Part shown: positions 1 through 64,000 of the stretch, piece by piece | Numbering within the stretch: position 1 is the stretch's first letter | How the letters are laid out: the number at the start of each line of letters is the position of its first letter | Origin: an uncultured Chloroflexia bacterium | GTDB taxonomy: Bacteria; Chloroflexota; Limnocylindria; Limnocylindrales; CSP1-4 | Reading direction: 5' to 3' | Assembly (NCBI GenBank): GCA_963768655.1 | Contig: CAVYIM010000003.1 | Location: 672,001 to 736,000 of the forward strand | DNA length: 64,000 nt | The notes under the pieces: generated by a model | What the model was told of the DNA's origin: nothing | The model's database searches: none | Seen by the model: the letters and a program-made list of their open reading frames with translations, nothing else | Program-made: the position numbers and the translations under genes

Positions 1-1
1 C

Positions 2-931
2 TTCGACTACGAAACCTGCGGGACGATGGTGAGCGTCAAGGAGCAGTCGCCCGACATCGCCATGGGCGTCGACGCGACCGGGCACGAGCTCGGCGCCGGG
101 GACCAGGGGATGATGATCGGATTCGCCTGCCGTGAGACGCCCGAGCTCATGCCGCTGCCGATCGCGCTGGCCCATGGCCTCGCGCGACGCCTGGCCGAGG
201 TGCGCAAGAGTGGCCAGCTACCCTACCTGCGGCCCGATGGCAAGACCCAGGTCACCGTGGAGTACGAGCGGGGCGTGCCGCGGCGGGTCACGAATGTCGT
301 GATCGCCGCCCAGCACGATCCCGGCGTCGCCAACGACAGGCTCCGGCCGGACATCATGGAGGCGGTCATCCTGCCGTCGATCCCGGCGGAGTTGCGCTCG
401 AAGGATCCTCTGATCCACATCAACGCCACTGGCCGCTTCGTGATCGGTGGGCCCATGGGTGACGCCGGCCTGACCGGACGCAAGATCATCGTCGATACCT
501 ACGGCGGGATGGCCCGTCACGGCGGCGGCGCCTTCTCCGGAAAGGACCCCACGAAGGTCGACCGCTCGGCCAGTTACGCCGCTCGCTGGGTGGCCAAGAA
601 CGTCGTGGCCGCCGGACTGGCCGACCGCTTTGAGATCCAGCTCGCCTATACCATCGGCATTGCCAGGCCCGCCTCGGTGTCGATCGAGACGTTCGGCACG
701 GAGCGCGTTCCGGACGGGCGCATCCTGGCGGCGATCGAGAAGCACTTCGACCTGCGACCAGCTGGGATCATCGAAGCCCTGGACCTGCGCCGGCCCATCT
801 ACAAGGCGACTGCCGCCTACGGCCATTTCGGCCGGCCGGACCGAGACTTCACCTGGGAACGCACCGACAAGGCGGCGGCTCTGGCGGACGAGTGCGGCGT
901 TCCGATGTCCGCCGTCGCAGCTGGATCCTGA
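2..931 (+). CDS. metK: S-adenosylmethionine synthetase (5' end lies outside the window)
   Basis: Motifs [35 protein letters not shown] and YGHFGR. Confidence 0.97.
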
Positions 932-935
932 TCGC

Positions 936-2033
936 GTGTACGCGGTCGTCCTGGCCGGCGGGGGCGGAACGCGTCTCTGGCCGCTCAGCACCCCCGAGCG
1001 GCCGAAGCCGTTTCTCCGGCTGATCGGCGACGAAACCCTCATCCAGCGCTCCGTGGCGCGGCTGGCGCCGCTCGTGGCACCGGCGGACGTCTATGTCGTG
1101 ACCGACCAGCGGTACGGCGATCTCGTCCGCGAGCAGCTGCCCGGGATTCCCGAATCCAATTTCCTGGGCGAGCCCATGGGCCGCAATACCGCCGCGGCCG
1201 TGGCCCTGGCCGCCGAGGCGATCGACCGCCCGCCGGAGGAAGTGATGGTCGTCCTGCCTGCGGACGCGCACGTCGCCGACGAGCCCGGACTGCGGGCCGC
1301 GCTGGCGGTGGCCGCCGACGTGGCCGCCGGTGGCTGCCTGGTGACGCTGGGCGTCACGCCGGGTCGACCCGAAACCGGGTACGGGTATGTCATGGCGCGG
1401 CCGCCGGCTCGAGTCGTGGCCGGGCGCGAAACGTACGCGGTGGATCGGTTCGTGGAGAAGCCGAGCATGGAACGGGCGATCGAGCTCATCGCGACCGGAC
1501 TCGCGAGCTGGAATGCCGGCATCTTCGTCTGGACGCGGGCCGCCATCCGGGACAATCTGTCCCGTCACGCGCCCGAGATCGTCGGGCCGATCAGGGCCAT
1601 CTGCTCGTCCGGCGCCACGGAGGACCTCGGTCTCGCGTACCCGTCGCTGTTGGCCACTTCGATCGACTACGCCGTGATGGAGCCTGCGTCACTCGAGGGA
1701 GCGGTCGCGGTCGTGCCCATCGATGTCGGCTGGAGCGATCTGGGAAGCTGGGCGGCCCTGCGCGACGCCTGGCAGGAGGAATCGCGCGCCGGCGCCGGAG
1801 CCGCCACGGGCTCCGCGGGCATCGGCAACGTCCGCGATCTCGGCTCCTCGAACGGCCTGGTCATGGCCGGCGATCGATTGGTCGTGACCATCGGCCTGAC
1901 TGACACGATCGTGGTCGACACGCCGGACGCCCTCCTCGTCTGCGCCGCCGATCATTCGCAGGAGGTGCGGGCGATCGCCGAGGAGATGACCCGGGCGAGC
2001 CAGCCTGCCCCGCACAGGGAGAACCAGCCTTGA
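936..2033 (+). CDS. manC: Mannose-1-phosphate guanylyltransferase
   Basis: VLAGGGGTRLWPLS, EPMGRNTA, FVEKP, WNAGIF, SIDYAVME, GWSDLGSW; GTG at 936 taken as the start (approximate). Confidence 0.92.
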   Translation: MYAVVLAGGGGTRLWPLSTPERPKPFLRLIGDETLIQRSVARLAPLVAPADVYVVTDQRYGDLVREQLPGIPESNFLGEPMGRNTAAAVALAAEAIDRPPEEVMVVLPADAHVADEPGLRAALAVAADVAAGGCLVTLGVTPGRPETGYGYVMARPPARVVAGRETYAVDRFVEKPSMERAIELIATGLASWNAGIFVWTRAAIRDNLSRHAPEIVGPIRAICSSGATEDLGLAYPSLLATSIDYAVMEPASLEGAVAVVPIDVGWSDLGSWAALRDAWQEESRAGAGAATGSAGIGNVRDLGSSNGLVMAGDRLVVTIGLTDTIVVDTPDALLVCAADHSQEVRAIAEEMTRASQPAPHRENQP

Positions 2034-3511
2034 GCGCCGACCCGGCAACTTCGGAGCCAACGCGGATCGTCTTCGGGACGGATGGCTGGCGCGCCCGGGT
2101 CGCCGAAGACTTCACCTTCGAGAACGTCCGCCGCTGCGCTCGCGCGGTGGCCGAGTACGTGGTGGAGCGCGGCGAGCAGTCCAAGGGCGTCGTCATCGCC
2201 TACGACCGCCGCTTCGTGAGCGAGCATTTCGCCGCGGCCGCGGCGGAGGTCGTGGTGGCCCACGCCATTCCGGTCGCGCTGGCGGCACAGGCCGTGCCGA
2301 CGCAGATGTCCTCGTTCGAAGTCGTCCAGCGGAAGTCGGCCGCCGGCATCGTGATCACCGCCAGCCACAATCCCTGGACGGACAACGGCTTCAAGGTCAA
2401 GTCGCCGACGGGCGCGGCCGCCGGCCCGGAGATGCTCTCCGCGATCGAGGCATTGCTCGCCGCCGACGCGGGCAAGCCGGCCCCGCGGCGACCACTCGAC
2501 GACGCCGAGGCCGCGGGTCTGCTGGAGCGCTTCGACCCGTACGCCGGGTACGTGGAGTTCATCCGCCCCAACGTGGATCTGGATCGCCTGGCCGCGGCCG
2601 ACCTCGACGTGCTGGTCGATCCGCTCTACGGCTCCGGAGCCGGCTGGCTCCCGCGACTTCTCTCGGGCGGCAGAATTCGAGTCACCGAGATCCACTCGGA
2701 GCGGAATCCGTACTTCGGGGGCGTGAACCCGGAGCCGATCCCGCCGAACGTGGACGCCGCCCTGGCGAAGCTGGCCGGCGGCGGGTACGACCTGGGCCTG
2801 CTCCTCGACGGGGACGCCGATCGGTGCGGCCTCGCCGACGAGCGCGGGGCCTTCATCACCACGCTCCAGATCTTCGGCCTGCTGACCTACTACCTGGCGG
2901 AGTATCGGGGCCTGCGCGCGCCGGTCGTGAAGACCGTCAACGAAACCTCGATGGCGGAACGGCTCGGCGAACGCTACGGCGTGCCCGTCTACGAGGTCCC
3001 CGTGGGCTTCAAGTACATCGGTCCCAAGATGATCGAGACCGGGGCCATGATGGGCGGCGAGGAGTCTGGCGGCTTCGGCTTCGGCATGCACCTGCCGGAG
3101 CGGGACGGCATCTTCGCGGACCTGATGCTGCTGGACCTGTTCGTCCGCGAGAGGGCGGCCGGGCGATGGCCGGCGAGTCAGGCGATCGCCCACCTGCACG
3201 AGATAGCCGGGCCATCGAGCTATCGGCGGGTGGACATCCACTTCGACCGGGCGAGCTATCCGGCGCTGAAGGATCGGCTGCTGGCCGAGCTGCCCGACCG
3301 GGCTCCGTCCGTGCTGGCCGGGCGGCCCGTGGTTCGAACGCAGCCCCTGTCGACCAACGATGGCTTCAAGTTCTTCGCCGACGACGGCTCGTGGCTCCTG
3401 GTCCGCTTCAGCGGCACCGAGCCGCTGGTCCGGATCTACACGGAGGCCCTGTCGCCCGCCGCCGTCGATGCGAATCTGGTCACGGGAAAGCGCATCGTCG
3501 GGGACGCCTGA
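2030..3511 (+). CDS. Phosphoglucomutase/phosphomannomutase family protein
   Basis: FGTDGWR, ITASHNP (phospho-Ser loop), DGDADR (metal loop), GGEESGG, RFSGTEP; start overlaps the manC stop. Confidence 0.93.
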   Translation: MSADPATSEPTRIVFGTDGWRARVAEDFTFENVRRCARAVAEYVVERGEQSKGVVIAYDRRFVSEHFAAAAAEVVVAHAIPVALAAQAVPTQMSSFEVVQRKSAAGIVITASHNPWTDNGFKVKSPTGAAAGPEMLSAIEALLAADAGKPAPRRPLDDAEAAGLLERFDPYAGYVEFIRPNVDLDRLAAADLDVLVDPLYGSGAGWLPRLLSGGRIRVTEIHSERNPYFGGVNPEPIPPNVDAALAKLAGGGYDLGLLLDGDADRCGLADERGAFITTLQIFGLLTYYLAEYRGLRAPVVKTVNETSMAERLGERYGVPVYEVPVGFKYIGPKMIETGAMMGGEESGGFGFGMHLPERDGIFADLMLLDLFVRERAAGRWPASQAIAHLHEIAGPSSYRRVDIHFDRASYPALKDRLLAELPDRAPSVLAGRPVVRTQPLSTNDGFKFFADDGSWLLVRFSGTEPLVRIYTEALSPAAVDANLVTGKRIVGDA

Positions 3512-3657
3512 GTTCCGGGCGTCCACCGAACGAGCGTTCGGGTTCGGGCTTGCGGCGCCCGGCCGGCGTCGGCCTCGCTCCCGAGCCGCCGCCGCCGACC
3601 TGCTCCAGGCCGCCACAGCGGCCCCGTGCGAGGCGTCGAATGGGTCGTTCGCGTGTA

Positions 3658-3678
3658 CACCGAATGGTCATTTCGGTG
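3658..3678. promoter_or_regulatory. Inverted repeat CACCGAA-N7-TTCGGTG, possible operator upstream of the SWIM gene
   Basis: Perfect 7-bp arms in intergenic DNA about 130 bp upstream of the ATG at 3806. Confidence 0.35.
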
Positions 3679-3805
3679 CAACGGGACGAAGCCGCTGTCT
3701 CTTGGCTCGCAGTCTGTACAGTGAGGCGAACCGACCTCGGCCGTTCATCTGGGCGGTCGACGGCGGACCTCTTCGGGGCAGGCAGGGCGACGGAGGGTAC
3801 TGGCG

Positions 3806-4081
3806 ATGCACAGCAGTCTCATCGGGAAGGTCGAGAAGGCGAACCGCTACGCCCGCGAGCTGGATCGGATCTCATTCGAACAGCTCGCGGTCACGTTTAA
3901 GGGTGACAACGACACCCATACTGTCCGACTCGACGGCGAAGCCTGGCAGTGCACCTGCCACTTCTTTGAGAGCTGGGGATCGTGCGTCCACGTGCTCGCC
4001 CTGCAGAAGATCCTGGGCGTCATGCTCCCCGAACCGGCACAGACATCCCTCTTCAGCGCCCAGCCTGCCGTGCCCGCCTAA
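3806..4081 (+). CDS. Small SWIM-type zinc-finger protein
   Basis: CTC-x8-CVH (CxC...CxH) motif; GGAGG RBS upstream. Confidence 0.85.
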   Translation: MHSSLIGKVEKANRYARELDRISFEQLAVTFKGDNDTHTVRLDGEAWQCTCHFFESWGSCVHVLALQKILGVMLPEPAQTSLFSAQPAVPA

Positions 4082-4118
4082 GCGGCACATCGAGAGGGGA
4101 GTGTAGTCTTCGAAGCGC

Positions 4119-4143
4119 GAGGTCGGCATTCTGCCCCGACCTC
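4119..4143. terminator. Stem-loop after the SWIM gene (possible terminator)
   Basis: GAGGTCGG/CCGACCTC 8-bp stem; no U-tract. Confidence 0.4.
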
Positions 4144-4152
4144 CATCGATAG

Positions 4153-4923
4153 TTGGGGGAACCTGTGAACGACACCAGAGGATCGCTCGTGAATAACCGT
4201 GGCCTCCGTGGCCTTCGCGCCGTCTCGTTCGCCGCTGCCGCGCTGGCACTGGCCCTGGTTGGCGCCGCGTGCTCCAGCGCCCAACAGCCCACGCCCATCT
4301 ACCTGGTTCCGACGCCGACGCCCAGCGCTGCCACGCCGGTTCCGGCTACATCGGCGCCGACGCCCACGCCGCAGATCACTCCGGCAGCCACCTTCACGCC
4401 CTGGCCGTCTGCGTCGCCGACGCCGACTCCCGGGCCGACCTCGGCGCACACCGCCGCCCCGACGCCGACGGTGTCGGCAGGCCCCACCTCGCCGGCCGCA
4501 TCTTGCACTGGCAAGCCCACCAATCAGAGCTGGTTCCTCGAGGCGGCCAACAACGTCAAGATCACCGTCTACTGCGCAACCAGGCTCGCCGCCGGCTGGA
4601 GCCTAGCCATTAGCCCGCAGACATCGTGGGCAAGCAACAAGAGCGGCGGGACGGTTCTGATCTATTACTCGTACCACAGTACGGCCACTAGGCTGGAAGT
4701 CTGCGAAGGAACCTTCGCTTCCACGCTCTGTGCGGGCAACACAGGTTCTGTCGGCGCCGCCAGTTTTGGTGGGCTCTCAGGCGAGCTCGACTCCACCTCC
4801 GACGGCTTCGCCATCCGCGTGGCTCCCGGCACCAACCATGCCTACACCCTGGTCGGCCACAATGTCAGTCAGGCGACCCTGGTGGGCATCGGGGCGAACA
4901 TGACCATCGTGCCCAGAACCTGA
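4153..4923 (+). CDS. Hypothetical lipoprotein with Pro/Thr-rich linker
   Basis: Hydrophobic signal ending VGAAC, long PT/PS linker, small Cys-containing C-terminal domain; true start may be about 4189. Confidence 0.7.
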   Translation: MGEPVNDTRGSLVNNRGLRGLRAVSFAAAALALALVGAACSSAQQPTPIYLVPTPTPSAATPVPATSAPTPTPQITPAATFTPWPSASPTPTPGPTSAHTAAPTPTVSAGPTSPAASCTGKPTNQSWFLEAANNVKITVYCATRLAAGWSLAISPQTSWASNKSGGTVLIYYSYHSTATRLEVCEGTFASTLCAGNTGSVGAASFGGLSGELDSTSDGFAIRVAPGTNHAYTLVGHNVSQATLVGIGANMTIVPRT

Positions 4924-5014
4924 GCCCGACGTCGAACGGCAGCACGCCGGTCGACCCTGCCTCTGAACCATGCCGAGCGGCTGCTCATCGAGCGGCCGCT
5001 CGGTCGTTTCCGGG

Positions 5015-6310
5015 CTATGCGTCCGCCCCGGGCCCAGGCGCAGCGGGCTCCGGCGCATCGGGTTTCGCGGCGCGGCCGCCCTTGCGGGCCATCGGCTGCG
5101 GCTCGAAGGCCGGACCCGGCTCCACTTCCTGGTCCTGGCCGGCCTGAGGCAGACGTGGCGCGCGAATCGGTCTGCCCTCGCGTTCCTCGACGCGGCGCGC
5201 GGCCCGAACGGCCACCGGCTCGACATCGACCCGCATGTGCTTGAGGTAGTAGAAGAAGAACGACGCGATGACCGCGGCGACGGGGATGCCGAAGATCGCG
5301 CCCGGGACGCCGGCCAGCTTGGTGCCGACCATGACCGAGCCCAGGACCACGACCGGATGGAGGCCCACAGCGTCCGCCATCAGGCGTGGCTGGACGATGT
5401 TCATCAGCACGAACCAGCCGGCGACCATGATGATCAACGTCGGCAGGACTGCGTCCGGCAGGAAGAAGATTGCCACGAGGACCGGCGGCATCCACGACAG
5501 GAACGGCCCGAAGAAGGGAATGGCCTGCAGCACGCCCGAGGAAACGGCGGTGACCGGCATGTAGGGCAGGCCGAGCAGCAGGCTGGCGGCCATGGAGACG
5601 GCGCCGTACATCAGCCCCATCAGGGCCTGGCCGCGCAGGAAGCCGCCGAACGAGCGCGAGATGCTGTGCTCGAGCAGCTGGGCTTCGTCCTTGTATGCCG
5701 GAGGAACCAGGCGGAAGAGGAAGCTGACGATCCGGTCTCGGTCGACCGACATGTAGAGTGACAGAAAGAACACGAACAACAGGTTGCCGAAGACGCCCAC
5801 GCTGGCCACGGCGATCTGGCCCAGCGGCTGGGCCAGATCCGCGGCGCCGTTCTTGATGTTCGCCAGCAGCAGGTTGACCTGGTCGTACAGGCTGATCCGG
5901 CTGCCGCCGATCGAGTTGAGCGTGTCCTGGTAGGGCTTGAGGGTGGCACGCAGGTCCAGAGAGTTGAGGCCGGCGAGCAGGCTGTTGATCGACGAATAGA
6001 GCTGCTGCGCCACCAGCAGGATGGCCGTGATAACCACGACGATGAGCAGGGAGTAGACCACGACGACGGCCAGGGCCCTCGGCAGACGCGGGAACAGGTG
6101 GACAAGACCGTTCGCGAGCGGACTCAGGATGAAAGCCAGCAGCCACGCCAGGAAGAAGATCATGATCACGTCGCTGAAGTACGTGATCAGGCTGGCCACG
6201 TCGTACATGACGACGAAGGCGACCGCTACTGTCGCCAGGATGACCAGGGCGGTCAGCCAGCGGTGAAGGCGCGGCGTCATGAAGGCGGCCCTGGAAGGCT
6301 GGTCTGTCAT
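5015..6310 (-). CDS. AI-2E family (UPF0118) transporter
   Basis: Multi-TM protein with FLRGQ, IPFFGP and PRLMADAVGLHP motifs; start placed at MTDQP (6310). Confidence 0.88.
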   Translation of the reverse strand: MTDQPSRAAFMTPRLHRWLTALVILATVAVAFVVMYDVASLITYFSDVIMIFFLAWLLAFILSPLANGLVHLFPRLPRALAVVVVYSLLIVVVITAILLVAQQLYSSINSLLAGLNSLDLRATLKPYQDTLNSIGGSRISLYDQVNLLLANIKNGAADLAQPLGQIAVASVGVFGNLLFVFFLSLYMSVDRDRIVSFLFRLVPPAYKDEAQLLEHSISRSFGGFLRGQALMGLMYGAVSMAASLLLGLPYMPVTAVSSGVLQAIPFFGPFLSWMPPVLVAIFFLPDAVLPTLIIMVAGWFVLMNIVQPRLMADAVGLHPVVVLGSVMVGTKLAGVPGAIFGIPVAAVIASFFFYYLKHMRVDVEPVAVRAARRVEEREGRPIRAPRLPQAGQDQEVEPGPAFEPQPMARKGGRAAKPDAPEPAAPGPGADA

Positions 6311-6437
6311 CGTCCCCTGATCCTCGGCGCGGGCTGACGCCGAGATGGTACGCCCCGGGCGCGCGCAGGTGATGGCCGATCGAGCGTCAGGCTCCGCGGC
6401 CGGCGATCGTCTGGACGAACGCGTCGCAGCCTGAGAC

Positions 6438-7460
6438 CTAGCGCAGGCCCATCCGCTCCCGGACCTCGGCCATGGTCGCCTGGGCGATCGGACGTATCCG
6501 TTCGGCGCCCTCGTCCAGGATGGCTCGCAGCCGCGCCGGGTCGGCCATGAGCTCCCGGTAGGTCTCGCGAGCCGGAGCATAGCGGGCGATGATCCGCTCG
6601 GCCAGCAGCTTCTTCGTGTCGACGCAGCCGGTTCGAGCGTTTCGCTCGCCATCCCAGATCTGCTCGTAGTCGTCGCCGAAGTGGCGGTGCAACTGGCAGA
6701 CGTTGCAGACCTGCGGGCGGCCCGGGTCTGAACGCAGGATGCGCTGCGTGTCGGTGACCATCGACATGACCTGCTTGCGGATGACGTCCGGCTCGGCCAG
6801 GACTTCGATCGTGTTGCCGATCGACTTGCTCATCTTCTTCGCGCCGTCGGTGCCCAGAACTACCGGCGCCTCGGTGTAGACCGCCTGAGGCTCGGGGAAT
6901 GTCTCGCCGTAGCGGGCGTTGAAGGCGCGGACGATCTCGCGGCTCAGCTCGAGGTGGGCGGCCTGGTCCCTGCCGACCGGCACCAGCGAAGCCTTGTAGA
7001 TGACGATGTCGGCCGCCTGAAGGACGGGGTACGTGAGCAGGCCGTGGTTGACGTCCTCGGGCTGGTTCTGGCGCTTCTCCTTGTAGGTCGGAGTGCGCTG
7101 CAGCCAGCCGACCGGCGTCACGGTGTTGAAGAGCCAGCACAGTTCGGTGACTTCCGGCCGATCCGACTGGACGAAGAGCGTGCAGCGCTTTGGGTCCAGG
7201 CCCAGGGCGATGAGGGCGGCCGCCATCTCGAGGGTCTGGCGGCGCAGCACCTCGGGATCGTGGACGTGGGTCAGGGCGTGGTAGTCCACCACGCAGTAGA
7301 TGGCCTCGTACTTCTCCGCGAGCGCCACGTAGTTGCGGATCGCGCCCAGGTCGTTGCCCAGGTGGGGCCGGCCGGTGGGCTGGATGCCGCTGAAGATACG
7401 CGGCTTGACGGGCAGGCTGGACGGTCTGGCGGCTGGGGAGGCGGAGGCTTCGGTAGTCAT
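6438..7460 (-). CDS. trpS: Tryptophan--tRNA ligase
   Basis: FSGIQPTG, HLGN, YPVLQAADI, VPVGRDQ, KMSKS. Confidence 0.96.
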   Translation of the reverse strand: MTTEASASPAARPSSLPVKPRIFSGIQPTGRPHLGNDLGAIRNYVALAEKYEAIYCVVDYHALTHVHDPEVLRRQTLEMAAALIALGLDPKRCTLFVQSDRPEVTELCWLFNTVTPVGWLQRTPTYKEKRQNQPEDVNHGLLTYPVLQAADIVIYKASLVPVGRDQAAHLELSREIVRAFNARYGETFPEPQAVYTEAPVVLGTDGAKKMSKSIGNTIEVLAEPDVIRKQVMSMVTDTQRILRSDPGRPQVCNVCQLHRHFGDDYEQIWDGERNARTGCVDTKKLLAERIIARYAPARETYRELMADPARLRAILDEGAERIRPIAQATMAEVRERMGLR

Positions 7461-7638
7461 GTGGCGAGTTTAGCGGACGGGGCGGCTCGAGCCAGTCGAA
7501 AGCGTGCGCCTCAGAGGGCCGGCTGCGTAATACCATGGCCACGCCCGCAGGAAGCCGGGCGGCGGGCCCCGAGCCGAGATGCCGGTCTCGCGGACATCGT
7601 CCGCACGGCCGGTGGTGGCATGCTTGGAGGGAACTGGA

Positions 7639-9012
7639 ATGCCGGGAGATCGTCGACTGATCGATCGACTCTCGTCGGGCTCCTCGCGTCGCCGGATCCG
7701 GCTGGCTGGCGTTCTCCTCGTTGCGGCCTCGATCGCGGGTTGCCAGGCGGTGCCCGGTCAGCCAGTTGCGACCCCGCTGCAGACGGGCACGACCGGTCCC
7801 ACGGCGACCGCCGCGGAGACGACCGGGCCGGTGGCGACCGCGACGGAGATGACCGCGCCGACGGATACTCCTGTCGAGACCGACACGTCCGGTCCGACGG
7901 CGAGCCCGCTTCCCACGGCCGCCGGGCGCGTGCTTGTCTGGCATTCCGTCTCGCTGCCGGCGAAGCTCGCGGCAACCTCCGACTCGCCCTTCCAGAACGC
8001 GGTCTTCGGCTGGAGCCGCGGGTACCTGGTATTCCACGAGAACGTCGACACCGGCTCGGCCGTTCCGTGGACCTCGACCGATGGACGCCAGTGGCAGCCG
8101 GGCCGGTCACTCGACATGTCCGGGGTCAGTCAGGGAGCCCAGGTCGAGGAAGTTGTCGAGGGGCCGGCCGGACTGCTCGCCCTCGGTCGCGCTCCGGGCT
8201 GCGCCGACGACGGAACCGGCTGCATGCCCGAGCCCGCGACCGCGCTCTGGACCTCCGCCGATGGAGCAAGCTGGAGCCGGGTCGACCTGAGCAAAGCCTT
8301 TGGCGGAGCGGCGGTCGGTGACGTCTCGGGCGGGCCGAAGGGTTACATGGCGGTCAGCAGATCCAGCGACAGCAGCACGGACAGCCCGGCGGTCTGGCTG
8401 TCGGCCGATGGGCAGACCTGGCAAGCTCTCTCCCTCTCGTCCGATACGTTCGCGGATGCTTACCTGGCGCGGGGCACGGTCCTCGCGGATGGCTTCCTGG
8501 TAGCAGGTCGGATCGGCAGCCTGGAGGGTTGGGGCGGCGGCGACTTCCCCACGACTACGCCCGCGATCTGGTGGTCGGCGGATGGCTCCGACTGGAGCCG
8601 CGTGACGCTGCCCGATGTCGCGACGACTCCGGAGGCGGAGGCCGCGATCACCGCGATTGCCACCGGCAAGCTCGTCGCCCACGTCGTCAGCTGGGACTGC
8701 TCGTGCCCGCCAGAGGGCGACGATCAGGCCTGGACCTCGAGCGACGGACAAACCTGGAAAGCGGCCATGGAGCAGTTCCCGTCTCCGGCCGTGGTGCTCT
8801 CCGATGGCCACGAGGCGTTGCAGCTCGTGCCCTCGGACGGAGGCCTGACGGTGGCCGTCTCCTCGGATGGGTTCGAGTGGGCGGAGGTCGCCGTCTCGGG
8901 TTCGGGACCGGCCGATCTGTCCGACGCAGCGTACGGTCCGGCCGGCCTTCTCGTCGAAGACTCGAGCGGGAACCTGTGGCTGGCCGCGATCAGCGGGGCC
9001 GGCGCCGGCTGA
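7639..9012 (+). CDS. Hypothetical lipoprotein with repeated W-x-S-x-DG-x-x-W (BNR/Asp-box-like) motifs
   Basis: Lipobox IAGC, Thr/Pro linker, about six WTSxDGxxW-like repeats; GGAGGG RBS before ATG 7639. Confidence 0.75.
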   Translation: MPGDRRLIDRLSSGSSRRRIRLAGVLLVAASIAGCQAVPGQPVATPLQTGTTGPTATAAETTGPVATATEMTAPTDTPVETDTSGPTASPLPTAAGRVLVWHSVSLPAKLAATSDSPFQNAVFGWSRGYLVFHENVDTGSAVPWTSTDGRQWQPGRSLDMSGVSQGAQVEEVVEGPAGLLALGRAPGCADDGTGCMPEPATALWTSADGASWSRVDLSKAFGGAAVGDVSGGPKGYMAVSRSSDSSTDSPAVWLSADGQTWQALSLSSDTFADAYLARGTVLADGFLVAGRIGSLEGWGGGDFPTTTPAIWWSADGSDWSRVTLPDVATTPEAEAAITAIATGKLVAHVVSWDCSCPPEGDDQAWTSSDGQTWKAAMEQFPSPAVVLSDGHEALQLVPSDGGLTVAVSSDGFEWAEVAVSGSGPADLSDAAYGPAGLLVEDSSGNLWLAAISGAGAG

Positions 9013-9077
9013 CGCCTTTCGTACGTCGGAAGCGGCCGAAGGGGCCAAACGCGGCGCGCGGAGGCGGCGAACGCGGC

Positions 9078-9140
9078 GCGCCGAGGCGAACGAGAGGCGC
9101 CGAGGCGAACGAGAGGCGCCGAGGCGAACGAGAGGCGCCG
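9078..9140. repeat. Intergenic tandem repeat, 19-bp unit GCGCCGAGGCGAACGAGAG x3 plus a partial copy
   Basis: Identical copies at 9078, 9097 and 9116; partial copy at 9135. Confidence 0.9.
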
Positions 9141-9248
9141 AACAGAGCAGCCGGTGCCTCGGGTACCATTCCGGGACGAAGTCCTGAGTCTCCGTCACCG
9201 CCGGCTGCGATCCCAACTCGGCCTCGCTGGCCCCAGTCGAACCTGCCC

Positions 9249-10571
9249 ATGACCCCCGAGAAACGACCACTCCGCGTCGCGATCCTCGGCGTGGGCACCG
9301 TCGGCGCGGAAGTGGCGCGTGGCTTCCTTCGCAACAGCGATCGGCAGATCGGGCCCGCGGGCGGGCGAATGCTCGAGCTCGTGGCCATCGCCGACATGAA
9401 CGTCCAGGGGGCCGTCGATCGTGGGATGCCACGCGAGTTGATCGCGCCCGATGCCGCGGCCGTGGTCCGGCGCGACGACGTGGACGTGATCGTGGAGCTG
9501 CTGGGCGGCGACGAGCCGGCCCGCTCGCTGATCCTCGGGGCGCTGAGCGCGGGCAAGCCGGTAGTCACGGCCAACAAGCACGTCCTGGCCTACCACGGCG
9601 CGGAGCTGGAGATGGCCGCCCGCGCCGGCGGCGCGCCGCTCCGCTATGAGGCGTCGGTTTGCGGCGGCACGCCGGTGCTCGATCCGATCGCCCGGGATCT
9701 GGCGGCCAACCATGTGCGGCGCGTCCGCGGCATCGTCAACGGCAGCACCAACTTCATCCTGACGCAGATGACGCAGGCCAAGCGGAGCTACGAGGAGGTT
9801 CTCGCCGCCGCCCAGGCCCAGGGCTACGTCGAGCGCGATCCCAGCGCTGACGTCGAGGGCCACGACGCCGCGAACAAGCTGGCCGTCCTGACTCGCCTCT
9901 GCTTCGGGGCGTGGCCGCGGATCGACTCTATCGTCGCCAGTCCGCCCTCCGTGCGCGGCGACGGCAGGCCGGGGATCACCGGCGTCTCGGCCAACGACAT
10001 CGCCGGCGCCGTGGCGTTGGGCCTCGCCATCCGGCTCGTGGCCACGGCCAGCACCCCGGGAACTGCCGAGCCCGGCTTCGGGCTGGCGGGCTCGGTCATG
10101 ACCTCGGCCGTGCCGCTGGGAGCGCCGCTCGGTCGCACCGACGGCGTCCTCAACCGCCTCGAAGTCGATGCCGACCCGGTCGGCCGCGTCTCGTTCGAAG
10201 GTCCCGGCGCCGGCGGCCCCGCCACCAGCAGCGCTGTCCTCGCCGATCTGCTCGAGGTGGCCCGGACCGGCCTCAGCACCTGGGCGGACCTGCCGCCCGC
10301 GGCCCCCGAACTGGTCACCTTCGCCGACGACCGCGCCACCATCCGCCGGCCGTGGTTCGTGTGCGTCCCCGGCGTGCTCCCGGACGAGGTTCCGGGACGG
10401 CTCGCCGAGGAAGTGGCCGGCCCGCCGCCGAGCGCCGTGCCCCGCCATCGAAGCCGCACCTGGGTCGCCGTCCAGACAAGGCCGCTGCCGCTGGCCGACG
10501 TCCGCGACGCGATCGAGCCGCTCATCGCCCCCGACCGCGACATTCCCATCTATCCGATCCTGACCTCGTAG
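9249..10571 (+). CDS. hom: Homoserine dehydrogenase
   Basis: ILGVGTVG, VVTANK, YEASVCGGTP, GIVNGSTNFIL, DVEGHDAANK, GPGAGG; ATG at 9249. Confidence 0.93.
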   Translation: MTPEKRPLRVAILGVGTVGAEVARGFLRNSDRQIGPAGGRMLELVAIADMNVQGAVDRGMPRELIAPDAAAVVRRDDVDVIVELLGGDEPARSLILGALSAGKPVVTANKHVLAYHGAELEMAARAGGAPLRYEASVCGGTPVLDPIARDLAANHVRRVRGIVNGSTNFILTQMTQAKRSYEEVLAAAQAQGYVERDPSADVEGHDAANKLAVLTRLCFGAWPRIDSIVASPPSVRGDGRPGITGVSANDIAGAVALGLAIRLVATASTPGTAEPGFGLAGSVMTSAVPLGAPLGRTDGVLNRLEVDADPVGRVSFEGPGAGGPATSSAVLADLLEVARTGLSTWADLPPAAPELVTFADDRATIRRPWFVCVPGVLPDEVPGRLAEEVAGPPPSAVPRHRSRTWVAVQTRPLPLADVRDAIEPLIAPDRDIPIYPILTS

Positions 10572-10587
10572 CCGGAGCCCGACCGAA

Positions 10588-11727
10588 ATGTCCGCCTCGC
10601 CCGCCCATCCGCCCATCGCCCCGGCCGCCGGCTCCTCGCCCGCGCCCGCCCGTCCCGGCGCCGCTCGTCCGCGCCTGGTCGAGCGCTACCGCGAGTTCCT
10701 GCCGATCACGGCCGCCACTCCCATCATCAGCCTCGGCGAGGGCCTCACGCCGCTGGTCCGGATCGACCACATCGGCAAGCGCATCGGCATCCCGAACCTC
10801 TACGTGAAGTACGAGGGCATGAACCCGACCGGCTCGTTCAAGGACCGGGGCATGGTCGTGGCCATCTCTAAGGCGCTCGAGGAGGGCGCGAAGGCGGTCA
10901 TCTGCGCTTCCACCGGCAACACCTCGGCCTCCTCCGCCGCCTATGGCGCCGCTGCCGGCCTGGAAGTCATCGTCGTCCTGCCGAAGGGCAAGATCGCCCT
11001 TGGCAAGCTCATCCAGGCGCTTGCGGCCGGCGCGAAGATCATCGCCGTCGACGGCAACTTCGATGAGGCTCTGACCGTCGTGCGCGAGATGGCCGAGCAA
11101 AAGGACCATCCGGTCACGCTGGTCAACTCGGTCAACCCGTACCGCATCGACGGTCAGACAACGGCTGCGTTCGAAGTCTGCGACGACCTGGGCCGTGCCC
11201 CCGACATCCTGGCCATCCCGGTGGGCAACGCCGGCAACATCACCGCCTACTGGGCCGGGTTCACGCGCTACCTGGGTGCGGGGCGGATCGGCGCCCGACC
11301 GAAGATGTACGGCTTCCAGGCGGCCGGCGCGGCGCCGATCGTGCTCGGCCATCCCGTGGAGCACCCCGAGACGATTGCCACTGCCATTCGCATCGGCAAT
11401 CCGGCTTCGTGGAAGCAGGCGGTGGCGGCGCGCGACGAGTCGGGCGGGCTCATCGAGACGGTCACGGACGACGAGATCGTGGCCGCGTACCGGGACCTCG
11501 CCACACACCAGGGGATCTTCTGCGAGCCCGCTTCGGCGGCGAGCCTGGCGGGCGTTTGCAAGCTCGCCGCGGCGGGGCGGATCGACCGCGATGCCACGGT
11601 GGTCTGCGTGCTGACCGGCCACGGCCTCAAGGATCCCGAGACGGCCGAACGCACCGCCGGCGGCGCCGGCGCGATTATCGATGCCGCGCCGACTACGGCA
11701 GGAGTGATGCGCGCCCTCGGCTGGTAG
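10588..11727 (+). CDS. thrC: Threonine synthase
   Basis: NPTGSFKDRGM (PLP lysine), ASTGNTSAS, PVGNAGN, TGHGLKDP. Confidence 0.95.
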   Translation: MSASPAHPPIAPAAGSSPAPARPGAARPRLVERYREFLPITAATPIISLGEGLTPLVRIDHIGKRIGIPNLYVKYEGMNPTGSFKDRGMVVAISKALEEGAKAVICASTGNTSASSAAYGAAAGLEVIVVLPKGKIALGKLIQALAAGAKIIAVDGNFDEALTVVREMAEQKDHPVTLVNSVNPYRIDGQTTAAFEVCDDLGRAPDILAIPVGNAGNITAYWAGFTRYLGAGRIGARPKMYGFQAAGAAPIVLGHPVEHPETIATAIRIGNPASWKQAVAARDESGGLIETVTDDEIVAAYRDLATHQGIFCEPASAASLAGVCKLAAAGRIDRDATVVCVLTGHGLKDPETAERTAGGAGAIIDAAPTTAGVMRALGW

Positions 11728-11782
11728 GTGCGCCGAGTCGCGCTCTGGCGCCAGGACACTGGCCCATGCCGGGGTCGCCCCG

Positions 11783-12190
11783 CTAGGTCGCCAGGCGCGC
11801 GTCGGGGTCCGGCTGGAGCCAGTATGGCGAGTGGCTCTCGCACCAATCGCGGGATCGAGGGCCGAGGTTGGGGACAACGAGTGGATGACCAGCCGGTGTG
11901 GTCGGCAGCACGTTCTCCAGGAAGCACGTGACCACGCTGTCACGTAGCGACGGCGTGGCGGTCTCCAGCAGACTGTCCACGAACAGGAGCGCGGCTTTGA
12001 TCGACGCCTCGTCTGCTGCTGCGACCATTCGCTCGAAGGCCCAGCTGAAGGCCGCGAGCGCGCCGCACGTGGTCCCCTTACCCGGCTCTGCGTTGAAGAG
12101 CTCGACATCCTGGTCATACGCCGACCGACCGGCTTCCGGGACTAAGGCCCTCAGGCGGCGGGCGAGTTCCGGCCCACTTGGCTCGGTCAC
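11783..12190 (-). CDS. Hypothetical protein
   Basis: 135-aa ORF with protein-like composition (…VVTCFLENV…); no function recognised. Confidence 0.55.
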   Translation of the reverse strand: MTEPSGPELARRLRALVPEAGRSAYDQDVELFNAEPGKGTTCGALAAFSWAFERMVAAADEASIKAALLFVDSLLETATPSLRDSVVTCFLENVLPTTPAGHPLVVPNLGPRSRDWCESHSPYWLQPDPDARLAT

Positions 12191-12354
12191 ATCCCCGGTT
12201 CCTCACTCGCGACTAGCCCGACTGTGATCATGGCAGATCTACTGGATCGCTGCCGGGTGCGCCCAACCCGGTCCGTATCTAGTGACATTGGCGAACACTC
12301 GCCGACGACGGCCTGATCTCGCCGGGAACCCTGGATGCGCGCGGGAGAATCAAG

Positions 12355-12440
12355 GCAGCGACGGGGAGCTCTGACACGCGGCCCAAACACTGGCCGCTGG
12401 GACCGCGCCGAGCCACTGGCGGAACCGACGCGTCGCCGAC
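12355..12440 (+). ncRNA. Cyclic di-GMP class II riboswitch
   Basis: P1 GCGACG/CGTCGC; GGGAGC..TGAC and CGAG kink-turn motifs; stem CGCGGCCC/GGGACCGCG; pseudoknot CCGC/GCGG; terminal AACCGAC. Colinear with the c-di-GMP-II aptamer as recalled; lies just upstream of ATG 12464. Confidence 0.8.
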
Positions 12441-12463
12441 GCATTCCAAGGGGGAGAAGAGCG

Positions 12464-13381
12464 ATGCGCACGGGTCGTCGCGCCGACCGACTGGTTGTCA
12501 GTCTGGCTCTTGCCCTGGTAGTGGGCGGGTGCGGGGGGAGCGCCGCGACTCCATCACCTGGGCCAGGGCACCTCTACTGGGCCAACCGTGGCTACGATCT
12601 CCCTACCAACCCCGAGACGACGATGGGGCGAGCCAACATCGACGGGACCGGGGTGAGCCAGAGATTCATCACGGCCGGGCACAGCATGTTCGGCCTGGCG
12701 ATCCTCGGCGATCACCTCTACTGGACCGACACGGGAACGAACTCGATCGGGCGGGCGAACCTTGACGGCACGGGGGTGAATCAGAGCTTCATCAGCGCCA
12801 GCGGCTTCGGGATAACGGGGGACGGAACCTACCTCTACTGGGCAGACCCCGCGAGCCAGTTGATCGGGCGGGCGAACCTTGACGGCACCGGGGTGAACCA
12901 GAGCTTCATCTTCGCCGGCGGTCAACCTGTCTCTGTCGCGGTCAGCGGCCGCTACATCTACTGGACCGACTACTCTTCCGACAAGAGAATTGGGCGGGCC
13001 AGCCTCGACGGCACGGGCGTGAACCAGAGCTTCATCGACTGCAGCGCCAGTCCCGGCGACAGCACGCCTTTCGCCATCACGATCAGCGGCGGCTACATCT
13101 ACTGGACCAACTACGTCTGGAAGGTCAACGCTGGCGGCACGATCGGGAGGGCCAAGCTGGACGGGACTGGGGCGAACCAGACCTTCATCGGCGACGACCT
13201 CGCCGACTTCAACCCCGGCTGGATCGCGATCGCCGGAGGCTACATGTATTGGAGCGAACCCGGCGACGCACTCAGCCCCGGCAAGGGCACGATCGAGCGG
13301 GCCAAGCTGGACGGGACGGAGCTGACGCGAAACTTCATCGCCGGTGCGTTCACCCCTATCGGCTTGGTGGTAGGCCCATAG
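12464..13381 (+). CDS. Lipoprotein with YWTD (LDL-receptor class B-like) beta-propeller repeats
   Basis: Lipobox VGGC; six repeats of YW(T/A)x...IGRAxLDGTGVNQSFI. Confidence 0.8.
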   Translation: MRTGRRADRLVVSLALALVVGGCGGSAATPSPGPGHLYWANRGYDLPTNPETTMGRANIDGTGVSQRFITAGHSMFGLAILGDHLYWTDTGTNSIGRANLDGTGVNQSFISASGFGITGDGTYLYWADPASQLIGRANLDGTGVNQSFIFAGGQPVSVAVSGRYIYWTDYSSDKRIGRASLDGTGVNQSFIDCSASPGDSTPFAITISGGYIYWTNYVWKVNAGGTIGRAKLDGTGANQTFIGDDLADFNPGWIAIAGGYMYWSEPGDALSPGKGTIERAKLDGTELTRNFIAGAFTPIGLVVGP

Positions 13382-13578
13382 GGGCCCCGAGCCTTCGCGG
13401 TCGGCCACGCAATTGACGGGCTCCGCTGTCGAGTGTGCGTGGTGCCCGTCGTCTCGCGGCGGCCCTCTTACGTCTGCGACCCTGGCGCGGATCGCGGGGA
13501 TCGGGCCGGGCCGCCAGGCTCGGGTGGACTTCGTGGACACCGTCGCAGACAGCCGTCTTCTTCCCACAGCCATTCCCT

Positions 13579-14740
<1,162 letters not shown>

Positions 14741-14964
14741 CTACCTCTGTCGCGACAAGGCAACCACGATCCGTCGCGTAGCGTCGTGAGTCAAGCCGAC
14801 CAGCCAGGCCCGACGTCCGCTGGGTGCATTGGCGCACACTCGCCCAAGCGGCGGTGACTTCCTCCGGTGTTGACGACCTCCGGCACTTGCCGCTAGCCGT
14901 CAGGCACGGCGACGCTGGCAGCTCGGCCGGAGGCCGGTTGGCGAACAGGTTGGCGGTGCTACAA

Positions 14965-15336
14965 ATGTTGTTGAGAGGCGGAATCGTCAGGGGGATCGCG
15001 TGCGCCCTGGCGCTCACGGCAGTGCTCGGCTGCACGCCCCGATCCGCGCTCCAGTTCTCGCCCACGACCCTGACCGACGCCCAGGTCGGCTCACCATACG
15101 CCGCCACCATCACCGTGAATCAGGCCGCGACGCCCGTGGATGGCGCCGCGGTCCAGGACGGCGCGCTCCCGGCTGGCCTCGACCTCACATTGGCCAAGGA
15201 GCCCATCAACACGATCCAGATTTCGGGAACGCCCACCGCCGCCGGCACGTTCAGTTTCACCGTCTACGTGTGGTGCTATGGCACGCAGGTCAGCGGGCAG
15301 ACCGCAACCCAGGAGTACACGCTGGTGGTGAAGTGA
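14965..15336 (+). CDS. Small lipoprotein with a putative Ig (He_PIG-like) domain
   Basis: VLGC lipobox; GALPAGL...ISGTPTAAGTFSFTV pattern. Confidence 0.7.
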   Translation: MLLRGGIVRGIACALALTAVLGCTPRSALQFSPTTLTDAQVGSPYAATITVNQAATPVDGAAVQDGALPAGLDLTLAKEPINTIQISGTPTAAGTFSFTVYVWCYGTQVSGQTATQEYTLVVK

Positions 15337-15349
15337 ACCAGTGGAAGTC

Positions 15350-15374
15350 TGGTCGGGGCGAGAGGATTTGAACC
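15350..15374 (-). mobile_element. tRNA-Pro 3'-end fragment (att-like), copy 1
   Basis: Minus strand GGTTCAAATCCTCTCGCCCCGACCA = T-loop, 3' T-stem, acceptor strand and CCA typical of tRNA-Pro. Confidence 0.75.
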
Positions 15375-15561
15375 AGCGGTTCCCAAGTGCCGGATCGTCG
15401 CGCCGGGCTGGATCGTGGAATCCCTGGCACTGGCGGCTTGAGCAAGACTCCTGGCAGCGACCAGGGGTCCGAGACTCATCGATCCGGTCCGGCGCCCGCG
15501 CCGACTACGACGTTCCGGAGTCGAGCTTGCCGAGCCGACCTCGTGGGCGTAAGCTTTACCC

Positions 15562-15813
15562 ATGAGTGCGCGAGTAAAGACCAGTCGACGTCGAGGGTAC
15601 ACCAGGGTGAGCGCCAAGAATCAGGTCACGATCCCCCAGGACGCCCTAGTTCGGGCTGGGCTCAAAGTGGGCGATCGCCTCCGGGCCGAGGCCGGCCGAC
15701 CAGGTGAGTTGATCCTGGTCCGTGAGGAGGATCCTGTCGATCGATTTGCCGGTGCCTTGACGGGCGCCTTTGCTCCAGATCACCTCGACGAACTGCGCCG
15801 CGAATGGCGCTGA
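15562..15813 (+). CDS. AbrB/MazE-type antitoxin (VapB-like)
   Basis: VSAKNQVTIP...AGLKVGD swapped-hairpin motif; overlaps the downstream PIN gene. Confidence 0.85.
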   Translation: MSARVKTSRRRGYTRVSAKNQVTIPQDALVRAGLKVGDRLRAEAGRPGELILVREEDPVDRFAGALTGAFAPDHLDELRREWR

Positions 15814-16223
15814 CGATCCTGGACGCCGGCGTCATCATCGCGATTCTCGATTCGAGCGATGCCCACCATGCGGCAGCCAGGGAGGCCCTGACGCGCGCTC
15901 GGAGTCGGGGAGAGGAGTTGGCCGTCCCCGCCTCCGCCTACGCCGAAGTACTCGTCGGGCCATTCCGGCAGGGTGCGAGCGCGGTTGCAAAGGTCGATGA
16001 GTTTCTCGCAGCTCTTCCGGCTCGAGTTGAGCCGGCCACTCGGGAGATTGCTGCAACCGCGGCGAGGTTGAGGGCCCAGCACGGAACCAAGTTGCGGCTG
16101 CCAGATGCGCTGGTCGTAGCCACTGCGGTTGAACTGGGTGCCACCCTCCTGCTGACGACAGGCGCCGGATGGCCATCCGTGCCGATCGAGGTCACCATCG
16201 TTGCAGGATCGGCCACACCCTGA
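15804..16223 (+). CDS. PIN-domain toxin (VapC-like)
   Basis: ILDAGV, YAEV, LRLPDALVVATA; the fourth acidic position reads TTG. Confidence 0.85.
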   Translation: MALTILDAGVIIAILDSSDAHHAAAREALTRARSRGEELAVPASAYAEVLVGPFRQGASAVAKVDEFLAALPARVEPATREIAATAARLRAQHGTKLRLPDALVVATAVELGATLLLTTGAGWPSVPIEVTIVAGSATP

Positions 16224-16250
16224 CGCGAGGATGCCGGCGATCACTGCCCG

Positions 16251-16267
16251 GGTAGGTTGCACCTACC
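16251..16267. terminator. Perfect hairpin GGTAGGT-TGC-ACCTACC
   Basis: 7-bp stem between vapC and tRNA fragment copy 2. Confidence 0.45.
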
Positions 16268-16271
16268 TAAT

Positions 16272-16293
16272 TGGTCGGCGCGAGAGGACTTGA
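16272..16293 (-). mobile_element. tRNA-Pro 3'-end fragment (att-like), copy 2
   Basis: Minus strand TCAAGTCCTCTCGCGCCGACCA; 20/22 identical to copy 1. Confidence 0.7.
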
Positions 16294-16349
16294 GGCCGAG
16301 ATAACAAGTGAAGTGTCGGCTGTTCCCGCCGGTCCGCCGCAGGGGCCAC

Positions 16350-16445
16350 CCACGCGATCAAGACGCCATCGGGTCGCAGGGTTGCCGTCTGCTCAGTTCG
16401 GGCAGTCTTCATCGACCCGATCGGGTGAAGGCCACTCACTGAGTA
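16350..16445 (-). pseudogene. Degenerate isolated Kelch repeat
   Basis: SGLHPIGSMKTARTEQTATLRPDGVLIA mirrors the last repeat of the adjacent gene (SGFHQIGSMTTARDLQTATLLPDGRVLIA). Confidence 0.55.
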
Positions 16446-16465
16446 GTAGCGCGGACCGCAGCCGA

Positions 16466-17752
16466 TCACGGCACGAACAACTCCGCGGACGATAGGGCAT
16501 GGAACTCGTCCGAGGTGCCGCCGGCTATCAACACCCTGCCATCGGGCAGAAGGGTCGCCGTCTGAAGGTCCCGAGCCGTTGTCATTGAGCCGATCTGGTG
16601 GAAGCCGCTGGCGGGGTCATAGATGCCGGCTTGGGCGGTGGCGGCGTCATTCCATTCACCGCCGGCAAACAGCACATCTCCGTCCGAAAGGAGCGTCGCT
16701 GTCGCCGCGAACCACAGCTCCGGCGGGGAGATGGACCCGGCGGCCGTGAACGAGCCATTGGACGGGTCATAGATCTCCAGGTAGTCGAAGATACACAGGA
16801 GGACGCGGCCGTCCTTGAGGGTCGTTGGTGGCGCCGTCAGATCGTAGTCCCTGGGCGCCACGGTTGCGCTCGCTGGGAGCTGGAGTGTGAGGCTCCTGGA
16901 TTTGCCACTCGCGGGATCGTAGATCTCAGCGCGTGGACCCCCGACCTGTGTTGAACCCACGAACAGAACCTTGCCGTCAGGCAGCAGGGCCTCGCCCAGA
17001 TGCTCGTAGGAGCGCAGCAGCGAGCCGGGACGCGAGAACTTGCCGGTGGCGGGGTCGTAGGTCTCAAGAACCGCGTTGTCTGACTCTGCGGTCAACACGC
17101 TGCCGTCGGGCAGGACTATGGCCGTGTCCGGAACGCTGGCGATGACTGAGCCGACTCGCGTAAATCTGCCGGTCGTCGGGTCGTAGATATCAGAAGAACT
17201 GCCCGAGATCGGCAAAGGAGCCTGGTACGGCGTCGTGCAGCCGCCGGTGCCAGTGTCATCGCCTGCGACGACGAGGACTCGGCCGTCCTGCAGAAGTGTC
17301 GCCACCGCCCAACCACGAGGAATGGTCAGCGCGCCGGTCGTCGTGAACGTGCCGGTCTTGGGGTCGTACAGCTCCGCGGACGCCAGTCCGCCGGAGGGCT
17401 GACACGGCATTCCCCCGGCAATGAGCACTTTGCCGTTCGTGAGCAGCGTCGCCGTGGCATAGAGGCGAGCCACCTGCAGGCTGCCAGTCGGGACGAAGTG
17501 CGGCGCGGACGTCGGCGACGGTGCGAGCGAAGGCGTGGCCGAAGGAGCGGCCGAAGGCGTGGCCGAAGGTGGCACCGTCTTACTGGGTCGAACACTCGGG
17601 CTTGCTGCAGAGCTACCGCAGCCGGCCAGAACGGCCACGAATACCAACCCGGCGAATACCCGCCCTGTCGAGCGGTGGACCCTGCGGACACCAGGACCGG
17701 CTCCCACGCCCCATCTCCCTCTGTGTAATCCACCAACGGCAGGATGACGCAT
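16466..17752 (-). CDS. Kelch-repeat lipoprotein
   Basis: Lipobox LAGC, PS/PT linker, repeated ATLLxDGxVLxAGG...AELYDP; true start probably near 17680. Confidence 0.85.
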   Translation of the reverse strand: MRHPAVGGLHRGRWGVGAGPGVRRVHRSTGRVFAGLVFVAVLAGCGSSAASPSVRPSKTVPPSATPSAAPSATPSLAPSPTSAPHFVPTGSLQVARLYATATLLTNGKVLIAGGMPCQPSGGLASAELYDPKTGTFTTTGALTIPRGWAVATLLQDGRVLVVAGDDTGTGGCTTPYQAPLPISGSSSDIYDPTTGRFTRVGSVIASVPDTAIVLPDGSVLTAESDNAVLETYDPATGKFSRPGSLLRSYEHLGEALLPDGKVLFVGSTQVGGPRAEIYDPASGKSRSLTLQLPASATVAPRDYDLTAPPTTLKDGRVLLCIFDYLEIYDPSNGSFTAAGSISPPELWFAATATLLSDGDVLFAGGEWNDAATAQAGIYDPASGFHQIGSMTTARDLQTATLLPDGRVLIAGGTSDEFHALSSAELFVP

Positions 17753-17805
17753 CTACGAAGCTCGCGTGACGCCACGGAGGGCCGTGGCCGACCGGGAAGA
17801 AGAGG

Positions 17806-17830
17806 TGGTGGGGGCGAGCGGATTAGAGCC
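17806..17830 (-). mobile_element. tRNA-Pro-like 3'-end fragment (att-like), copy 3, degenerate
   Basis: Minus strand GGCTCTAATCCGCTCGCCCCCACCA; 21/25 identical to copy 1; followed on the minus strand by hairpin GCCACGG/CCGTGGC (17771-17788). Confidence 0.55.
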
Positions 17831-18029
17831 GACACTATCCGAGCGATCATCCGAGGCCCGATGGAGTTGGCGGCCCAGTTGGTCGGCTAGCGTTTTGGAT
17901 GTCCTTCGCCCGCCTGAGCCGCTCTTCCGGGCAGTCATCGCCGTCTGCGTCGACGCTCCGGGCGCAATACGTCGGAGACTGGAGGCTCCGCGAAGAGCCG
18001 CGGGCTTCTCTCTTTGGCGAGGAACGGAT

Positions 18030-18632
18030 CTAGCTGAAGTCGAAGGGCGGGTACGGGACGGGCAGGAACAGCATGTAGCCGCTGATCCGGGTCCCGTAGT
18101 TCAGGACGACGCCCATGAACTTTGCCCCCAGCTCGGGGTAGCGTCCGTTGATCAGGATGGGGATCCAGACGAGCAGGACGTAGACATACATCCCGACGTA
18201 CAGGACGCCGAGCACGATGAAGTGGGGGATCAGGGCGATGATGCGGGCGCAGAACCCGATCAGCGGGATGCCCCACAGGCGGTTGATGGATCGGCCCTCG
18301 GCGTTGACCTGGACCTGGACCGGACCCTGGCCGCCGACGTTCAGATCTGGATAGCCACCGGGTACCAGGAGTCCGTAGGCGTTGATCCTGGCATTGCGGT
18401 TCAAGGACGCGCCCACCAGCTTCTGGTACCAGTCCGGGACCTTGCCGAGAAGGAGGATCGGGATCCACAAGATGACCTGGCTGAGGACCACGAGGAAGCC
18501 GATCACCATGAGGACGATGAGCCCGGGGATCAGGAGAATGGCCCGGACCACAATGCCGAACCAGAGGAGGCCCCACCAACGATCGATCGCTCGCTCTTGG
18601 GGCATAGCGACAGAGATGGGATAGTCAGCCAC
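18030..18632 (-). CDS. DUF4389-like membrane protein
   Basis: Two internal repeats R..L.IP..IVL...WIPIL..G..P...R...Y...YP. Confidence 0.8.
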   Translation of the reverse strand: MADYPISVAMPQERAIDRWWGLLWFGIVVRAILLIPGLIVLMVIGFLVVLSQVILWIPILLLGKVPDWYQKLVGASLNRNARINAYGLLVPGGYPDLNVGGQGPVQVQVNAEGRSINRLWGIPLIGFCARIIALIPHFIVLGVLYVGMYVYVLLVWIPILINGRYPELGAKFMGVVLNYGTRISGYMLFLPVPYPPFDFS

Positions 18633-18718
18633 GGCAGACCTCCGAGGGCTCCGAGTCCGATCCAGCAGAGCTTTCCTACCAGTGAGACTTTAGCAGCGAG
18701 AAAAGGTTCACCCGGCCA

Positions 18719-19231
18719 TCAGCCGTTGGAGCTTGCGACCGCAGCGGTCGTGCCCAACGCCACGCCAGTCGTCCTGTCGGCCGGGCTGTGCGGCTGAACG
18801 ATCAGCCTGTCCGACGCGACCGCGAGAAGCGCGAGCAGGACGACATCGATGGCCAGCCCCATCACTGAGCCGGGCAGTCCGATCGTGCAGAGAACAAGAG
18901 AGCCCAGGAGCAGGGCGATAGTCGTTCGACGGGCCCAAGGGTGGCCGCGCCAGAGCATCACCCCGACTACCACGAAGGCGACCGCGGCGGCCAGCCACAC
19001 GAAGCCGAGTATCTTGACGGCCGTGCCGCCGACGTCGATCGAACCATTGAGGATCCGGGTCGAGAACTCGACTCCTCTAAAGCCACGATGCCACCATGGA
19101 ACGGTGAAGCCGTATACGTGGACCAGGCCGTGAAGAGCCAGGAACACGGCGAACACGCGGGGCAGGAGCCCAGCATGCCAGGCCCCTGTCTCTCGGTACT
19201 CCGTGGCGGGCGCGGGGAGTGGCGTGGTCAT
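18719..19231 (-). CDS. Hypothetical membrane protein
   Basis: Four hydrophobic segments with an HGLVH motif; GGAGGA RBS. Confidence 0.7.
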   Translation of the reverse strand: MTTPLPAPATEYRETGAWHAGLLPRVFAVFLALHGLVHVYGFTVPWWHRGFRGVEFSTRILNGSIDVGGTAVKILGFVWLAAAVAFVVVGVMLWRGHPWARRTTIALLLGSLVLCTIGLPGSVMGLAIDVVLLALLAVASDRLIVQPHSPADRTTGVALGTTAAVASSNG

Positions 19232-19320
19232 CTCGTCCTCCTTGCGATGGCGTTCCCGTTGTCCGCCCGGTCGGCCAGGAGCGGAACGCCAACCTCACGC
19301 CCGGAGCCTGGCGATCGCTT

Positions 19321-19359
19321 GTGTAGGAACCGTGTAGGCGCGGTAAGCCCCAGGTAAGC
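19321..19359. promoter_or_regulatory. Paired direct repeats with 11-bp period (GTGTAGG x2, GGTAAGC x2), response-regulator-like site
   Basis: Copies at 19321/19332 and 19342/19353, upstream of the 19231 gene. Confidence 0.45.
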
Positions 19360-19442
19360 GGCCCTCGCCGGTCTCGCTCCGGCCCCACGTTGCAAGCCGT
19401 GCTCGGCCGGCGCTTCGGCCGGGCGGACGATTGACTCCACGT

Positions 19443-19470
19443 TGCGTCGCCCGTCTTGAGGGGCGACGCA
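19443..19470. terminator. Stem-loop downstream of thrH
   Basis: TGCGTCGCCC...GGGCGACGCA 10-bp stem. Confidence 0.5.
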
Positions 19471-19513
19471 GTTCACGAGCCGACGCGGGCAGCGTCTGGA
19501 ACTGAGATCGCCT

Positions 19514-20119
19514 CTACGCCATCGCCTGCCTGATCAGCCCCATCAGATCGGCGTAGGTCTCGACGGCAGGGAACTGGGGGAATTGCCGTTTCACACCGTC
19601 GGGCGCGCGGAAGAGGATGCCCTTGTCGGCCTCGCCGAGCATGGCCGTGTCGTTGAAGGAATCGCCCCCGGCGATGACGTGGTAATTCATCCGTCTGAAC
19701 GCCGCGACGGCCTCGCGCTTCTGCTCTCGGATGCGCAACTGATAGTCGACGATGTGGTCGTTTTCGACGATCAGCCGGTGACACAGGAGTGTCGGCCAGT
19801 TGAGCTGACGGAGCAGGGGAGCGGCGAACTGCTCGAAAGTGTCGGACAGGATCACGACCTGGACGAACGAACGCAACTCGTCGAGGAACTCCCTCGCGCC
19901 GGCCAGGGGCGTCAAGGTACCGATGACGCCCTGGATGTCTGACAGCTTCAGCCCGTGCTCGTCCAGGATGGCCAGGCGTCCGCGCATGAGCTTGTCGTAG
20001 TCCGGCTCATCGCGCGTGGTGCGGCGCAGCTCGGGGATGCCCGTCTTCTCGGACACGGCAATCCAGATCTCAGGCGTCAGCACGCCTTCCATGTCCAGCG
20101 TGACGATCGATTGCTTCAT
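19514..20119 (-). CDS. thrH: Phosphoserine phosphatase / homoserine phosphotransferase
   Basis: HAD motif DMEGVLTPEIW, TTRDEPDYD, LSDTF, GDSFNDTAML. Confidence 0.93.
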   Translation of the reverse strand: MKQSIVTLDMEGVLTPEIWIAVSEKTGIPELRRTTRDEPDYDKLMRGRLAILDEHGLKLSDIQGVIGTLTPLAGAREFLDELRSFVQVVILSDTFEQFAAPLLRQLNWPTLLCHRLIVENDHIVDYQLRIREQKREAVAAFRRMNYHVIAGGDSFNDTAMLGEADKGILFRAPDGVKRQFPQFPAVETYADLMGLIRQAMA

Positions 20120-20400
20120 GGACGCGCAGTCTAGCGTGACCGTGGGGCCGCCGGGGTGGCTTCGTCGTCGGCGACGGTAACGCAGAGACGCCGGGGGCTC
20201 TCCGTTTCGACGCCCCGGCGGATCGCCGTGCGGGCATAGCGGAGGCCTTGGACTCGCGCTGTGGCGGCTCGTAATCCCTCAATACGCTCCGACGCTGGTC
20301 CAGGCGTCGCCCTCGCCACCCGGGCCAGAGCGCCACGCACCTGTCGCGGGAGGGCTGAGCGCCGGCTTTCCGGCGGCCGTCGTCGGGGCGCACGCGCGTC

Positions 20401-20428
20401 TGCAACACTTGGGGCGCCTCGGACGTTA
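20401..20428 (+). promoter_or_regulatory. Putative ECF-type promoter TGCAAC-N17-CGTTA
   Basis: AAC / CGT elements ending about 10 nt before the ATG (20438) of the ECF sigma, consistent with a leaderless autoregulated transcript. Confidence 0.55.
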
Positions 20429-20437
20429 GACCGGCAG

Positions 20438-20947
20438 ATGGAGAAGCTGGCGACTGTGACAACCCGACGGACTGCGGTCGAGACCCGCGATCTCGAGGCT
20501 GCGTTCAGCGTCCATATGCCCTGGCTCCATCGGCGCATCACGCTGATTGTCGGCGACCCGGAGGAGGCTCGAGACCTCGCCCAGGAAGCATTCGCCCGGG
20601 CCGTCCAGAGGTGGCCGATCGGATCGCAAGACGACGTCGCGCGCTGGCTTGCGGCGGTCGGCATCAGGCTCGCCATCGACGAGATGCGCCGGCGCCGCAG
20701 GTGGGGCTTCTTGCAGCTGCACGAGACTGACGCCGCCTGGGCAATGAACACCGACCCGGACCTGTGGCGGGCCATCTCCGAGCTCGAGCCGGCGGTGAGA
20801 GCCGCGCTGCTCCTGACCGTCCTCGACGGGTACACGCAGGAACAAGTCGCCTCCGCGCTGGGCGTCGCCCGGGGCACGGTGTCGAGCTGGCTGTCGCGGG
20901 CGCGCGATCGCCTGCGGCCGGCAATTGGGAGCACGAACGATGAATGA
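20438..20947 (+). CDS. ECF RNA polymerase sigma factor
   Basis: Region 2 EARDLAQEAF...WL...AIDEMRR; region 4 YTQEQVASALGVARGTVSSWLSRAR. Confidence 0.88.
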   Translation: MEKLATVTTRRTAVETRDLEAAFSVHMPWLHRRITLIVGDPEEARDLAQEAFARAVQRWPIGSQDDVARWLAAVGIRLAIDEMRRRRRWGFLQLHETDAAWAMNTDPDLWRAISELEPAVRAALLLTVLDGYTQEQVASALGVARGTVSSWLSRARDRLRPAIGSTNDE

Positions 20948-22085
20948 CTTCGACGAGCGCTTGCGCTCGAGACTCCGCGCCCTTGATGCAGCCGTTCCGG
21001 CAGCGGCTGATCTTCTCCCCGTCGGTGGCCCGCCGACATCACGTCGATGGCACGGCGCCCGCGTCGCGAGCAGGTTACCCCTCGGCCTGGCCGCCGTTCT
21101 CGTTGCGGTGATCGCCGGCGCGGCCCTCCTGGGCGTGAGCCTGCGCCAGCAGCCAGCCGCCGGACCTGCGGCTTCCACCGCCACGGCGACCGCATTGGTC
21201 CCGGCGACCGCCTCGGTCGTGCCGAGCGCGTCGCCGATTATCCTGGGCCCCGACGGCATCCCCACCCAGATCGACGGCCAGCGCGTCTATTTCATCTCCG
21301 AACAGGCCGAGTGGGACAACCTGAGCGGTAGCTTCCTGCTGGCGGCGTTCCTTCCGAGTGGCGTCATGCCCTCCTGCTTTCCTGTCCCAGAGAATGCAGC
21401 GGACGACCTTATCGCCAACGGCTGTGGCGGGATGGCCCTCTCGAGCACCACCAGTTCCGGCTCGGGTATTCCCAGCTTCATCTACGCCGCGCCGAAGAAC
21501 TCGCCGTTTGGGTTGCTCATCGGCGGGGCGAACCACGCTGCCGTGCTGCGGGTCCACACCCACGACGCCGAAGCGGCGCAGTGCAGCGCCGACCAGCGAG
21601 CCAGGTGCGAAGCCGCCGTGGTTGTCGAGGCGGTCGTATGGCCGACGGTGCCGAGCGAGATCAACGGAGAGCATGTCTATGGCGGCAGCAACGGGTCGTT
21701 CTGGAGCCTCTCCGGCAGCTTCTTGCTCGGCGGCGTCGTCTCGGTCAATCTCACCGACTGGGCACCGGGGACCTGCGCAACACCTGTCGACCTGAACGCG
21801 GCCGCACAGCAGCTGCTCCAGGAATGCGGCCCTACCTGGGTCGCCATCGACATGGATGGCATCGCGCCGGCCAGCACCTTCGACGCCGTCGACGGTCAGG
21901 TCGTGGTCGTCCGGGCTCACCTCGACGATGCCCTGGCCGCTCAGTGCCCGGCTGACCTTCTGACGCAGTGCGAGCAGGCAATCGTGGTCGAGTCCGTGGT
22001 CTGGACATCGCCGTACCTGACGCCCCGGCAGAGTCTCGCCGCGCCAACCCCGACAGCGACCGCCGGCCCGACGTCGACACCCTGA
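20940..22085 (+). CDS. Putative membrane anti-sigma factor with a duplicated Cys-rich extracytoplasmic domain
   Basis: Overlaps the sigma stop; N-terminal DFDERLRSRL, one TM segment, two copies of P..I.G..VY...SGSFLL...H.DA.AAQC...CE.A.VVE.VVW. Confidence 0.7.
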   Translation: MNDFDERLRSRLRALDAAVPAAADLLPVGGPPTSRRWHGARVASRLPLGLAAVLVAVIAGAALLGVSLRQQPAAGPAASTATATALVPATASVVPSASPIILGPDGIPTQIDGQRVYFISEQAEWDNLSGSFLLAAFLPSGVMPSCFPVPENAADDLIANGCGGMALSSTTSSGSGIPSFIYAAPKNSPFGLLIGGANHAAVLRVHTHDAEAAQCSADQRARCEAAVVVEAVVWPTVPSEINGEHVYGGSNGSFWSLSGSFLLGGVVSVNLTDWAPGTCATPVDLNAAAQQLLQECGPTWVAIDMDGIAPASTFDAVDGQVVVVRAHLDDALAAQCPADLLTQCEQAIVVESVVWTSPYLTPRQSLAAPTPTATAGPTSTP

Positions 22086-22129
22086 CGTTGGCGATCAGCC
22101 GCGGCTCAGGAGCCGGGGTCCGCCGCCGC

Positions 22130-23434
22130 CTACTCCGAGTCGTCGCCCTCGTCGTCCTCCTCGTATTCCGGGAGCTCCGGCTCCTTGACGACGTCGGACC
22201 ACGGGGCGTATAGAACCTCGGCATCCTCAGGCTCGAGCATGTCGGCCATGGCGAGGGCTGCGACCGCATCGGCGACGGCCGGCCCCGCGGGCTCGCGGAC
22301 GCGGGCCAGGCTCTGCGGCGCTCCGAACGAGTAGTCGCGCTTCTCGCTTCGGCCCTCCATCCAGGCGAAGACCTCCTCCTGCGCCAGACGAAGCTGCTCG
22401 CGCCACTTCGCGTCTTCGTCGGCCAGGGCCTGAAGGTTGCGATGGGCGATCCGAAGCTCCTCCTTGGGCTGCTTCCGCCAGGCGACGACCAGTTCCGAGG
22501 TTTCCGCAGCGGTCAGGGCCGCCAGCCTGGTCAGGAACTGCAACACCAGCTCGCTGTTGGGGCCGAACTCGCCTTCCGGCTCGGAGGGCTCCTCGGCCGG
22601 CGCCGCTTTGGCCGCGCTCGAACCCTTGGCCGCCGCGGCCTTGGCCGAGCCTGAGCCCTTGACCGGAGCGGCCTTGGCCGAGCCTGAGCCCTTGACCGGA
22701 GCGGCCTTGCCGGAGGCCGAACCTTTGGCCGGCGCGGGCAAGGCGGCCTCTTCGTCCTCCTCCGCCTCTTCGTCTTCTTCGGAGTCGTCGCCCTCGTCGG
22801 TATCCATGATCTCGGACCACGGGCCGTAGAGCGTGTCGAAGTCCACTTCGGCCAGCTCGTCCTCGAGGACGAGCGCGTCCACGGCGTCCGTGGCCGCGTC
22901 GGCCACGATCGAGTAAAGGTCGAACTCGTCGCCGTCGAGCTGCATCGCGGCCAGCCAGTCCGACACGGCGTGCTCGGCGGCCCACAGCTCGGCCTCGAGC
23001 CCGCCGCCACGGTAGCGCCGCCGGACGACCAGCCGCGCGACCTTGCGCTCGGCCTCGGGGACCGCCTCGTATGCGCCGGCGATGGCCTCGGCCGTCTCGT
23101 CATCGATGTCGGCCAGGGAGTCGAGCAGCGCGGCGACGTCGTCGCCGTTGGGGCCGTACATGTCCGTCGGGTTCTGCCCGGTCAGCCCGAACTCCTCGGC
23201 CTCGCGCTCGAGCTCGGCCTGCAGGTCGGCCGCCCGTTCGGCATCGGTCCGTGTGTCCGGCTCGTCGCTGCCGTCTTCTTCGTCCGGCCCATCCTCGAGT
23301 CCGCCCTCGAGGTCCTCGGGCTCGCCGGCACCGGCGTCTGTTCCGTCCGCGGAGGTCCAGCTGAGCCGGTTCGGCTCGGACTCGTCGCGGAGCCTGTTTG
23401 GAGCGCCTTCGTCCTTCTTGTACCGCCTGAACAT
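22130..23434 (-). CDS. Acidic hypothetical protein with two (Y/F)GPN...LY.PW helical domains (paralogue A)
   Basis: Long open frame, extremely D/E-rich, internal duplication, similar to the adjacent gene. Confidence 0.8.
   Translation of the reverse strand: MFRRYKKDEGAPNRLRDESEPNRLSWTSADGTDAGAGEPEDLEGGLEDGPDEEDGSDEPDTRTDAERAADLQAELEREAEEFGLTGQNPTDMYGPNGDDVAALLDSLADIDDETAEAIAGAYEAVPEAERKVARLVVRRRYRGGGLEAELWAAEHAVSDWLAAMQLDGDEFDLYSIVADAATDAVDALVLEDELAEVDFDTLYGPWSEIMDTDEGDDSEEDEEAEEDEEAALPAPAKGSASGKAAPVKGSGSAKAAPVKGSGSAKAAAAKGSSAAKAAPAEEPSEPEGEFGPNSELVLQFLTRLAALTAAETSELVVAWRKQPKEELRIAHRNLQALADEDAKWREQLRLAQEEVFAWMEGRSEKRDYSFGAPQSLARVREPAGPAVADAVAALAMADMLEPEDAEVLYAPWSDVVKEPELPEYEEDDEGDDSE
22635..22700. 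repeat. 33-bp in-frame tandem repeat (AKAAPVKGSGS) x2 with degenerate flanking copies
   Basis: GCGGCCTTGGCCGAGCCTGAGCCCTTGACCGGA occurs twice in tandem. Confidence 0.85.
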
Positions 23435-23463
23435 CGACCCTCCGCCGCTATCCGGTTGCGCCC

Positions 23464-24630
23464 TCAGTTGCTGGTCCCGTCAGTTGGCCTCGCCCAGTTG
23501 GCCGCGCCCTCAGAACCGGCCGGCTCGCTTCCGGCTTCGGCTGCCTCCGGCAGCGGTGGCGCGCCTACTAGATTGAACCACGGCGCGTAGAGCGTGTCCG
23601 CCTCGTCCGGCTCGAGCAGGTCGCCGACCACCAGCGCCGCGATCGCGTCCGCGAGTGCCGGGCCTGCCATCTGGCGAGTGGCACCCTGGCCGGTCTGACC
23701 GATGAAGCTGGCCGTCTCCTGGAGCCGACCGCCATTGAGCCAGGGGGAGATCTTCTCTTGAGCGCGGCGGACCTGATCGCGCAACTCGGGCTCCTCCTCG
23801 ACGAGTCCGTGGAGGGCGTCGTGGGCCCGCGCCAGATCCTCCGCGGGAGCCTCCCGCCAGCTGCTCACCAGCCGTGTGACCTGCTCGGGCGAGAGCAGCC
23901 ACAGCCGGTTGAGGAAATCGGCGACAGAATCCGTGTTCGGCCCGAACTCGCCCTCGGATTCCTCGTCGTCGTCCGCGCCGTCTTCGACCTCTTCGTCCTC
24001 GACATCGGCGCCGCCGTCGATCTCTTCCACCTCTTCCTGAATCCGGATCTGCTCGACGGCATCGGTCCAAGGCACGAACAACGCCTCGTAGTCCGGCTCC
24101 TCGAGCTCGTCTTCGAGGATGATGCCGGTCGCGGCATCAAGAGCGGCGTCACTCACCTGCGAGCAGATGCGGGCCCAGTTGGGGACTGCCTTTACGTATT
24201 CCGGATACTCCGCCGCGACGGCCAGCCAGGCTCCGATCTCTTCGCGCGCCATCTGGACGTGGCGGGCGATCTCCTCGTCGGTCTCGACCAGCTTCCGGAC
24301 GGCCTTGCGGGCGACGTCTCGATCGGGCCTGGAGGCGCTGCGCCACGCGTCGGCAATCGTCTCAGCGTCGTCCGGGTCGACGTCCTCGAGCCGCTCGAGG
24401 ACTTCCAGCACCTCTTTGGCGTGGGGCCCGTAGAGCCAGACGTCGTTGTCGGCCAGGTAGTCGGCCGCCTGGCTCTCGAGATCGGCGTCCATGTCCTCCG
24501 GCTGGTCGGCGTCGTCGGCGGCATCGCCGTCGGTGTCCTCTTCGGCCTCGGGCGCGTCCTCGGCCTCGACATCGTTGTCGAGGATTTCGCCGGCCCCGTC
24601 GTGGGAGCCTCGGTCGCGTCGCCTGAACAT
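23464..24630 (-). CDS. Acidic hypothetical protein with two (Y/F)GP...PW helical domains (paralogue B)
   Basis: Starts MFRR like paralogue A, GGAGGA RBS; shares EGEFGPN and ADA.AAL...D.LEP..A..LYAPW. Confidence 0.8.
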   Translation of the reverse strand: MFRRRDRGSHDGAGEILDNDVEAEDAPEAEEDTDGDAADDADQPEDMDADLESQAADYLADNDVWLYGPHAKEVLEVLERLEDVDPDDAETIADAWRSASRPDRDVARKAVRKLVETDEEIARHVQMAREEIGAWLAVAAEYPEYVKAVPNWARICSQVSDAALDAATGIILEDELEEPDYEALFVPWTDAVEQIRIQEEVEEIDGGADVEDEEVEDGADDDEESEGEFGPNTDSVADFLNRLWLLSPEQVTRLVSSWREAPAEDLARAHDALHGLVEEEPELRDQVRRAQEKISPWLNGGRLQETASFIGQTGQGATRQMAGPALADAIAALVVGDLLEPDEADTLYAPWFNLVGAPPLPEAAEAGSEPAGSEGAANWARPTDGTSN

Positions 24631-24686
24631 GGGGTCCTCCGGTGTTCCTGCGGAGCCAGCTGGGCCCTCGCCTGGTACGCCGGAGA

Positions 24687-25475
24687 TCAAGCCGCTCCGT
24701 GCGCGTCGATGAATCGTCTCACACGTGCCCAGGCGTCGTCAGACTGAGTTTGAAACTCTGCCTGCTTGCGGTCGAAGAAGCTGTGGGGGGCATCCGGCTC
24801 CACGACGATGTCGTTCTCCACGTGGGCTGCTTGCAGGGCGTCGCGGAAGGACTGCACGACCGAAAGCGGGATGCCCTGGTCGGCCCCGCCGAAGATGCCC
24901 AGGACGGGGCAGTCGAACCGGTCGACGGTTTCGGTGGGAGCCGGCGTGTCGTTGCGGGACGGCCCGCCCGGCCAGCCGTAGAAACCGATGACGCCCGCCA
25001 GCCCCAGTCCCAGAGTGGCGGACAGGAAGGCGTTGCGGCCGCCCATGCAGAAGCCGGTCACGAAGATCGCGGGCCGGGCAGGCGCCGTGCCGGCCACCTT
25101 CAAGCCCCGGTCGCGCAGGAAGGCCGCGGCCGCCACGATGTCGGCCGACAGCCCGGCCCACGTCGTCTGGGCCACGTGTGGGCCCGAGTCGAATGTTTCG
25201 TCGCGATCGGCGATCCCCGCCGTCCGGCCGAAGTAGTCGATGGCGATCGCCTCGACGCCGGCCTCGGCGAAACGCACGGCCAGCTCCTCGTAGTAGCGGT
25301 ACAGGCCGCGAACGTCGGGCAGGATGATGATGGCCTTGCCGGTCGGCGCGGACGGCCAGACATGGAAGGCTTTGAATCGATTGCCGTCGGCGGCGGAGAG
25401 GATGAGCGGCTCGCGCTCCACGGCGGGCCCGGCCGTTGCCTCTATCGGCGGCTCGCTGTCCAGATCGAAGCACAT
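24687..25475 (-). CDS. Dienelactone hydrolase family protein
   Basis: PDVRG, GFCMGG nucleophile elbow, GGADQ, APHSFF. Confidence 0.9.
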   Translation of the reverse strand: MCFDLDSEPPIEATAGPAVEREPLILSAADGNRFKAFHVWPSAPTGKAIIILPDVRGLYRYYEELAVRFAEAGVEAIAIDYFGRTAGIADRDETFDSGPHVAQTTWAGLSADIVAAAAFLRDRGLKVAGTAPARPAIFVTGFCMGGRNAFLSATLGLGLAGVIGFYGWPGGPSRNDTPAPTETVDRFDCPVLGIFGGADQGIPLSVVQSFRDALQAAHVENDIVVEPDAPHSFFDRKQAEFQTQSDDAWARVRRFIDAHGAA

Positions 25476-25599
25476 AGCTCGACTCCTGTGGGTGGTGTGG
25501 AGCCCATTCTTCCAGCTGGCCCCCCGGACGACATTGCAAGCGACCCCGGTTGCGCCTCGCGGTGCCGAGAGGGCCGCGCTCGCTGGTAGAATGCCCGCC

Positions 25600-26898
25600 A
25601 TGCCCAAACCGCTCGTCGTCCAGAAGTACGGCGGCTCGTCCGTCGCCAACGCAGACCGAATCCGGCGCGTGGCCGCGCGCGTCGCCCGCGAGCGGGCCAG
25701 CGGCTGCGACCTGGTGGTCGTCGTGTCGGCGATGGGCGAGACCACGGACGAGCTGCTCGCCCTGGCGGGCGCCATCACCGACGAGCCGGATGCGCGCGAG
25801 CTCGACATGCTCCTCGCGACCGGAGAGCACCAGAGCGCCACTCTCGTGTCGATGGCCCTGCACGCGCTGGGCGTGCCGGCGATCGCGCTGTCCGGCGCTC
25901 AGGCGGGCATCACTACCGACGGCAACTACGGCAAGGCCCGCATCGCGGGCATCGACCCCAAGCGCATCTTCTCCGAGCTCGAGGCAGGCCGAGTCGTCAT
26001 CGTCGCGGGCTTCCAGGGCCAGAGCGTGCGAGACCCGCATCTGTCCGAGATCACCACGCTGGGCCGCGGCGGCTCGGACACGACCGGCGTCGCGCTTGCG
26101 GCCGCTCTCGAAGCCGACCGCTGCCAGATCTTCACCGACGTTCGGGGCATCTACACCGCCGATCCCCGTCTCGTGCCCGAGGCCCGCCAGCTGCCGGTCA
26201 TCTCGTACGAGGAGATGATGGAGCTGGCGCACCAGGGTGCTCAGGTGATGCAGGTCCGGGCCGTCGAGCTCGGTTGGGTCAACAACGTCGTCATCGAGGT
26301 GCTGAGCTCGTTCGAAGACGTCCCCGGCACGCTGATCAAGGAGGACCCGTTCGTGGAGCAGCGCAACAAGGTTCGCGGGCTGGCCCACGACCGCAACGTG
26401 GCCAAGGTCACACTCGTGGAAGTTCCAGACCGGCCCGGAGTCGCTCACTCGGTCTTCGCGCCGCTGGCCGAGGCGGGCATCAACGTCGACACGATCGTGC
26501 AGAACGTCGGCCATCACGGCACGACGGACCTGAGCTTCACGATCACCCGTGGCGACCTCGCCAAGACCAAGCGCATCCTCGAGCCCATCGTCCGCGAGCT
26601 CGGCTTCCGCGAGATGACCACCGACTCGGCGATGGCGAAAGTGTCGATCGTCGGGGCCGGCATCCAGAACGCGCCGGGCTACGCCTCGCGCATGTTCGCC
26701 GCGCTGGCCGAGGCCGGCGTGAACATCGAGATCATCTCTACCTCGGAGATCCGCATCACCTGCATGATCGCCGAGGACCAGGTCGAGACCGCCGTTCGCG
26801 CCCTGCACAAGGCCTTCGCGCTCGAGGAGCCCGAGCCGCTGGTACAGGACGAAGCTGGAGCGGCGGGCACCGGCGGGGCGACGAAGACGGGCGCGTGA
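25600..26898 (+). CDS. lysC: Aspartate kinase
   Basis: VQKYGGSSV, VVSAMG, TTLGRGGSD, TDVRGIYTADP, two ACT domains. Confidence 0.95.
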   Translation: MPKPLVVQKYGGSSVANADRIRRVAARVARERASGCDLVVVVSAMGETTDELLALAGAITDEPDARELDMLLATGEHQSATLVSMALHALGVPAIALSGAQAGITTDGNYGKARIAGIDPKRIFSELEAGRVVIVAGFQGQSVRDPHLSEITTLGRGGSDTTGVALAAALEADRCQIFTDVRGIYTADPRLVPEARQLPVISYEEMMELAHQGAQVMQVRAVELGWVNNVVIEVLSSFEDVPGTLIKEDPFVEQRNKVRGLAHDRNVAKVTLVEVPDRPGVAHSVFAPLAEAGINVDTIVQNVGHHGTTDLSFTITRGDLAKTKRILEPIVRELGFREMTTDSAMAKVSIVGAGIQNAPGYASRMFAALAEAGVNIEIISTSEIRITCMIAEDQVETAVRALHKAFALEEPEPLVQDEAGAAGTGGATKTGA

Positions 26899-27833
26899 CC
26901 ACGAGCGTCGCGTTTCTCTCGCGACACGAGCGGTTCCGATCGGCCCCTTCCACTAACGACATCGTCCGAAGCTGGCTGATCGCGGGAACCGCCGAGGTCT
27001 GCCTCGCCGTGGCCGGCGAGCAGACTGCCGGTCGCGGGCGGGCCGGTCGATCCTGGGTGGCGCCGAGCGGCGCCGCCCTGCTGCTGTCGCTCGGCTTTCG
27101 GCCGGCCTACCTGGCCGCCGACCGCCTGTGGAGATTGGCCGCGGTGGTTTCGCTGGCGATGGCCGACGCGGCCGAAGAGGTTGCCGGGTTGGCGGTCGGC
27201 AGACTTCGGCTGAAGTGGCCGAATGACATCGTCGTCGAGACGGCAGCGTACACGAGTGGCGCCGTGGGGAGGGGCGCCGTCGCGAGTCGCGCCGCCAGTC
27301 GCGCCACGGAGGGTGGCCATCGAGCGGCGGGCCTTCGCAAGATCGCCGGCGTCCTGGGCGAAACCGAGGGCGCCGGCACGGCCGATGCGCTGGCAATCGT
27401 GGGCATCGGCGTCAACGCCGACTGGCCGCCCGCCCTCTTCCCGGCGGAGCTGGCCAATTCGATGACGAGCCTGCACGAAGTCTCAGGCGGCCGTCGCATC
27501 GACGCCGACCAGCTGCTCGACGCCTTCCTGACGCGCCTGGAACCGCGCATCCTGGCGTTGCGCGACGGCCACTTCGACGTGGCCGGGTGGCACGATCGCC
27601 AGGTGACCACGGGGCGAATTGTTCGACTCGAGATGCATGCCGGGGAAGCAGAGGATCTCCGCGCGGTCGGCGTCGACGGAGCCACGGGGGCGCTGCTGGT
27701 CGAAGACCCGGCCGCTCCCGGCGCGGAGCGCGAGGTTCTGGCGGGGGAGGTTGTCCACGTGCGCCTGGCCGCCGGCGGCGACGCAGCCGAGTCGCGCTCG
27801 CCCGCTCGTGCCCGCCCGGATGTAACGCCGTGA
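26895..27833 (+). CDS. birA: Biotin--[acetyl-CoA-carboxylase] ligase (no N-terminal HTH)
   Basis: STND, QTAGRGR, KWPND, KIAGVL, GIGVN; GTG overlaps the lysC stop. Confidence 0.9.
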   Translation: MTTSVAFLSRHERFRSAPSTNDIVRSWLIAGTAEVCLAVAGEQTAGRGRAGRSWVAPSGAALLLSLGFRPAYLAADRLWRLAAVVSLAMADAAEEVAGLAVGRLRLKWPNDIVVETAAYTSGAVGRGAVASRAASRATEGGHRAAGLRKIAGVLGETEGAGTADALAIVGIGVNADWPPALFPAELANSMTSLHEVSGGRRIDADQLLDAFLTRLEPRILALRDGHFDVAGWHDRQVTTGRIVRLEMHAGEAEDLRAVGVDGATGALLVEDPAAPGAEREVLAGEVVHVRLAAGGDAAESRSPARARPDVTP

Positions 27834-27848
27834 GCCGGCCGGTGTTTA
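27821..27848 (+). promoter_or_regulatory. Putative ECF-type promoter TGTAAC-N16-TGTTTA at the 5' end of the sigma gene
   Basis: AAC -35-like and GTT -10-like elements with ECF spacing, followed by GGAGGAGG. Confidence 0.4.
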
Positions 27849-28480
27849 GCAGTACGGAGGAGGGCGCCCGTCCCGCCCGGCTGGATCGCGACCGCGGTCT
27901 GGTCGAAGCGGCCCGGCGCGATCCCGCCCGTTTCGACGCCCTCTACAGGAAGTACCTCGCCCAGGTGTACAGCTACGCGTACTACGAGCTCCGGGACCAC
28001 CACGCCGCCGAGGACGCCACCGAGCGCGTGTTCATGCAGGCGCTGACCGGGTTGCCGCGCTTCGAGGAGCGGGCCGACTCGTTCATCCGCGCCGGCGGCA
28101 CGGGCGACGCCCCGGCCGATATCCCGGTCGACGCCTCGACCTTCCGCGTCTGGCTGTTCCGCATCGCCCGCAACGTGGTGGCCAACGAGCGCCGGCGCGA
28201 CCGTCGCCGCCCGGTGGCTCCGCTCGAGCAAGCCGTCGGTCTCGCCGCCGCGGACGACATCTTCGAGTCCGCCGCCGCCCACGAGGCCGGCAACGCCGCC
28301 TGGCAGGCGGTCGCGCGCCTGCCGGAGGATCGGCGGCGGGCCGTGGTCCTGCGCTTCGTGGACGAGATGTCGACGGCCGAGATCGCCGAGGTCCTGGGCC
28401 GCTCGGAGGGAGCGGTTCGAGTGCTGCTTCATCGGGCCCTGCGTTCCGTCGCGGCGGATCTGCGCGGGAGGCTGAGCTGA
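27830..28480 (+). CDS. ECF RNA polymerase sigma factor
   Basis: FDALYRKY...AEDATERVF...FRVWLFRIARN; region 4 STAEIAEVLGRSEGAVRVLLHRAL; start uncertain. Confidence 0.9.
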   Translation: MSRPVFSSTEEGARPARLDRDRGLVEAARRDPARFDALYRKYLAQVYSYAYYELRDHHAAEDATERVFMQALTGLPRFEERADSFIRAGGTGDAPADIPVDASTFRVWLFRIARNVVANERRRDRRRPVAPLEQAVGLAAADDIFESAAAHEAGNAAWQAVARLPEDRRRAVVLRFVDEMSTAEIAEVLGRSEGAVRVLLHRALRSVAADLRGRLS

Positions 28481-29082
28481 TGCTGGGCGGCGCGTCGCGG
28501 GACGCCCGTCGGACCGAGCGCTATCTCGACGGCCTGATGGAGGCCGAGGAGCGCGGCGCGGCCGAGGTTCCAATGGATCTCGACCTGGACCCTGCCGTCC
28601 TGCTCGCCGCCAGCGAGTTGCGAGCGAGCCTCGTTCGCGTGCACCCGTCCTTCCGGTTCGAGGAAGGCCTGGCCGCTCGACTGGCGCTGACCGCCGGCGG
28701 GGCTCGGGGAGCGCACAGCAACGAACCGGCGCCGCCCGCAACGGCGTCGATCGCGCCTTTCCGGGTGCCGGGTTTCGCCGCCGGCGACGGCGCAGTCGCG
28801 GCCGATGAACCTGCCGCCACGCGCGACAGCTTCGCCGCCTCCGCGACACCGCATAGACTGTCCCTGACCGCGCGACCCTCTCGCCCGCTCGTCGTTGGCG
28901 GCGTGGGCGTAGCGTCGGCGGCCATATCAATCGGCGCCGTCTACGTTGCCTGGCGATGGTCGCGCGCCTCTCAATCGCCAATGGTTCGCGCCGTGCGTGC
29001 CGGCAGATCCGGCCGCGCATATGCGTCCGGACACGGCCGTCGCGCCGCAGTCCTCCACGGAATCCTCGGAGTGATGCCCTGA
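28480..29082 (+). CDS. Hypothetical protein, putative anti-sigma factor
   Basis: TGATG-coupled to the sigma; HPSFRFEEGL motif and one C-proximal TM helix. Confidence 0.65.
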   Translation: MLGGASRDARRTERYLDGLMEAEERGAAEVPMDLDLDPAVLLAASELRASLVRVHPSFRFEEGLAARLALTAGGARGAHSNEPAPPATASIAPFRVPGFAAGDGAVAADEPAATRDSFAASATPHRLSLTARPSRPLVVGGVGVASAAISIGAVYVAWRWSRASQSPMVRAVRAGRSGRAYASGHGRRAAVLHGILGVMP

Positions 29083-30053
29083 TGCCGGTCCGACTCCCGT
29101 TCCGACCTCGCCGCGATGCCTACCCGCCCGACCTGTGGACCAAGTGCCCCGGCTGCGCGGAGATGCTGTTCAACAAGCAGCTGGACAAGACGCTGCGGGT
29201 CTGCCCGCACTGCGGCCATCACTTCCGCATCTCCGCGAAAGCTCGGATCGAGCAGCTCGTGGATCCCGGATCGTTCGTAGAGCGAGACGCGGACCTGACG
29301 CCCGTCGACGCCCTCGAGTTCGTGGACCTCAAGACCTACCCCGATCGACTCATGGCCGCCCAGCTCGCCACCGGACTGCGCGACGCCGCGATCTGGGGGC
29401 TGGCGGCGATGGGCGGCAAGACGATCTCGATGTGCGTCATGGACTTCGGCTTCATCGGCGGCTCGATGGGCTCCGTCATGGGCGAAAAGGTGGCCCGCGC
29501 CGGCGAGGCCGCTCTCGCCGAGCGCATCCCGCTCCTGATCGTCTCGTCGTCCGGCGGGGCCAGGATGCAGGAAGGCACCTATTCGCTGATGCAGCTCGTC
29601 AAGACGATGAGCGTGATGGAGCGCCTCAGGGCGGCGCGCGTGCCCTTCATCTCCGTCATGACGGACCCAACGACGGGTGGCGTATTCGCGTCGTTCGCGG
29701 TGGTCGGCGACGTCAACCTGGCCGAGCCCAACGCCCTTATCCGCTTCGCCGGAGACCGTGTCTCGGCCGGGACCATCGGCGAGGAGCTGCCGCCCGGCTA
29801 TGCGCGCGCCGAGTTCTGGTTCAGCCACGGGTTCGTCGACCGGATCGTGCCTCGAGCGCGACTCAGGGACGAGATCATCGCGTTGCTCGGGTTCCTCAGC
29901 GCTCCCACGAACGGCCACGCCGAGCCGCCCGGCCCGACGTCCCGGTCGCGGTCGTTCCTCAATGCCCTCACCGGAGCGCGCAACGCCGAGGGCAACGGCA
30001 AATCCCGCGCCCCCGAAGCGGGGCAGGCTCGCGGAGGGGCCACCAATGGTTGA
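29082..30053 (+). CDS. accD: Acetyl-CoA carboxylase carboxyltransferase beta subunit
   Basis: LWTKCPGC...CPHC zinc finger, FIGGSMG, SGGARMQEG, PTTGG. Confidence 0.95.
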   Translation: MPVRLPFRPRRDAYPPDLWTKCPGCAEMLFNKQLDKTLRVCPHCGHHFRISAKARIEQLVDPGSFVERDADLTPVDALEFVDLKTYPDRLMAAQLATGLRDAAIWGLAAMGGKTISMCVMDFGFIGGSMGSVMGEKVARAGEAALAERIPLLIVSSSGGARMQEGTYSLMQLVKTMSVMERLRAARVPFISVMTDPTTGGVFASFAVVGDVNLAEPNALIRFAGDRVSAGTIGEELPPGYARAEFWFSHGFVDRIVPRARLRDEIIALLGFLSAPTNGHAEPPGPTSRSRSFLNALTGARNAEGNGKSRAPEAGQARGGATNG

Positions 30054-31032
30054 CCGACTTCTGGGTCGGCACGGACCGGGCGAAGCCCGCGCGGAGGACC
30101 CGGCCGCGGCGGTGTGGGCCCACGTCCAGCAGGCGCGCAACCTCAAGCGCCCGCACACTCTGGAACTGGTCAGAGCCATCGCCGACGAATTCATCGAGCT
30201 GCACGGCGACCGGCTCTTCGGCGACGACACGGCGATCGTCGCCGGCCTGGCGCGCATCGCCGGCCGCCGCGTCGTGGTGATCGGCTTCCAGAAGGGCCAG
30301 GACACCGAGGAGAACATCCGGCGCAACTTCGGCCTGCCGCATCCCGAGGGCTACCGCAAGGCGATGCGGGTCATGGATCTGGCCGAACGCTTCGCCATGC
30401 CGGTGCTCACCTTCGTCGACGTCCAGGGTGCGTTCCCCGGCGCGGCGGCCGAGGAGCGAGGCATCGCCGAGGCGATCGCGAAATCCGTCGGGATGTTGTC
30501 TCGCCTGCGGACCCCGGTCGTCGTCGTGATCACCGGCGAGGGTGGCTCGGGAGGAGCGCTTGGACTCGCCGTCGGCGACACGATCATCGCCCTGGAGAAC
30601 TCGATCTACTCCGTCATCAGCCCCGAGGGCTGCGCCACCATCCTGTGGCGCTCCGGCGAGCAGAGCCACCAGGCCGCGATGGCGATGAAGGTCACCGCCA
30701 ACGAGCAGCAGGAGCTGGGCATCGTCGACATCGTCATCCCCGAACCTGGCGAGGGCGCCCACACCGATCCGGCCGAGACTGCCAGGCGGATAAAAGAGGT
30801 CGTCCTGGAGCGGTTCGACGTCCTGGGCCGCATCCCGCTCGACGAGCTCGTGGAGGCCCGTTTCAAGAAGTTCCGGGTCATGGGCCCCTATGTCGTCGCC
30901 GACCGCCCGGCGCCGCCGCCGGAGCGGACCGGCATCACCGACAGGCTGCGGGGCCTGCTCTCGAACATGCCGTCGATGCCGTCCCTGCCCGGTACCAGGC
31001 GCGACGTGCCGCCCGGCCGGGAGGAGGTCTAG
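30046..31032 (+). CDS. accA: Acetyl-CoA carboxylase carboxyltransferase alpha subunit
   Basis: ELHGDR, NFGLPHPEGYRKA, GEGGSGGA, YSVISPEG. Confidence 0.95.
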   Translation: MVDRLLGRHGPGEARAEDPAAAVWAHVQQARNLKRPHTLELVRAIADEFIELHGDRLFGDDTAIVAGLARIAGRRVVVIGFQKGQDTEENIRRNFGLPHPEGYRKAMRVMDLAERFAMPVLTFVDVQGAFPGAAAEERGIAEAIAKSVGMLSRLRTPVVVVITGEGGSGGALGLAVGDTIIALENSIYSVISPEGCATILWRSGEQSHQAAMAMKVTANEQQELGIVDIVIPEPGEGAHTDPAETARRIKEVVLERFDVLGRIPLDELVEARFKKFRVMGPYVVADRPAPPPERTGITDRLRGLLSNMPSMPSLPGTRRDVPPGREEV

Positions 31033-31035
31033 CCG

Positions 31036-31728
31036 ATGCCGGCACATCGAAACGGCCCGACCGGCACGTCCGGACACGCCGCCGGAGCCACGTCAGGAGC
31101 CACGTCCGGAGCGCGCGCCAGAGGCCTGGACGCGCGCACGGAACGAGACCACGCGGCCATCTCCGATCTGGCCGACGATCTACTCCCGGCCCTAATCGCC
31201 AAGCTGGCCGCCAGCGGACTCGGCGAGATCGAGGTCCGCGAAGGGGAGTGGAAGGCTCGCCTACGCAAGCCTTCCGGGATCGACGACCGCAAGGGATCCG
31301 GACACGGCCCCGGGGAGGGGCACTCCGGCTACGGCCATGCCACGAGCCGCGGCCCGGCCGCGAGCGCCGGCCGCACCGTCGCCGAGGAGCGCGAGCGGCT
31401 CGCCCGCGAGGGGGAAGAGGCCCGGCAGGCGGCCAACCTGCCGATCGTGGCCATCTCTCCCGCGGTCGGGATCTTTCAGCCGCGCAAGGACCTGGCCGCC
31501 GGGATGAGGGTCCGCGCCGGCGATCGCCTTGGCACGGTGGACGTGCTCGGCGTGCGTGAGGACGTGGTTGCGCCGATGGACGGCGTAGTCGGGCCGAGCC
31601 TGGCCGAGGCCGGAGAGGCCGTCGAGTACGGACAGGAGCTGATTCGGATCGAGCTGCCGGAGAACTCTCGCAGTCTCGAAGTCAACGGCGCGGACCGCGA
31701 GGCGGCCGCCGTCCTCGGGGAAGCCTGA
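31036..31728 (+). CDS. BCCP-like biotinyl/lipoyl-domain protein lacking the biotinylated lysine (BADC-like)
   Basis: AccB-type N-terminus (LIAKLAASGLGEIEVREG) and C-terminal domain (SPAVGIF...GDRLGTVDVLGV...GEAVEYGQELIRIE) with DVLG in place of EAMK. Confidence 0.8.
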   Translation: MPAHRNGPTGTSGHAAGATSGATSGARARGLDARTERDHAAISDLADDLLPALIAKLAASGLGEIEVREGEWKARLRKPSGIDDRKGSGHGPGEGHSGYGHATSRGPAASAGRTVAEERERLAREGEEARQAANLPIVAISPAVGIFQPRKDLAAGMRVRAGDRLGTVDVLGVREDVVAPMDGVVGPSLAEAGEAVEYGQELIRIELPENSRSLEVNGADREAAAVLGEA

Positions 31729-33092
31729 TGTTCAGCAAGATCCTGATCGCCAATCGGGGCGAAATCGCCCTCCGGGTCCTGCGCGCTTGCCGGACCCTCG
31801 GAGTCGGGGCGGTGGTCGCCTACAGCGAGGCCGATCGCGACAGCCTGGCCGCCCAGCTCGCCGACGAGGCGATCTGCATCGGCCCGGCGGACGCGCGGCG
31901 CAGCTACCTGTCGGCCCCGGCCGTGATCTCGGCCGCGGTCGTGACCGGCTGCGACGCGATCCATCCCGGCTACGGGTTCCTGTCCGAGGATGCGGGCTTC
32001 GCCGACGTCGTCCGTGCCCACGGCCTGACCTTCATCGGCCCGCCCGCCGAGGTGCTCGAGCGTTTCGCCTCCAAGGAGGCGACCCGGCGCCTGCTCGAGG
32101 CCCACGGCCTGCGCACCATTCCGGGCTCCGGCATGCTGCGCGACGAGGCCCATGCTCTCGATGAGGCCGAACGCATCGGGTTCCCGGTGCTGATCAAGCC
32201 CTCCGCGGGCGGCGGCGGCAAGGGAATGCGCCTGGTCAGGTCCCCGCGCGAACTCGAGACCTCGTTCAAGGTCAGCCGCTCCGAGGCCAAGGCCGGGTTC
32301 GGCGACGACTCGCTCTACCTGGAGAAGTACCTCGACGACAACCGCCACGTGGAGATCCAGGTGGCGGTCGACCGTTTCGGACACGCCGTCCACATGGGCG
32401 AGCGGGACTGCTCCGTGCAGCGCCGCCACCAGAAGATCCTCGAGGAGACGCCCAGCCCGGCCCTGACCGAGGCGGCCCGGCAGGAGCTCTGCGCGCGGGC
32501 CGTTCGGGCGGTCGTCGAGGCCGGCTACGAGAACCTCGGCACGCTGGAATTCCTGATCGACGCCAGGGGCGAGGCCTACTTCATCGAGATCAACTGCCGC
32601 GTCCAGGTCGAGCACCCGATCACGGAGATGTGCACCGGCATCGACATGGTCGCGTTGCAGATCAAGATCGCGGCCGGCGAGCCGTTGGGCATGACCCAGG
32701 CGGACGTCGTCTCCACCGGCCACGCCATCGAGTTCCGCATCCTGGCCGAGGATCCGAGTCACGACTTCCGGCCGCAGTCCGGCCAGGTGCTCGGCTACCT
32801 GGCCCCGGGCGGGCCGGGCGTCCGCATGGATACGCACATCTACCCCGGCTACGAAGTGCCGTCCTACTACGACTCGCTATTGGGCAAGCTCTCCGTCTGG
32901 GCGCCCGATCGGGCCGGGGCGATCGCCCGCGGCGACGCCGCGCTGCGCGAGCTGCTCGTGGACGGCCTGACCACCAACATCGACCTCCACCGGGCGATCC
33001 TCGCCAATGAGGTCTTCATCGACGGCAAGGTGACGACGAGCCTGCTCGACCGCGTCGGCAGCGACCCGTTCGTAGCCGCCGGCAACCGCTGA
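31728..33092 (+). CDS. accC: Biotin carboxylase
   Basis: ILIANRGEIA, IHPGYGFLSE, GGGGKGM, RDCSVQRRHQK, RVQVEH, YDSLLGK. Confidence 0.96.
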   Translation: MFSKILIANRGEIALRVLRACRTLGVGAVVAYSEADRDSLAAQLADEAICIGPADARRSYLSAPAVISAAVVTGCDAIHPGYGFLSEDAGFADVVRAHGLTFIGPPAEVLERFASKEATRRLLEAHGLRTIPGSGMLRDEAHALDEAERIGFPVLIKPSAGGGGKGMRLVRSPRELETSFKVSRSEAKAGFGDDSLYLEKYLDDNRHVEIQVAVDRFGHAVHMGERDCSVQRRHQKILEETPSPALTEAARQELCARAVRAVVEAGYENLGTLEFLIDARGEAYFIEINCRVQVEHPITEMCTGIDMVALQIKIAAGEPLGMTQADVVSTGHAIEFRILAEDPSHDFRPQSGQVLGYLAPGGPGVRMDTHIYPGYEVPSYYDSLLGKLSVWAPDRAGAIARGDAALRELLVDGLTTNIDLHRAILANEVFIDGKVTTSLLDRVGSDPFVAAGNR

Positions 33093-33114
33093 CCGCCAGC
33101 CCGAGGAGCCGCCC

Positions 33115-33588
33115 GTGCCCGAGAACGCCGCACCGAACGCGCCCATCCTGACCACTCGCCAGATCGAGCAGCTGATCCCGCACCGCTGGCCGTTCCTGCT
33201 CGTCGACCGGATCGTCGAATACGACGCGGCGGCCAAACAAATCGTCGGCCTCAAGTCGGTGACCGCGACCGAGTGGTTCTTCCAGGGTCACTTCCAGGGC
33301 CAGCCGATCATGCCCGGTGTGCTCCAGGTCGAGGCTCTGGCTCAGACCATGGGTGTCTACGTCGCCCAGCAGCCCGGCTTCGGCGATCGGCTCGGGCTCT
33401 TCGCCGCGATCGACGAGTGCCGCTTCAAGCACATCGTCACGCCCGGCGATCAGCTCCGCCTCGAAGTCACGATGGAGCGCCTGGGCAGCAAGTTCGGCCG
33501 CGGCAAGGGCGTCGCCACGGTCAACGGCGAAGTCGCCTGCGAGGCTCTCCTGAGCTTCATCATCGCCCCCGAGAGCGCGCTACGCTGA
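33115..33588 (+). CDS. fabZ: 3-hydroxyacyl-ACP dehydratase
   Basis: IPHRWPFLLVDR, FQGHF, MPGVLQVEALAQ. Confidence 0.95.
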   Translation: MPENAAPNAPILTTRQIEQLIPHRWPFLLVDRIVEYDAAAKQIVGLKSVTATEWFFQGHFQGQPIMPGVLQVEALAQTMGVYVAQQPGFGDRLGLFAAIDECRFKHIVTPGDQLRLEVTMERLGSKFGRGKGVATVNGEVACEALLSFIIAPESALR

Positions 33589-34331
33589 TGGTCCGAATCG
33601 CTGCGCTGTCCGACGTTCACGGCAACCTGCCGGCCCTGCAGGAGGTGCGCAAGGCCGTCGATGCGGCTCGCCCGGACTACGTGGCGATCTGCGGCGACCT
33701 GGTCTTCAACGGCCCGGATCCCGCCGGGACGGTGGATCTGGTCCGCGAGCTCGAGCGGGCCGGCGCATTCGTCATCTGCGGCAATACGGATCTGGCCGTA
33801 ACCGACGGCGACTACACGGCCTCGTTCCCGTGGTTCACCGAGGGCGCGCCCGAGTCTTACCGGGTTGCCGCCGAGTGGGCGCGCGATCAGCTCGGCGACG
33901 AGCGGGTCGACTACCTGCGCCACCTGCCCTGGGAGCGCCGGCTGCGGATCGACGACACGCTCGTGCTGTTCTGCCACGCTTCTCCGGGATCGCTGACGGA
34001 TGGCCTGCCGGCCGACCTCGATCCGGTTGTCACGATCGACCGCGTTGGCAGGACCGACGCATCGGTGATCGTCTGCGGCCACACCCACGTGCCCGAGATC
34101 CGCGAGATTGGCTGGCGCACGCTGGTCAACGACGGCAGCGCCGGCTACGTCTTCGATGGCGATCCGGCGGCGAGCTGGGCGCTCATCGAGATCGACGAGG
34201 GCCAGGTCAAGGCCGAGATCCAGCGCACCGGCTACGACGTCATGGCGGCGGCGAACGCGGTTTCCGCGCGCGGCCTCCCGGGCGACGTGTACAGGGCCGC
34301 CACAATTCGCACGGGGAAGCTAGTCCGATGA
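33588..34331 (+). CDS. Metallophosphoesterase (calcineurin-like)
   Basis: DVHGN, GDLV, GNTD, CHASP, GHTH motifs. Confidence 0.9.
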   Translation: MVRIAALSDVHGNLPALQEVRKAVDAARPDYVAICGDLVFNGPDPAGTVDLVRELERAGAFVICGNTDLAVTDGDYTASFPWFTEGAPESYRVAAEWARDQLGDERVDYLRHLPWERRLRIDDTLVLFCHASPGSLTDGLPADLDPVVTIDRVGRTDASVIVCGHTHVPEIREIGWRTLVNDGSAGYVFDGDPAASWALIEIDEGQVKAEIQRTGYDVMAAANAVSARGLPGDVYRAATIRTGKLVR

Positions 34332-35590
34332 GTACCTATGCTGCGCCCCGAGTCGTCGTGACGGGCATGGGCGCCATCACTGCGCTGGGCCTCGACGTTG
34401 CCACCGCCTGGGACGGGCTGGTCGCAGGCCGCTCCGGCGTGGCCACGATCACGCAGTTCGATCCCTCGCGCCTGACCACCCGCATCGGCGCCGAGGTCAA
34501 GGGCTTCGATCCCTCCGCCGTCCTCGACCGCAAGGAGCAGCGGCGCAACGATCGCTACGTCCAGTTCGCGCTCGTCGCGGCCCGCCAGGCGATGGATCAG
34601 GCGGGGCTGCCGGCTCGACTCGAAGGCGAAGAGGCGGAGCGGACCGGGGTCGTGATCGGGACCGGCATCGGCGGCATCCAGACCCTCGCCGAGCAGGTGC
34701 TGCTGATGGGCGAGCGCGGGCCCGGCCGCATGTCGCCCTTCCTGATCCCGATGGCCATCAGCAACCTCGCCGCCGGCGTGACGGCCATCACTTTCGGCCC
34801 CAAGGGCCCCAACTTCAGCGTCGTTTCGGCCTGCGCCACCGGCGGACACTCCATTGGCGAGGCCTGGGAGATCATCCGACGAGGCGACGCCGACGTGATG
34901 CTGGCAGGCGGCGCGGAAGCGACGATGCACGAGGCACTGGTCGGTGGCTTCGCGGCGATGCGGGCGCTCTCGACCCGCAACGACGAGCCGGAGCGGGCGT
35001 CGCGGCCCTTCGACCGGCATCGCGACGGATTCGTCATCGGCGAGGGCTGCGGCATCGTCATCCTGGAGGCCCTCGACCACGCTCGAGCTCGTGGCGTCGA
35101 GCCGCTGGCCGAGATGGTGGGTTACGGCGCCACGGCCGACGCCTCTCACATCACGCTCCCGGCTCCCGGCGGGGCGGGCGCTGTGCGGGCCATCCGCCGC
35201 GCGCTCGAGAAGGCCCACCTGAGCGTGGACGACGTGGCGATGGTCAATGCCCACGCCACTTCCACACCCGAGGGCGACCCGCGCGAGCTCGAAGCCATGC
35301 GCACGCTCTTCGGCGACCGAGCCGGTCGGGTGAGCATCACCGCCAACAAGAGCATGATCGGGCACACCCTAGGTGCCGCCGGCGCGATCGAGGCGATCGC
35401 CACGGTCATGAGCGTCCGCACCGGCATCGTGCCGCCGACCATCAACCTCGAAGAGCCCGACGAAGCGGCGGCCGGGCTCGACCTGACTCCGGGCCGGGCG
35501 CGCCGGCGCGAGATCGAGGTCGCCGTCTCCAATTCCTTCGGCTTCGGTGGACAGAACAGCGCCGTCGTCTTCCGGCGCTGGAACGAGTAG
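34328..35590 (+). CDS. fabF: 3-oxoacyl-ACP synthase II
   Basis: RVVVTGMG, SACATG (Cys), HATST, GHTLGAAG, NSFGFGG. Confidence 0.96.
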   Translation: MSTYAAPRVVVTGMGAITALGLDVATAWDGLVAGRSGVATITQFDPSRLTTRIGAEVKGFDPSAVLDRKEQRRNDRYVQFALVAARQAMDQAGLPARLEGEEAERTGVVIGTGIGGIQTLAEQVLLMGERGPGRMSPFLIPMAISNLAAGVTAITFGPKGPNFSVVSACATGGHSIGEAWEIIRRGDADVMLAGGAEATMHEALVGGFAAMRALSTRNDEPERASRPFDRHRDGFVIGEGCGIVILEALDHARARGVEPLAEMVGYGATADASHITLPAPGGAGAVRAIRRALEKAHLSVDDVAMVNAHATSTPEGDPRELEAMRTLFGDRAGRVSITANKSMIGHTLGAAGAIEAIATVMSVRTGIVPPTINLEEPDEAAAGLDLTPGRARRREIEVAVSNSFGFGGQNSAVVFRRWNE

Positions 35591-35601
35591 AGGGCGCGAC
35601 G

Positions 35602-36162
35602 ATGGCTGAGCAAGGCAAGAAACTGGGGATGCCCGCCGAGTCCGAGCCGTCGACGGGCGCCGAGCCCGAGCAGCCGGCAGCCGAGGATCCCTCCCTGTCG
35701 GCCGAGGCCGCCTCGTTGCTGGGCCTGATCGACAAGCTGAGCTCGCTCCTGGAGAAGAGCGATCTGGTCGAGCTCGAAGTGCAGGCCGGCGAATCCGCCA
35801 TCGTCCTGCGAAAGCCCGCGGCATTGCTGCCAGCCGCCGCCGCCCCGGCCGCCGCCGCCCCCGTCGCCGGACCGGATCCAGCCGGAGCGGCAGCCGCGGC
35901 CGAGCCTGCCGTGCCGGCCTCGGCGGCCAGGGCCGTTCGCGCCCCGCTGACGGGAATCTTCTACGCTGCCTCGTCCCCGAGCGCGCCGCCGTACGTCAAG
36001 GTAGGCCAGCAGGTCGCCGTCGGCCAGATCATCGGCCTCATCGAAGCCATGAAGCTGTTCAACGAGATCAAGTCCGACGCCTCCGGCAGAATCGTGCGCA
36101 TCGTGGCCGAGACCGGCAAGCTGGTGAAGGCAAAGCAGCCGCTGATCGAGGTTGAACCGTAA
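35602..36162 (+). CDS. accB: Biotin carboxyl carrier protein (canonical)
   Basis: IEAMKLFNEI with the biotin lysine at 36052-36054; thumb loop SSPSAPPY; Ala/Pro linker. Confidence 0.93.
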   Translation: MAEQGKKLGMPAESEPSTGAEPEQPAAEDPSLSAEAASLLGLIDKLSSLLEKSDLVELEVQAGESAIVLRKPAALLPAAAAPAAAAPVAGPDPAGAAAAAEPAVPASAARAVRAPLTGIFYAASSPSAPPYVKVGQQVAVGQIIGLIEAMKLFNEIKSDASGRIVRIVAETGKLVKAKQPLIEVEP

Positions 36163-37304
36163 TGGCCGGGTCCGTGCACGGGACTCGCGTCACCGGGTGG
36201 GGAGCCTACGCGCCGAGCCTCGTCCTGACCAACGCCGACATGGAGAAGATGGTCGAGACCTCGGACGAGTGGATCGTCAGCCGCACCGGGATCTGCGAGC
36301 GCCGCATTGCCGGACCGGGCGAGACCACGGCCAGCATGGCGGCCGTGGCCGGTCTGCGAGCGATTGCCGTAGCCGGGCTCCAGCCCGACGACATCGACCT
36401 GATCCTGGTCGGGACGCTCACCGCGGACTATCCGATGCCGTCCGCCGCGGCCCTCGTGAAGGACGCGATCGGCAACAAGCGCGCGGCGGCCATGGATCTC
36501 GCGGCGGCCTGCTCCGGGTTCGTCTACGGCTACGCCACCGCCCACGCCTACATCGCCAGCGGCATGGCGCGACACGTCCTGGTGATCGGCGCGGAGACAC
36601 TCAGCCGCTACACGGATTGGACCGATCGGGGGACGTGCATTCTCTTCGGCGACGGAGCAGGCGCGGCCGTCCTGTCGGCCTCGGACGAGCCAGGTGGAAC
36701 GCTGGGCATCGAGATGACGACCGAACCCGCGGGCGCCTACTTCATCTGGCTGCCGGCCGGCGGGGCGGCTCGACCGGCGAGCAACGCCACGCTCGGGAAT
36801 CGCGAGCACTACATGAGGATGAAGGGCAGCGAGACCTTCAAGATGGCCGTCCGAACTCTCGGATCGACCTCGATCAAGGCTCTCGAGAAGGCGGGCCTCG
36901 GCCTGCCTGACGTTGACCTCGTCATCCCGCATCAGGCCAACATCCGGATCATCGAGGCCCTGGCGAAGTCGCTGGATTTCCCGATGGCGCGAGTCTTCGT
37001 CAACGTCGACCGCTACGGCAACACCTCGGCCGCGTCGGTGCCGCTGGCCCTTTCGGAGGCCGTCGCCTCCGGCAGGGTCAAGAAGGGCGATCACATCCTG
37101 CTCGTGGCCTTCGGCGCTGGGCTCACATCCGGGGCTATAGCGCTGGAGTGGACGGCCGATCCGGCCGCCTCGGCCAGGGCCGACGCCATCGATCCCGGCG
37201 AAGTCACCATCCTGCCCGGTTACCTCGGGCCGGTCGACCCGTTCCCACCCGCCCTGGAGTGGCTCCGCGCCGGCTCCGGCTCGGTCACCCCGGGCAAGAG
37301 TTGA
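36162..37304 (+). CDS. fabH: 3-oxoacyl-ACP synthase III
   Basis: TSDEWI..RTGI, AACSGF, PHQAN, GNTSAAS. Confidence 0.95.
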   Translation: MAGSVHGTRVTGWGAYAPSLVLTNADMEKMVETSDEWIVSRTGICERRIAGPGETTASMAAVAGLRAIAVAGLQPDDIDLILVGTLTADYPMPSAAALVKDAIGNKRAAAMDLAAACSGFVYGYATAHAYIASGMARHVLVIGAETLSRYTDWTDRGTCILFGDGAGAAVLSASDEPGGTLGIEMTTEPAGAYFIWLPAGGAARPASNATLGNREHYMRMKGSETFKMAVRTLGSTSIKALEKAGLGLPDVDLVIPHQANIRIIEALAKSLDFPMARVFVNVDRYGNTSAASVPLALSEAVASGRVKKGDHILLVAFGAGLTSGAIALEWTADPAASARADAIDPGEVTILPGYLGPVDPFPPALEWLRAGSGSVTPGKS

Positions 37305-37389
37305 TCCAGGCGGCTCATCAACGACGCAATCGGCGCTCCGCCGAACGGGGCGCCGGCCACGCAGGCACGCGAATGCGAGGAGGAAGACC

Positions 37390-38139
37390 ATGATCGATCT
37401 GTCCGGCAAGACCGCCCTTGTCACCGGCGGCGCACGTGGCATCGGCAAGGCTATCTGCCTGAACCTGGCCAGGCAGGGCGCCGACGTCGCCTTCGTGGAC
37501 GTCGGCCGGCCCGAGGTCGCCGAGGCCACCGTGGCCGAGATCGAGGCCCTCGGGCGCAAGGCGCTCTACATCCCGGCGGACGTCACGGACCCGGAGGCCT
37601 GCGTCAAGGCCGTCGCGGCGACGGTCGAGGCCTTCGGCAAGATCGACATCCTGGTCAACAACGCCGGCATCACCCGCGACGACCTGATCATGAGAATGCC
37701 CATCGACGACTGGAAGAAGGTCCTCGAGGTCAATCTCTTCGGCGCCTTCTACATGATCAAAGCCGCCATCCGTCCGATGCTCAAGGCCCATGCCGGTCGG
37801 ATCATCAACATGTCGAGCGTCTCGGGCCAGGCCGGCCAGATGGGCCAGGCCAACTACTCGTCGTCAAAGGCAGGTCTGATCGGGCTCACGAAGGCGACCG
37901 CCCGTGAGGTCGCGTCGCGTGGCATAACCTGCAATGCCGTCGCACCGGGGTTCGTCGTCACCGAGCTCACCAGGGACCTGCCGGCCAGCCTGACCGACCA
38001 GATCAAGGCTCAGACGCCGCTGGGCCGTTTCGGCACGGTCGAAGAGATCGCGTCGGCGGTGACGTTCCTCGCGTCCGACGAAGCCGGGTACATCACCGGC
38101 CAGGTCCTCGCCGTGGACGGCGGCCTGGTGATGCAGTAA
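37390..38139 (+). CDS. fabG: 3-oxoacyl-ACP reductase
   Basis: TGGARGIG, NNAGITRD, YSSSK, NAVAPG. Confidence 0.94.
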   Translation: MIDLSGKTALVTGGARGIGKAICLNLARQGADVAFVDVGRPEVAEATVAEIEALGRKALYIPADVTDPEACVKAVAATVEAFGKIDILVNNAGITRDDLIMRMPIDDWKKVLEVNLFGAFYMIKAAIRPMLKAHAGRIINMSSVSGQAGQMGQANYSSSKAGLIGLTKATAREVASRGITCNAVAPGFVVTELTRDLPASLTDQIKAQTPLGRFGTVEEIASAVTFLASDEAGYITGQVLAVDGGLVMQ

Positions 38140-38308
38140 CCGTCGCGGACCCTCGTGTCGCCCGGTCCGACGGCCGGACGGCATCGATGGCGGTCCGGCC
38201 GGCAAGCTCGGCCGGCCGGCGACGGTGAGTCGGGGAGCTTGGGGGTAGGATCAGCGCCACAATCGGTCAGAGCGTCACCGCAGTCACAGAAGGGGCGGTT
38301 GGGGTCGG

Positions 38309-39925
38309 ATGAGCGAACCCGGAAGTATCGAGCCCGTCATGCCTGAGGTCGAGCCGCCATCCGGACAGGAGGGCGCGACCGCCGCAGGAACTTCCGACGC
38401 GTCCGCCGGCTCCGCGCCGAGATCGAGCCGCCTGCGCGCGACCCGCTCACGGTTGGTCGCGGCCCTGGTCTCGATCCCCGGGATGTCCAGGCTGCTCGCC
38501 GGCTCGTCCGCCGAACCGGAGGCCGCAGCGAGCGGCCGCTCGCGGCTCGCGGCGGCGCTGCTGTCGTTCGTGTGGCCGGGGCTGGGCCAGCTCTATGCGC
38601 GCCGGTTCATCACGGCCGCGATCTTCGCCGTCCCGGTCGTGCTTGCCGCCGTCTGGCTGGTCATGCAGGTCCTCAACGGCGTCCTGTACTTCGGGGCCAG
38701 CTTCCTCGACGACTCATTCGCCCTGACCTTCGTGATCGGCGGCGCGTTCCTCGGTGTCTGGCGGATCGTGTCCATGATCCACGCCTATGCCACCACCGGG
38801 CCCCGCCGCCGGCCGCGCCGGCTGGACGCGGGTGTGCTCGCGGTTCTGCTGATCGTCGTGCTGGCCGTGCATGGTGAGGTCGTCTACTACGCCTGGTCCG
38901 CCTACAGCTTCGACGTCGATCTCACGAACAACGTCCTGGTGAACAACCAGCCGACGGCCGCGCCGAGCTCCCAGCCGTCCGCGACGCTGGTGCCGACCCC
39001 GGCGTGGCAGCCCAGCGGCTCGAATGCGCCGTCCAGCCCGACGCCCGGGGTTTCCCCGTCGCCCGCGCCCTCGGACCGGGTAACGATCCTGCTGACCGGC
39101 ATGGACTGGATGCCCGGCCGTACGACCGCCATGAACGACGCCATCATGCTGGTCAGCCTCGACACGGAAACGAACAAGGTAACGATGGTCAGCATTCCGC
39201 GGGATACGGCCGATTTCGACTATTACTGGGGCGGGTCGACGGGTGTGAACACCAAGATCAACAACTTCGCCAACCTGATCGGCAAGGGCTTGATCCACGC
39301 GCCGGATCCGCCCCTGACCGCATTCGCCAACGAGGTCGGCTACCTGGTGGGCGTGAAGGTCGACTACTACGCGGAGATCGACATGAGCGGCTTCGGCAGC
39401 ATGGTGAACCTGCTGCCGGGCCACGATGTGTGCGTCTACAACCCCAAGGCGATAGACGACCCGTCAACGCAGACGCACATTGCGGCCGGCAACGTGTGCC
39501 TGGACGGCGTCCAGGCCATCAAGTACGTCCGATCGCGCCACAACGGTGGCAGCGACTATGTTCGCGCCGGTCGGCAGCAGCAGATTCTCCTGGCGGCGGC
39601 GCACAAGATCGCCACGCCTTCGGGCATCGCCGCCCTGCCCAGCCTCCTGTCGTTGGGGGCCAAGCTGATCCAGACCAACTTCCCGCTCAAGACTGCCAAG
39701 AACTACGTCTCCGTCGTCCAGCACCTCGGGGCCGGGGACGTCACGCAGTGCGTGCTCGGGCCGCCGTACGACTACCACCCGGCCACCGCGCTGACCAAGG
39801 GAGACTGGACGAGTCGGCTCGAACTGTCCCTGGTATCCGGCCTATCTGTTTACCTGTTCGGCTCGGACAGCCGCTACTACGGCATGGAAGGCGTCACACC
39901 CGCACCCTGCTCGTCGCAGAGCTGA
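38309..39925 (+). CDS. LCP (LytR-CpsA-Psr) family glycopolymer transferase
   Basis: N-terminal TM helices, PS/PT linker, ILLTGMD, DAIMLVS, VSIPRD, KIN, YVRSR, DYVRAGRQQ. Confidence 0.88.
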   Translation: MSEPGSIEPVMPEVEPPSGQEGATAAGTSDASAGSAPRSSRLRATRSRLVAALVSIPGMSRLLAGSSAEPEAAASGRSRLAAALLSFVWPGLGQLYARRFITAAIFAVPVVLAAVWLVMQVLNGVLYFGASFLDDSFALTFVIGGAFLGVWRIVSMIHAYATTGPRRRPRRLDAGVLAVLLIVVLAVHGEVVYYAWSAYSFDVDLTNNVLVNNQPTAAPSSQPSATLVPTPAWQPSGSNAPSSPTPGVSPSPAPSDRVTILLTGMDWMPGRTTAMNDAIMLVSLDTETNKVTMVSIPRDTADFDYYWGGSTGVNTKINNFANLIGKGLIHAPDPPLTAFANEVGYLVGVKVDYYAEIDMSGFGSMVNLLPGHDVCVYNPKAIDDPSTQTHIAAGNVCLDGVQAIKYVRSRHNGGSDYVRAGRQQQILLAAAHKIATPSGIAALPSLLSLGAKLIQTNFPLKTAKNYVSVVQHLGAGDVTQCVLGPPYDYHPATALTKGDWTSRLELSLVSGLSVYLFGSDSRYYGMEGVTPAPCSSQS

Positions 39926-39991
39926 CCGCTCGGCCCGAACTGACCGACGGCTGCCGGAGCCCTGCGCAGCCGGCGCTCCGGCTCGCGCCTC

Positions 39992-41209
39992 CTACTTGTA
40001 GGCCACGGCCGTCCCCGTCGGCACGCTCTGGATGAATATCTCGCCTCGCACGAGCGGTATTTCATTGCCCGATGAGTCGTAGAAGCGTGTGAGCGCAGTG
40101 TCCGAGGCCTTCTTCCAGGTGCCGACGATCGCCTGACCCTCAAGGAATACGATCGCCTTGCCCGAGCCGACGTTGGCCACCACCGGGCGCTTGTGACCGG
40201 GATCGGAAACCGAGTCGTATGACAGCGCCTGGAACATGACGATCACATTGCGGGCCGTCACCTGCTGGCCGTTGGCAGGGTCGGTCTGGAGGTGGCCGCC
40301 CACGTAGCGGAGATACGAGTCGGTCGCCGGATCGAACGTGTAGCCGACCAGGCCGGTGCGGTAAGGGATGGAAATGGATTGCGTCGCGGGCAGCTGCGAG
40401 CGGGGCGAGTCGTCCCTGAAAGTGCGAACGGGCAGCCCTTGATACGTCGCCGGATAGCTCATCCTGGCCAGGCATCTGATGAGCACGGCCGAGTTGGTGT
40501 AGGCGTTGTGCGGCGACGCCCGGGTGGCAATGCGATGGTAGGGGCAGGAGCCTCCCCGGAGGTCGTCCATGTTGTAGATGTTCCTGGCGTTGGCCGGGAT
40601 GACCTTGTCCAGCGACACGGCATCGCCGCCAAAGTGCCCGAATACGGCCTTGTACTCGGCCGCCCAGTAGACGAAGTACGGACGGGCGCTTCGGACCGGC
40701 CCGATGTCTGTCGCGGTGCCCTCCTGGAACACCATCATGTAGCGGTCCTCGCCACCGTCGGCCGGGGCCTGGTAGACGATCGAGGCGGAGGAGAAACCCG
40801 ACTGCGGCCGGGCCACGATGTTGTCGTCGACCATGATCGCCATCGGCAGGCGATGGGCGAGATCGGCGGAAGTGAGCACTCCGTCGAGGTCGGCGTAGGC
40901 AAGGCCTGTGGGCGACGCCGCCGGCGAGCTCGTGGGCGTACCGGACGGTGAGGCCGGCGGCGTTGGCACTTCCGATGGCGATGGAGAAGGCGAGACGAGG
41001 GCCACCGCCGTGGCGCTCGGGCCGGCGCTGGCCTGGGCCGTTCCGCCCGATCCGACCGCGACCAGGAGGCTCGCGGCCAGGACGATCACGAGAGCGATCG
41101 CGACGAGCGCGACCACCACCGATCGATGGCTGGCCCAGGAGCGCTCGATCAGGTGTCGCAGTCGGGCTGCCAACGGTCGAAGACGTGCAATCACAGTCGA
41201 AGTCTCCAA
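39992..41209 (-). CDS. DUF3048-domain membrane-anchored protein
   Basis: MVDDNIVARPQSG, IGPVRSAR, RASPHNAY. Confidence 0.85.
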   Translation of the reverse strand: METSTVIARLRPLAARLRHLIERSWASHRSVVVALVAIALVIVLAASLLVAVGSGGTAQASAGPSATAVALVSPSPSPSEVPTPPASPSGTPTSSPAASPTGLAYADLDGVLTSADLAHRLPMAIMVDDNIVARPQSGFSSASIVYQAPADGGEDRYMMVFQEGTATDIGPVRSARPYFVYWAAEYKAVFGHFGGDAVSLDKVIPANARNIYNMDDLRGGSCPYHRIATRASPHNAYTNSAVLIRCLARMSYPATYQGLPVRTFRDDSPRSQLPATQSISIPYRTGLVGYTFDPATDSYLRYVGGHLQTDPANGQQVTARNVIVMFQALSYDSVSDPGHKRPVVANVGSGKAIVFLEGQAIVGTWKKASDTALTRFYDSSGNEIPLVRGEIFIQSVPTGTAVAYK

Positions 41210-41358
41210 GAGCGAAACCAGCGCACAGGATAGCGAGGAACGCGCGGTGGGGCGGCCGGCCCAGAGGAGCCACGCCGCGGAGACCTGGACGTCAAGTTCC
41301 TACCTGCCTCCCTTGCCGCGGCCCGGCATCCCTCACGCTCATCCGGTAGTATCTGGCG

Positions 41359-42489
41359 ATGGCTCAGTACCAGGATGCCCTACACCCGGATCGAGTGGAT
41401 CGCGGCGAGCGAGATTGTCTGCCGCGATGGGAACTCATCCGGCCCCACGTGCCTCCAAGCGGGATGATCCTCGACGTAGGCAGCAACCTTGGCTACTACG
41501 GCCTGAAGGCAACCGGCGAGAAGGCTGGGGTCGCGGTCGTGTCCCTGGAGCCGGAGCGATCGAATGTCGAGGGGCAACGGCAGCTTCTCCAGGAATACGA
41601 CACCAATCGGATCTGCCTGATCCAGGGCTCGGTCAACGCGGCGCTGGCCACAAAGTGGGCAGAGACCTGCGATTGGTTCGAACTCACCCTGCTCCTGGCC
41701 GTGCTGCACTGGACCGACGATCCGGGACGGATCGTTCGCGCTCTGTCGTCGATGAGCGGGGTACTGATCGCCGAAGTGCCGGACAGCGGGGACCGTGGCG
41801 CCGGCGGGCAGTCTCGACTGCGGCAGTGGGCCGATCCAATCGAGTGGTTCCGTGAACACACCGGCCGGACCGTGACGCTGCTGGGCAGGGTTCCGCGGCA
41901 TACCTCGAACGTGCCGTCGCACTTGATCATGGTCAGCGGGCCGGTCTCCCGGGAACCGACGGTGCCTTATTGGAACTACGATCCTGGGTACGGCCCGCAG
42001 CGCGAGTCGCGGGCGGGTGCCGACGCGGCGCAATACCAGATGCGGTATGACGGCGATCGCGTTCACTTCGCCATACGGGGAGAAGAGGTAGCCTACCGTC
42101 CAGGCGTAAACCTCGTCAGCCTGATGTACCTTGGCCGCCTCATCCGCCCCGAGCCCGCCTATTGGATCCAGGGCGCCGCCGCGGCCGTGGTGTCGTGGCC
42201 GGAGCACGGGGACCCGATGCCGCACAACATGCTGTGGACCCCGACCGGTCTGTCACTCATAGACGGCGACGACCAGCGCCTGCCGGCCGCGATACTGGCG
42301 TCGCAGCGCTCAATGGAGCACCACGTGACGGCCTGGGCAACGACCAAACCGCCTTCGTCGCGTCCGTATCTTGGCGCGTGGCTGAGCCCCTACCGACGGC
42401 TTCGCCGCGGAACGGGGCGGGTCCTCCGGCGGCGCGTGGGCAGGGAGGGCGTTGCGCGCATCAAGAGGCTAATGGGGCCGCTCGGCTAG
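41359..42489 (+). CDS. Class I SAM methyltransferase fused to a kinase-like domain (WbdD-like)
   Basis: ILDVGSNLGYY, LLAVLHW, RHTSNVPSHLIMVS, then HGDPMPHN...LID and a basic C-terminal helix. Confidence 0.65.
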   Translation: MAQYQDALHPDRVDRGERDCLPRWELIRPHVPPSGMILDVGSNLGYYGLKATGEKAGVAVVSLEPERSNVEGQRQLLQEYDTNRICLIQGSVNAALATKWAETCDWFELTLLLAVLHWTDDPGRIVRALSSMSGVLIAEVPDSGDRGAGGQSRLRQWADPIEWFREHTGRTVTLLGRVPRHTSNVPSHLIMVSGPVSREPTVPYWNYDPGYGPQRESRAGADAAQYQMRYDGDRVHFAIRGEEVAYRPGVNLVSLMYLGRLIRPEPAYWIQGAAAAVVSWPEHGDPMPHNMLWTPTGLSLIDGDDQRLPAAILASQRSMEHHVTAWATTKPPSSRPYLGAWLSPYRRLRRGTGRVLRRRVGREGVARIKRLMGPLG

Positions 42490-42831
42490 ACCGGGCGAGG
42501 CGTCGCTCCGGGGTTCGGCGTGGCAATGGCCGTGCCGCAAACCATGGCCCGCGGCCCCCATCACACGCTGAGAGGCAACCGTTTACTATGGTGCCCGGGT
42601 GAGCAACGCGACGTCGGCATGCGAATCGGCTGTCGTGGCCGGGGTCCTGTGTTCCTCGGAGTCAATGTGGCTGGACCCGCGCCGCGGCGAGCCGGCCTTC
42701 CGGTCGGCACAAGCGGGTCGCGGCCACCAGCTGGTGCGGGAGGATATGGGCATCCACCGAGTGCCTGAGAGCGGCGCGCTCACACGCCGCTCGACATCCA
42801 GATCCCGAACCCGACTGAGAAACCTCAGCCA

Positions 42832-44235
42832 GTGATAGACTCCGCAACCCTCCCAATCTGGCTCACGGCACTTGCCGCTGTCTTGCTGGGCGCGGCCGGA
42901 TTGTGGCTCGCACGCGTGGTTTCTGCGAAGGCGGAGTGGCCACCAGCGGGCGGCTTGCTGCTCCTGGCAGTGGCGGCGGTCGTGCCGAACGTGCCCGTGA
43001 CATTCGGGCTCAGCCTCGACGACATCCTGCCCCTCGTGGGAGTCGCCCTGCTCGCCCTCGGCGTTCTCCGGGATCGGGCCGCGGTGCGCGAGGCGTGGCG
43101 CTCGATTGAGTCGCGTACAGTCCGCGGGCTGGTGGTTCTCGCGGCCGAGGCGATCGTCTTCATCGTCGTGGCGGCCGCCGTCTCCAGCGTCGTCAACGCG
43201 TCGGGTCCCGTGGACGCGGCTCGTCTGTTTGCTCGGAGCGGCGTTCGCTTCCTGCTGATCGCGGCAATCGTCGTACTGGCCGTGCTTGCCAACCCGCCCC
43301 GGCGACGCGCGGCCCTTCTCACTCACGCGATCGCGCTGGTGGGCACCGCAGAAGCCGCGTTCGGAGTCGTTGCCTATCTTCTGCCACTGCCAGGTCACAT
43401 GGGCCTCGAACTGGCTCGGGAGAATTCGGTTCTGTACGAGAACGTTCCCGGGAGGGTTGCGGGGACGATCGGCCTATCGCCGGACTTCCTGGGGGCGCTG
43501 TTCCTCTTCACCATGCCCCTTTCAGTCGCGCTGGCGCTCGAGTCGGAAAGTCGCGACCATCGCCTCTTCTGGTGGGCCGCCGCCGCGGTCCAGGCGCTCG
43601 CTCTTGGTCTTTCCTTCACGCGCGTGTCGCTGGCGCTGGCGGCAGTTGAGGTCGTGGTTCTGATTCTGTGGCGTGGCCGCATGCGCTACATCATTCCCTT
43701 GGGCGCGAGCCTGCTGCCCGTTGCGATATTCACGCCGGCGATTCGGCGCGTTACTGATGACGTACCCGATCGGTTGGCCCTCTGGACTTCAGGGTTTCGG
43801 ATGATGATCGATCACCCGTTCTTCGGAGTTGGGTCGGGCAACATGGTCGCCGTTCAGCTGGCGCAACCACTTCGCTACGGCTATACGACCTTCGGAGCGG
43901 CCGATGTGAATGCGCACAACACGCTCTTGCTCGCGGGTGCCGAGCTTGGAACTCTGGGTTTCGTCGCGGCGGTGCTTCTCAATGTGGCGCTCGCGGTGCT
44001 CGCCGCGCGCATGCTCTGGCTCTGCTTCCGAGATAGACGTCGGCAGCTTGCCCCGGCGGCTGCGTCTCTAGCGGTGTTGGCCTTTCTCGTTCAGGGGATG
44101 GTGAACGATCTCTTCACAGTCCCTGTGGTCAGCACCATGGCGGCCCTGGTAATAGGCGGCTTCCTGGTGGTCGCTCCCGAGGAAGCGCCTGTGGCGGCGG
44201 TCCAGGGTGCGGGCGTACGCCAGACCGAGGGATGA
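42832..44235 (+). CDS. O-antigen ligase family protein
   Basis: Polytopic; SFTR, RLALW...MIDHPFFGVGSGN, AHN...ELG. Confidence 0.85.
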   Translation: MIDSATLPIWLTALAAVLLGAAGLWLARVVSAKAEWPPAGGLLLLAVAAVVPNVPVTFGLSLDDILPLVGVALLALGVLRDRAAVREAWRSIESRTVRGLVVLAAEAIVFIVVAAAVSSVVNASGPVDAARLFARSGVRFLLIAAIVVLAVLANPPRRRAALLTHAIALVGTAEAAFGVVAYLLPLPGHMGLELARENSVLYENVPGRVAGTIGLSPDFLGALFLFTMPLSVALALESESRDHRLFWWAAAAVQALALGLSFTRVSLALAAVEVVVLILWRGRMRYIIPLGASLLPVAIFTPAIRRVTDDVPDRLALWTSGFRMMIDHPFFGVGSGNMVAVQLAQPLRYGYTTFGAADVNAHNTLLLAGAELGTLGFVAAVLLNVALAVLAARMLWLCFRDRRRQLAPAAASLAVLAFLVQGMVNDLFTVPVVSTMAALVIGGFLVVAPEEAPVAAVQGAGVRQTEG

Positions 44236-44447
44236 CCAGAAGGTCGCGTGCGGCCGTCGCCCGACACCTGGCGGGATCGGCGGAGGCGGCTCGTCCTGTA
44301 GCTTCAGCGCCGCGCCGGTGGCAGCGCGCCGACGTCCGAACATCGCCCGCTGAGTTGGGGCCGAGGCTTCCCAGGATCAGGACTCGCCAACGCGCAGGGC
44401 GCCGGGTCGGAGCGTACAATCCTTTTCCCGTGTTCGGGTCGCCATGA

Positions 44448-45932
44448 GTGGAGGGTAGTTTGACGTCCGTTTCCCCGAGTCCCGCTGCCGCGCCGGAGAC
44501 GCCGACTGCGCCGTCAAGAAACGCGACCGAGACTCGTATCGTCACGTGGCTTCTTGTGGCGTTCCTTGTCTGGGTGCCGCTCCAGACGCCGGTCGACGTC
44601 CTCGCGTACCAGTACCTGCATATCCCGATTCGGTTCGCCCAGGGCATCTTGCTGGTCAAGGATGTCTGGGCCGCGGGACTCTTCGCGGTGCTTTTCCTCA
44701 GACACTACCGCGAGGTCCGGTTCCGCTGGTTCGACTGGTTCGCGGTTCTGTATGGAATCCTCGTGGCCATCTACAGTGTCGTGCCGCTCGCGCTCGGGTC
44801 CAACCTCCCACCCCTTGCCGTGTTTGCGTCGGCACGGGAAATGCTGGTGCCGATCGAGCTATACGGCCTCGGCCGATTGGCCGGCTACGCCGGAGTATCG
44901 CCTTTGGGCCTTGCGCGGGCCTTTCTCTGGGTGGCGGCCGGCGCGGCCGTCTTTTCGGTCGTGACCTTTGTGCTGTTCCCACAGTCCTTCTGGGATACCG
45001 GCTACAACCTGCTCGGCTTCATGCGCAACGTTCAGGCCATAGCCACTGACAAGTCGCTTCGGGATGCCAGCATCATCGCCCGGTACGGCCCGACAGGGTG
45101 GTCGCTTCGGGCGGTCGGCCCGTTCACCCATCCGGTCGGAGCTGCGGTCTACTTTGCCCTGCCGCTGACGCTGGCTCTGTGTGCCGCCTGGACGAGGGAT
45201 CTGCGGCGGAGGGTGGCATTGGCTGGAGCGGCGCTCGCAGTGGTCTTGTTCGGGCTGGCCGTGATCACTCCGATTTCTCGAGGGATTTGGATCGGCCTCA
45301 TCGGCTCGCTCGTTGTCAGCGGCGTCGTGCTGCACAAGTATCGCCTGGCCGCTCTGTCGATCGTCGTGTTCGTTGCCTTCATCGGGTTGGTCCCCCCCTT
45401 CAGCTACTCGATAACTTCCGCCGCCACTGCCACCGACTCATCGACGACCGCTCACTCCGGAGCTCTCGCGCACGGTGCGAATGTAGTGGTCACAAATCCG
45501 CTTGGAATGGGCGTCGGCCAGGCCGACTCCTTCGGGAAGAACTATTCGGCGTCTGCCGGTGTCGATTCGTCCGGTGTCGGCGAGAACATGTACCTCACGA
45601 CATACACCAGCGTTGGGCCTCTGGGTTTGCTGGCGCTGCTGGTTTGGATGGCGGCCTTGCTCGTGGAGCTCTTTGGCCGATTGCGCAGCTCGTTGCCCGC
45701 GTGGGTCCCAGTCGGCATTGGGGCAGGGCTCCTTGCCGAACTGGCAGCTGGGATGTCGGCCTCGACGCTTATGCGGTTCACCACGGCGGCCAGCATCTGC
45801 CTTCTTGTGGGTCTCGTCATTGCAGTGCCGGGCCCGGAATTCAGGTGGCCAATCTTGTCCGTCATCCAGCACCCACGTACATGGCTCGCCTCTCGCGGCC
45901 CGAAGCGGCGGCCTCGGGGCGAACAGGCCTAG
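44448..45932 (+). CDS. O-antigen ligase/polymerase-like membrane protein
   Basis: Polytopic; RAVGPFTHP, SRG, NPLGMGVG, ENMYL. Confidence 0.75.
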   Translation: MEGSLTSVSPSPAAAPETPTAPSRNATETRIVTWLLVAFLVWVPLQTPVDVLAYQYLHIPIRFAQGILLVKDVWAAGLFAVLFLRHYREVRFRWFDWFAVLYGILVAIYSVVPLALGSNLPPLAVFASAREMLVPIELYGLGRLAGYAGVSPLGLARAFLWVAAGAAVFSVVTFVLFPQSFWDTGYNLLGFMRNVQAIATDKSLRDASIIARYGPTGWSLRAVGPFTHPVGAAVYFALPLTLALCAAWTRDLRRRVALAGAALAVVLFGLAVITPISRGIWIGLIGSLVVSGVVLHKYRLAALSIVVFVAFIGLVPPFSYSITSAATATDSSTTAHSGALAHGANVVVTNPLGMGVGQADSFGKNYSASAGVDSSGVGENMYLTTYTSVGPLGLLALLVWMAALLVELFGRLRSSLPAWVPVGIGAGLLAELAAGMSASTLMRFTTAASICLLVGLVIAVPGPEFRWPILSVIQHPRTWLASRGPKRRPRGEQA

Positions 45933-46413
45933 CGCGGGTGCATAGGAGACTTGACTGGATCGTCCGTTCAGCCCCTATGATGCTCATCTGGTGGCTTGCG
46001 CGACTCAGTCGGAGACCCTGATCTCTGCGAATTGAAGCGTCGATGCGGACGAGGGAGCGTCGTCCGCGAGGAACTTCACTTCGGGGCGGAATTGCCCGCA
46101 GCAAGGACGGAGGAAGTCCGCACTCTCTGTTCGACGGTTCCATGGAGGGCAAAGGAGTTACGGTGGAGAACTGGCTCCCGTGTAGGCGCAGTTGACGACG
46201 TAGATGCGACACGACGTCGTCCACCTCGACCGGATTGGCATTGGCCATCGACTTCGGACCCGGTCTGTCCGCGCCATCCCAACGTCCACGCCTTCGCTAC
46301 GCTCCGTCGGGGAACCATACGAAGGAACCGTCGCAAGCTCGGTCGTCGAGGCACCCGAAGGGGTCGCGTCTTCACCGATCGAGAATCACGCCCGACCGGT
46401 GGAGGAGCGCTAG

Positions 46414-47184
46414 ATGGGCCCACCGACCATGCCTGCAGTTGTGCCCATCGCAGATCTCCTCATCCATGACGTCGATCCAGATGAAACCAATTCCTTGCTC
46501 TTGAGCTGGCTGTCCAATCCTGGCCCTGGCGCCTACTACGTGTGCACGCCGAACGTGGACTATGTCGTGAGGTCGCGTCGCAATGAGCGTTTTCGCGACG
46601 CGATCAACGCGGCCGACTTGCGTGTACCCGACGGGATGTGGATCGTCTACGCGTCTCGACTCGCCGGGCGACCTCTACGCGCGAGTGTCACCGGCCGTAT
46701 GTTGCTGCCCCGTCTCGCCGCCCACTGTCGCGACGATAGCCGCAGCGTTGGGATAGTCGGGGCGGCCGAAGGGGTCGCAGCCAGGGCCGCGGCGCGGCTT
46801 GTCGCCCAGTACCCTGGGCTGGTCGTTCGCCATGCCATATCTCCGCCGATGGGCTTCCAAGTGGGGTCCACTGCGGACAGCGAGATCCTGGCCGCGCTGA
46901 AGAAAGACCCTGTCGACCTGCTATTCGTTGCTCTGGGGGCCCCGAAGCAGGAGATCTGGATGCAGGAGCACCGGGACGACCTGCCCGGGACCGTACTGAT
47001 CGGGGTGGGCGCAGGCGTCGACATCTTTGCCGGCCGGTTCCGTGAGGCTCCGCGCTGGATGACCAGGGTCGGGCTCGAATGGCTGTTCCGTCTCGCCCAG
47101 GAGCCCCGTCGCCTCGGGCGGCGGTATCTGGTCGACGACCCGTGGATCCTGCTCTGGGCTGTGAGGACGCGTTTCTCCAGGTAG
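46414..47184 (+). CDS. WecB/TagA/CpsF family glycosyltransferase (GT26)
   Basis: TPNVD, PDG, RASVTG, LGAPKQE, RAP-like REAP, LEWLFRLAQEPRRL..RY. Confidence 0.92.
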   Translation: MGPPTMPAVVPIADLLIHDVDPDETNSLLLSWLSNPGPGAYYVCTPNVDYVVRSRRNERFRDAINAADLRVPDGMWIVYASRLAGRPLRASVTGRMLLPRLAAHCRDDSRSVGIVGAAEGVAARAAARLVAQYPGLVVRHAISPPMGFQVGSTADSEILAALKKDPVDLLFVALGAPKQEIWMQEHRDDLPGTVLIGVGAGVDIFAGRFREAPRWMTRVGLEWLFRLAQEPRRLGRRYLVDDPWILLWAVRTRFSR

Positions 47185-47345
47185 TGGGCAATCCGGCGGA
47201 TGGGCTATCGCCCCGTTCCCCTGACCTTCGGCGGCATGGCATGGCGTGGCGTGGCGGGGCGGGGCGCGGTGCGGCGATGACTCGGCGGCACCGCCAGGGC
47301 GCCCCTCGACGTGTGGCGACAGGCGGGTTCCTGCGGATCGACGCC

Positions 47346-48558
47346 CTACGCCGGCAGCTTATCCATCGGCTCGCGCAGTTTCGCGCGCGGCCTGACCCGC
47401 AGCTGGGAATATAGCTCGTCGATCTGGCCTCGGAGGCGCTCGATGTCGTAGTCGGCTGCCCGAGCGCGAAGCTTCGCGGTCAGTGCGTCGAGATCGCCTT
47501 TTCCAGCCTCGAGCAGTGCGCGGATTGAACCCGCCGCCGCATTCGCGTCGCCGAAGTCGACGAGCTGGCCGCTCAGGCCGCTGCCCAGCAGGAGCTCATG
47601 GGCCGGAATCCGGTTGGCAACGAGCGGCACGCCAGCGGCCATCGCCTCCAGAAGTGCCAGCCCGAAGCCTTCGCCCTTGCTCGGAAATGCCGCAACGGAG
47701 GCGGACTTCAGCAGATCCGGCAATTGCTTCTCTGGAAAGCTGAGGAGATACGTCATGCGATCCGGCACTCCCAGGTCGTCGACAAAGGACTTGATCCGGG
47801 CCAACTCCTCGGAATCGGGCTCGCCCGCAAGCACGAGCGACCATTCCAGGTCGCAGAATCCGACTCAAAGCCCGAACCAGGTCAGTCAGGGCCTTGTTGG
47901 GAACCAACCTGCCGATGGACACGACTCGGCCCGGGATCGGGGTTCGCTCGAGGCTCAGCAGGTTCTTCAGCGGGAGGGCGTTCGGGTACGTTACGGTCAG
48001 GCCGGCAAGGTAGGGTGCGTCCCGCAGCAACAGAACGCGATCGGCGTCACTGCTGGCTACCGTCCGAACACGCCCCAGGCGCAACAGCGGCCCGAAGTAG
48101 AAGCGCATCGCCAGTCGCTTCCACCGGAGGCCGCCGCCCGAATGGAATATCAGGCCACGGGTATGGAAAATGCGCGGCCGGCGCGCCACGCTGGCGCCAA
48201 TCGTGGTACTGGCTATGGCGAAGCGAAGATCGTGCATGTGCACGACATCGTTGCGCACTATCTCTCTCCATATTCGATCCGGCCGGAAGGTGAAAGCGAA
48301 CTGCGTTGCGCCCCGGCCCGGGAGGCGAATGACCTCAAGACCATCCACGGTTTCGTGCCCTGGGAGGCCCCTGGTTGGTCCTGTGACATCCCGATCCAGC
48401 GTCACGATCGTCACACGACAACCCGCCTCGGCCTGCGCGACTGCCAGGTCGTGGACAGATTTCTCCGTCCCCCCAATCAAAGGGCGGAACCGCCGGCAGA
48501 CGTGGAGGACGCGGAGTGGTACCTCGGATTTCGTGGACGGGCCCACAGGCGACGTCAC
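47346..48558 (-). pseudogene. GT4 glycosyltransferase with a frameshift near 47855
   Basis: N-part (RVLHV...GGTE...IGRLVPNK) and C-part (DLEWSLVLAG...PSKGEGFGLALLEAMA) lie in different frames, joined at CGG ATT CTG C GAC CTG; start approximate. Confidence 0.8.
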
Positions 48559-48789
48559 GATTCCGAACCACCCGGGCTCGCTGCCGCCCGGCAGCGCGTC
48601 CGAGCTGTGACTGTGGCTGCCATCGACCGGAAGACTGGATCGTGACAGGGGCAACGGGACGCCCAACCGAGATCGTGCATCCACGTAGTGTATCGATTGA
48701 CCTGCTCAGGGTGTCGGGCTGAGCTGTTCAACCGGCCACCGACAAGCCAGCGGCTTTGGTAGCATCCCGGGGTGCTGATAGGAGAGCCC

Positions 48790-50025
48790 ATGGATTCCCA
48801 AGCGCCCGCGCTGCCCGCTATCGATATGCCTGCCGACCCCCTCGATCTCGCGGTTGTCGGGGGCGGAGGGCACGTCGGGCTTCCGTTGAGCCTGGCATTT
48901 GCCCAAGCAGGGCTTCGAGTCGGCATCTACGACACGTCCCAGCCAACACTGGACACCATCGCCCAGGGGACGATGCCGTTTCGCGAGGTCGGCGCGCCCG
49001 AGCTGCTCGTGCAGATGCTTGCCGCGGGCCGGTTGGACCTGAGCTCGTCGCCGGCGATGTTGCAGCGAACAGCGAACGTGATCCTCGTGGTTGGCACGCC
49101 AATCGACGAGTTCATGCATCCTTCCCTGGCCGTCTTCGACAAGGTGGCCGATCAGATTGCACCGCATCTCAACCCGGGGACCCTGGTGATCCTTCGAAGC
49201 ACCGTCTACCCCGGCACTTCACAGTACCTGAGCCAGGCCCTCGCGGTCCGCGGCGCGAAGGTGAGCGTGGCCTTCTGCCCGGAGAGGATTGCCGAGGGAA
49301 ACGCCCTCGAAGAGCTGCGCCAGCTTCCGAACATCGTCGGTGCTGACGAAGTTGAGGCCGGCGACCGCACCGAGGCCCTGTTCGCGCATCTGGCGAGTGC
49401 GGTAATCAGAACCACAACTCAGGAAGCGGAGCTAGCCAAGCTGCTCACCAACGCCTGGCGCTATCTGAAGTTCGCCATCGCGAACCAGTTTCTCGTCATG
49501 TCGCACACTGCCGGCATCGACTATGGGCACGTCCTGGAGGCGATGAAGACAGGTTACCCACGCGCCGCCGACGTGCCGGCTCCTGGCTTCGCCGCAGGTC
49601 CGTGCCTTCTCAAGGACACCATGCAACTGGCCGCGCTCGCGACCGACCACTTCGCCCTTGGCCACGCCGCCGTTCAGGCCAACGAGGGTCTGCCCGCGTT
49701 CGTCGTCGGTGCGCTCAAGAAGCGATACGGCGACCTTCAGGGAAGAACCGTAGGCGTCCTGGGGATGTCGTTCAAGCCGGAGTCGGACGATGTTCGATCG
49801 TCGCTCAGCTACAAGCTTCGCAAGCTCCTGATTTGGACGGGCGCCACCGTCCTCTGCACCGACCCATACGTCCACGACGTGCGGCTGGTGTCTTTGGAGC
49901 GAGTGATGGCAGAGGCCGAGATTCTCGTCCTGGGCGTTCCTCACCGCGCCTACCGAGAGCTCGACCTCACCGGGCGCGAGGTCGTGGACATCTGGGGGGC
50001 GCTGGGACAGGGCGTGCGAGTCTGA
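48790..50025 (+). CDS. Nucleotide-sugar dehydrogenase (UDP-Glc/GDP-Man/WecC family)
   Basis: GGGGHVGLP, RSTVYPG, CPERIAEG, AELAKL, GPCL (catalytic Cys), FKPESDDVR. Confidence 0.92.
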   Translation: MDSQAPALPAIDMPADPLDLAVVGGGGHVGLPLSLAFAQAGLRVGIYDTSQPTLDTIAQGTMPFREVGAPELLVQMLAAGRLDLSSSPAMLQRTANVILVVGTPIDEFMHPSLAVFDKVADQIAPHLNPGTLVILRSTVYPGTSQYLSQALAVRGAKVSVAFCPERIAEGNALEELRQLPNIVGADEVEAGDRTEALFAHLASAVIRTTTQEAELAKLLTNAWRYLKFAIANQFLVMSHTAGIDYGHVLEAMKTGYPRAADVPAPGFAAGPCLLKDTMQLAALATDHFALGHAAVQANEGLPAFVVGALKKRYGDLQGRTVGVLGMSFKPESDDVRSSLSYKLRKLLIWTGATVLCTDPYVHDVRLVSLERVMAEAEILVLGVPHRAYRELDLTGREVVDIWGALGQGVRV

Positions 50026-50087
50026 CGCTCGCGACCGAGCTCTCGGGCTGTCCCGCTACATCGACCCATCGCAGCACGGCAGGCGGT

Positions 50088-51542
50088 TCACGACGGAGTG
50101 TCGGCGATCTCCCGTAGCCGGCTCCGGGCAGCGAGGGCATTGAGCAGATACGCGCCCTCGAGAATGAAATACACGACCCCGAAGACCGCGAGGGCGCCCG
50201 GGGCGGCAGCGGAGACGGGCAGAGCGGAGCGGGCGAAGAGCGCGGGCACAGTGGCAACGCCGGCCAGGAGCAGGGGCCTGACAAGCAGTCGCCCCCTATC
50301 GACGTGGCCGATCGCGCGGCGCATGGCTCGCTCGTACAGCAGGAACAAGGCCAAGGAGCTACACAGGAGGCCAGCCACCGCGCCACCGATGCCCAGCGTC
50401 GGCAATGTGACGACATCGATGAGAATCAGGACGATGAGTGAGGCCACGAGCGCGACGAGCCTCGGCATCTGGGCATCGCCGCCCGTGAGCAGCGTCCCGT
50501 ACAGATACCCAACAAACCGGAATGGCAACGCCAGCGCGATCCAGGCCATGATCCAGCCGAAGGATGTGACGTCGGGGCCGTAGGTAACCTGCAGCAGCCA
50601 GCTACCGCCCAGCATCATGGCAAACGGTACCGGCACGGACAGAGTGAGCAGGATCTCGATCGCAGGCGCCGTAACCCGCTGATTCACGCTGGGGTCCCGG
50701 CTCCCTAAGGCCTTCGACACGTCCGGCAGAACGGCTCGGCCGACGGTTGAAGGGAAATACTCGAAGGCGGTGACGAGCCGGGTCGCGGCGTAGTAGGCGC
50801 CGGCGGCAGCCACCGCGCCCGTGGGCAGCAGGACGCCGATCAAGATGGTATCGATCCGTTGGGAAGCGGCCGATGCCATGCTGAATGCCTCGAAGACCGG
50901 CAGCTCGCGGAGTATGGCGCGCACGTCGTCTCGGCGGAACATTCGGAGCGGCCAGCCGAACGCCCACGCCAGCGCAACGATGCCGGCCGAGGATATGCAC
51001 ATCACGGCCAGGCCGAGGTCGAACGCAACCGTCGTCGAGACGCCGCGATCGAGAGCGATCCAGATGACGGCGAGCCAAACAAGGTTCTCCACGGTGCCGT
51101 GGATGCCCGCGACCATCATTCGGTTGAACGCGATGAAGACACCGCGCCCCGTGTCGGCCACCTGTTGGACGGCTATGTTCAGGGCCACGATCATGATCTC
51201 CAGCCCTTGCCCCGGAAACGCGTAGGCGACGAAGAGAGCGGCCAACGCGGTCGTCAGGGGAAGCAGGATTGCGCGCAGAGCCAGCAGCGCTGCGAGGTAG
51301 CGGCCCGAACAGTCGGGAGCCCGAGCGATCTCCCGGACCAGCAAAAGGCCCATCGAGGCCTCTGACGCCGCCCCGAGGAGGGTGCCGACAGTAAGTCCGA
51401 TCGCTACGGCGCCGAGCTCTTCTGCGCCCCTTTGACGCGCCACGACCGCGAGGACGACCAGGGTGGTGCCCGCGCCGGCGAGGCGAGCCACGAGAAGCGG
51501 CACCGTCTTGCGCGCGACGCCTGCACGCCCCGCGCTAGCCAA
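50088..51542 (-). CDS. Wzx-type polysaccharide flippase
   Basis: About 12-14 TM segments; LLVREIAR, QRIDTILIG, GAYYAA. Confidence 0.82.
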   Translation of the reverse strand: MASAGRAGVARKTVPLLVARLAGAGTTLVVLAVVARQRGAEELGAVAIGLTVGTLLGAASEASMGLLLVREIARAPDCSGRYLAALLALRAILLPLTTALAALFVAYAFPGQGLEIMIVALNIAVQQVADTGRGVFIAFNRMMVAGIHGTVENLVWLAVIWIALDRGVSTTVAFDLGLAVMCISSAGIVALAWAFGWPLRMFRRDDVRAILRELPVFEAFSMASAASQRIDTILIGVLLPTGAVAAAGAYYAATRLVTAFEYFPSTVGRAVLPDVSKALGSRDPSVNQRVTAPAIEILLTLSVPVPFAMMLGGSWLLQVTYGPDVTSFGWIMAWIALALPFRFVGYLYGTLLTGGDAQMPRLVALVASLIVLILIDVVTLPTLGIGGAVAGLLCSSLALFLLYERAMRRAIGHVDRGRLLVRPLLLAGVATVPALFARSALPVSAAAPGALAVFGVVYFILEGAYLLNALAARSRLREIADTPS

Positions 51543-51809
51543 GGCTGATGTACCCGACCTTCGCGTTGCCTCTTCGTACTAACACGGGCGACATGGTATC
51601 TCAGCTCGGCGAGGCGGATGTGCCTGCCGAGGTACCGGGCGGGTCGGCCAGGTTCGTGCCGACTGAAGCCGGCCGCCGGACCGCCGGCCGGCAGCCACGA
51701 TCGACCAGCTGACCTGGATGTGGCCTACGTCTTCGAGGGTCTTCAGGCTAGCCAGTCCCGGACTAAGGTGCCATTCCTCAGGAAGGGGCGTGGGGCGTAG
51801 ATTCGGGTT

Positions 51810-54692
51810 ATGTCCCACATACACACTCGCCTGATTTCCCCCCTGGGTCTATTCGCCGCTCTGGCTCTGGCCGTCGCCTTCGGCGTGTCCGGTCCTCCCG
51901 CCCGGGCCGCAACCACCACCGGCCCAGTGATCTACGTCGACGGCAAACACGGCTCGGACTCCAACAGCGGCACGAGCCTGAGCAGCGCCCTCAAGACGGT
52001 CAGCGCCGGCATGGCTGCGATCCGGCATTCGGGCACGCTCGAGGTCGTCGGCTACACCGACTACGTCTACTACGAGAAGGCAACCGCCTCGTATTGGGTA
52101 GGCGCGAGCGCGGCCGACCCCGCCGTGATCGAAGGCTATGGCTATGGCACGTCGGGCTATGTGCGTCCCATCATCAGCGGCGCCACGGTCGTGAATGGCC
52201 CTGGTTCCACACGTTGGTATCGCCCGAACCCGACGAGCTACCCGGACGTCTGGGCGACTGCCTGGTCCACGGCCATCGAAGGCTATGAGAGCTCAGTCAA
52301 CGGGTACATGCAGGAACGGATCTACATGGACACAAGCCAGCCGCTGGGGCGGCCGGCCGTGACGCCCACGCTGGCCCAGCTGCAGGCCACGCCTGCCTCG
52401 GAGTACTGGACCGGGCACATCCTGTACGTGCACCTTGGGCTCTGGGGCGCGACCCTCGCCGACACCAACCCCAATCACCACACCATTGAGATCCCGACCT
52501 ACAACGGGCTCCTGATCGGGTCTGGCTCCTCTTATGTGACGATCCAGGGTATCGACGTACGCCACGCCCACATCGGGATGGGGGTAACTGGCACGGCCGA
52601 CCACGTTACGTTCCAGGACGTCGACGCCAGCTACAACTATCCCATGGGCTTCTTCTCGGCGAGCGGCTACAACGATTTCATCGACGTCAGCGGAACCCGC
52701 AACACGCTCCAGCTCATCAAGCTCGACGATGGCGCCAATCACAACCTCGTGAACGGCGCCAACGCGACCGAGAACATGGGTCAGGGGATAAAGCTGACCG
52801 GCGCATCGGACGCATACAACACCGTCGAGAACTCAGTCTTCTCGAACGGTCTCTCGATTCCAACCTGGACGCAAGCCTACGGCGGGAACGCTCAAGGCAT
52901 TGACGTTGAAGACGGGGCGCATGACAACGTCATTACAAGCAATGTCATCGCGAACAACGAACGCGGTCTGATGCTCTACCAGACCGCGTCCTCTGAGAAA
53001 CCGCTGAACAACAACACCATTTCCAGCAACAGGTTCACTGACAATCACTACGCCGTCCTGATATGGGATGGACGCGTGTCGGCAAGCAGTTCCACCGGAC
53101 ACGTGACTTTCGACAAGAATGTCTACTATGGAAACGTAGAAGCGGTGGAGTGCAATTCTGTAACCAGCTACAAGCTCTTCGACCACGAGACGATCTACGA
53201 CACCGGGCCCGCCAAGACCGTCGACGATAGCGCGTTCCATCTGAAGGCGGGCAGTCTGACTGTCACCAACTCCATCATCTCGGGGGTCGGCGGCTACGCT
53301 TTCTACGCAATCCCACCGGCCAGCGTGCAGGTTTCGACCACGACGGTGGTCGGGACGGGGCTCGGGATTCTGTCGGGCGACGTCTCCTGGATCACTCCGC
53401 CGGTGAAGACGACTTATGTTCCTTTCGGGCCCGTCCGAGTCCTGGATACTCGATCGGATCTGGGCCTTGCGGGGCCGCTGTGGAACCGAAATCCGCAGTC
53501 GTTCAAGGTGGCCGGCGTGCTGGGTATCCCCTCAAACGCGTTGGCCGTAACAGGCAACCTCACGATAACTGGACCATCGCGGGGCGGGTACGTCTCGCTC
53601 ACGGTTGGCAAGACCGCCAGCCCAACGACCTCGACGATCAACTTCCCGGCGGGGGACACCAGGGCGATTGGAGTGACCGTCCCGCTCGCTAGCAACGGCT
53701 CCATCTCCATCGTTTTCGTGAGTTCGACGGGCGCCCGTGTGGAGGCGGTCTTCGACGTCACTGGCTACTTCGTGACTGGATCCGGCGCAACGTACCTGCC
53801 CGTACCACCGAGCCGCATCCTGGATACGCGAGTTGCGAACAGTCCGATCGGCCGGTTGACGAGCAAGACGCCCGAGACATTCCAGGTGACCGGTATGGGT
53901 GGCGTGCCCGCCGGCGCAGTCGCCGTGACGGGCAACGTGACGGTGACTGATCAGACCAAGGCCGGTTACCTGTCCCTGACGACGACACCGGTGCAGACGC
54001 CTGGCACTTCGACCATCAACTTCCCTGTCGGCGATGCCCGGGCCAATGGTGTGACTATGCCGCTCGGGCCCGGCGGCACGCTGTCGGCGACCTACGTGTC
54101 CTCGCCGGGGGCGACCGTTGACCTCATCTTCGACGTCAACGGCTACTACACAGCTGGCGCCGGTGGCAACGACTACGTGCCGATTCCTCCGGGACGGTTG
54201 GTCGATACACGGATCGGGGTCGGCATCTCCGGAGCGCTCTCGAGCCGAAGCCCCGAGACTGCCACCATTGCGGGCCGCTATCTGTTGCCGACGTCGGCCG
54301 GCGCCATCACGGGCAACGTCACCATCGTCGGCCAGACTTCCGGCGGCTACGTCTCGCTCACGGACGTACCCACGGCCAACCCGACGACTTCGACGATCAA
54401 CTTCCCGAAGGGGGACATTCGGGCGAATGGTTTCTGTTCGCCACTCGCGAGCGGGACGGGGAAGCTCTCCGCGACGTTTGTCGGGGCCAAAGGATCGACC
54501 ACGGCGGTGATCGTCGATGTCACCGGCTACTTCGTTGCGCCCGACGGCAGTCTCGGCCCATCGGACTACACACTCGACCCGGAGTTCCTGTCCACGGATC
54601 CCAATTCGAGCCAGTTCCTTGTGGTTGGGCCAAACTCGCCCGTCTACAACCTTGGCTCCAACGGCAGGGCAATAGGGGCGCTCTGGATCTAG
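51810..54692 (+). CDS. Secreted right-handed beta-helix protein with three PxR(L/V/I)xDTR repeat domains
   Basis: Signal peptide; IYVDG..GSDSNSG; Asn-rich beta-helix repeats; three ~125-aa repeats with GN.T...GY.SL...STINF..GD.RA.G...D..GY. Confidence 0.85.
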   Translation: MSHIHTRLISPLGLFAALALAVAFGVSGPPARAATTTGPVIYVDGKHGSDSNSGTSLSSALKTVSAGMAAIRHSGTLEVVGYTDYVYYEKATASYWVGASAADPAVIEGYGYGTSGYVRPIISGATVVNGPGSTRWYRPNPTSYPDVWATAWSTAIEGYESSVNGYMQERIYMDTSQPLGRPAVTPTLAQLQATPASEYWTGHILYVHLGLWGATLADTNPNHHTIEIPTYNGLLIGSGSSYVTIQGIDVRHAHIGMGVTGTADHVTFQDVDASYNYPMGFFSASGYNDFIDVSGTRNTLQLIKLDDGANHNLVNGANATENMGQGIKLTGASDAYNTVENSVFSNGLSIPTWTQAYGGNAQGIDVEDGAHDNVITSNVIANNERGLMLYQTASSEKPLNNNTISSNRFTDNHYAVLIWDGRVSASSSTGHVTFDKNVYYGNVEAVECNSVTSYKLFDHETIYDTGPAKTVDDSAFHLKAGSLTVTNSIISGVGGYAFYAIPPASVQVSTTTVVGTGLGILSGDVSWITPPVKTTYVPFGPVRVLDTRSDLGLAGPLWNRNPQSFKVAGVLGIPSNALAVTGNLTITGPSRGGYVSLTVGKTASPTTSTINFPAGDTRAIGVTVPLASNGSISIVFVSSTGARVEAVFDVTGYFVTGSGATYLPVPPSRILDTRVANSPIGRLTSKTPETFQVTGMGGVPAGAVAVTGNVTVTDQTKAGYLSLTTTPVQTPGTSTINFPVGDARANGVTMPLGPGGTLSATYVSSPGATVDLIFDVNGYYTAGAGGNDYVPIPPGRLVDTRIGVGISGALSSRSPETATIAGRYLLPTSAGAITGNVTIVGQTSGGYVSLTDVPTANPTTSTINFPKGDIRANGFCSPLASGTGKLSATFVGAKGSTTAVIVDVTGYFVAPDGSLGPSDYTLDPEFLSTDPNSSQFLVVGPNSPVYNLGSNGRAIGALWI

Positions 54693-54964
54693 CTCGGGGC
54701 ATGCTCGGCCGGCGCGCTCGCCCTGTGCATCGCACAGGCAGCGCGCCATCTCGAGCAAGCCTTCGAGCGCCAAGGCCACATATCGGCTTGGGCGAACAAC
54801 CCCAGCCAGACGAGTGATCCGCGAGCCCCGGTGCGTTCACGCAGGGCTCGCGGTTGGCCGACCGCATCGAGCCTATACTACGGACCGGCCGGTCGGCCAG
54901 TTCGCCGGCGCGGCATCCCGTGTCAGGGACACGGTCCGCGTACCGGAAGCGCTGAGGAATCGTC

Positions 54965-56979
<2,015 letters not shown>

Positions 56980-57230
56980 GTAGAGCGGCGCCAGCCGCCC
57001 CACCGAACGGCGCCAACGGACAAGAGCTGCACCCGAGCCTCAGCGGCGAGATCCTGGAGTTGGTCTGCCGGCGTCCTTGCGACCCTGAGAGGGCGAGCAA
57101 CCTGCGAGATCGGCTCGGGGCGACTCGCCATCGTGCCCGGCGCGGCCGTATGGTTGCGGGCCGTCGCACATGTTGTCGCTGCCCCAATCCGTTCTCGAAC
57201 CCGCACTTCCGCGTCGCGGCGTGAGATGAG

Positions 57231-58694
57231 ATGGTCGTAGTCCGCTCCTGGGCGCTCAGCTTGGTCCGCCTGATACGCCATGGAGGCGAAGACGCTGCCG
57301 GTGTCCAGGATCGGTCCATGGACAGGTATCGACGGAGTGTCCTCACGTCGATCGTTGCGTTCGGAAGCCGTGGGATAACCATCGTCACGACCCTCATCAC
57401 CGTGCCCCTGGCCCTCAGGTACCTGGGGGCCGAACGCTACGGGATGTGGATGACGATCAGCTCCCTGCTGGCTCTGCTCAGTTTCAGCGACCTGGGGATC
57501 GGCAATGGTCTGCTGAACGCTGTCGCGGAAGCAAACGGCCGCGACGACGAAGCCGCCGCGGCGCGCTTCGTATCCAGTGCACTGGTCATGCTGACCGCGC
57601 TGGCCGCCGCGTTGGGGATCGGGTTCATCATTCTGTACAGCCAGGTTTCCTGGGACAAGGTCTTCAACGTCCACTCCCCGCAAGCGGTCGCGGAAGCCGG
57701 TCCGGCCCTCGCGGTCTTCGCCGTATGCTTCATCGCGGCAATGCCTCTTGCCGTGGTCTCGCAGGTTCGGATTGGGTACCAGCAGGGGTACGCGAACAAC
57801 TTCTTCCTGGGGATCGGCAACCTCATCGGCTTGATCCTGGTGCTGGTGGGGATCTGGGCGCGGGTGCCGCTGCCGCTCCTGGTGCTGGCCATGGCGGGCC
57901 CGCCGGTAGCTACCGCGGCGGTCCATTCCGTGGTGCTGTTCGGCTTCGAGCGGCCAAAGCTACGGCCGCGCCTCCATCTCGTGGACGTTCGGGATGCGCT
58001 CCAGGTGCTGAGAGTAGGTCTCTCGTTCCTGGTGCTCCAGATGGCCGGGGCCCTTGGTTACTGGTCCAACAGCATCATTGCCGCCCAGATCGTCGGCGCC
58101 ACGAAGGTCACCGACTACTACATCGCCACGAAGCTTTTCTTGATCCCGACGATGATGGGATCGTTGTTGCTTGGACCTCTGTGGCCCGCATATCGCGAAG
58201 CCATAACGCGCGGTGACGCGCCGTGGGTTCGGGCCACTCTTCGCCGTTCATTTGCGCTGATCATCTTCGGGGTCTTGCCGGTCTCCGCAGTACTCACGGT
58301 GGCTGGCCCGTGGCTCATCAAAATCTGGGTTGGAACGTCTGTCGTGCCATCTATGTCACTGATCCTGGCGTGCGGCATCTGGAGCGTGCTCGCAGGCCTC
58401 GGAGTAGCGCTCGCGATGTTCCTGAACGGCGCCCAGATCCTCCGCTTTCAGGTCATCGTCGCCGTCGTGATGACGACAGTCAATCTCCTGCTGAGCATCT
58501 ACCTGACGATCAACATCGGTGTCGCCGGCGTAATCTGGGGCAGCGTAATCGCGTACTCGATCTTCCTGCTTGTTCCGACGGGCCTGTACCTCCCTGTGGC
58601 GATCAGGCACGTGGAAGCCCGCGCCGCCGCGGCACGATCGGAGGCGGAGAGCGGTCTGGTCTACTCCGACCCACTGGCCGGTGCAGAGCTGTAG
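57231..58694 (+). CDS. Wzx-type polysaccharide flippase
   Basis: VPLALRYLGAERYGMW, DLGIGN, PLWPAY; polytopic; start uncertain (57231 or 57318). Confidence 0.85.
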   Translation: MVVVRSWALSLVRLIRHGGEDAAGVQDRSMDRYRRSVLTSIVAFGSRGITIVTTLITVPLALRYLGAERYGMWMTISSLLALLSFSDLGIGNGLLNAVAEANGRDDEAAAARFVSSALVMLTALAAALGIGFIILYSQVSWDKVFNVHSPQAVAEAGPALAVFAVCFIAAMPLAVVSQVRIGYQQGYANNFFLGIGNLIGLILVLVGIWARVPLPLLVLAMAGPPVATAAVHSVVLFGFERPKLRPRLHLVDVRDALQVLRVGLSFLVLQMAGALGYWSNSIIAAQIVGATKVTDYYIATKLFLIPTMMGSLLLGPLWPAYREAITRGDAPWVRATLRRSFALIIFGVLPVSAVLTVAGPWLIKIWVGTSVVPSMSLILACGIWSVLAGLGVALAMFLNGAQILRFQVIVAVVMTTVNLLLSIYLTINIGVAGVIWGSVIAYSIFLLVPTGLYLPVAIRHVEARAAAARSEAESGLVYSDPLAGAEL

Positions 58695-58769
58695 CTGGTG
58701 AAGGGCGTCGCGACCCGCCACAGCTGCACGGAGAACCGAGTCGGGTCTGGGGCGCGGACGAGAGAGCCT

Positions 58770-59636
58770 CTAGGAGTGCGGCCGCTGGAATACCCGTTTG
58801 GGCCTGAGCGCGGCCACGATGCGCCGGATCGGTCCGGGCAGCAGGTGATAGATGCGCGACTGGACCGGCTGAATGCGAACGTAGAGATGTTCCAGACCAT
58901 GTGCGTGCTGCCGCTCCACCCTGTTCCGCTCGTCACCCATTGGCCAGCGGTCCTTGACTGTCTTGGCGTCCGGGTGGACGGTCTGGGCGGACAGCACTCG
59001 AGGGACGTACACAGGCGTTGAGTGCTCGGCAATTCGTAGGAACAAGTCCAGATCCATGACGTACCGAAGCTTCTCGTCCAGCTCTCCGACTCGTTCGATT
59101 GCCGCGCGCCGAATGAACGAGCTCGGCTGAGGGATCATGTCCCGAGACGTGATCATCGTTCGCCGCCGGAAGGGCTCTCCGGTGTACCCGAGAAGCTGCC
59201 CGGCTGCATCGACCAGCTGCATGCCCCCATACATCACCCATACCTCGGAGTGATCTCGCAGGTACTCGCCTGCGAACCTCAACGTTCCGGGCAGGTAGAA
59301 GTCGTCGGAGTTGAGCCAGGCCAGGACCTCGCCCTGTCCCTTGCGCCAGCCGGCGTTGATGGCAGCGGTTTGTCCGTCATCCGGCTGGCTCTGCCAGTAG
59401 AAGAGCCGGTCGGCATAGCGCCTGATGATCTCGACGCTCCCGTCCGTGGAGCCTCCGTCCATCACGATGTATTCGAGCCGCGGGTACTGCTGGTCCAGCA
59501 CCGAACGGATGGTTCGCTCCAGGAATGGCGCCTGCTGGAAGGACGGCGTCACGACCGTGATCGACGGCAGGCCAACGTCGCCCGCGTCGGCACTCTCCGT
59601 GTCCTGGGATGGCGGCCGAGGCTGTCCATCGGTCAT
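58770..59636 (-). CDS. GT2 family glycosyltransferase
   Basis: VVTPSFQQ, DGGSTDGS, AINAG, WLNSDD, MDLDL. Confidence 0.92.
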   Translation of the reverse strand: MTDGQPRPPSQDTESADAGDVGLPSITVVTPSFQQAPFLERTIRSVLDQQYPRLEYIVMDGGSTDGSVEIIRRYADRLFYWQSQPDDGQTAAINAGWRKGQGEVLAWLNSDDFYLPGTLRFAGEYLRDHSEVWVMYGGMQLVDAAGQLLGYTGEPFRRRTMITSRDMIPQPSSFIRRAAIERVGELDEKLRYVMDLDLFLRIAEHSTPVYVPRVLSAQTVHPDAKTVKDRWPMGDERNRVERQHAHGLEHLYVRIQPVQSRIYHLLPGPIRRIVAALRPKRVFQRPHS

Positions 59637-59665
59637 TGGCCGGTCCCTCTGGCAACCGCCAGCAT

Positions 59666-60745
59666 CTAGCGGAGCCCTTCGTACAGGTCCAACGAGACGC
59701 GGGCCACGACGTCCACATCGTGCGCCCGGGCGGCGTTCGATGCGGCGGTACGCATCTCAGCTGATGCCTTCGGGTCGGCGAGGACGGCGAGAGCCCGCTG
59801 GATTCCTTCCGCCAGCGAGGCCGCGTCTCCCGGCGTGGTCTGGAAGCCGGTCGAGCCCTCGGTGACTACGAACTCCAGACCGCCGGCTCGAGAGGCGACG
59901 ACCAGCGCCCCCGAAGCCATTGCCTCGAGCGCCACCAACCCGAGACCCTCCTGGCATACCGACGGCACGACGACGATGGCCGCTCGTCGCATCAGCTCAG
60001 CCACCTGCGCCGGCGTCTGGGGACCGGTGAACGTGGCGGAGATGCCAAGATCACGGGCCTCGGACTCGAGGGCGCTGGCAATCCGGCCTGCGCCCACGAC
60101 CGTCAGAGTCGGCTCCCAGGCAGGCGGCGTGGTCATCTGCGAGAGAGCTTTGAGGAGGACGCTGACGCCCTTCTCCGGTACGAGCCGGCCGACGAACAGG
60201 ATCCCCCGGCGCTCGCCGGAATCGACCTCTCCGGCGGCGAACAGGTCGTAGTCGATCCCAGGCGAGACCACGTGCAGTCGCGTCGGGTCCGGGCTGAACC
60301 GACGGCTGATCTCGTCCGCCAGGAACGGGCTGTTGGCGAGGATGATGTCGGCCGCCCCAAAGACTCGCCGGGCAAGCGCGGCAGATGCGCGGCTCCGCCA
60401 GGGGATGACTATCACGTCTGAGCCGTGCGCGAAGAGCGCCAGAGGGCATCCCAGGATGCGCGCGATCGGCGCGGCGATGAGGCCTGTCGGGAAGGCTATG
60501 TGAGCCTCGACCACGTCGATCTTGCCGGTCCTGCGTGCGCGTGCAGACACGGCCGCGGCTGACGCTCGAAGAGCCAGGCCGACGTACTTTCGGCCGCGAT
60601 CCTTGTGGACGTTGGGACGCGTGATTGCCACGACCCGAACCTCAGCCCCGGCTCGCCTCATGGCCTCCACGCGGGCCGCGATGAACGTGCCGAACTCGGG
60701 GTGCCTCTCGCTCGGGTACAGGTTGGAAATCACCAGGATGCGCAA
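59666..60745 (-). CDS. GT4 family glycosyltransferase
   Basis: HGSD, FVGRLVPEKG, EGLGLVALEAMA. Confidence 0.92.
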   Translation of the reverse strand: MRILVISNLYPSERHPEFGTFIAARVEAMRRAGAEVRVVAITRPNVHKDRGRKYVGLALRASAAAVSARARRTGKIDVVEAHIAFPTGLIAAPIARILGCPLALFAHGSDVIVIPWRSRASAALARRVFGAADIILANSPFLADEISRRFSPDPTRLHVVSPGIDYDLFAAGEVDSGERRGILFVGRLVPEKGVSVLLKALSQMTTPPAWEPTLTVVGAGRIASALESEARDLGISATFTGPQTPAQVAELMRRAAIVVVPSVCQEGLGLVALEAMASGALVVASRAGGLEFVVTEGSTGFQTTPGDAASLAEGIQRALAVLADPKASAEMRTAASNAARAHDVDVVARVSLDLYEGLR

Positions 60746-61024
60746 CTTCAGCCTCTCACCGGTGGCACGTGCCGGCGGGTACGAACAGGGGCGGGGTGCA
60801 TCGGCGAATGATAGCGTCTGGTGCCGGCCTGCCGGTGCCCTCGTCTCGTAGCTGTCAGGCGTCGTACACGGGCGCCGACCTCAGCCAGCCGAGGCTGCAT
60901 CCGCCTGTTGACGGCGCCGGTTCGTCGCCGAAGGCGCCCGGGACCAGTGACCGTCGACACTCGCGAGCCGATCCAGCTCGCCCAGGTCTCGCAACCTTCC
61001 GGACCGTGTCGGTACCCCCGCAGT

Positions 61025-61936
61025 CTAGAGAGTGGCCAGGAGATCCAGCAGCGTCTGGCCGAGTGGGATCCGGGGTTGCCAGCCCACGAGCTTGCGGATG
61101 AGACTGGCATCGCCTCTGATTTCGGCGGGATCCCCCGTCCGGACGAGCGATTGGTCGATCTCGATCACCGGCGTCACGCCGACCATGGCGCACAGGCGCT
61201 CAATCACGGAGCGGACGGTGACGACCTTACCGGATGCGACGTTGACGATCGTGCAGCGATCGGAGAGGTCGCCGCGCGCCGCGGCCTCCAGCAGCAACCT
61301 GTAGGCCACGACGACGTCACGGACGTCCGTAAGGTCGCGGCGAACGTCGACGTTTCCCGCCGGGATCGAGGTAGTCAGCCCTCGCTTGACCGCCATCACA
61401 CGTTGGGCCATGGCGGGAACCACGAAGACCGGCCGCTGACCGGGCCCCGTGTGATTGAACGACCGGGTGACGACGACCGTGAAACCATGTCTGGCAGAGG
61501 CCTCTACCGCCACGGCCTCCTGTGCGACCTTCGACAGGGCGTACGGATGACTTGGGGCGAGCGGCGCATCCTCGCGGAGCGGCAGATCCTGGGGCCGAGG
61601 CGTGCCGTATGCATCGGCGGAGCCGCTGACGAGGACGGGCGGCCGGATGCCAAGTTCGCGCAAGGCCTCGAAGAGCGCCACGGTGCCACCGACGTTGACA
61701 CGAAAGGCCTCGCCCGGATCCTGTCCGGCATCCGGCGCGAATGCCATCCCGGCCAGGTGGACGACCGTGTCGGGGCGTCCACCCCGGTCATCCAGCCATC
61801 GGACGACAGACGGCCGATCCGCGATGTCGAGCACGTCCGGGCCCGGTGTCGCCATGACCTCGTGGCCGTGGTCGCTCAGCTCCCGTTCCAGCCACTGGCC
61901 GACAAAGCCATTTGCGCCAGTGATGAAGACCCTCAT
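61025..61936 (-). CDS. GDP-6-deoxy-hexose reductase (Rmd-like) extended SDR
   Basis: ITGANGFVG, YALSK, RSFNHTGPGQ, GNVDVRRDLTDVRD. Confidence 0.8.
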   Translation of the reverse strand: MRVFITGANGFVGQWLERELSDHGHEVMATPGPDVLDIADRPSVVRWLDDRGGRPDTVVHLAGMAFAPDAGQDPGEAFRVNVGGTVALFEALRELGIRPPVLVSGSADAYGTPRPQDLPLREDAPLAPSHPYALSKVAQEAVAVEASARHGFTVVVTRSFNHTGPGQRPVFVVPAMAQRVMAVKRGLTTSIPAGNVDVRRDLTDVRDVVVAYRLLLEAAARGDLSDRCTIVNVASGKVVTVRSVIERLCAMVGVTPVIEIDQSLVRTGDPAEIRGDASLIRKLVGWQPRIPLGQTLLDLLATL

Positions 61937-61941
61937 CGCAG

Positions 61942-62105
61942 TCAGCCGCAGCCTGTGGCCGGGGAAATGTCGAACTCCGGCCTGGAGTGCTCTTCGAGGC
62001 GCGCGACATCGGCATCCAACATCATCTGCACCAGTTCCTCGAAGATCGAGTCGCCGCGCAGCCCTGCCGACCCGCGATTCCAGTTATCCATGCCGTCTGA
62101 GACAT
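61942..62105 (-). pseudogene. Internally deleted second gmd (N- and C-terminal ends only)
   Basis: MSQTAWITGIAG (gmd N-terminus) joined out of frame to SIFEELVQMMLDADV (gmd C-terminus; compare [14 protein letters not shown] in the intact copy). Confidence 0.7.
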
Positions 62106-62221
62106 GTGCCTGAGTATAGGGAGGTCCAGATGGGCCAGCGAGGCGACAGCGCGGGCAACTTCGTGCCACTCGCGTCGATTGCGCTCGGATCGCCGCCAGA
62201 GGGCACTGGAGAGAACCTCGC

Positions 62222-63448
62222 TCAGTAGACGAGGCGGGAGTATGCGTCGATGAGTTTCTGGCCGGACGATTCCCACGAGTAGTCCAACTCACCCAGGCGG
62301 CTCGCGGCGGCGACAGTCAGCTCATTCAGCAGAGATCGATCGCCGGCAATGCGAGCCATTGTCCGAGCCAGGCCCTCGGCGCTTGGATCCTCCACGACCA
62401 GTCCGGCCGGGCCCAGGACTCTCCTTGTCTCGGCCAGGTCGAATATGAGCGCGGGACGGCCGATGGCAAGGTACTCAACGACCTTCGTCATCGTCGACAC
62501 GTTGTTGAACGGCGTGGGCGGGTCGGGGCACACGCAGACATGCGACGCGGCCAGCAAGGGCACGAACCGCTCCGCCTGCTGGTAGCCGTGGAAGACGAGT
62601 CGATCGGCGATGCCCAGCTCGGCGGCGAGCCGCACCAGTCGAGGCCGGGCTTCGCCGTCGCCGACGAGGTCGACGACAAACTGCAGGTCCGGTTGTATCT
62701 GGCGCAGGATCGCGGCGGCCTCGACGAGTATCTCGACTCCGTCCTGGGAACCCATCACGCCGAGGTATCCAAATCTGAAGGGCGAGTCGCTCTCGGGGCC
62801 GTGACCTTCAGCCATCGTGCGGAAGTGAGCGGTCCGTGGGGCGTTGTGGACGACGACGAGCCGATCCGGCGGAACCTTGCCGCGCTCGGCGGCTATTCGA
62901 GCATACGTTTCGTTGGGCACGATGACCAGATCGGCCGTGCGGAAAGAGGCTTCCTCGAGCTTCTCGGTGAGCCACCGGAGCGGCCGACCGATGCGCCGGT
63001 CTCCCCACTTGGCGGCGCTTAGTTCCGGGTTTGCGTCGTGTTGGTCGAAGACGTAGCGGGCACCAAGGGCCCGCCCGCCAAGACCGAACAGGAAGAACAG
63101 ATCCGGTGGGTTGCAGCCGTGCAGCGCGTCGATGCGGCGATGGCTGCGGAGCCACAGCAGCCACGCGGCCGTGAAGAGCATCGATGGGGCGTACTCGACG
63201 AGATAGCCTCCCAATCCGGAGGCGGCACGCTGCGGATAGCGGAGGATCCTTACTCGATCCCGTGTCTCCCGCGTCGCGGTCATGCCGTCGCGACCCTTCG
63301 GAGCGATCACAGTCACGTCGTAGCCCGCTTCCACCAGCGCCTGCGCCTCGAGCCAGACACGTCGATCGAGCGGAACCGGCAGGTTCTCGTCCAGGATCAC
63401 GATGTGTCGCTGGCGCGACCTGGTGCGGGCCGGCATTCTAGTCTCCAA
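62222..63448 (-). CDS. GT4 family glycosyltransferase
   Basis: ENLPVPLDRRVW, NPPD, DQHD, YLGVMGSQDG, TMTKVVEY. Confidence 0.9.
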   Translation of the reverse strand: METRMPARTRSRQRHIVILDENLPVPLDRRVWLEAQALVEAGYDVTVIAPKGRDGMTATRETRDRVRILRYPQRAASGLGGYLVEYAPSMLFTAAWLLWLRSHRRIDALHGCNPPDLFFLFGLGGRALGARYVFDQHDANPELSAAKWGDRRIGRPLRWLTEKLEEASFRTADLVIVPNETYARIAAERGKVPPDRLVVVHNAPRTAHFRTMAEGHGPESDSPFRFGYLGVMGSQDGVEILVEAAAILRQIQPDLQFVVDLVGDGEARPRLVRLAAELGIADRLVFHGYQQAERFVPLLAASHVCVCPDPPTPFNNVSTMTKVVEYLAIGRPALIFDLAETRRVLGPAGLVVEDPSAEGLARTMARIAGDRSLLNELTVAAASRLGELDYSWESSGQKLIDAYSRLVY

Positions 63449-63799
63449 GGGCTGGCGGCCGTCCGCGCTCGCGTACGTCCAGCGAGCGACGACCGCGGGA
63501 GCTGGTCGATGACCACCGGGGCTCGGACGAAGACCTCATGACTACGTGGACCCCGACCCGCCACCGGCTCCGGAGCTGACGAACTGGTCAGGACAGTATC
63601 GTCGGAGCCCAAGACCTCTGCAAACGCCGCGGCTCCAGGCCTCCGCGGCGCTGCCGGCCCGGATGGCTGGCGGATCGGAATCCTGAGGAGTGGCCCGGGC
63701 GGCGGCGTCATTGGGAGGTCTCTGCGGATGACGACGTCGCCCAGGTCCGACGTCCGTACCCTTGCCCGCGGTGGCCGCCGACATATCCGGCTGCCGGTG

Positions 63800-64000
63800 C
63801 TACTTCTTGGCAAGCACGAAGCGCCGGGCAACGAGATGTGGGACCGAGACGGATGGTCCGTCGAGCACATAGCCGTGCCGCTTCAGGGTCGCGAGGAAAG
63901 ATACGATGCTGGCATCTCCCGACGGATTACCGATGATCCACACCGCCGGCGGCCACGTCCGCTCTATCTGCGACTCGTTCATCCTGGCGGGTGCGTTCCC
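63800..64000 (-). CDS. 3' end of an unidentified CDS (5' end lies outside the window)
   Basis: Open frame runs from the window edge to the stop at 63800. Confidence 0.45.
   Translation of the reverse strand, partial: GNAPARMNESQIERTWPPAVWIIGNPSGDASIVSFLATLKRHGYVLDGPSVSVPHLVARRFVLAKK

Follow-up and report, generated by a model that had tools for sequence, protein, structure and literature searches.

Three tRNA-Pro 3′-end fragments in a Limnocylindrales genome are probable attachment-site copies of large serine recombinase elements

Three short fragments of a tRNA-Pro 3′ end lie in direct repeat within the 64,000-nt stretch of an uncultured Limnocylindrales bacterium that we analysed (C3:672001-736000; the window). 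From sequence comparison we consider it probable (roughly 0.75) that they are copies of the attachment (att) core of integrative elements encoding large serine recombinases (LSRs), left as scars or hybrid junctions of serial integration and reshuffling. The first-pass annotation had described them as attachment-site copies, module boundaries and scars of serial integration, and these parts of its reading stand; the tyrosine class of its recombinase, its decayed tRNA and its strain test do not.

A repeat search of the window revealed the 25-mer in three direct copies (15350-15374, 16272-16296 and 17806-17830; identity 100, 84 and 84%), with fragment-to-fragment spacings of 922 and 1534 nt. All three are on the minus strand, co-oriented as a tRNA 3′ end. 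Fragment 1 (15350..15374) consists of a 17-nt att core (15350-15366) plus T-loop-like bases and is identical to the tRNA-Pro(CGG) 3′ end of the genus (25/25; profile E = 1.9e-7). Fragment 2 (16272..16313) has a core with one mismatch (16272-16288) and a type B arm (..CTTGTTATCTCGGCCTCAAG; profile E = 2.2e-5). Fragment 3 (17806..17850) joins a decayed core with two mismatches (17806-17822) to a type D/F-like arm (GATAGTGTCGGCTCTAA; profile E = 0.051), and a type F copy in the relative G006 matches it at 93% across 30 nt. A profile search of the genome found no fourth core copy in the window. The fragments sit in intergenic spacers.

The arrangement originally noted, three co-oriented minus-strand tRNA-Pro 3′-end fragments bracketing vapBC and a Kelch lipoprotein gene, is borne out by the 25-mer copies and by Pfam. 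Equally, no intact tRNA or integrase is found nearby: ARAGORN finds no tRNA in the window, Rfam at E ≤ 10 over 14500-18500 returns no tRNA and only three sub-threshold unrelated matches, and the window has no tyrosine integrase or Recombinase-domain (serine recombinase) match. Directly past the CCA end of fragment 2 is a hairpin at 16251-16267 (GGTAGGT-TGC-ACCTACC), a member of a recurrent motif, TTCGAGTAGGTnnnnCCTACCC, that opens many recombinase-less modules; the stems past fragments 1 and 3 are weaker.

The 3′ end of the genus tRNA-Pro(CGG) matches fragments 1, 2 and 3 at 25, 21 and 21 of 25 positions, and ARAGORN annotation of relatives shows that the last 25 nt of their tRNA-Pro(CGG) are those of fragment 1. 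The fragments fit the UGG and GGG tRNAs of their own genome worse (21/25 and 19/25 for fragment 1). The proposed origin in a tRNA-Pro 3′ end is therefore retained, with tRNA-Pro(CGG) of relatives (25/25) in place of UGG as the source. The assembly contains no tRNA-Pro(CGG) gene and hence no visible primary attB.

The stretch previously read as D-loop and anticodon-loop remains of a decayed tRNA-Pro(UGG) is instead a conserved coding tail with codon-periodic variation. This orphan "type C" recombinase tail (15349..15441, plus strand) is a 30-codon frame (LVGARGFEPAVPKCRIVAPGWIVESLALAA) with its stop at 15439-15441, running antisense through fragment 1; judged by its sequence, the same stretch doubles as the P-arm of an LSR attP. 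Relatives contain 33 copies of the tail; the frame is exactly 30 codons long in 19 and measures 27-33 codons in 28, and its entropy is lowest at codon position 2 and highest at position 3. The type C arm and the start of LSR family 3 elements form an inverted repeat. We rejected fragment 1 as a tRNA gene or pseudogene, since it forms no cloverleaf, only its last 25 nt are tRNA-like and the remainder varies like a coding frame of the opposite strand. We also rejected the reverse-strand GAGAGGA as a ribosome-binding leader, as start codons lie at inconsistent distances from it.

These data bear on whether the fragments are a functional RNA or regulatory element, either a tRNA-like 3′ end acting as a processing or termination signal or, for fragment 1, a decayed tRNA gene. 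Their intergenic position, the hairpins past some copies and the mimicry of a T-arm/acceptor 3′ strand agree with such a role, but we regard it as scarcely credible: neither ARAGORN nor Rfam reports a tRNA, the 5′ acceptor strand and T-stem partner are missing, the flank of fragment 1 varies as coding sequence of the other strand, and the fragments have no constant orientation relative to the genes beside them, being antisense to vapBC and to the gene for a He_PIG protein and sense to the Kelch gene.

The core is a genus-wide repeat. At up to 2 mismatches, the 17-nt core TCCTCTCGCCCCGACCA has 19 matches in the genome, versus 0-3 for 8 shuffled cores, and so exceeds chance. Of 51 genomes of the genus, 50 contain it, at 1-27 copies each (controls, 0-1). 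Many copies form long co-oriented arrays, which follow the tRNA in G015 and are also present in G006, G042, G016 and G010; in G006, G015 and G042 the arrays comprise 6-8 small modules (0.6-4.6 kb) with conserved ends. Pairwise similarity between copies stops exactly at ..GACCA, giving a sharp boundary at the CCA beside a perfectly conserved core.

LSR genes enter the core antisense and always in one frame (..MVGARG..), so that the recombinase ORF encloses the attachment site. This single frame leads into a core in nine ORFs of 482-530 codons; Pfam identifies Resolvase in seven (most with Recombinase), Recombinase only in one, and no domain in the ninth. In named MAGs, each of the 15 close LSR homologues terminates at a core, where GACCA meets TAACAACC, and a true tRNA-Pro(CGG) adjoins 4 of the 15. 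The motif [MLV]VGARG is present in 47 of 48 public LSR clusters, followed by at least eight tail classes that include seven tRNA-antisense tails. The LSR gene lies at the element edge, and its last codons (MVGARG plus a tail of 13-44 aa) are encoded by the att site and the DNA beyond it. In three relatives (G001, G010 and G051) the gene that follows an intact tRNA-Pro(CGG) is that of an LSR; in a fourth (G017) it is a frame carrying just a Recombinase domain. A Resolvase plus Recombinase enzyme beside the site is thus a property of the repeat family and not of the window: the genome has five LSR genes, the nearest of which on the same contig is about 170 kb away. The ORF-through-att design has an exception: on contig C9, the ORF of an LSR beside a tRNA-Arg stops 70 nt short of that tRNA.

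Targeting of tRNA 3′ ends is classic for tyrosine integrases, and pSAM2 itself integrates in a tRNA-Pro. In Islander-type islands a tyrosine integrase sits beside the intact tRNA, with the displaced 3′ fragment at the far end. On this precedent, phage-type integrases, for example those of pSAM2-like elements, which are among the AICEs treated in a review (PMC2440964), could have left the fragments behind as displaced tRNA 3′ ends. The genome does encode about nine tyrosine recombinases, and its RepSA elements are bounded by tRNA-Lys, tRNA-Leu and tRNA-Arg repeats. Yet none of its tyrosine integrase genes adjoins a Pro-type core, the tyrosine-integrase islands on C3 and C6 have tRNA-Lys and tRNA-Leu repeats at their ends instead, and every recombinase gene touching a core is an LSR, in frame; in G001, G010 and G051, the gene that follows tRNA-Pro(CGG) is that of an LSR, and in G017 the frame there has only a Recombinase domain. 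We therefore replace the tyrosine integrase of the first-pass annotation with an LSR and consider scars of tyrosine-integrase elements very unlikely. We likewise rejected the idea that the tyrosine integrases of the RepSA (pSAM2-like) elements use the core as their att site, given the different tRNA repeats that bound those islands.

The arms flanking the core also separate the two recombinase classes. An LSR attP is about 50 bp long and has outer arms that are inverted around a crossover at its centre; serine integrases use a 2-bp crossover and integrate without host factors, and their excision needs a directionality factor. The outer arms here form inverted repeats around a single centre (8/10 or better in 68 arm pairs, versus 2 with shuffled partners), the symmetry spans about 50 bp as in LSR sites, and the arm comparison showed no arm-type repeats of the tyrosine-integrase kind. 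The arms covary (GTGATGGGAA/TTCCCATCAC and CATGTGGGAA/TTCCCACATG): type C arms match the family 3 element starts at 10/10 positions with covariation, and types B and D share the same centre. By sequence inspection, GCTTGTTA of the type B arm, a type with six copies in this genome, recurs inverted, at a distance of 30 nt, as the element start TAACAAGC. Tail length is conserved within each type, at 13, 16, 30 or 44 aa.

We propose that in this lineage, related to Candidatus Limnocylindrales (Chloroflexota), LSR elements target the T-arm/acceptor 3′ end of tRNA-Pro(CGG). Integration at the tRNA, or at an earlier core copy, would exchange the recombinase tail and leave the element's own tail plus a core at the far end; by symmetry, the crossover would lie about 2 nt into the 17-mer. 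As only the last 13-44 codons are exchanged, the LSR is probably still made. Repeated integration, followed by deletion and inter-core recombination, would then build co-oriented arrays in which the core is in each case the link between an arm upstream and an unrelated module downstream. Under this scheme each fragment would be a junction: of an orphan type C tail with the He_PIG module at fragment 1, of a type B arm with the vapBC module at fragment 2, and of a decayed type D/F arm with the Kelch module at fragment 3.

Pfam identifies vapB (MazE/AbrB-type, 15562-15813) and vapC (PIN, 15804-16223) on the plus strand and the Kelch-repeat lipoprotein gene (16466-17752) on the minus strand, the last a cargo module starting 54 nt past fragment 3. 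At other genomes or loci the He_PIG, vapBC and Kelch modules each begin exactly past a core with other upstream partners, which supports the fragments as module boundaries. The vapBC module (15513-16271) recurs in relatives at 83-92% identity and lies directly past a core with a type C arm in G016, a type A arm in G004 and a type B arm here. Its distance to the next core is 0.9 kb here and at least 1.6 kb in G016, with no core within 1.5 kb in G004, so the modules have no fixed second end. A paralogous Kelch module lies between cores at C4:531759 and C4:529953 and also ends in a type B arm; one metagenome contig carries a Kelch module with another upstream partner. Many modules open with the hairpin motif TTCGAGTAGGT..CCTACCC. 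This motif was considered as the native downstream flank of tRNA-Pro(CGG) and dismissed, as it is not so placed in 10 genomes of other genera. Metagenome loose ends at 15350, 16272 and 16308 derive mostly from other copies of the repeat unit and are uninformative for this locus.

The modules in the window lack a recombinase; if they were to move again, the enzyme would have to come from one of the genome's five LSR genes, all located elsewhere, and mobilisation in trans is possible. Carried further, this would amount to a serine-recombinase gene-cassette system in which distant LSRs excise modules of one to three genes and re-insert them at any core, analogous to integron cassettes or ccr-less SCC cassettes. 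Recombinase-less modules that begin exactly at a core with an upstream partner differing by genome, the arrays of 6-8 modules with conserved ends, the start motif common to many modules and the presence of the LSR genes are all consistent with it. Accretion combined with recombination between att copies predicts the same reassortment at cores, however, and the second module boundary is not constant. The hairpin start has no cognate inverted-repeat partner among the arms compared, unlike LSR-bearing elements, and the public metagenome contigs examined contain no clean excision, circle or empty-site joint (best run, 0.25 of sampled words). The variable module ends, the partnerless hairpin and the missing excision joint also count against serial LSR integration, as do the absence of an LSR gene from the window and of tRNA-Pro(CGG) from the assembly. 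We judge a cassette system unlikely as the explanation of the three fragments and retain serial LSR integration with reshuffling.

All three fragments fall within an accessory island of 7.8 kb (11728..19513) between a thrC-like gene (10588-11727, plus strand) and a HAD hydrolase gene (19514-20119, minus strand). Pfam identifies in it DUF7674, an LDL-receptor-B propeller, an aldo/keto reductase, the He_PIG protein, vapBC, Kelch and DUF4389. In six relatives the thrC-HAD distance is 57-1438 nt without any core. Strain breakpoints had been expected at the fragments; the six relatives instead lack the whole 7.8 kb, and the island ends coincide with gene ends and never with a fragment. As the island ends lie off the cores and the six relatives are core-free at this site, LSR integration does not explain the arrival of the block.

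Literature searches returned no description of this LSR/tRNA-Pro(CGG) core system, which shares features with several known ones. Integrons have an IntI tyrosine recombinase with attI beside the array, and their attC sites are imperfect palindromes with R″/L″-L′/R′ boxes. As in integron arrays, co-oriented repeats here separate promoter-poor modules of one to a few genes with varied functions, including toxin-antitoxin pairs. In contrast to integrons, there is no IntI-type tyrosine recombinase or attI, the repeat is a tRNA 3′ end plus a type-specific arm, and there is no fixed second end; Pfam finds no tyrosine recombinase among selected ORFs of the G015 and G006 arrays, nor is there one in the window, and inspection of the repeats by eye showed no GTTRRRY box.

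Tandem accretion of the same kind is seen in CIME/ICE and in SCCmec composite islands, where the site is the 3′ end of a protein gene. In the tycheposons of Prochlorococcus, as described in 10.1101/2020.12.28.424599, serial integrations push older elements along with partial tRNA copies between them, decayed remnants and recombinase-less pieces stay repeat-flanked, and 27 of 937 elements carry a large serine recombinase. Stepwise integration at one site with partial tRNA copies as separators is common to these systems and ours, whereas our modules are far smaller and occur in greater number, arrays such as that in the window are remote from the tRNA and the repeat is part of the recombinase ORF.

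SSV-type "suicidal" integrases also have their site of recombination inside the gene that encodes them and target tRNAs, and integration splits the gene; these are tyrosine recombinases, exclusively archaeal according to a review (PMC8371274). The single frame through the core likewise places att inside the ORF here, but in a bacterial serine recombinase of which only the tail beyond MVGARG changes, rather than in a tyrosine recombinase gene that is split and disabled. Ghinet et al. 2011 (PMC3218068) describe integration of serine recombinases into tRNA genes as rare; among the cases they give are a single tRNA-Leu gene used by eight serine-recombinase AICEs of Mycobacterium, and a tRNA-Ser gene used by phage phiRSM1. 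The elements studied here resemble such AICEs and other LSR elements in having a Resolvase plus Recombinase enzyme at the element edge and short att sites with inverted outer arms; they differ in that several LSR lineages use one tRNA-Pro(CGG) core, the ORF runs through att and copies number up to 27.

An odd local pattern thus leads to a mechanism shared across the genus, an uncultured lineage of soil and peat, in which one tRNA 3′ end would be the docking site of several serine recombinase lineages, at up to 27 copies per genome. Specialist interest lies in the tRNA target, as tRNA genes seldom serve serine recombinases, and in an att site within the ORF, which the review PMC8371274 describes only for archaeal tyrosine integrases. 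Related LSR sets with a common core and covarying arms offer material for studies of arm recognition and for orthogonal integration tools, and in annotation the "MVGARG.." recombinase tails and 30-codon frames would be junction products and not separate genes. More tentatively, Limnocylindria-type bacteria may run an integron-like serine-recombinase gene-cassette economy. Several LSR lineages in it would share the tRNA-Pro(CGG) core, differ in their arms and carry att in their own ORF, such that the state of the element, free or integrated, and the identity of its neighbour could be read from the enzyme's C-terminal tail, and they would shuffle recombinase-less modules of one to three genes (toxin-antitoxin pairs, secreted propeller proteins and regulators) in trans among dozens of chromosomal cores.

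A repeat search of the window revealed one direct repeat family of 25 nt with three members (15350-15374, 16272-16296 and 17806-17830; identities 100, 84 and 84%), spaced 922 and 1534 nt apart. The minus strand of each 25-mer corresponds to a tRNA 3′ end: T-loop, 3′ strand of the T-stem, 3′ strand of the acceptor stem and ACCA. The fragments are thus real and not a product of chance: a profile derived from many copies recovers these three sites and no others in the window (genome-wide E = 1.9e-7, 2.2e-5 and 0.051 for fragments 1, 2 and 3). As the first-pass annotation had described, they bracket vapBC and a Kelch gene, assigned by Pfam as vapB of the MazE/AbrB type (15562-15813), vapC (PIN, 15804-16223) and a Kelch-repeat protein (minus strand, 16466-17752). 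The outer neighbours encode a He_PIG protein (14824-15336) and a DUF4389 protein (18030-18632), and a thrC-like gene with a PALP domain (10588-11727) and a HAD gene (19514-20119) lie on either side. The reported lack of an integrase and of a tRNA also held: no tyrosine integrase or Recombinase-domain (serine recombinase) match is located within C3:672001-736000, ARAGORN finds no tRNA gene in the whole 64 kb, and Rfam gives no tRNA match around the fragments at a threshold as loose as E≤10. A separate stretch, about 70 nt long, where the LDL-receptor-B propeller gene begins (12361-12432) recurs many times at 81-94% identity in every genus genome searched, and probably represents a signal-peptide or lipoprotein leader common to a large family of paralogues.

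The genuine tRNA-Pro(CGG) of same-genus relatives, whose last 25 nt are GGTTCAAATCCTCTCGCCCCGACCA, matches fragments 1, 2 and 3 at 25, 21 and 21 of 25 positions. The tRNA-Pro(UGG) and tRNA-Pro(GGG) genes, both present in this assembly, match less well (21, 17 and 19, and 19, 15 and 17 positions, respectively). Because the best matches are to the genus CGG tRNA, the fragments are derived from tRNA-Pro(CGG), and their proposed identity with tRNA-Pro 3′ ends stands for that gene and not for the genome's own UGG and GGG genes. BLAST found no full copy of the relatives' tRNA-Pro(CGG) in this assembly (9 contigs, 88.6% complete), so the primary tRNA site of this organism is unseen. An ARAGORN tRNA-Pro(cgg) call at C3:247196-247264 is implausible and looks false, as the T-loop consensus is missing; ARAGORN detects no tmRNA gene in the whole assembly.

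The 17-nt core of the fragments (TCCTCTCGCCCCGACCA) has 19 matches in this genome at ≤2 mismatches, compared with 0-3 for eight shuffled cores, and in almost every pairwise comparison with flanks the similarity ends exactly at ..GACCA. At ≤1 mismatch the core occurs in 50/51 genus genomes in 1-27 copies each (reversed-pattern control, 0-1). Counting three genomes marked unpublished (G138, G147, G172), it occurs in 93/151 sampled genomes of the class and reaches 12 copies in other genera of the same family; one family is nearly without it (1/49 genomes). Long co-oriented arrays are found in relatives, with seven cores 0.7-8 kb apart after tRNA-Pro(CGG) in G015, six on a single contig in G006 and eight in G042. 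The cargo between cores includes Kelch and LDL-receptor-B propellers, ECF sigma factors, TetR, WYL and MmyB regulators, PIN toxins, aldo/keto reductases and methyltransferases; Pfam identified no recombinase among selected ORFs of the array modules. At C5:43082-47931 of this genome, a Kelch-type gene is present in three tandem 1.7 kb copies, 83-88% identical to the module at C4:530-531 kb, suggesting that the family of secreted propellers found in the modules has expanded strongly.

The antisense strand of every core reads (N)TG GTC GGG GCG AGA GG., encoding MVGARG. Nine loci have an ORF, 482-530 codons long, that enters the core in exactly this frame; Pfam assigns a Resolvase domain to 7/9, mostly with a Recombinase domain, Recombinase only to one, and no match to one. 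Such large serine recombinase (LSR) genes adjoin the genuine tRNA-Pro(CGG) in G001, G010 and G051, and the frame at this position in G017 has the Recombinase domain only. At one further genuine tRNA-Pro(CGG) (L060, G015:C10), two ORFs of 181 and 363 aa without Pfam matches (4754-6517) occupy the place that the LSR gene takes in other genomes. A scan of named genomes yielded 15 close homologues of this genome's C3 LSR, from MAGs titled Candidatus Limnocylindrales, uncultured Chloroflexia or Chloroflexi and one titled Sulfotelmatobacter. All 15 end at the core with the identical junction GACCA/TAACAACC, and a true tRNA-Pro(CGG) adjoins 4/15. Among public proteins, [MLV]VGARG is present in 47/48 clusters matching the LSR C-terminal region, and at least eight classes of tail, with seven tRNA-antisense tails among them, occur after one conserved body (..AWNGARLVV). 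The frames reading into the core, the common junction and the constant motif with varied tails place the att core within the 3′-terminal part of the recombinase ORF, and the tail of the enzyme depends on the sequence upstream of the core. The earlier premise of a tyrosine integrase was thus wrong as to recombinase class.

Several arm types can be distinguished in the 20-70 nt on the upstream side of the cores, and tail length is conserved by type (D and E, 13 aa; F, 16 aa; C, 30 aa; A, 43-44 aa), with no conserved stop in type B. Of 33 distinct type C copies, 19 encode tails of precisely 30 codons and 28 fall in the range 27-33. Codon position 2 shows the lowest column entropy and position 3 the highest, and the residues P..CRIVVP.W are conserved. 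The sequence beside fragment 1, previously taken for the D-loop and anticodon loop of a decayed tRNA, is instead such a tail. Comparing positions 15-24 on both sides of a centre 2 nt into the 17-mer, we found 68 arm/start pairs scoring ≥8 of 10; shuffling the starts left 2. Covariation is seen between two perfect pairs (GTGATGGGAA with TTCCCATCAC, CATGTGGGAA with TTCCCACATG), the start CTTACGGGTGA pairs in like manner with type D arms, and by eye the type B arm (GCTTGTTA) pairs with TAACAAGC in the same geometry. This symmetry is that of serine-integrase attP sites, and it puts a putative crossover at TC/CTCTCG, the T-loop/T-stem junction. A start motif, TTCGAGTAGGT..CCTACCC (TTCGAGTAGGTnnnnCCTACCC), lies directly behind the CCA in roughly one core copy in four, irrespective of the upstream arm (for example fragment 2 at 16249-16271; locus L056 at 2630, 7736 and 13490), and no cognate arm or inverted partner was found for it among the arms. 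It is ruled out as native tRNA flank, not being so in ten other-genus genomes.

At fragment 1, a type C tail and core (frame 15349-15441) adjoin the He_PIG module; at fragment 2, a type B arm and core adjoin a hairpin and the vapBC module; and at fragment 3, a decayed type D/F arm and core adjoin the Kelch module. In other places, too, each of these modules starts precisely where a core ends: He_PIG does so in G009 (twice), G010 and G015, where the match consists of the 17-mer and gene only; vapBC in G016 (type C arm) and G004 (type A arm); and Kelch in a paralogous module on C4, with a type B arm at its end too, and again in a metagenome contig (X2 record 16), which matches 16924-17836 and then diverges from the window. 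Breakpoints predicted at the fragments are seen in this way between species and loci, and not between strains. The second end of modules is not fixed. In six relatives the thrC-like and HAD genes are 57-1438 nt apart with no core between. The 7.8 kb block as a whole is particular to this genome, and neither of its ends falls at a fragment, so the proposed comparison of this interval did not bear out gain or loss there. Contigs of four runs contained no clean excision or circle joint; where they break off from the window, at 15350, 16272 and 16308, the loose ends mostly belong to further copies of the repeat units.

Other tRNA-linked repeats occur in this genome. At L012 (C4:7212-10364), two repeats upstream of the genuine tRNA-Pro(UGG) gene (C4:8623-8697, including 36 nt upstream of the gene, and C4:10243-10364) reproduce its 5′ half as far as the anticodon loop, and each is followed by CGTCAGCCGATAAGCGG. 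The repeats enclose two modules of 1.3-1.6 kb, one with a PadR regulator, and L012 looks like a second cassette-like array, built on a tRNA 5′ half. Repeats of tRNA-Lys (45 nt perfect), tRNA-Leu (19/20) and tRNA-Arg (18/20) delimit three pSAM2-like islands with a RepSA replication initiator (C3:510186-526594, C6:182243-189739 and C9:287272-294732); one RepSA gene is intact, one frameshifted and one has two TGA stops. Actinomycetes are known to carry RepSA elements, whereas the relatives of this genome are MAGs titled Chloroflexota. Immediately upstream of the tRNA-Lys anchoring the C3 island is a 1.1 kb IS-like repeat (C3:508884-510021), with further copies, 94-97% identical, at C3:130613, C3:871263 and C7:85859.

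In the open-access library searched we found no description of LSRs with an att site in the ORF at tRNA-Pro, or of mobile elements in Limnocylindria. According to Ghinet et al. 2011 (PMC3218068), serine recombinases rarely integrate into tRNA genes; their examples are phiRSM1 and, sharing a single tRNA-Leu gene, eight elements of Mycobacterium. An att site in the integrase's own gene is described for SSV-type "suicidal" integrases, exclusively archaeal according to a review of archaeal tyrosine recombinases (PMC8371274), and tandem elements with partial tRNA copies between them, and remnants, are described for tycheposons in a preprint (10.1101/2020.12.28.424599). Between the two origins first put forward, an array mobilised in trans and scars of serial integration, the latter is the better: LSR att cores within an accretion array account for the fragments.

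Follow-up and report, generated by a model that had tools for sequence, protein, structure and literature searches.

An uncultured Chloroflexia bacterium encodes, between accA and accC, a conserved, non-biotinylatable paralogue of the biotin carboxyl carrier protein (BCCP, the accB product) that is tied to the ACC genes. This protein, here called X, was found in a window of 64,000 nucleotides, the whole stretch of DNA that was analyzed. Its gene is part of a co-directional cluster that extends from position 29082 to 38139 in the order accD, accA, X, accC, fabZ, metallophosphoesterase gene, fabF, accB, fabH, and fabG (Table 1). Judged from its alignments, X is a full-length BCCP paralogue without the biotinyl lysine, with a glycine in its place. 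On balance, X is probably a non-catalytic pseudo-carrier subunit of ACC that is made together with biotin carboxylase (BC), a functional claim that rests on anatomy, synteny, and analogy.

Table 1. Genes of the cluster and parts of X, with positions counted from the first nucleotide of the window
Feature	Position	Strand	Match or remark
accD (carboxyltransferase beta, N-terminal Zn ribbon)	29082..30053	+	PF17848 Zn_ribbon_ACC and PF01039
accA (carboxyltransferase alpha)	30046..31032	+	PF03255 ACCA, 373.6 bits
Shine-Dalgarno-like GGAGGAGG	31020..31027	+	8 nt 5' of the X ATG; from sequence
Lysine-less BCCP paralogue X, 230 aa, ATG start	31036..31728	+	
N-terminal BCCP-type motif of X, residues 37-79: helix LLPALIAKLAASGL, then hairpin GEIEVREGEWKARLRK	31144..31272	+	
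Variable charged His/Gly-rich linker of X, residues 80-134	31273..31437	+	
Biotinyl-type barrel of X without acceptor lysine, residues 135-207	31438..31656	+	
Hairpin tip D-V-L-G for E-A-M-K, D169-G172	31540..31551	+	G172 at the biotinyl-lysine position
C-terminal tail of X, end ADREAAAVLGEA	31657..31725	+	Kept in the closest subclade only
TGATG stop/start overlap of X and accC	31726..31730	+	X TGA 31726-31728, accC ATG 31728-31730
accC (biotin carboxylase)	31728..33092	+	PF02786, PF00289, PF02785
fabZ	33115..33588	+	PF07977
Metallophosphoesterase gene inside the cluster	33588..34331	+	PF12850
fabF	34328..35590	+	PF00109 and PF02801
Canonical accB (BCCP), IEAMKL, K151 at 36052-36054	35602..36162	+	TIGR00531, 121.5 bits (cut-off 115.2)
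fabH	36162..37304	+	PF08541 and PF08545
fabG	37390..38139	+	PF13561

The original prediction had placed the gene between accA and accC and described it as coupled to accC through TGATG; both points stand, as the open reading frame is real and its neighbors are matched by Pfam models. The start codon of X is found 3 nt downstream of the accA stop codon (31030 to 31032), and the end of accD and the start of accA have 8 nt in common. The start of accD was set at MPVRLPFRP, and accD has a 1-nt overlap with the open reading frame upstream. Spacing within the cluster ranges from -8 to +22 nt as far as fabH, with 85 nt ahead of fabG. The canonical EAMK accB that had been predicted at 35602 is also there, and its product scores 54.3 bits against PF00364 in addition to its TIGR00531 match. 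The GC3 value of X is 0.835 versus 0.86 for accB, and its GC content at the three codon positions (0.79, 0.56, and 0.84) is accB-like. Terminator-like sites show no excess over shuffled sequences (3 found, 3.4 expected), promoter-like sites were not found, and there are no Rfam matches between positions 24000 and 41000. In the genome of the window, which is 88.6% complete, accC encodes the single BC (one match in a PF02785 search) and the canonical BCCP is present in one copy. The other biotinyl/lipoyl matches in this genome are X itself and three on contigs C4 and C5. None of the 22 sequencing runs listed for this DNA is an RNA run, and its share is small in all the runs that contain it.

Profile comparisons bear out the AccB-like N-terminal segment and the biotinyl-type domain that had been predicted for X. 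In the alignment with TIGR00531, X residues 52 to 206 cover model positions 8 to 155 of 156, with a score (28.1 bits) that is under the curated equivalog cut-off of 115.2. The X family profile matches the full-length Escherichia coli BCCP (4HR7_B) with an E value of 3.5e-14, and hhalign comparison of X with 26 canonical Chloroflexota AccBs gives a probability of 99.2% (E=1.7e-19, 139 columns). The PF00364 score of X, 19.3 bits, is under the gathering cut-off of 22.1; this model matches 66 of the 67 X family members at E<=0.01, and some relatives, L112 (39.1 bits) among them, exceed the cut-off. There is no X-specific model in Pfam or NCBIfam. An identity as an RND-adaptor domain was considered and rejected, since among curated models BCCP is the top match for all 67 family members. 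BLASTP comparison of X with the AccB encoded in the window aligns the N-terminal motif alone (13/30 identities, E=0.015).

The N-terminal motif of X aligns with the N terminus of E. coli BCCP, and its invariant columns in the X alignment are P51, L53, L57, L62 to E66, and R75. It is followed by a linker that has a median length of 59 aa in X and 42 aa in AccB; the Ala-plus-Pro fraction is 0.28 in X versus 0.47 in AccB, and the fraction of Asp, Glu, Lys, and Arg is 0.31 versus 0.11 (103 X and 63 canonical AccB linkers compared). Being longer, charged, and not Ala/Pro-rich, the X linker is unlike a swinging arm. In the barrel, V-D-V-L-G-V (residues 168 to 173) aligns on the E-A-M-K-M of solved BCCPs, so that the predicted replacement of E-A-M-K by D-V-L-G proves exact. 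The thumb, predicted to be shortened, is 6 residues shorter than those of E. coli BCCP and canonical Chloroflexota AccB.

Biotin protein ligase modifies only the hairpin lysine of BCCP. With this acceptor lysine absent, X should be unable to be biotinylated or to shuttle CO2, and from the missing residue we infer that X is not biotinylated in vivo. The K553A result in the available text on Chloroflexus BC1 bears on the lysine specificity of biotin ligase (PMC11077971). The conservation of the DxLG tip suggests that the hairpin may still dock at a specific site.

The X family is large, and its tip is uniform. Of the 8000 candidates scored in a word-indexed search, at least 3588 have E<=1e-3. 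Among the 120 closest homologues listed, all have the tip V[DN]VLGV, with Asp in 85 and Asn in 35. An exhaustive search with a profile through 1.84 billion representatives of 50%-identity clusters gave 7896 matches at E<=1e-3; 890 of these reach E<=1e-10, and 141 reach E<=1e-30. Glycine occupies the lysine column in 149 of the best 150 representatives, and the remaining one is truncated before the tip. The tip consensus in the 149 readable representatives is [VI][DEN]xLG[VILM], in which L171 and G172 are invariant. A tip lysine was found in none of the 120 homologues listed, none of the 149 readable representatives, and none of the 80 best genome loci. Natural fusions of X were also sought: the 8 long matches (509 to 874 aa) are all singletons whose junctions and tails look frameshifted, and they were rejected as assembly artifacts. 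Among the more distant database proteins P0336 to P0344, P0343, which has the tip VDVLGV, is labeled Caenarcaniphilales.

The position of the gene is equally well conserved. At the level of the genus, a motif search finds X in 19 of 20 loci (the exception is L015), and in all 19 X and accC overlap as TGATG. Scanning a single genome for each species gave 410 pattern matches, 312 of which encode a relative; the best 80 loci were analyzed. All 80 come from metagenome-assembled genomes (MAGs) labeled Chloroflexota/Chloroflexi or their subgroups (Limnocylindria/Limnocylindrales, Chloroflexia, or Anaerolineaceae), and in every one of them the lysine-less gene follows accD/accA with its frame intact. 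Where at least 200 nt of downstream sequence are available (78 loci), accC starts within 120 nt in 76 and TGATG is found in 59. Of the 61 loci whose downstream sequence extends for 5.2 kb or more, 60 also encode an EAMK AccB, for which fabF-accB-fabH is the typical order, and the metallophosphoesterase gene has an unchanged position in most of the best 80 loci. An X match is present in 40 of 41 relatives, counting the genome of the window, and the sole miss is a genome that is 77% complete. The lysine-less gene is thus conserved beside accC in relatives and is not sporadic.

X is under purifying selection. Nei-Gojobori dN/dS values for 21 pairs of the 7 closest loci are 0.118 in the N-terminal motif (residues 37 to 79), 0.111 in the barrel (135 to 207), and 0.159 in the tail (208 to 230), versus 0.48 in the linker (80 to 134) and 0.62 (20 pairs) in the disordered N terminus. 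Pairwise values for the whole gene are higher in X (0.25 to 0.35) than in accC (0.07 to 0.27). In 63 genomes that have both genes, mean pairwise identities are 0.77 (N-terminal motif) and 0.68 (barrel) for X and 0.72 and 0.75 for AccB; the constraint on X is about equal to that on the true AccB.

These figures bear on the view that X is a decaying, functionless duplicate of accB, which would account for the lost catalytic lysine, the shortened thumb, and the scores below curated cut-offs. The original prediction had argued against simple decay, and such an origin is indeed very improbable: the frame is intact in all 80 best loci, dN/dS is 0.11 to 0.12 in both folded parts, and the replacement motif is invariant over at least 141 clusters at 50% identity. 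In addition, three to four families of the class have kept X, as have reduced genomes, and the X tree mirrors the AccB tree. Mis-assembly of the homologues is implausible, given 312 independent species genomes.

A profile search over 401 Chloroflexota genomes, in which the unpublished genomes G184, G264, G308, and G211 enter overall counts only, indicates that the X family spans the class Limnocylindria. The family of the window has best E values of 1e-50 to 1e-65 (one genome is at 1e-34). A sister family, whose genomes measure about 1.1 Mb, has values of about 1e-39 to 1e-41, a third family 1e-28 to 1e-46, and a fourth 1e-17 to 1e-21; outside the class, they reach 2e-25 at most. In the examples from the family with reduced genomes, the tip is VDVLGV or VEVLGI, an EAMKL AccB is also encoded, and the gene order is unchanged. 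Examples from the third family have the tips VDVLGV, VEMLGV, and VEVLGV and the order accD-accA-X-accC-fabZ-fabF-accB-fabH-fabG. Those from the fourth have the tip VQSLG[AH] and follow accD-accA, with fabD and unassigned sequence ahead of accC.

Outside the class, three of the top matches are canonical (IEAMKI or IEAMKM) and five are lysine-less, with the tips VEVLGI, VDVLGV, VETLGI, IESLNV, and VEVLRM. Four of these five lysine-less genes are found directly 3' of pepP-efp, away from the acc genes; the fifth (L118) is adjoined by pepP and has no efp match. In four genomes of this kind, a canonical AccB (IEAMKV or IETMKI) is encoded next to fabF, and fabH is also present in two of them. The canonical accB genes of L108 and L109 occupy the same site downstream of efp. 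The named members of the efp-linked group are Chloroflexota/Chloroflexi MAGs, and the Protein Atlas neighbors of the close homologue P0008 are all Chloroflexota clusters of "hypothetical protein." By homology and gene order, a pair of BCCP-type genes, one of them lysine-less, is widespread in Chloroflexota, and accA-X-accC is its Limnocylindria version. The efp-linked copies in other Chloroflexota classes extend beyond the operon context of the original prediction; being away from the acc genes, they weigh against a role in ACC only.

The tree (from a quick IQ-TREE search on 90 rows and 106 columns that exclude the tip) places the canonical AccBs of three Limnocylindria families in one clade (SH-aLRT 98) and the lysine-less genes of those families in matching clades (support 98 to 100). 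This match indicates that the duplication is older than the three families. Two changes of the lysine/no-lysine label suffice on the tree. A single branch (SH-aLRT 94) splits 63 lysine-less rows from 26 canonical ones; this count leaves out L113, a K-to-N sequence that pairs with a canonical row. A putative single early origin of the lysine-less genes is compatible with the tree, which has few columns and no outgroup from other phyla.

The pseudo-carrier role would work as follows. The TGATG-coupled accA-X-accC arrangement would keep the output of X in step with that of BC. The N-terminal helix and hairpin of X would co-assemble with the equivalent motif of AccB and/or with BC, and the barrel would sit in a docking site for BCCP, on either BC or AccD, and not turn over. 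The EAMK AccB of the fabF-accB-fabH part would perform the chemistry. As X shares the N-terminal motif and the barrel with AccB and is made with the only BC, it would join the holoenzyme through two contacts. Such contacts are described in the available text on other ACCs: in E. coli, the first ~30 residues of BCCP form an alpha/beta/beta oligomerizing motif in the core of ACC tubes, and the BCCP barrel is seen parked on BC and the AccD N terminus, away from the catalytic site (PMC11160672); the BC of Chloroflexus BC1 forms tetramers through a BCCP-type hairpin (PMC11077971). The N-terminal motif of X would be the counterpart of the E. coli alpha/beta/beta element. Both X and AccB are retained in genomes of about 1.1 Mb. 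The coupling of X to catalytic genes and its universal retention moderately favor a constitutive scaffold or "parked BCCP," variants included, over a conditional inhibitor. A more specific form of this scaffold, which is possible but tentative, would make X an ancient dead-carrier subunit of ACC, maybe of single origin, that is obligate, fills either the BC/AccD parking site or the N-terminal oligomer core, and is convergent with BADC.

The same BCCP anatomy would suit a competitive negative regulator, in which X and holo-AccB would vie for BC or for a place in the N-terminal oligomer. X would thereby lower ACC flux, and the X:AccB ratio would set the activity. The tip, which resembles EAMKM in its hairpin shape and in its acidic and hydrophobic residues but has no lysine, could then act as a pseudo-substrate, and plant BADCs were first described as inhibitors, according to the available parts of two papers (PMC11926652, PMC12873504). 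Such a regulator is nevertheless unlikely, as a 1:1 translational coupling to its target and retention in every genome, even those of 1.1 Mb, would be an odd design, and the cluster has no separate regulatory signal (terminator-like sites at chance, no Rfam element). Later plant work, in the text available, leans to an assembly role (PMC11926652). As to the direction of the effect on ACC, the plant BADC literature, as far as these partial texts go, is itself split between inhibitor and glue (PMC11926652, PMC12873504).

A role outside ACC catalysis, either transcriptional autoregulation through the N-terminal motif or binding of a partner unrelated to ACC, would agree with that motif being the best conserved part of X and with the location of the lysine-less gene beside efp, not the acc genes, in other Chloroflexota classes. 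The N terminus of E. coli AccB has been implicated in repression, in the portion of the source at hand (PMC11160672). However, the barrel is as constrained as the N-terminal motif, which would be needless for a pure DNA or RNA regulator, and in the class X is almost always syntenic with, and coupled to, accA and accC. Moreover, since canonical accB genes are also found at the efp site, the efp link may be historical. A role of this kind is therefore quite improbable, still more so than a competitive regulator, and a scaffold within ACC is the reading preferred here.

Heteromeric ACC carries out the committed step in the synthesis of fatty acids, and it is targeted both by antibiotics and in metabolic engineering. 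Literature searches for a bacterial lysine-less BCCP paralogue found no description, with supplements outside their scope and an earlier mention possible; X is apparently an undescribed, strongly conserved bacterial pseudo-BCCP tied to the ACC operon. In the literature found, as far as its available text goes, non-biotinylated BCCP-like subunits come only from plant and algal plastids, where their action as inhibitor or assembly factor is disputed (PMC11926652, PMC12873504). If the scaffold reading is true, the pseudo-carrier solution has evolved outside plastids too, and inactivated BCCP paralogues have been recruited more than once to assemble or control heteromeric ACCs. X would then offer a simple prokaryotic system for settling the "glue versus inhibitor" dispute over BADC: an operon of four or five genes, reconstitutable in E. 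coli, would show what such a subunit does. Genes of the X type are annotated as "biotin carboxyl carrier protein" or "hypothetical protein," so that pipelines may mistake X for the functional AccB.

Among known proteins, X is similar to canonical AccB (TIGR00531; E. coli 4HR7_B and 1BDO) in its three-part architecture, its full-length alignment, and its slot directly upstream of accC, the classical one for accB, and differs from it in the lack of the acceptor lysine, the thumb that is 6 residues shorter, the charged linker, and the score of 28.1 versus 115.2 bits. The barrel-sandwich hybrid of RND/HlyD adaptors is likewise a lysine-less lipoyl/biotinyl-like fold; X has weak HlyD_3 matches, and the precomputed domains include PF25917 (BSH_RND). 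Unlike these adaptors, X has the BCCP-specific N-terminal motif and no adaptor architecture. BC1 of Chloroflexus aurantiacus, a BC-BCCP fusion (PDB 8HZ4) from the same phylum as X, shows, according to the available text, that Chloroflexota have ACCs with rearranged BCCP modules (PMC11077971). However, BC1 is fused and has a functional EAMKM lysine, whereas X is separate and lysine-less. The actinobacterial epsilon subunits (AccE) are not known to be BCCP homologues. In the part of the source available, they are small non-catalytic subunits said to "glue" the acyl-CoA carboxylase holoenzyme (PMC11926652).

The closest likeness offered by the original prediction was to plant BADC proteins. Like BADC1 to BADC3, X is a lysine-less BCCP homologue found beside a true BCCP. 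According to Salie et al. (2016), BADC reportedly arose in algae and is said to be absent from prokaryotes. Plant BADCs are described, in the partial texts available, as BCCP homologues without the biotinyl lysine that do not serve as carriers and that, through binding to BC and BCCP, act on heteromeric ACCase (PMC11926652, PMC11889953, PMC12873504) and as having no biotinylated loop (bioRxiv 10.64898/2025.12.30.697075). In contrast to plant BADC, X is bacterial, and its gene is part of an operon, flanked by accA and accC and translationally coupled to the latter. X also keeps a conserved hairpin tip, DVLG, whereas the BADC loop is reported as lost in the text available. The term "BADC-like" thus holds for a lysine-less BCCP homologue beside a true BCCP and, beyond that, as an analogy only. 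Compared by description, X is probably a functional analogue of plant BADC that arose independently.

Lysine-less copies of the biotin carboxyl carrier protein (BCCP) are also found in other classes of Chloroflexota. In four related loci (L111, L112, L113 and L119), such a copy lies beside efp, with the acc genes distant from it (Table). In two further loci, L108 and L109, this efp-downstream site is occupied by a canonical accB with the tip IEAMKI. The L113 protein pairs with one canonical AccB in the tree, and its K -> N tip change looks like a separate lysine loss. Canonical AccB adjoins fabF in four genomes with a lysine-less copy, G199, G135, G325 and G241 (loci L123, L124, L126 and L127), two of which also have fabH; G241 is the genome that contains L118, with its K -> R copy.

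Features of the window and of the related loci (L numbers)
Feature	Coordinates	Strand	Tip	Remarks
Lysine-less BCCP-like gene	L111:5760-6218		VEVLGI	directly downstream of pepP(M24)-efp
Lysine-less BCCP-like gene	L112:5812-6261		VDVLGV	directly downstream of pepP(M24)-efp
Lysine-less BCCP-like gene	L113:6079-6606	-	IESLNV	directly downstream of pepP(M24)-efp
Lysine-less BCCP-like gene	L119:6513-6965	-	VETLGI	directly downstream of pepP(M24)-efp
Lysine-less BCCP-like gene	L118:3990-~4430	-	VEVLRM	K -> R
Lysine-less gene to accC, fourth family	L107:6216-10690		VQSLGH	fabD (PF00698) in between
ORF across the accD/accA position	L021:5595-7574	-		single ORF, 659 aa
C-terminal tail of X	window 31657-31725			...NG-ADREAAAVLGEA
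Calcineurin-like metallophosphoesterase gene	window 33588-34331			between fabZ and fabF; overlaps both by 1-4 nt
Biotin protein ligase-like gene	within window 26895-29082			PF03099, GRGRxGRxW-type motif; start placed by guess
ECF-type sigma factor gene	within window 26895-29082			Sigma70_r2 + r4; start placed by guess
200-aa ORF	within window 26895-29082			no Pfam match

The sister family of strongly reduced genomes (~1.0-1.4 Mb) retains both the lysine-less gene and an accB with the EAMKL tip (L021-L025, from genomes G025, G035, G028, G027 and G032). Its lysine-less protein consists of ~157 aa, without the long N terminus and the tail. The long ORF of L021 may represent a fusion at the accD/accA position. 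The fourth family of the class, represented by L107, has fabD and an additional ~1.2 kb without a Pfam match separating the lysine-less gene from accC; the N-terminal BCCP motif of this lysine-less protein failed to align.

In the alignment A1 of homologues of X, the lysine-less paralogue of the window, the C-terminal tail is near-invariant in the closest subclade (dN/dS 0.159) and is absent or replaced in more distant members. A short binding peptide is one possible reading of this tail; another is constraint from the ribosome-binding site of accC.

Of the 80 related loci (the best species-level loci with X after accD/accA), most have the metallophosphoesterase gene at the same position. Directly upstream of accD, the window contains three ORFs whose starts and stops are 8 nt apart or overlap by 1 nt; the one of 200 aa may encode an anti-sigma factor.

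Eight long database proteins (P0345-P0352) link X to AccA or AccC. All are singletons with frameshifted-looking junctions and tails and were therefore rejected as natural fusions; mis-assembly at the TGATG overlap is their probable origin. A 197-aa protein with the tip VDVLGV (P0343) is labeled as "Candidatus Caenarcaniphilales," which does not belong to Chloroflexota. Either its contig was binned wrongly, or it hints at members of the lysine-less family beyond that phylum.
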